23,015 nt of DNA from positions 1 to 23,015 of the forward strand of contig JBKHVI010000045.1 of the NCBI GenBank assembly GCA_046570105.1. The letters are read 5' to 3'. Positions 1 to 23,015 of the stretch are shown here, in pieces; positions within the stretch are counted from its first letter, which is position 1; the number at the start of each line of letters is the position of its first letter. Source of the stretch: Bacteriovoracia bacterium. GTDB taxonomy: Bacteria > Bdellovibrionota > Bacteriovoracia > Bacteriovoracales > Bacteriovoracaceae. Under the pieces are notes generated by a model. The model was not told the DNA's origin and ran no database searches. It saw only the letters and a program-made list of their open reading frames with translations. The position numbers were made by a program, and so were the translations under genes.

Positions 1-2018
1 TGGGGACCGATTAAAGTGAATTCCACTGGGAAGCCACGACCAGAAGCTGAGAAGCCCCCTTGAGAGGTATCTTGCACAAAGACTTTTCCACCTTTAATTT
101 CTTTGAACTCTTTACGGTATTGATTGAGTAAATCCTTCATGACTGGACGATTTTTCTTATCCACCAAGGTCACAAACAAGTTAGCTGTATTGGATTCACT
201 ACCGCCGAAACCACCGATTGCAACAAAGTAGCGCTTCACTTCAGGCTTCTTTGAGAGACTCTCTTCTACTTGTTTCACCACATTATCTGTGAATTCAAGG
301 CTCGATCCTTCTGCTGTTTTCACGCGCATCAGGAAAAGTCCCGTATCCTGCGCCGGCACAAACTCTTTAGGGATTTGTGTCACTAAAAAGAAAGTTGAGA
401 TAAAAAAGATGGCGGAAAGACTTAAGACTTTCACGCGATTGTTCAGCACAAATTCTAACCAACGTTTATAGATAGCAATAATCTTATCAAAAATACGATC
501 GACAAAAGCACCTAACTTACTGGTGCGACCAGGAGGATCCATAAATTGTGAACAACGCATCGGAGTCAGTGTGAGGGCCTCTAGCAGAGACAGCCCGACT
601 GCCACTGAAATCGTGACACCAAATTGGAAAAAGTACTTACCGATAATCCCATCCATCAAAGCAACAGGAATAAAAATCGCCATGATGGCAACCGTCGCCG
701 CAATCGCCGCGAAGGTAATCTCATTGGCCCCTTTAAAGGAGGCTTCGCGACGAGACTTCCCTTCTTCGTGATGGCGATAAATATTCTCCAAAACCATGAT
801 GGCATCATCCACCACGATACCAATCGCCAAAGAAAGACCTAAGAGCGAGAAAGTATTGAGCGTAAAGCCCAGCCAGCTTAAAATAATGAAAGCACCCAAA
901 ATCGAAGTCGGGATCGCTAAAATAACGTTAATGGTGGCGGCAAAAGATCCTAAGAACAACCAACACACAATCGCCGTCAGAATCGCCGACATGGTCATGG
1001 TGAAAATCAACTCGTGGATTGATTCTTCAATAAATTGAGTCGAATCGAAGTTAATCCCGATCTCAGTTCCAGCAGGGAGCGTCTTTTGCAGCTCTGCCAT
1101 TTTCTTTTTAACACCATCAGCAACGGCCACAGTGTTAGAGCCTCGTTGTTTACGAACACCCATACCAACGGCATTCTTACCATTAACCCGCGATATACGA
1201 CGAACATCGGCCAGGCCATCTTCCACTTCAGCAACTTCACCGAGGAAGATAGGGCTAAAATTGGCACTGCCACCTCTACGAATAAGTGGCAACTTCTTAA
1301 ATTCTTCAACACTACTCGCTTCACCTAGAGTACGAACATTTCGTTCACGGGTAGCATCCTCTAGATAGCCTGAGGGAGCTTCTTGGTGCTCCGATTGAAT
1401 CGCCGCAATCACATCCGTCACAGTCATTTGAAACTGATTGAGTTTTTTTGACGAAACCCAAACACGCAAATTTGGATCAACGTAGCCGCCTAGAAAAACA
1501 TCCGCTACACCTGGAACCGTTTGAATTTTATCTCGCAATTGATCGCGTACATAGGCCATCAAAGTTTTACGATCCATCGTCTCCGAAGAAACTCCCAACC
1601 ACATAATGGGACGATCATCGGGGTTCACTTTGGTAATGACTGGTGGGTCAATATCATCAGGAAGATTTCGTTGGGCCTGATTAATCTTGGCCTCAATCTC
1701 GGAGACCGCCACATCGATATCTTTATCGAGACCAAACTCAACTGAAATATTGGCACTTCCCAAACGCGCGTTTGAAGTCACAGACTTTACACCCTCTACT
1801 GCTACAACAGCACTCTCAATGGGATCAACCACATCAAGCTCCATCACTTCCGGGGCCGCCCCCTCGTAAGTCACGGAGATGTTCACCATCGGGAAGTCCA
1901 CATCAGGTAACTGACTGACACCCATTCGAGTAAAAGCGAGATAACCAAAAACCATCAGGGCAAGCATCAGCATCCAGGCAAAGACCGGACGGCGAATGGA
2001 GAGATCGGATAAGCTCAT
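1..2018 (-). CDS. RND efflux transporter permease, AcrB/AcrD/AcrF family (5' part; continues beyond the left edge)
   Basis: Absent from the ORF track because it has no stop inside the window. Manual translation from the ATG at 2018-2016 gives MSLSDLSIRRPVFAWMLMLALMVFGYLAFTRMGVSQLPDVDFPMVNISVTYEGAAPEVMELDVVDPIE..., with TM4 GLSLAIGIVVDDAIMVLENIYRH and later LTLTPMRCS and KEFVPAQDTG, all typical RND motifs. The ATG overlaps the TolC stop (ATGA). Confidence 0.96.
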   Translation of the reverse strand, partial: MSLSDLSIRRPVFAWMLMLALMVFGYLAFTRMGVSQLPDVDFPMVNISVTYEGAAPEVMELDVVDPIESAVVAVEGVKSVTSNARLGSANISVEFGLDKDIDVAVSEIEAKINQAQRNLPDDIDPPVITKVNPDDRPIMWLGVSSETMDRKTLMAYVRDQLRDKIQTVPGVADVFLGGYVDPNLRVWVSSKKLNQFQMTVTDVIAAIQSEHQEAPSGYLEDATRERNVRTLGEASSVEEFKKLPLIRRGGSANFSPIFLGEVAEVEDGLADVRRISRVNGKNAVGMGVRKQRGSNTVAVADGVKKKMAELQKTLPAGTEIGINFDSTQFIEESIHELIFTMTMSAILTAIVCWLFLGSFAATINVILAIPTSILGAFIILSWLGFTLNTFSLLGLSLAIGIVVDDAIMVLENIYRHHEEGKSRREASFKGANEITFAAIAATVAIMAIFIPVALMDGIIGKYFFQFGVTISVAVGLSLLEALTLTPMRCSQFMDPPGRTSKLGAFVDRIFDKIIAIYKRWLEFVLNNRVKVLSLSAIFFISTFFLVTQIPKEFVPAQDTGLFLMRVKTAEGSSLEFTDNVVKQVEESLSKKPEVKRYFVAIGGFGGSESNTANLFVTLVDKKNRPVMKDLLNQYRKEFKEIKGGKVFVQDTSQGGFSASGRGFPVEFTLIGP

Positions 2019-3247
2019 GGAGTCACTCCTGTGGCCAAATTTAGTTGTAGAGCGAGCATCTCTTTTTCTAAGAGAGCGCGCTCGTAGCCACGTTTAGTAT
2101 CGATATATTGGTTGAGAGATTGCAAAACATCGAGGTTCGTTACCAAACCATAACGATAATCTTTTTTATTTTCTTCATAGGTGGCTTTTGACTTACCAAA
2201 AGCATTTTTAAGATCTTTCACCACCGCTTCTAACGCCTTGCTATTCTGCCAAAGAATACGGATATCACGTTCAGATTCGCGCTTGGTGCGCTCAAGGGTT
2301 AAGACTGCTTCTCGTTTGCGCTCGGTCGCTTCACGGGTGCTCGCTGCCACCGTGCCGCCTTGGTAAAGCGGAAGTGTCGCCACCACCCCAATATCCCATT
2401 CCGATTCAGCGAGGATACCAGTACGCTCAAAATAATAGTTGGCGGTAAAATCAAGTGTCGGATGATGGCCCGCTTTGGCAATCGTCGTGAGTTTTTCATT
2501 TAACAGTACTTCTTCCCCACGCGCCTTCACATCAGGGCGATCTTGGATTTTTATAATGTAATCATTGAGTGTTGCCACTTGCCCTTCCCCTGTAGGGAGC
2601 GCACCAAAACTCATTTTATGAGGTGCACCTGCCAAAAAATCCACTTGTTCCTGAGCTGCCGCCAGAGCACTTTCTGCGCGGGCCACATCAGCATCTACGG
2701 AAGCCAACTGAGCTTCGGCCTGGAGTAGCTCGCCTTTTCTTGAACGACCGACTTTCACGCGCTCACGGATTTCTTTCACCCGCTCGTCACTAAAATCTCG
2801 CAACTGACGAACATTCACTAAATCATTCTGCGCCATCCACAAATTGTAATAGGCATCTCCGGTTTGAGACCAAAGACCCAATCCTTCCTGCTCACGCAGA
2901 CGCTTTTGCACATCGATATCAATTTTAGCAAATGAGAACGCTGCCCAAGTGCCACCTCGATAGATAGGTTGCGCTAAATTAATCAAAGCTGAGTACTGAT
3001 TAATCCTTCTGAACGCATCACGAGGCCCTGGTAAAGGATCGACCTCTTGATAGTTATAGCGGGCGGTAACTGAGGGGCGCAAACTTCCCACCGCTTGAGT
3101 TTTACGCTCTTCTGCTTGCAGCGTTCGCGACTCGGTGATGGCAATCGTTTCAGAGCGCTTCTCAGCGAGCGCATGAAGATCTTTTAAACCAGTTGGAGTA
3201 GCAGCACTGGCAGCTACGGGAATCAAGCAACACAACAACCATCTCAT
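2015..3247 (-). CDS. TolC family outer membrane efflux protein
   Basis: Signal peptide, two OEP-like repeats (LINLAQPIYRGG; VVATLPLYQGG; YRYGLVTNLDVLQS) and coiled-coil segments. ATGA overlaps couple it to both MarR and the RND gene. Confidence 0.93.
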   Translation of the reverse strand: MRWLLCCLIPVAASAATPTGLKDLHALAEKRSETIAITESRTLQAEERKTQAVGSLRPSVTARYNYQEVDPLPGPRDAFRRINQYSALINLAQPIYRGGTWAAFSFAKIDIDVQKRLREQEGLGLWSQTGDAYYNLWMAQNDLVNVRQLRDFSDERVKEIRERVKVGRSRKGELLQAEAQLASVDADVARAESALAAAQEQVDFLAGAPHKMSFGALPTGEGQVATLNDYIIKIQDRPDVKARGEEVLLNEKLTTIAKAGHHPTLDFTANYYFERTGILAESEWDIGVVATLPLYQGGTVAASTREATERKREAVLTLERTKRESERDIRILWQNSKALEAVVKDLKNAFGKSKATYEENKKDYRYGLVTNLDVLQSLNQYIDTKRGYERALLEKEMLALQLNLATGVTP

Positions 3248-3678
3248 GCAACAACCTCGCCTCGATTCGATGAAAATACTTTTTGTAAGAGTAAGAGCGC
3301 TTCTAAAACTTGTTTCTGTTCTTTATTATTTAAGTCATCCAAATGAATTTGCATGTTTTTTTCAACTTGCGTACGCACTCGTCTCACGACAGTTTGACCT
3401 GCGCGAGTCAGTGTCAGTTTGACGTGGCGGCGATCAATGGGGTTCACTTCACGATGAAGTAATTCTCTTTTAACTAAAACTTCCACCATCTTAGACATAG
3501 CAGCGGCGGTGACTCCCAAATGGCGCGCCAAAAAGCACGATGATTCATGGCCAACGTTAACAAAAAAGAGCACGCGAAATTGATTGATACTTAAACCATC
3601 CGGCAAACCCGAATGGAGTTCTTTGCGCCATTCGCGCATGACTGAAGGAATTGTGTCTAAAAGATGAGTCGCTAGCAT
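3244..3678 (-). CDS. MarR family transcriptional regulator
   Basis: 144 aa with GLSINQFRVL, HTH LARHLGVTAAAMSKMVEVLVKRELL and wing motif DRRHVKLTLTRAG. First gene of the efflux operon. Confidence 0.94.
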   Translation of the reverse strand: MLATHLLDTIPSVMREWRKELHSGLPDGLSINQFRVLFFVNVGHESSCFLARHLGVTAAAMSKMVEVLVKRELLHREVNPIDRRHVKLTLTRAGQTVVRRVRTQVEKNMQIHLDDLNNKEQKQVLEALLLLQKVFSSNRGEVVA

Positions 3679-3688
3679 GGGATAATAT

Positions 3689-3707
3689 TAGTTAACTGGG
3701 TTAACTA
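3689..3707. promoter_or_regulatory. Putative MarR operator, TAGTTAAC-N3-GTTAACTA
   Basis: Perfect 8-bp inverted repeat 10 nt upstream of the marR ATG, overlapping a -10-like TAATAT (minus strand, 3690-3685). MarR proteins typically autoregulate through such palindromes. Confidence 0.75.
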
Positions 3708-3750
3708 TTAAAAGCACTGTTCAGGCCCTGACAAAGATAAAACATAGTTC

Positions 3751-3780
3751 TGGACTAAATAACTCGCCGCAAAGTAAAAT
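3751..3780 (+). promoter_or_regulatory. Possible sigma70-type promoter for the EamA/RhtA gene
   Basis: TGGACT (3751-3756), 18-nt spacer, TAAAAT (3775-3780), then 13 nt to the GTG start. Confidence 0.4.
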
Positions 3781-3793
3781 TATTTTTAACCAG

Positions 3794-4636
3794 GTGAACC
3801 TTTTGGCACTCTCACTCGTCACACTCTTTATTGGTATGTGCTCCATTCAATATGGGGCCACACTTTCACGCACACTCTTCCCTGTTCTCGGGGCCACCGG
3901 CGCAACTTTTTGGCGTCTTACCTTAGCGGCACTCCTCTTAAGTCTTATCTGGCGGCCTTGGAAAACACCTCTCACCCGTGTACAATTAAAAGGCGTACTA
4001 CTTTACGGCTGTGCTTTGGGCGTAATGAATCTGACATTCTACTTTGCCATTGAACGTATCCCGCTAGGTATAGCTGTTGCCTTAGAGTTCACAGGTCCCC
4101 TGGCGGTGGCGATTTATAATTCACGCCGCCTAGTGGATTTTGTGTGGGCGATTTTAGCAGGCCTTGGTCTTTATCTTTTACTGCCTCTGACTGAAACCAG
4201 CACCCTAGATCCTTGGGGTGTGGCGATGGCGCTCATTGCAGGTGTTTGTTGGGGTCTTTATATTATTTTTGGTCAACGTACCTCGCAGAATCTTCCTGGA
4301 ACTCTCGCCGCCACCTGGGGAATGATTTTTGCGGCGATGGTGGCCTTACCAGTCGGCGTTGTGAAATTAGGTACGGAGCTATGGCAGCCCCAACTGGCCA
4401 TGATGGCGATTCTGGTGGCGGTATTTTCTAGTGCGCTTCCCTATTCATTGGAAATGATCGCCCTCAAACATCTCAAAGCGCACACCTTTAGTATTCTGAT
4501 GAGTCTTGAGCCAGCGATTGCCACTTTGATGGGATTGATTTTTCTCAGAGAGTTTTTAGGTATAACTGAAATGATCGCTATTGCCTGTATTATGCTTGCC
4601 TCCCTTGGATCAGCTTTGACCCACAGTCATAAATAA
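3794..4636 (+). CDS. rhtA: EamA/DMT family transporter, RhtA-like threonine/homoserine exporter
   Basis: About 10 hydrophobic segments with RhtA-like motifs SIQYGATLSRTLFP, MNLTFYFAIERIPLGIAVALEFTGPLAVA, SSALPYSLEMIAL and FSILMSLEPAIA. Confidence 0.88.
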   Translation: MNLLALSLVTLFIGMCSIQYGATLSRTLFPVLGATGATFWRLTLAALLLSLIWRPWKTPLTRVQLKGVLLYGCALGVMNLTFYFAIERIPLGIAVALEFTGPLAVAIYNSRRLVDFVWAILAGLGLYLLLPLTETSTLDPWGVAMALIAGVCWGLYIIFGQRTSQNLPGTLAATWGMIFAAMVALPVGVVKLGTELWQPQLAMMAILVAVFSSALPYSLEMIALKHLKAHTFSILMSLEPAIATLMGLIFLREFLGITEMIAIACIMLASLGSALTHSHK

Positions 4637-4725
4637 AACCTATCACATCCATACAATTCATTCATTTTATCTATCGACAAAGCCTCGCTATAAGCTCTTA
4701 AACCAAACTTTCGCCAGGAGCTGTT

Positions 4726-5112
4726 ATGAAAATTCTTTTTATCCTCACAGCACTTATGAGCCTACAGAGTTTTGCCGACACATGTACGGTTAAAAATGAA
4801 ACCAGCATTCGTCTATTTCGGGAAAAGATCCCGGCAGGCGCAAAGGCGATTAATCAGGCCGGGAATGACGTTGGCCTAAATGATGTTCTAGATGATGCTC
4901 TTTTTCATTTTGAATTAAGCGACGGACGACTCTCAAAATCTTACCAGTGGATGTACAATCCTCTGACAAAACTCAGTGATGATGAATATGTGGTGCAATC
5001 GTTTGGCGAGACTGTATCCGTTAAACTTATTTCTCGGGAAGATAACCTTGTTGAAGTCATCTATATCGGCTCACAATCTGGCAATTATCTTAATCTGCTT
5101 TGTCAGCGCTAA
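4726..5112 (+). CDS. Hypothetical secreted protein
   Basis: AGGAG Shine-Dalgarno, signal peptide [17 protein letters not shown], and one Cys near each end of the mature chain (possible disulfide). No family recognised. Confidence 0.75.
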
Positions 5113-5320
5113 TAAAACTGACGTAGAGAGCTTCAACCTGCGTACGGGCCCATGGAGTTTTACGCAAGAAGGCCAGACTTGATTTAATACTGGGCTCGAA
5201 TTGAAAGCAGCGAATATTAATTAATAGACCCAATTCATCCCAGCCATAATGGGCCACAAGCTCATTTAAAATAGCTTCAAGGGTTTTGCCATGGAGTGGG
5301 TCGCGATGCTTTTGATCCAT
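5090..5320 (-). CDS. VF530 family (DUF2132) small putative DNA-binding protein
   Basis: [25 protein letters not shown]...IRCF...[24 protein letters not shown] is the family signature. I prefer the ATG at 5320 over the ORF-track start at 5341. Confidence 0.9.
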
Positions 5321-5350
5321 GCCTGAAGATAACTCAGACAAAGTGAATTA

Positions 5351-5374
5351 GGCCATGGGGATTAACCCATGGCC
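5351..5374 (-). terminator. Stem-loop downstream of the chemoreceptor gene (probable terminator)
   Basis: GGCCATGGG-gattaa-CCCATGGCC, a 9-bp perfect stem 7 nt past the MCP stop. The U-tract is weak. Confidence 0.6.
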
Positions 5375-5381
5375 CACAAAT

Positions 5382-6956
5382 TTACTTTTGAACTTGAGAG
5401 ACAAGTGTCTTCAGTGTATCGGCAAGGCCAGAGAGCACTTCTGATGATTTTAAAGTTTGATCACATTTGTGTTCACTCTGAGAAGCCGCTTCGGCGACAA
5501 GCTTAATGGTTCCAGCAATGCTTTCGACACCTTTTTTCGAATCACCAATGACTCGAGACACTTCGTTAGTGACAGCAGTCTGCTCTTCAACCGCAGCGGC
5601 AATCGCACCCGAGATTGAATTGAGTTTTTCCATCGCTTTGGAAATCCCACCAATAGCTTCGACTGCACCTTGAGTATCTTTTTGAATCGCACCAATTTTA
5701 TTGGTAATATCTTCAGTCGCTTTGGCAGTTTGTTTCGCCAGCTCTTTCACTTCGTTAGCAACAACTGAGAAGCCTTTGCCGGCATCCCCTGCACGAGCGG
5801 CTTCGATGGTTGCGTTCAGGGCCAAAAGATTGGTCTGCTGAGCGATAGAACTAATCACTTTAATCACATTACCAATTTCTTGCGAGCTCAAACCAAGCTG
5901 CTGAATGGTTTTGTTGGTATCTTGCGCGTTCGCCAAAGTGGTTCGTGACATCTCTGCCGACTCGTTTGATGAGCGAGAAATTTCACGAATCGAGGCCACC
6001 ATTTCTTCTGTAGAAACGGCGAGTGTTTGAATCGAAGAAAAAAGGTTCTCTGATGCGATTGTCGCTTTGGCCGATTCTTCACTGGTGTTTTTAGCGTTGC
6101 CACTCATTTGGTTGGCGTTTGATTTAAGCTCCGTCGCGTTCTCGGCAAGCTTCACAGAAGATTCTGCGAGAGCGGTAATCATAGTACGCAGTGGCGTAAT
6201 GTCAGAAGCAAACTTCACCACTTTATAAGGCTTGCCACTGATATCAAGGATGGGATTATAAGAGGCATTGATCCAGACCACTTTGCCACCTTTACCAAGA
6301 CGCTTATATTCACCAGAATCGTATTGGCCGCGATTGAGTTTTTCCCAGAAGGCGCGGTATTCAGATGAACTTGAATAGCTTGGCTCACAGAACTGTGAAT
6401 GATGCTTACCTTTAATTTCATCTAGGCCATAGCCTAAAGTTGAAAGAAAGTTTTGATTGGCGGTAATAACACTACCATCCATATTAAATTCAATCACCGC
6501 TTGCGCTTTAGAAACCGCTTCAAGCGTGGATGAGAATTCAATATTGCGCATTTTTTCTGCCGTCACATCGGTGGCAAACTTTATGACTTTGTAGGCTTTG
6601 CCTTTCTCATCAAACACAGGATTGTAAGACGCATTAATCCAGATCTCACGGCCATCTTTTGTTATGCGCTTATACTCTCCTGTATCAAATTCTCCGCGAT
6701 TGAGTTTTTCCCAAAAGCGTTTGTAATCTAGAGAAGTCGTCAGTTTTTCATCGCAGAAAATTTTATGATGGCGCCCTTGAATCTCCTCTTTCGCATAACC
6801 CAAGGCCTGGCAAAAATTTTCATTGGCAGTAATGATCGTGCCATCGAGATTGAATTCAATCACCGCTTGCACTTTACTAATCGCATCGTTCACTGCTTCG
6901 AGCTCTTGGATGTATTGTGCATCTGTTCTTTCAATTTTTCTGGCGGCGTTAGACAT
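5382..6956 (-). CDS. Soluble methyl-accepting chemotaxis protein with two N-terminal PAS/PAC domains (BdlA-like architecture)
   Basis: Two repeats (QAVIEFNxDGxxITANxNF...FWEKLNRG...WINASYNP...YKVxKFAxD) and the MCP core [37 protein letters not shown]. No transmembrane segment. GGGAG SD upstream. Confidence 0.96.
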
Positions 6957-7239
6957 GAGATCATCTCCCTTAGGTTAAATTCAAACAAAAATTCTTAACT
7001 GTTACATGATAGCTCTTCGTACGTTTCGAGCTAGGGGATGAAAAATGAGTGCTCTTTTCATAATTGAATGCAGTGAAACTCTTTTCGTTTCCGAAAAAAA
7101 ACCTGCCTTAGGTCATGGAATTGCCGAGTTTCTTTTTTGAAAAGGGATGAGAATTTTATTTAGGACAAAAGCTTGAATGAGCCTAGGAACGGATACTTAA
7201 ATGAATGGGACCAATATTTTTTAAATTTCCTAAATTTTC

Positions 7240-7272
7240 AATTTGAATGAGCAAAAACTGCTCATTCAAATT
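7240..7272 (-). terminator. 14-bp perfect stem-loop after the 7275-7721 gene
   Basis: AATTTGAATGAGCA-aaaac-TGCTCATTCAAATT, immediately 3' of the stop codon. Confidence 0.65.
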
Positions 7273-7274
7273 AC

Positions 7275-7721
7275 TCAGTTTTTAGAACAGTTCATATGAA
7301 CAGTGCCGCCAGCATGGTCTTCAATCCCTGTCAGCATCATGAATGCCTTGAATTCTGCTACATCTTCTTCAAAGACAGCAAAAGGCATAATGAGTGAGCC
7401 GCCACCTAATTCAATCATGTGTGAGAAATCAAAACGGAAGTGATTAACATAAACAGTCGGACGATAGTTGCGTCTGTTTTTGAGTGGCTTCACTGTTTGG
7501 CTTTCAAAAGCAGCAAAAGGTATTTCGCCGATCTTAATATCGTAGCTGATTTTGTAATTAGTTAAACGAATGCGATAAGGAGAAGTTTCAAGACTTCCCT
7601 TCACGGCCACTTTCGCCTGCATATGATCGTTGAAGGTTAAATGCTCACCCGTGCATTCAAAACTGACTGCATGAGCGGAAACAGTAAACAACAAGGCCAA
7701 AACCAGTAGAAAATTCTTCAT
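7275..7721 (-). CDS. Hypothetical secreted protein
   Basis: The probable start is the ATG at 7721 (AGAGGT SD, signal peptide MKNFLLVLALLFTVSAHA). The ORF-track extension to 7874 overlaps fghA. There is one Cys near each end of the mature chain. Confidence 0.78.
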   Translation of the reverse strand: MKNFLLVLALLFTVSAHAVSFECTGEHLTFNDHMQAKVAVKGSLETSPYRIRLTNYKISYDIKIGEIPFAAFESQTVKPLKNRRNYRPTVYVNHFRFDFSHMIELGGGSLIMPFAVFEEDVAEFKAFMMLTGIEDHAGGTVHMNCSKN

Positions 7722-7797
7722 AAAAACCTCTTTAATAGGCTTGTATGTAGTCCAATCGAAACACTTGGTACAGGGCGTAGATAAGTTTTTAGCTATC

Positions 7798-9842
<2,045 letters not shown>

Positions 9843-9894
9843 TTAAGCCTCTCGACTCGTGGCATTAATTAGCCTCATTTTAAGGGAAGTACCT

Positions 9895-10455
9895 ATGAAA
9901 ATTCTCATTTTTAGTTTCTTGGTCTTGAGTGCTGGCGCCAACAGTTTCGCAAGTAATCTGGGTCCAAAAGATTTACGCGCTAAAGAGTTAGCGGAAAATC
10001 GCTCCTATTTTGACGGCTTAGCCGAACATTTTACCAAGGGCGTGCGTCCTCAGATTAGCAACCTCATGCATCAGACTATTTCTGGCCGCTGCTATTTTTA
10101 TGAAAAACCCCATAACCCCATCGGTGCCGTTCTCTATATTAAGCAAATAACGCCGAGTTCACATGGCCCGTTAGTTCTCCACACCGCCCCGGCCTATGAA
10201 GGCGTTCGAGTCATCAATAGCTATGCCTCTGCTTTCGATCAAATCACCCCAACACAACTTATAATTCGCTATGATCTCACTTTTGGTGATGTGCGCTTCG
10301 CTAACGAATCATTCACGCTCAATGAGCGTCGCCAGAAGCGCTTCAAGACCACTTATAAACAAAGCGGTGAATTCTTAATAGAAGAAAATCAGGACCTGCA
10401 GGTCACTGATCGCTCCGACAAAACCAATATGCGTTGTTACTACTTTAAAAAATAA
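9895..10455 (+). CDS. Hypothetical secreted protein
   Basis: Probable ATG at 9895 after AAGGGAAG, signal peptide MKILIFSFLVLSAGANSFA, two Cys (GRCYF, MRCYYF). Confidence 0.75.
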   Translation: MKILIFSFLVLSAGANSFASNLGPKDLRAKELAENRSYFDGLAEHFTKGVRPQISNLMHQTISGRCYFYEKPHNPIGAVLYIKQITPSSHGPLVLHTAPAYEGVRVINSYASAFDQITPTQLIIRYDLTFGDVRFANESFTLNERRQKRFKTTYKQSGEFLIEENQDLQVTDRSDKTNMRCYYFKK

Positions 10456-10477
10456 TCCACCCCAGCAAGGAAAATAT

Positions 10478-11005
10478 ATGAAAACTTTAATCTTGTTAGC
10501 TGCTCTCTTAGGTGCCACTGAAGTGATGGCACGTACGACTCTCTTGAACGCTGACTTTGGCGCTCTTGGCGCGGAAGGGAAGTCTCTCCCTACTCGCTCA
10601 TCAAATAAAGAGGCCCGTGAACTTTTCAACGCCTTGACTGTTGCCGAAGGCTCTGGCGTGAAAGAAGTCTCTGCTAAAGAAGGTAAATTCACTTGTCGTC
10701 GCATGGAAGGTCGTAACAAATTCTCATGCGCGCTCTTTATCAATGCACCCATGGCAGAAGCGCAAATTCAAAACTTTCGCAACAGAGAGTATGTCTCCTT
10801 TAAAGGAGAAATCGCCGCTGAACTTTGGGAAGCGATGCTGGCAATCCCTGTTCAACCGCGTATGGGTGTTATCATGAAGTCGGCCGGCAACTTAAGCTGT
10901 ATTATGTCGGCGCTTCCTGGCCAGGGAGTGAAACATACTTGCAACCTGAGAGATGTACGCGCCTCAATGTACACGCTTGATGATATCCGTCACGTTCGTA
11001 ACTAA
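10478..11005 (+). CDS. Hypothetical secreted protein with an internal two-fold Cys-pair repeat
   Basis: AAGGAA SD, signal peptide, and two similar segments each with a Cys pair. Confidence 0.8.
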   Translation: MKTLILLAALLGATEVMARTTLLNADFGALGAEGKSLPTRSSNKEARELFNALTVAEGSGVKEVSAKEGKFTCRRMEGRNKFSCALFINAPMAEAQIQNFRNREYVSFKGEIAAELWEAMLAIPVQPRMGVIMKSAGNLSCIMSALPGQGVKHTCNLRDVRASMYTLDDIRHVRN

Positions 11006-11013
11006 TGAATGTC

Positions 11014-11046
11014 GGGCCTTCTTAATAATTAAGAGGGCCCTCTTAA
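11014..11046. repeat. Overlapping inverted and direct repeats (possible terminator or operator)
   Basis: GGGCCTTCTTAA (11014-11025) can pair with TTAAGAGGGCCC (11029-11040) with one G-U pair. 11029-11046 is itself a perfect 18-bp palindrome, TTAAGAGGGCCCTCTTAA. Confidence 0.7.
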
Positions 11047-11083
11047 CTAGACGTCTCCCTAAAATTCCCGCACCATCTTTCTC

Positions 11084-11512
11084 GTGAACACCTTTAATCC
11101 CGACTGGAACAAACTTGGGCTCTATTTCATTCCTTCGGATGGACACTATTTAAGCTATTTCTTAAAGCGTTCCTGGGGAAATTATCTGTTTTTCCCACAC
11201 CCGGAAATCGATCAAATGTTCCCGTTTATTCTGGCGAGTGGCGGAATCTATAAAATTTTTGATCCCACACTCCCCTTTCCTTTCACTAATAAGCGCTTAT
11301 TCGACAAATTTGGGGCCCCTACTATCGGAACTGGCCTTCAGCACCATGTCGATTTTTTGGTGGAAAATTGCCCCGATGATTACTTTGATATCGACCTAAC
11401 TATCACTGAACACGAGTTCTGCCTCAAGATTCAACAAGAAAACTTCCTCTTTATTGATGGCGCACAAGCGCCTAGTCGGCCAGGAAACGTACTGCGTCGC
11501 CTAAAAAGTTAG
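11084..11512 (+). CDS. Hypothetical protein, possibly a degenerate metallo-beta-lactamase-fold protein
   Basis: GTG start. SYFLKRSWGNYLFF...ILASGGIYKIF...LFDKFGAPTI resembles the N-terminal half of MBL-fold hydrolases, but the metal-binding His motif is missing. Confidence 0.6.
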   Translation: MNTFNPDWNKLGLYFIPSDGHYLSYFLKRSWGNYLFFPHPEIDQMFPFILASGGIYKIFDPTLPFPFTNKRLFDKFGAPTIGTGLQHHVDFLVENCPDDYFDIDLTITEHEFCLKIQQENFLFIDGAQAPSRPGNVLRRLKS

Positions 11513-11593
11513 CTTAATTTAAGATTAATTGCCGTGAACTTCTCCCTTCACTCGACATACAATATGAGAACTAACTTCCTACAAGGTGAACTT

Positions 11594-12076
11594 ATGACTT
11601 TTCCACAAGAACTCAAAGACCACAGCAAAGACAACTACATTCAAAAATGTATCTACATGGTGAATTTGTTCAAAGATAAGAACCAAGCACTATGGGAAGA
11701 ACTCAAGGCCAAGCTTGAAACCATCAAGCCTGAAGATTCATGGAATTTCTTTCACGAGTTAGTGGAAGCTTATAAGCCTTACGCCAACGCAACTGCCATG
11801 GTGACTGAGGCTAAGGCCAGTGCCAAAAAAGCTGTAAAAAATGTCGTCAAGAAGGCCAAAGAAGTAGAAAAGAAAGTCGCTAAGACTGTTGCTAAGGCCG
11901 TTGCTAAAAAACCGGCCAAGAAAGCCGCAAAGAAAGTAGCGAAAAAAGCTCCTGCTAAAAAAGCCGCCAAGAAAGTAGCGAAGAAAGTAGCGAAGAAGGT
12001 AGCGAAGAAAGCTCCGGCCAAGAAAGCCGCTGCAAAAAAAGTTGTAAAGAAGAAAGCTGCTAAGAAAAAGAAGTAA
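11594..12076 (+). CDS. Histone H1-like (Lys/Ala/Pro-rich) putative nucleoid protein with an unknown N-terminal helical domain
   Basis: AAGGTG SD before the ATG at 11594. The C-terminal ~90 aa consist of KKVA/PAKKAA repeats, and a strong terminator follows. Confidence 0.82.
   Translation: MTFPQELKDHSKDNYIQKCIYMVNLFKDKNQALWEELKAKLETIKPEDSWNFFHELVEAYKPYANATAMVTEAKASAKKAVKNVVKKAKEVEKKVAKTVAKAVAKKPAKKAAKKVAKKAPAKKAAKKVAKKVAKKVAKKAPAKKAAAKKVVKKKAAKKKK
11969..12011 (+). repeat. 12-bp in-frame tandem repeat (AAGAAAGTAGCG, about 3.5 copies; KKVA)
   Basis: Copies at 11969, 11981 and 11993 (one mismatch), plus a partial copy at 12005. Confidence 0.85.
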
Positions 12077-12107
12077 AAAAAAGGCCCTCGGAAGAGGGCC
12101 TTTTTTT
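12075..12107. terminator. Bidirectional Rho-independent terminator
   Basis: A-run, GGCCCTC-ggaa-GAGGGCC, T7, between convergent genes whose TAA stops lie at either end. Confidence 0.93.
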
Positions 12108-12573
12108 AGAATAAAACGATTCCGCCAGTCTCCCAATCATTGTCCCCGCGTTCAGGGAACTCACTGCCTTCCCAGCTTGAGTTGTCACGATGATGTTCCC
12201 CATCATCTGCATGACGTTCCCAATAACCTGGACGATCATAATCATCACTTGGTGTATCGCTCGATGGACGAAGACGCTTTTGACATTTGAAAGACTCACC
12301 AGATTTTTTGCAAGATTCATAGAAAGCGCGTGTACGCGTTTCTTGTAAACGGCAACGAACTTCGCCGCACTTAAAGTAGGCATCAGCAACTTCAAAAACA
12401 TGCACGCCCCACTTGGCGACAATGCGGGCCTTGTACATCTCTAAACTTGAAACAAAACGAATTTCAGTTGATTGAAAAACAACTTTGTGACCGTTGAGAC
12501 TTCTCACTCGTGGAAGATCAACCGCCTGAGCAACGGAAGCAACTAAAAGCGAAATAAGCACAAGCCATTTCAT
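12106..12573 (-). CDS. Hypothetical secreted protein
   Basis: AAGGAG SD, signal peptide MKWLVLISLLVASVAQA, two short Cys pairs (CGEVRC, CKKSGESFKC) and an acidic low-complexity tail. Confidence 0.78.
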   Translation of the reverse strand: MKWLVLISLLVASVAQAVDLPRVRSLNGHKVVFQSTEIRFVSSLEMYKARIVAKWGVHVFEVADAYFKCGEVRCRLQETRTRAFYESCKKSGESFKCQKRLRPSSDTPSDDYDRPGYWERHADDGEHHRDNSSWEGSEFPERGDNDWETGGIVLF

Positions 12574-12635
12574 AAGGACTCCTTCTGAGATTAAAGTTGC
12601 CGCCTTGTAGCATAAGGCCCATGAAGTGGGAAGAG

Positions 12636-14321
12636 TTAGAAGTAGTGAACTAGTCCGGCGAGAGTCTCAAAGTGAGTCTTTTCTGACTGAAAACGTGACA
12701 GGCGTACGCCCCAATCAGAATTGAAACTCCAAGCAAAGGAAACTTCAACTGTTAGGCGCTGATTAACACCCCAGAGATGCTTCACATCTGTCAAAACTTT
12801 CCAACTCTCCCCTTTAATCCCTAATAAACTGCGCGCCCCAAGATTCATGACGGCCCCATCGGGTGAATCTCCCAAGGCCTCACCCATCAACATAAGACTG
12901 GCAATCAAGCGATCACTGCCTAAGCTGTAACCAATGCCTGCCGAACCTGCTGCTGTTAAGGATTGTTTTGCGAATTCGCGTGGGGCCTTAAGCCCAAACT
13001 GAGTAAACCAACTTAAATCCCAGCCTAGATCGTTATAAGGAGAGAGTGAAATCACTTCGGCGAGAGTGAATTCACGCACGAACACTTTCTCTTGATGCTC
13101 GAGGCTCATTCTCAATACATCCAAAGTACTCCATGGTTCATAACCCAGATCCTGATCCAGTAGATCATGCTGGGCCAAGCGTACTTCGAGCCTCTCACGC
13201 TTCTCTCCCGCACTTAAAATTGCTCTTCTGAGACCATGGCCCTCATGTGGACTATTATTAGCTCTCGGTACAATGACCTCTGAACTTGCACGCGAACTCT
13301 GCGCTCGCAGGCTCAATTGCTGATGATAATCTTTTTCCTCTAAGGCCTTGAGTTTCTTCAAGCGACTCTTGAGTTGATAGTAGGCGAGCTTTTTATCCTG
13401 CTCTTCCTCAGGAGTTTGACTCTCTCCTCGCGCTAAATATTGACGACGCAAAGAGGGCCTGAATTGAGGTTCACCTAACAGTTCGGCATCTCGTAAAATA
13501 CGCACGGTCTCAGCAGGAATAATGTAAAACGGTGCAGTTTGCGAGAGTTTCAGTTTCGGATTGGCGACCTCTAACAAACGTAGGATTTGCCACGAGCAGT
13601 TTTCATCAAAAAACCAATAATCAAACCAAGTGCTCGCCTCCATCTCCCACATATGCGCCAAGAGAATATCGATTCCCTCAGGTGACATTTTAAGGGAATA
13701 CTCCCACAGATCACGGGCCTCACCATGGTTGTACTCATTCACTTTGATAAAATAGGGGGCCAAGGAATAATGCCCTTGATAACCACCAAAGACTCCTAAC
13801 AGGGCAAACTCCACTCCTCCATCACTGCCAGTGGTGGCGGCAAAGTTAACGGCATAATCGAGCAAATCTTTGCCAACTCCAGGACCTTTAAGTCTTAAAA
13901 ATGTATGCCCAAACATCGAGGCCGGATTGTTAGGATAGGCCGAAGCAAAAACCAGCGAGAGTTCTGTGACCGGCAGTCCTTGGCGCCATTCTTTATAGGC
14001 CTCACATTTCACTTCAGGAAACTTCAAACCCAAATCACGCTCCAAGATGAGTTTCCTTGCGGGAAACACACAGGCCGCAGGGGTTTTGAGAACACCCATT
14101 AATTTGTGTGGATCTTTCAGTGCCTCAATGGTGGCGGCTAATTCAGCTGCAGAATTTGTTTTGCCATCTTTTGAGAGAAAGAATCCTGGACCATCAGCTT
14201 CGCTTTTATAACCAGTCCAGGTTTTTTGATAGTGAATGAGATTAAGCCATTGAGCTGAGTGAGCGAACTCACTGGCCTGGGTGGAATGAATCCACCCAGT
14301 CAGAAAGAGAAAAAGAAACAA
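12636..14321 (-). CDS. DUF4105 (Lnb N-terminal-like, papain/NlpC-P60-like) domain protein with a probable C-terminal outer-membrane beta-strand domain
   Basis: QWLNLIHY, CVFPAR, LVFASAYPNNPASMFGHTFLR, E-x-RDLWEY and YWFFDENCS. The C-terminal third has alternating beta-strand patterns and ends in aromatic VHYF. TTG start 1 nt after the DUF3015 stop. Confidence 0.86.
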   Translation of the reverse strand: MFLFLFLTGWIHSTQASEFAHSAQWLNLIHYQKTWTGYKSEADGPGFFLSKDGKTNSAAELAATIEALKDPHKLMGVLKTPAACVFPARKLILERDLGLKFPEVKCEAYKEWRQGLPVTELSLVFASAYPNNPASMFGHTFLRLKGPGVGKDLLDYAVNFAATTGSDGGVEFALLGVFGGYQGHYSLAPYFIKVNEYNHGEARDLWEYSLKMSPEGIDILLAHMWEMEASTWFDYWFFDENCSWQILRLLEVANPKLKLSQTAPFYIIPAETVRILRDAELLGEPQFRPSLRRQYLARGESQTPEEEQDKKLAYYQLKSRLKKLKALEEKDYHQQLSLRAQSSRASSEVIVPRANNSPHEGHGLRRAILSAGEKRERLEVRLAQHDLLDQDLGYEPWSTLDVLRMSLEHQEKVFVREFTLAEVISLSPYNDLGWDLSWFTQFGLKAPREFAKQSLTAAGSAGIGYSLGSDRLIASLMLMGEALGDSPDGAVMNLGARSLLGIKGESWKVLTDVKHLWGVNQRLTVEVSFAWSFNSDWGVRLSRFQSEKTHFETLAGLVHYF

Positions 14322-14322
14322 G

Positions 14323-14811
14323 CTAGATCATGGCCATATTGTCGCAACTCTGAGCAATTTGAGTGCTCTTGAATGAACGAGAGAGGCCTTGTAAAAGCGC
14401 TTTAGCATCGGTTTTTTCAGAGGCGAATAGCTCGCCGTAAGAATTTTTCGCCCATTGAGTGAATTCAGCTTGAGCTGCTGGTGTGCAACCGAGCACTTGA
14501 GCAAAAGTTGCGAGGTATTCGCCTTGGCCCATCGCCATTTCGTGACGAAGTTCTGGAAGGTTCGCCTCAGCATAATAAACCGGATACATATCACGCTTCA
14601 CAATGCTGTGCTGTGAACATCCTGAAGTTCCTGTGGTGATACCGAAAAGCTGCGAAGAAAAACTATGGTTCGTTGTGGCACGAAAAAGTGCTGAGACAAT
14701 TGAGTTTTGCTTCCAAATCATTGTGCCCAAACCACAACCCATACTGGAGTCGGCCTTGGCGTGAAGACTCAAACCCATAGCGAATAAAACGAAAGCAATA
14801 AGAAGGCGCAT
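14323..14811 (-). CDS. DUF3015 family protein
   Basis: Signal peptide, GCGLG, TTN...SQLFGITTGTSGC and EMAMGQGEYLATFAQVLGC. The ATG at 14811 has AAGGAG at suitable spacing. Confidence 0.9.
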   Translation of the reverse strand: MRLLIAFVLFAMGLSLHAKADSSMGCGLGTMIWKQNSIVSALFRATTNHSFSSQLFGITTGTSGCSQHSIVKRDMYPVYYAEANLPELRHEMAMGQGEYLATFAQVLGCTPAAQAEFTQWAKNSYGELFASEKTDAKALLQGLSRSFKSTQIAQSCDNMAMI

Positions 14812-14974
14812 TTTCACTCCTTGAAAAATTTACACTATTATCTCTTACTGGAGCAAAAGCGCAATTTCCTGACTAAGTCACTTCCCTCTTAAACCCTGTC
14901 AGTTTTTCAATTCCTACTCTCAGAATAAGTTCTTTATGGGATCACACTCACTCTTATAACTTCAGGAGAACGGT

Positions 14975-15562
14975 ATGCTTATTCCCGTCTTTCTCTCATT
15001 GGCCTTGCAATCCCTTCTTCCCGGATCAAATGCCCTGGCCTTTGATCAAATGATTAAGGTTGCCGATGGCAGCTGGGCCGTGTGCCAGACTGCAGAAGAT
15101 TCTTTCCATCACATGCATGGAACCTATCGCATGGATGTGGTCGGTCCCCAGATCAAGAGTGATTGGCTCGTTTTTACGGTAAAAGTTGAGTTTCTTGCTT
15201 GCAAGAAAAACAGTTCCGGCGCCTGGGGATTCACACCCGTTCCTACTCACGCCCCTTTGCGCTACGAACTAGAAAACGAGCAAGTTACGGTTCATACCAA
15301 AGATGTTTTCTTGACCCTCTCTAAGGGAAGCCAGTTCATTTCAAGCTTGGCCTGGGATCCAGGAAGTCGTTTAGTGGCGATCGGAATCAATGAGGCCTTA
15401 AGTGAAGCAGAGCTTGAAAAATTTAAGGCCGGCGATGAGATTGAGACCAGTGTCGATTTTCAACTTGAGAAAAATATCTTGATCGTTGGTAAAGATGGAG
15501 CGGCCAGTGATGAGCGCTTCTCATTTGGAACTCATAAGCTCAGCTTTAAACTTAAAAGGTAG
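14975..15562 (+). CDS. Hypothetical secreted protein, first gene of the second efflux operon
   Basis: CAGGAG SD, signal peptide, two Cys and an HHMH motif. Only 3 nt separate it from the adaptor gene. Confidence 0.8.
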   Translation: MLIPVFLSLALQSLLPGSNALAFDQMIKVADGSWAVCQTAEDSFHHMHGTYRMDVVGPQIKSDWLVFTVKVEFLACKKNSSGAWGFTPVPTHAPLRYELENEQVTVHTKDVFLTLSKGSQFISSLAWDPGSRLVAIGINEALSEAELEKFKAGDEIETSVDFQLEKNILIVGKDGAASDERFSFGTHKLSFKLKR

Positions 15563-15565
15563 ATT

Positions 15566-16396
15566 ATGCTTCGCTCAGCTTTCCTTCTGACAATTATTTT
15601 CCAAGCGAGTTTAAGTTTTGCTGCAACGGCGCCTGAAGTCTTTACGCAAAAGCTTGCGCTCACTCCAGTTAAGCAGACGCTACTTTTCCCCGCGCTGGTT
15701 AAAAGCCGTGTTGAATCCAATATCAAAGCGGACGGTGAACTGATTGTCGTCAAAGGACATGTGACTCTCGGTCAGCGAGTCAAAAAGGGAGACATCCTCT
15801 TAGAACTTAAACAACAGGACACATCACAGAATTTTCATAATCGCATGCTACGCGCACCTGTGGCGGGTGTGGTCGCTTCTCTTTATGTGAATGAAGGACA
15901 ATACGTCGCTCGCGGTGAAGACCTCGTGCTTATTAATGAACCAGAAAATCTTTATTTAAAGCTTGAAATGCCGGCCGCTCATCATGCGGAAGTCAAAGTT
16001 GGCCTTAAAGCACGTGGTCCTTCGAAAACTCCCTTTGAAGCAAAAATCTCAGGAGTGGGAGCAGTCTTAGATGCCGCTCTGGGGACAGTGCCCGTTGAAG
16101 CTGAATTTGATAACAAAATGAGTTTTGTCCCAGGAACTATTCTTAATCTAGAAATCGTTCTCGCCGAGCAAGAAAAACTTTTGGTTCCTGAAAATGCGCT
16201 CTATTATGCTGGCGAAAAGATCTTCCTCCCCTTGCTAGAAAACAGCAAAGTTAAAAAAGTTGAGATCACGACAGCACCTGCGAGCAAAGGCCAAGTGGAA
16301 ATCATTACTGGTGCCAAGTTAGGTGACGAAGCGATTGTAGGAGCGGGTGAGTTTTTAAAAGATGGCGACAAAGTTCGCATAGCTAAGAAAAATTAA
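15566..16396 (+). CDS. RND periplasmic adaptor (MFP), short form lacking the alpha-hairpin
   Basis: Lipoyl halves GQRVKKGDILLEL and LRAPVAGVVASLYVNEGQYVARGEDL, and membrane-proximal motifs LLVPENAL and VEIITGAKLGDEAIVGAGEFLKDGDKV. Confidence 0.9.
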   Translation: MLRSAFLLTIIFQASLSFAATAPEVFTQKLALTPVKQTLLFPALVKSRVESNIKADGELIVVKGHVTLGQRVKKGDILLELKQQDTSQNFHNRMLRAPVAGVVASLYVNEGQYVARGEDLVLINEPENLYLKLEMPAAHHAEVKVGLKARGPSKTPFEAKISGVGAVLDAALGTVPVEAEFDNKMSFVPGTILNLEIVLAEQEKLLVPENALYYAGEKIFLPLLENSKVKKVEITTAPASKGQVEIITGAKLGDEAIVGAGEFLKDGDKVRIAKKN

Positions 16397-19300
16397 ATGC
16401 TCTCACTCGGTTTAAAAAATCCATTCAGGCTTTTTGTTTTGCTCATTTTAGTGGCCGGTGTTGGTATTTGGTCTGGAATGGAGCTACCGGTTTCACTCTA
16501 TCCGCAAACGTCGAAACCTGTTGTACGTATGTCGGTTATTTATGCTGGACTCTCATCGGAAGAGTTTATCCGTAAATATGGTGCGACGATTGAATACCAA
16601 CTTGAAAATATCAAAAACACCGGGCTTAAACTCGAAAGTGTCAAGGCCAACTACGGCCATACCAATGTTGACTACACCGTTACCTATGATTGGCATATTC
16701 CTTTCGCCCAAGCGCTCAAAGAAGTCCAAACTGTCGCCGCTGGCGCGAAAGGTTTTTTACCTCGTGAAAGCGCTGATTCAATCTCCGTCTGGCAGTGGAA
16801 TGAGAATGCTGGTTTTCTGGCGTTGAGTTTTTACGGCAAACGCCAGACCTTAAATGAGCTCTATAATTTACTCGATCCTATCCTCTCTCCTGGTCTTAAA
16901 AATATTCCCGATGCCGAAGAAGCACTGCTTTGGAACCCTGAATCTCAAGAAGTTAGCATCTCACTTTATCCTGAGAAGATGGTGGTCTATGGCCTCCTTC
17001 CAGGAGAGATCTATCGCAGTCTTGATGCTGCACTTCCCTCGTTAACAGGTGGAGAGCTGCGTATCGGCCAAAAAGGTGCCCACCTCCAAATCCCTACTGC
17101 ACTAGTGAGCAAAGAGACGCTGGAAAATCATGTCGTGGCCCTGCAAGATGGCAAACGCATTACACTTAAAGATATTGCCGAGGTCACCATCGGCCGATCG
17201 GAGAAACAAAGTCGCGCCTTTAAAACAGATGGCAAAGAGTCTCTTATTCTTTTTGCTAATCCAAAGAGTGGTGCCAACGTCAAACGCATGGCCGAAGATG
17301 TCTTGGCCCATGTGAAAAAAAATGAAAAGCTTTTGCCAGAAGGTGTGGAGTATAAGGTTCTCGTTGATCCTTCCGAATTTATTCGCAACTCGATTCAAAA
17401 CCTGATGAAAGATGTGATCTTAGCGGCCTTCCTTGCCGTCTTAGTTCTCTTTTTATTTATCGGTAACTTCAAAAACGTTGCCACTGCTGCACTAGAAATC
17501 CCTTTGAGCATGATTGTTGCTTTTATAGTTATGAAAGCGACAGATATGAATCTCAATCTCATCTCGCTAGGTGGACTCGCGCTGGCCGCCGGCATGAATG
17601 TGGATGCCTCTGTAGTGGTGATGGAGAATATTTTTAGGCGTCAGGCCGAATGGCTTAAAAACAACTCAGGCGAGATGAATTGGCAGGAGCGCTTTGATAT
17701 TATCTTGTCTGCCGTCAGAGAAGTTGCTGCTCCTATTTTTCTATCGATTGCCACCACATTAATTGTTTTTATCCCTCTGGCCATGACCACCGATCTCACC
17801 AACGCAATTCTAGGTGATCTCGCACGCGCGGTGATTTACTCCCATGCTGTTTCCGGGTTTGTTGCTATCTTTGTCGTCCCTACTATTCGCTTAGTCTTGA
17901 TGAAAGATGCCCGCATGAAGCCTGCTCCCCTTGCTCCAGTTATGCGTGTCTTAGAAAATAAGTATCTTTTGCTTATGGAGAAAGGTTTAGATTTTCCTAA
18001 ATTGAAATGGGTGGCGATTTCTCTTCCCATCATCCTCGCAGGACTACTTTTGTGGACGATCGTTCCTAGGCTTCCCAAAGAAATTGTCGGAACTCCCGAC
18101 ACGGACTGGATTTTCATGGCGGTGACAGCGCCTCAATCAAGCGCTCCACGTCAGATGGAAAATATCCTGCAAGAAGTAGAGTCGAAGGCGATGAAAGTGG
18201 TGGGAACAAAAGTCGCCTACACCTTTATGCAGATGCACAATAAGACCAACGGCAACGTCATGCTTCGTTTGAAAGATAAAAGCGACATGAAATCCACGGT
18301 TAAAACGCTACAAGAACTTTTACAAAATACCCCTGATCAATTTTTCTATGTCGATGCTTGGAATCCAGCAGAACTTCCTCTACCGCAAATGAATCATCTC
18401 GAACTTCGTCTGACAGGATCAAAACACGAAGATATTCGCCAGAGTGTCTCTCGTCTTAAATATTTCTTGAATGAGCAAGGCGACTACAAACGCATCAACA
18501 CCACTCCTTCTGAGCCACGCTCGAAAATCTTGCGTTTCATTCCTCATGAGCATCTTTGGAGTCAGTTGCAACTTCCCATGATGGATATTCTCGATCTCAC
18601 GATCTATACCCAAAATGGTAAATCTCCGGGCTCCATGATGGTCGATGGCAAGATGACTCCTCTCACAATTGCCTTCGCGGATGAGCGCTACAAAGATCCG
18701 GAACTCTTAGGGGCCTACCCTCTTAAGATGAACAGCAAAGTCATCCCACTCTCGGCCTTAGGTGAATTTGAATTGGCCGATGTGGCCTCAAATATTTACC
18801 GTCAAGATGGCCGTGAACAGGCGCTGATCACCTCAACGCTTGATAAAAATGATGAAGATAAATGGGAAGCTTTGAGTGTGCGTTACGAAAAGCTCGTAAA
18901 AGATAACACCGCTCAAATCACTGCCGGTAAAGACGTTACCATCGAAGCGGTCAGACCCAAAAAAGAACTCTTCGCCGCTTTGGCCCAGTTAAAGAACTCG
19001 TTGTTGATTTCGCTCATTTTGATTGCTCTCGTGCTTTGGCTCCAGTTTCAATCACTGCGCTATGTTTCAATTATCATGCTCACTATCCCTCTAGGTTTTA
19101 TCGGAGCACTGATCTCCTTATTTGCCTTTCAATCTACGCTCTCACTTAATTCTGCTTTGGGAATAATTCTGCTCAATGGAATTGCCGTGAATAACGCTAT
19201 TCTGTTAGTTGAAGTCTACACTCAACTTCTCGAGAAAGGATTAAGTTCAAGAGATGCACTTCGTGAAACTTGTCGCTCACGCTTACGTCCGATCCTCATC

Positions 19301-19549
19301 ACATCACTCACCACTATGTTAGGTATGTTACCCATCGCGATGGGCTGGGGAGATGGCGGTAAAATTCTTCAACCACTAGGCATCGTAGTGGCGTTTGGTC
19401 TTTTCTTCTCGACACTGATGGCGCTCTTTATTGTTCCTTGGGTGCTTTACTCTCCTAAGGCCAGTAAGTTAACAACTCACGACAATACAGATCTTAAGAG
19501 CACAGCGATCAAGAATCTCTCTTCGTCTGAGGAGATTTCTCTCCAATGA
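16397..19549 (+). CDS. RND efflux transporter permease (divergent AcrB/AcrD/AcrF family)
   Basis: 1050 aa with ELPVSLYPQ, LNLISLGGLALAAGMNVDASVVVMENIFR, GIAVNNAILLVE, RLRPILITSLTTMLGMLPIA and LQPLGIVVAFGLFFSTL. Starts directly after the adaptor stop. Confidence 0.95.
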   Translation: MLSLGLKNPFRLFVLLILVAGVGIWSGMELPVSLYPQTSKPVVRMSVIYAGLSSEEFIRKYGATIEYQLENIKNTGLKLESVKANYGHTNVDYTVTYDWHIPFAQALKEVQTVAAGAKGFLPRESADSISVWQWNENAGFLALSFYGKRQTLNELYNLLDPILSPGLKNIPDAEEALLWNPESQEVSISLYPEKMVVYGLLPGEIYRSLDAALPSLTGGELRIGQKGAHLQIPTALVSKETLENHVVALQDGKRITLKDIAEVTIGRSEKQSRAFKTDGKESLILFANPKSGANVKRMAEDVLAHVKKNEKLLPEGVEYKVLVDPSEFIRNSIQNLMKDVILAAFLAVLVLFLFIGNFKNVATAALEIPLSMIVAFIVMKATDMNLNLISLGGLALAAGMNVDASVVVMENIFRRQAEWLKNNSGEMNWQERFDIILSAVREVAAPIFLSIATTLIVFIPLAMTTDLTNAILGDLARAVIYSHAVSGFVAIFVVPTIRLVLMKDARMKPAPLAPVMRVLENKYLLLMEKGLDFPKLKWVAISLPIILAGLLLWTIVPRLPKEIVGTPDTDWIFMAVTAPQSSAPRQMENILQEVESKAMKVVGTKVAYTFMQMHNKTNGNVMLRLKDKSDMKSTVKTLQELLQNTPDQFFYVDAWNPAELPLPQMNHLELRLTGSKHEDIRQSVSRLKYFLNEQGDYKRINTTPSEPRSKILRFIPHEHLWSQLQLPMMDILDLTIYTQNGKSPGSMMVDGKMTPLTIAFADERYKDPELLGAYPLKMNSKVIPLSALGEFELADVASNIYRQDGREQALITSTLDKNDEDKWEALSVRYEKLVKDNTAQITAGKDVTIEAVRPKKELFAALAQLKNSLLISLILIALVLWLQFQSLRYVSIIMLTIPLGFIGALISLFAFQSTLSLNSALGIILLNGIAVNNAILLVEVYTQLLEKGLSSRDALRETCRSRLRPILITSLTTMLGMLPIAMGWGDGGKILQPLGIVVAFGLFFSTLMALFIVPWVLYSPKASKLTTHDNTDLKSTAIKNLSSSEEISLQ

Positions 19550-20793
19550 AATCTCTCTGCCTACTCTTGCTGGTTAGTTTTTCAGTCAATGCGGCCACTG
19601 AGTTTCGTGGCATTTTAAAAGAATTTCTTAAAAACGACCCTACTTATCAAGAAGTCGAACTCAACACACCTGTCTACGATGCTCTCTACTATCAAGGCCT
19701 CTCGAAACTCATTATCCCGCGAGTCACTTTGAGCTACGGGCAAAATGAACAAAAAAACAACGTCTCACTCGCCACCAATGTGGATAAATTTCAGTTCGGC
19801 TCTCTGAATGCTTCATTAGATATTTTCAGTTTTGGCCGTGACTGGAACGTCTTTCAGGCCAATCGTTATGCCGAAAAAGCGCAATTGATGCGCGTAGAAT
19901 CGCAACTTATGATCCGTGAAGCCGAAATTGCAGATCTAGTGCTCGGATATCTACGAGAAGCAAAGAATGTTGAAATATTAAATCGACTCGTCAAAATGAA
20001 AGAAGAAGCCCGTCAGCTCTCTTTTAAAAGGTTGCAGAGAGGCATTATGTCTCAGCAGGATTATCAAAAAGTTCAGCTGGATGCTTCGAACGCTCGCGCA
20101 GAATTATTTGTTGCCGAGCAAAGGCTCAATACACTCACCGCTCAGTTTAGAAGTTTTGCCGTTAAGACTCTCCCCACCCAATACCCGTGGGAAAATGATC
20201 TCAGCGAAGCACGCTTGAATGAATTGATGACTTTGAGTACTGATGTCTCCGAATTGCCGCAATTTAAAGAGGCCTTTCTCAATGCAGAATCGGCCGCCTA
20301 TGAATCCAACGCCGCTCTTGCCAATATGTGGGGCGATGTGAGCTTTACTTTCACGCGCTCTTATTATGATTTTCCAGATGCTGAGTTATGGGAGTGGCGA
20401 ACTTCTCTTGTTTATACACTTCCCCTCTTTGATCAGTTTGATCAATCAGTGACTCGTAAACGTGAATTGGCGGAGAGACAGGCACAAGAGATTCGTCAGA
20501 AGTTTGAAAAACGTCGTGTGCAAGAAGTGCTTTTGGCAGAAAATAATAATCTAAAAATTTCTTGGAAAAACTGGCTGGAGCGCAAAGAAGCGTTAAAGAT
20601 CTCGAACAAACTCTACCAATCCACCTTAGGTCAATTTAACCAAGGCAAACTTTCGGTCAACGAACTTTTTGTGGATCAAGACAGATTGCTTCGTACTGAG
20701 CAGATCGCTAACGAAGCACTCCATCAGCTGCACACCTCGACACTCGCCTTCTGTCACTCCCGCGGCCGCTCTTATGTCAAAGGCTGCTTCTAG
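19546..20793 (+). CDS. TolC family outer membrane protein (divergent)
   Basis: Signal peptide and two OEP-like repeats (ASLDIFSFG...LQRGIMSQQDY; YTLPLFD...FNQGKLSVNEL). ATGA overlap with the RND gene. Confidence 0.86.
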   Translation: MKSLCLLLLVSFSVNAATEFRGILKEFLKNDPTYQEVELNTPVYDALYYQGLSKLIIPRVTLSYGQNEQKNNVSLATNVDKFQFGSLNASLDIFSFGRDWNVFQANRYAEKAQLMRVESQLMIREAEIADLVLGYLREAKNVEILNRLVKMKEEARQLSFKRLQRGIMSQQDYQKVQLDASNARAELFVAEQRLNTLTAQFRSFAVKTLPTQYPWENDLSEARLNELMTLSTDVSELPQFKEAFLNAESAAYESNAALANMWGDVSFTFTRSYYDFPDAELWEWRTSLVYTLPLFDQFDQSVTRKRELAERQAQEIRQKFEKRRVQEVLLAENNNLKISWKNWLERKEALKISNKLYQSTLGQFNQGKLSVNELFVDQDRLLRTEQIANEALHQLHTSTLAFCHSRGRSYVKGCF

Positions 20794-21200
20794 CGAGGAG
20801 CACGCTCTTCGACCCAAGCTTTCAAAAATTCAAAAGCGTATTGATCTCGACTGCGAAGATGCGCACTCGGTGGCATTTTACCTGATTCAACCGCCAGCCA
20901 CAGTGGACTCTTCGACGGTTCATCTATGTTGACGGCCGCGAGAGTTGATTCATATTGATCAAGTCTAGGAGCATAAGCTCCCTCACCAAAGTGGCAAGAA
21001 GCGCAGTGATTTTGAAATACATGCTGCTTAACACTGGCATAGGTTTTAGGAAGTGCGCGGTAGTCCACCTCTTTCACTAACAGCTCTTCTTCAATTTCAT
21101 GGCAAGCGGTGTAATTGGTCTGGGCCGGTGAGCGTGTCCACACACCATTGAGCGTGATTCCTGAGCAAGAGACCGTTAACAGCAACAACAAGTATTTCAT
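20790..21200 (-). CDS. Monoheme c-type cytochrome lipoprotein (planctomycete cytochrome C-like pattern)
   Basis: Short lipoprotein signal MKYLLLLLTVS-C, heme motif CASCH, then PSKSPLW...GKMPP...LKAWVEERA with a likely Met axial ligand. Confidence 0.82.
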   Translation of the reverse strand: MKYLLLLLTVSCSGITLNGVWTRSPAQTNYTACHEIEEELLVKEVDYRALPKTYASVKQHVFQNHCASCHFGEGAYAPRLDQYESTLAAVNIDEPSKSPLWLAVESGKMPPSAHLRSRDQYAFEFLKAWVEERAPR

Positions 21201-22324
21201 TACTGACCTTCCTGAATACGATAGATGCGGCCGGTATCACTTGAGGCATAAACCAGGCCATCAGGACCTGCGATCACATCACGGATACGTTCATTCAAGG
21301 GCAGCAGCAGACGATCCTCACAAGCGCTGGCGCAATCTTTCACATCCACCACGTTTAAGTGCTGAAGTGCCAAAGCACCTGAAACAAATCGATCCTGAAA
21401 GAGCTTTAGCTTCTTAGCTCGATAAACCAAGAGGCCACTGGGTGCAATCGAAGGAAGAAAATATTTGATCGGCTGCTCAAGACCCGGACGTGACGTCTCA
21501 CCATCACCAACCGGACCACCCGAATATTCTCGGCCATAAGTAATCAAAGGCCAGCCGTAATTCTTACCCTTAGTAATCAAATTGATTTCATCTCCACCCA
21601 TCGGGCCATGCTCTTGTTCATAAAGCACGCCAGTCGTCTTATCAAAAAAGAGCCCTTGCGGATTACGATGGCCATAGCTCCAAATCTCTTTCAGCGCCCC
21701 CGCTTGATTCACAAACGGATTATCACTGGGAGCGGAGCCATCCATATTTAAACGCAGAACTTTGCCATTATGAGTGGCGAGACTTTGCGCCAGCTTCTCG
21801 TTTCCGCGATCACCGACAGTTAAAAACAAAAAGCCTTTGTCATCAAAAGCGATGCGCGAGCCGTAGTGGTGAGCGGTATTAAAAGTCGGCTGAGCAAGAA
21901 AAATATCCTGCCATTCCGAGAACTCTTCTTTGGCGAGATTAAGTTTAGCGCGCGCCAGTGCGGTGGTTTGTTTGCCACTGATACGTTTGGCATAAGTCAC
22001 ATAGACCCATGAGTTCTCCGAAAACTTCGGGTGAAGAGCAATATCTAAAAGGCCACCTTGGGTTGCCAAATGCACCTTGGGTGGGTTTTTCATCTGACGA
22101 GTCACACCCGTCGTAAGATCGAGAATATGAATATTCCCTTTAAGCTCATTAAATATGATTTTCGTGGGTGAGAGAAACTCCATCGCCCAGATAATTCCTA
22201 GCCCATCGGTGAGCTTTTGAACTGAGTAGGACTGGCCATCGAGCTTAAAGTTTAAGACCGAGACCGGCGCCGCCTGGAGGTTTGAAATAAAGAGAAAAGC
22301 GAGAATAAAGCTTAGTTTTTTCAT
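21200..22324 (-). CDS. PQQ-dependent sugar dehydrogenase (GSDH, YliI/Asd-like)
   Basis: Signal peptide, QGGLLDIALHPKF, HHYGSRIAF, SYGHRNPQGL, EHGPMGGDEIN, GKNYGWP and RIRDVIAGPDG. Confidence 0.95.
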   Translation of the reverse strand: MKKLSFILAFLFISNLQAAPVSVLNFKLDGQSYSVQKLTDGLGIIWAMEFLSPTKIIFNELKGNIHILDLTTGVTRQMKNPPKVHLATQGGLLDIALHPKFSENSWVYVTYAKRISGKQTTALARAKLNLAKEEFSEWQDIFLAQPTFNTAHHYGSRIAFDDKGFLFLTVGDRGNEKLAQSLATHNGKVLRLNMDGSAPSDNPFVNQAGALKEIWSYGHRNPQGLFFDKTTGVLYEQEHGPMGGDEINLITKGKNYGWPLITYGREYSGGPVGDGETSRPGLEQPIKYFLPSIAPSGLLVYRAKKLKLFQDRFVSGALALQHLNVVDVKDCASACEDRLLLPLNERIRDVIAGPDGLVYASSDTGRIYRIQEGQ

Positions 22325-22419
22325 GCTATTAGCCTGACATCACTGGGGAATTAAGTACAGTGGGCAATCCTTCCAAAAAGCCCATTGACCAAATGTGTTA
22401 AATAAGCGAAAACACGCCC

Positions 22420-22788
22420 ATGAATACCACCATTTATTTAAGCAATTTAAGTTACAAGCGTGACCGCAACGGCATCAAGAGCCTCTTGGCCCCTTTCGCG
22501 CGTATTAAGAACATTAAAATCGTCATGGAGCCCACCACCATGCAGTCGCGTGGGATGGCGTTCGTTGAACTCGCAACCACTGATGATGTGAAGAAAGCGA
22601 TGGATGCGCTTAATAACCGCATCGTCGATGGGCGCACACTCAAAATCAAAATGGCGACTCCGCTCAAGGCCACCAGCGTAACCAAGAAAATTGAAGCCGA
22701 GAAAAAGCAAAAAGATCTCGAGTTCAGAGATGTGCAGCTGATGAAAAAAGCGCGCAACGTTGAACGTCGCAATCGTAAGCCGTTTTAA
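22420..22788 (+). CDS. RNA recognition motif (RRM) RNA-binding protein
   Basis: RNP2 IYLSNL, RNP1 RGMAFVEL, AMDALN...DGRTLKI, and a basic C-terminal tail. Confidence 0.93.
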   Translation: MNTTIYLSNLSYKRDRNGIKSLLAPFARIKNIKIVMEPTTMQSRGMAFVELATTDDVKKAMDALNNRIVDGRTLKIKMATPLKATSVTKKIEAEKKQKDLEFRDVQLMKKARNVERRNRKPF

Positions 22789-22810
22789 TTAACATCGCTC
22801 ACTAATTCAG

Positions 22811-22840
22811 TTGAGGTCTTAGTTTTAATTAACTTATCAT
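22811..22840 (+). promoter_or_regulatory. Sigma70-like promoter directly before the ATG at 22847
   Basis: TTGAGG (22811-22816), 18 nt, TATCAT (22835-22840), 6 nt, ATG. Confidence 0.5.
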
Positions 22841-22846
22841 CTTAGG

Positions 22847-23015
22847 ATGAAAGACCTCGTGCCTAAACTTAACTGGCCTCTGAAGCTGGCCGTGCTGACC
22901 ATTCTGGCGCTCATAAACTATTGGCCGATTCTTCTCACTCAACAACTTGTTAACCCAGACGCTCAACTCGTCATACCGATTTTGCTTAAGGCCACAAATC
23001 TTAGCGAATACTTTA
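22847..23015 (+). CDS. N-terminus of a membrane protein (partial; possibly GT-C glycosyltransferase-like)
   Basis: Open to the right edge: MKDLVPKLNWPLKLAVLTILALINYWPILLTQQLVNPDAQLVIPILLKATNLSEYF. One TM helix is followed by a loop with an Asp, as at GT-C N-termini. The family call is weak. Confidence 0.55.
   Translation, partial: MKDLVPKLNWPLKLAVLTILALINYWPILLTQQLVNPDAQLVIPILLKATNLSEYF

Follow-up and report, generated by a model that had tools for sequence, protein, structure and literature searches.

The gene at positions 15566-16396 (plus strand) of the window—the whole 23,015-nt stretch of Bacteriovoracia DNA analysed here—encodes a 276-aa RND periplasmic adaptor that matches TIGR01730, has no alpha-hairpin in its AF2 model and finds its top fold match in BesA. 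Together with the RND transporter and the TolC-type outer membrane factor (OMF) encoded behind it, this BesA-type adaptor likely forms a shortened tripartite efflux pump. While the hairpin-less architecture itself is already known from BesA and Legionella, a phylum-wide hairpin-less clade, its probable lack of a membrane anchor and the recurrent fusion of RND and OMF are new. The clade also shows hairpin loss to be a widespread, repeated design that extends beyond spirochetes. It supplies dozens of diverse environmental operons in which the adaptor is probably soluble and RND and OMF are in part naturally fused, opening the question of hairpin-less docking to cryo-EM without Borrelia work.

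A short loop in place of the hairpin

Canonical adaptors of the AcrA/MexA type combine an alpha-helical hairpin, located between the two lipoyl halves, with an inner-membrane anchor in the form of a lipid-bearing cysteine or a transmembrane (TM) helix. The window protein scored 120.3 bits against TIGR01730 (RND periplasmic adaptor, MFP; curated cut-off 94.9) and, in keeping with membership of this family, its gene adjoins those of an RND transporter and OMF. It comprises membrane-proximal, beta-barrel and lipoyl domains only. An in-frame stop codon lies 6 nt 5' of its ATG, so an N-terminal extension is impossible. No alpha-hairpin of the canonical kind separates the lipoyl halves: GDILLEL (residues 75-81) is joined to LRAP (95-98) by 13 residues (82-94), close to the ~12 counted in an earlier, sequence-only reading of this DNA, whose 276 aa and absence of cysteine are likewise borne out by the open reading frame. 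The span from G75 to P98 measures 24 residues; its counterpart is 90 residues long in AcrA and MdtA of E. coli, and 67 in CusB.

An AF2 model built from 25 close homologues (pLDDT 86.5 overall; 76 for the block containing the loop) placed strands at residues 77-83 and 93-96 according to DSSP, with no helix between them. A nine-residue loop (residues 84-92; 15815-15841, plus strand) is thus predicted in place of the hairpin, in agreement with the alignment columns of 56 operon adaptors and a gap-free alignment to BesA. Foldseek returned eight BesA chains on top (TM 0.67-0.74), as opposed to 0.34-0.54 for hairpin-bearing adaptors, and VIA-align gave BesA a Z of 19.4 (rmsd 3.7 Å, 248 residues), followed by an entry with Z 15.8 and rmsd 7.8. 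All three BesA structures (4KKS, 4KKT and 4KKU) lead both searches. In addition, a 131-sequence family profile aligned to BesA positions 26-282 with a gap-free loop (E 1.5e-36). The BesA-like architecture that the sequence-only reading had proposed is supported by fold and profile alike.

Could the short linker be an artefact, that is, an assembly deletion or a decayed gene copy? Broken copies do exist: in the close relative L002 (2145-2887) the adaptor gene is frameshifted and ~84 bp are missing, and in G167 it is split. Yet these breaks either miss the loop region or touch just its far edge, and neither would restore a hairpin. Contigs from two other studies, moreover, span 15344-16228 and 15254-19630 with 0 gaps, independently covering the loop, and the short linker is kept in 24/24 close homologues at 50-65% identity. 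The same 24-residue span recurs in 166/174 top homologues and in all adaptors aligned from phylum operons. We consider an artefact extremely improbable. The hairpin-free model, the gap-free independent contigs and the short-linked homologues also leave standing what the sequence-only reading had claimed on these points, and the model-based evidence confirms the missing hairpin as a real architecture. The frameshifted or split adaptors of L002 (2145-2887) and L100, both in close relatives, reflect decay or assembly error.

The N-terminus was examined with respect to an anchor. Residues 1-19 (15566-15622, plus strand; MLRSAFLLTIIFQASLSFA) read as a signal-peptidase-I leader by sequence, hydropathy and Cys count, with one basic residue (Arg), a hydrophobic core of about eight residues, an S-F-A end, and neither a lipobox nor a TM-length helix. 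Since domain strands begin as early as residue 24, no room is left for a tether after the S-F-A end. At 1.61, the best 19-residue hydropathy of the leader falls short of that of the MdtA TM anchor (2.43), and the protein contains 0 Cys. With the hydrophobic core this short and no cysteine to lipidate, neither type of inner-membrane anchor is apparent. We infer that the leader is cleaved by signal peptidase I, as the sequence-only reading had supposed from its SFA-A ending, and that the mature adaptor is probably soluble in the periplasm rather than membrane-tethered.

The same tendency runs through the phylum. Operon N-termini, scored by hydropathy and a lipobox pattern that misses non-consensus lipoboxes (54/60 parsed), mostly end in an A-x-A-like site, and the pattern matched none of the 54. 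Exceptions are L102 and L126, with a Cys after the hydrophobic core, and L044, which looks TM-anchored; among the homologues, a handful (e.g. P0146, P0155, P0178, P0187 and P0217) look lipoprotein-like by eye. Adaptors are described as anchored by a TM helix or lipid in a review (PMC4446572), and delipidated AcrA as functional in PMC8277102. A missing anchor would hence be unusual, yet poses no mechanistic bar. The sequence-only reading's claim of a missing anchor agrees with the absent cysteine and the short core, but since delipidated AcrA works, nothing forbidding follows from it.

The operon, its partners and its distribution

The operon order is adaptor-RND-OMF; no nucleotide separates the adaptor stop from the RND start codon, and the OMF gene overlaps the RND stop by 4 nt. 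The 1050-aa RND transporter (16397-19549, plus strand; PF00873) forms a subfamily of its own in an alignment with AcrB, MdtC and CusA and in the tree; all named NCBIfam RND models stay below cut-off. A metal transporter of the HME type is not indicated, as TIGR00914 gives 321 bits against a cut-off of 701 and the tree sets the protein apart from CusA/CzcA. Nor does it carry the full HAE-1 (AcrB-type) relay of D407, D408, K940, R971 and T978. In 57/57 family RNDs the equivalents of D407, E414, R971 and T978 are invariant, while that of D408 is A or G and that of K940 is A, N or S; the single TM4 aspartate, D403 in the window (AcrB D407 equivalent; codon 17603-17605, plus strand), is D in all 57. 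The relay sites of the window RND map to 17603-17608 and 19190-19195; TM4 has a single Asp there, and a K940 equivalent is missing. By these alignments, the family has a putatively reduced proton relay, common to spirochete-type RNDs. AcrB depends on D408 and K940, so that energy coupling by an RND devoid of both equivalents is only putative.

The 415-aa OMF (19546-20793, plus strand; PF02321) was assigned by its model (pLDDT 93.4), which adopts a standard TolC fold (TM ~0.8 and Z ~29 to TolC/OprM/CusC); phmmer against PDB sequences retrieved no OMF, and the fold search alone did. The equivalent of TolC Y362 is F in 52/56 OMFs, and neither R nor D ranks among the five most frequent residues where TolC has R367 and D374. 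CusC, too, has no R367 equivalent, so this gate loss is not specific. The C-terminus is short, ending soon after helix 8, and harbors a Cys pair in 50/56 OMFs (window 20750-20790), likely a disulfide that would close the short equatorial tail. Neither partner is lengthened: the RND docking domains measure 100 (DN) versus 105 residues in AcrB and 81 (DC) versus 91, with no insertion, and OMF helices H3-H4 and H7-H8 measure 107 and 113 versus 110 and 113 in TolC. These lengths rule out a compensating extension in RND or OMF.

A profile search for the adaptor across Bdellovibrionota genomes returned a match in 107/401 at E ≤ 1e-10, and in ~73/401 the match starts by profile position 50 and runs unbroken through the loop. 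The dedicated OMF family occurs in 68/401 genomes, largely those with the adaptor family. The nearest Atlas clusters are mostly from Bdellovibrionota, and L002 (Bacteriovoracaceae) is a near-identical locus. Of the three other genomes of the window's genus, two gave no adaptor match, and what matched in the third was partial and of the hairpin type; with its absence from genus-mates, the operon is patchy. A pattern scan of genome contigs gave just 2 loci. We fetched 61 loci around adaptor or OMF matches, and among loci selected in this way the order is always adaptor-RND-OMF, with the adaptor directly before the RND in 60 (the other is cut by a contig start), an RND in all 61 and an OMF after it in 58. 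Two of the remaining three are cut by contig ends. In the third, L037 (G237), the hairpin-less adaptor and RND are followed by a tRNA synthetase gene rather than an OMF, and the dedicated OMF family was not found in genome G237 at E ≤ 1e-12.

The loop is as constant as the gene order. The 174 top homologues, whose ranking favours collinear, hairpin-less matches, divide into the 166 with a span of 24, four hairpin-bearing proteins, two fragments and two with spans of 21-22; among the adaptors aligned from phylum operons, the window's included, 56/56 have a span of 24. A motif D-P-x-[YF]-x-[YF] occupies the loop in ~95% of these 56 (D85 in 54; P86, F/Y88 and F/Y90 in 53 each), and mean loop entropy is 1.66 bits versus a protein median of 2.12. 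Constant span, conserved motif and low entropy point to a surface loop under selection. The window's own loop deviates at T86 and Q88, keeping D85 and F90, and its subclade has likewise diverged; the motif is therefore not strictly required.

RND and OMF share one reading frame in 16/61 loci (L040, L047, L048, L051, L052, L055, L092, L096, L100, L104, L106, L108, L110, L111, L114 and L118). At the junction, a hydrophobic signal-like segment is found in 12/16 extracts; the other four extracts were wrongly delimited. On the RND tree, the trait requires 8 changes, at least 6 of them forced by starred branches. Because the junction keeps a signal-like segment, the fusions are probably cleaved, fixing stoichiometry rather than contact, and we rejected them as proof of direct RND-OMF contact. 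They are candidate signal-peptidase-cleaved polyproteins, gained or lost repeatedly.

With respect to the surroundings of the operon, no conserved flanking gene or regulator was found in 22 loci read widely. A scan for promoters and terminators gave counts near chance (7 vs 7.6; 10 vs 6.4), and RNA coverage amounted to one run with two short RND pieces, the adaptor being uncovered. Directly upstream of the adaptor, a secreted 195-aa protein with no family match is encoded (14975-15562, plus strand), in frame with the adaptor and separated from it by TAG plus one codon. Only the near-identical locus L002 shares this position. The gene has a paralogue on contig C17 and homologues in 16/101 genomes of the family, those in G133, G206 and G297 lying far from the adaptor gene. 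With its upstream position unconserved and its homologues unlinked, it was rejected as a pump partner. Elsewhere in the window, a DUF3015 gene and then a Lnb_N/DUF7840/DUF7843 gene occupy the minus strand (12636-14817), and by eye, 7798-9800 looks like a pair of glutathione-dependent formaldehyde dehydrogenase and S-formylglutathione hydrolase genes and 11534-12076 like a Lys/Ala-rich histone-like protein. A close operon in L001 (528-7910) is directly preceded by genes that by eye appear fatty-acid-desaturase-like and Rieske-like, a hint of lipid-like cargo in that genome only.

The genome, 87.8% complete, encodes five AcrB/CzcA-type RNDs and one TIGR01730 match over cut-off, the window adaptor; no normal adaptor gene adjoins the other four RNDs. 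Three of these (contigs C8 and C25, and window 3-2018) directly follow an OMF, and the one on C21 follows a 185-aa His-rich ORF. The window locus is a minus-strand MarR-OMF-RND operon (3-3678) with no adaptor between, its RND cut by the contig end (3-2018). Orthologues of this second RND have an OMF directly upstream in 29/30 loci, for which ~450 bp downstream are visible, and none of the five loci read with 1.5 kb on each side has an adaptor beside the RND. Five relatives were examined: four (93-100% complete) encode 4-5 RNDs each with no TIGR01730 match beside them, and the fifth has one canonical operon. The C8 locus (L132) is an OMF-CzcA operon and the C25 locus (L133) an OMF(523 aa)-RND-TetR operon, both with no adaptor gene; the latter layout recurs in G178, G034, G074, G018 and G279. 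A cluster on C30 (15642-20020) encodes a 570-aa HlyD-like adaptor fusion with no RND or ABC pump adjoining.

The His-rich, secreted 185-aa ORF lies between OMF and CzcA (L131:2246-2800; C21:4745-5299). Small ORFs occur at this site in 26/30 CzcA loci, and 18/30 match adaptor profiles at E < 1e-3. For the 185-aa ORF, hhalign against the hairpin-less profile returned 0.6% probability and Pfam/NCBIfam no adaptor family, arguing against an adaptor remnant; CzcB_C/RND-MFP_C clusters came up in the Atlas at no more than 0.88-0.89. As a lead, the ORF may be a remnant that has kept the membrane-proximal domain only. It is tempting, if still tentative and in our estimate somewhat short of even, to generalize that hairpin-free RND pumps are a lineage rule in Bdellovibrionota, graded from a soluble hairpin-less adaptor, as in the window pump, where RND and OMF are often made as a single cleavable polyprotein, through a membrane-proximal remnant to no adaptor. 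If true, pumps could be completed in several ways, of which the tip-to-tip hairpin tube is just one, and the short ones would bridge the periplasm where it narrows locally, in a docking mode absent from structures.

How the shortened pump might assemble

Pumps of known structure have the RND bound by the membrane-proximal and barrel domains of the adaptor; its barrel and lipoyl domains are arranged in rings, and its hairpins build a tube that meets TolC tip to tip (PMC8773123). The lipoyl domain makes no transporter contact (PMC8277102). The AcrA hairpin is 47 Å long (PMC3807786). With the hairpin tube gone and nothing lengthened, the pump would be shorter by about the hairpin length and have the lipoyl ring on top, in line with the earlier view that it must assemble differently.

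By analogy with these structures, the membrane-proximal and beta-barrel domains of six adaptors would clamp the RND trimer and so keep the adaptors in position with no need of a lipid, and the lipoyl domains would form a ring atop the RND funnel. This ring and the invariant-length D-P-x-[YF]-x-[YF] loop may seat the six helical OMF tips and seal the duct, replacing the ~47 Å tube. A dedicated OMF would need little unlocking, as the D153-R367 gate pair and D374 ring of TolC are not kept. Efflux would likely be proton-driven through a reduced relay of one TM4 Asp and the R971 and T978 equivalents, and the cargo, if anything can be said of it, would most likely be small compounds of a hydrophobic or amphiphilic kind, not metals.

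The central step, the OMF sitting on the lipoyl ring through the conserved loop, is evenly poised in our judgement. A contact between lipoyl domain and exit duct was proposed for BesA by Greene 2013 (PMC3807786). Loop conservation, a dedicated OMF with nearly the same distribution and the unlengthened RND and OMF favor it; against it stand the window and subclade loops, which do not have the full motif, and the adaptor-free OMF-RND operons of relatives. A span of 24 in Legionella, together with an unrelated loop and a different RND clade, further implies that this length may simply be what folds best and have nothing to do with docking. Direct RND-TolC contact, as put forward in the sequence-only reading, stands as one of two options, with lipoyl-ring docking fitting the conserved loop at least as well. 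Its idea of another partner found no support in the genomes: the three genes abut, and their flanks differ between loci.

In the direct arrangement, akin to the Bunikis/Greene model of BesABC, the OMF docks straight on the RND funnel and the adaptor serves as a side clamp or activator only. Adaptor-free OMF-RND operons are common (29/30 second-RND loci; four near-complete relatives) and favor direct RND-OMF contact in this lineage; to these add the RND-OMF fusions in 16/61 loci and AcrB-TolC cross-links formed without AcrA (PMC4446572). However, a hexameric lipoyl ring would intervene between funnel and OMF, the sampled adaptor-free RNDs belong to clades other than that of the window RND, the turns at the top of the RND funnel are only modestly conserved, and the fusions, being probably cleaved polyproteins, would set stoichiometry, not contact. 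On balance we hold this arrangement to be unlikely, though a serious contender.

Less probable again is an unsealed route, by which RND and adaptor release cargo into the periplasm and an always-open OMF lets it diffuse out. The missing TolC gate residues of the OMF family would suit such a route, as would a BesC described as wider and ungated (PMC2279261 and PMC4446572), the absence of lengthening in any partner, and L037 with no OMF gene after its RND. A physical complex would better explain why the genes are tightly coupled, have an OMF family of their own and fuse repeatedly, though, and an unsealed route would give little reason for conserving the lipoyl domain and loop. That the missing hairpin is supplied by a separate protein, or borrowed from an adaptor encoded elsewhere, is very unlikely. 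For BesA, Greene 2013 had to leave room for a factor of this kind (PMC3807786), the genome is 87.8% complete, and a HlyD-type adaptor sits in an ABC/OMF cluster of its own. Nevertheless, no gene lies between the three, the flanks of the 22 widely read loci share no gene, the 195-aa gene upstream has no link to the operon in other genomes, and the window adaptor is the sole TIGR01730 match over cut-off in the genome. We thus retain a pump with its OMF seated on the lipoyl ring as the working proposal.

Relation to BesABC and other known pumps

BesA of the Borrelia burgdorferi BesABC pump likewise has three domains, no hairpin and a nine-residue loop (PMC3807786; PMC2279261), with a Pro and an aromatic in register with the family loop at 17-19% overall identity to the window adaptor. 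Adaptors of Treponema, Spirochaetales and Omnitrophica came up in a search with the family profile, each having a span of 24, and the register of an acidic residue, Pro, three variable positions and an aromatic is also seen in spirochete and Omnitrophica-type adaptors. BesC, like the window OMF, is short-tailed and ends shortly past helix 8 (PMC2279261). The RNDs beside BesA-like adaptors of spirochetes have, as the window RND does, a single Asp in TM4 and no K940 (14/14). The two systems differ in other respects: BesA is a lipoprotein (Cys26; PMC3807786), whereas the window adaptor has no Cys to lipidate; Treponema-type relatives mostly carry TM anchors or lipoboxes, as opposed to the mostly signal-peptidase-I-like leaders of the window clade; the Bes gene order is OMF-adaptor-RND rather than adaptor-RND-OMF; and RND-OMF fusion recurs in the window clade, unlike in BesABC.

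A phylogeny, as called for in the sequence-only reading, was built with Treponema-type relatives included and BesA and BesB themselves left out of the adaptor and RND trees. With the loop removed, the window adaptors form a distinct, well-supported clade (35 rows, SH-aLRT 99-100) apart from a spirochete-type clade (16 rows, 95-96), the two being separate and not sisters in the free tree. Constraining them to a single origin gave AU p values of 0.478 for the adaptors and 0.582 for the RNDs, the joined RND tree being 4.2 log units better, and thus did not reject a shared ancestry. The Legionella adaptor weakens the case for reading equal loop length as a sign that the family and BesA descend from one ancestor.

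Hairpin-less adaptors have been reported in Treponema, Spirochaeta and, rarely, proteobacteria such as Legionella (Greene 2013, PMC3807786); the BesA-like solution outside spirochetes that the sequence-only reading pointed to had thus been published before. Neither Bdellovibrio nor Bacteriovorax is among the hairpin-less cases in the main text or supplement of that study (PMC3807786). A literature search with narrow terms and few subscription journals found nothing on Bdellovibrionota RND pumps that lack the hairpin or the whole adaptor, on RND-OMF fusions or on an AlphaFold model of BesABC. The Legionella plasmid adaptor (L241:5390-6313; span 24) and Afipia IhpB (NCBIfam NF045680; L240:5276-6253; span 21) both lie in OMF-adaptor-RND operons, and differ from the window family in loop sequence. 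Their RNDs belong to the CusA/CzcA group, far from the window RND, and to judge from the sequences, these hairpin losses are probably independent of the window clade.

Compared with canonical pumps, the window adaptor is 66 residues shorter than AcrA at the hairpin and has no lipid anchor, and the window pump is devoid of the D408 and K940 equivalents and the TolC gate residues Y362, R367 and D374. What it shares with AcrAB-TolC, MexAB-OprM and MdtABC are the RND, adaptor and OMF families and their folds; as in canonical HAE-1 pumps, the periplasmic domains of its RND and the helices of its OMF are of the usual length, and the equivalents of D407, E414, R971 and T978 are kept in its RND.
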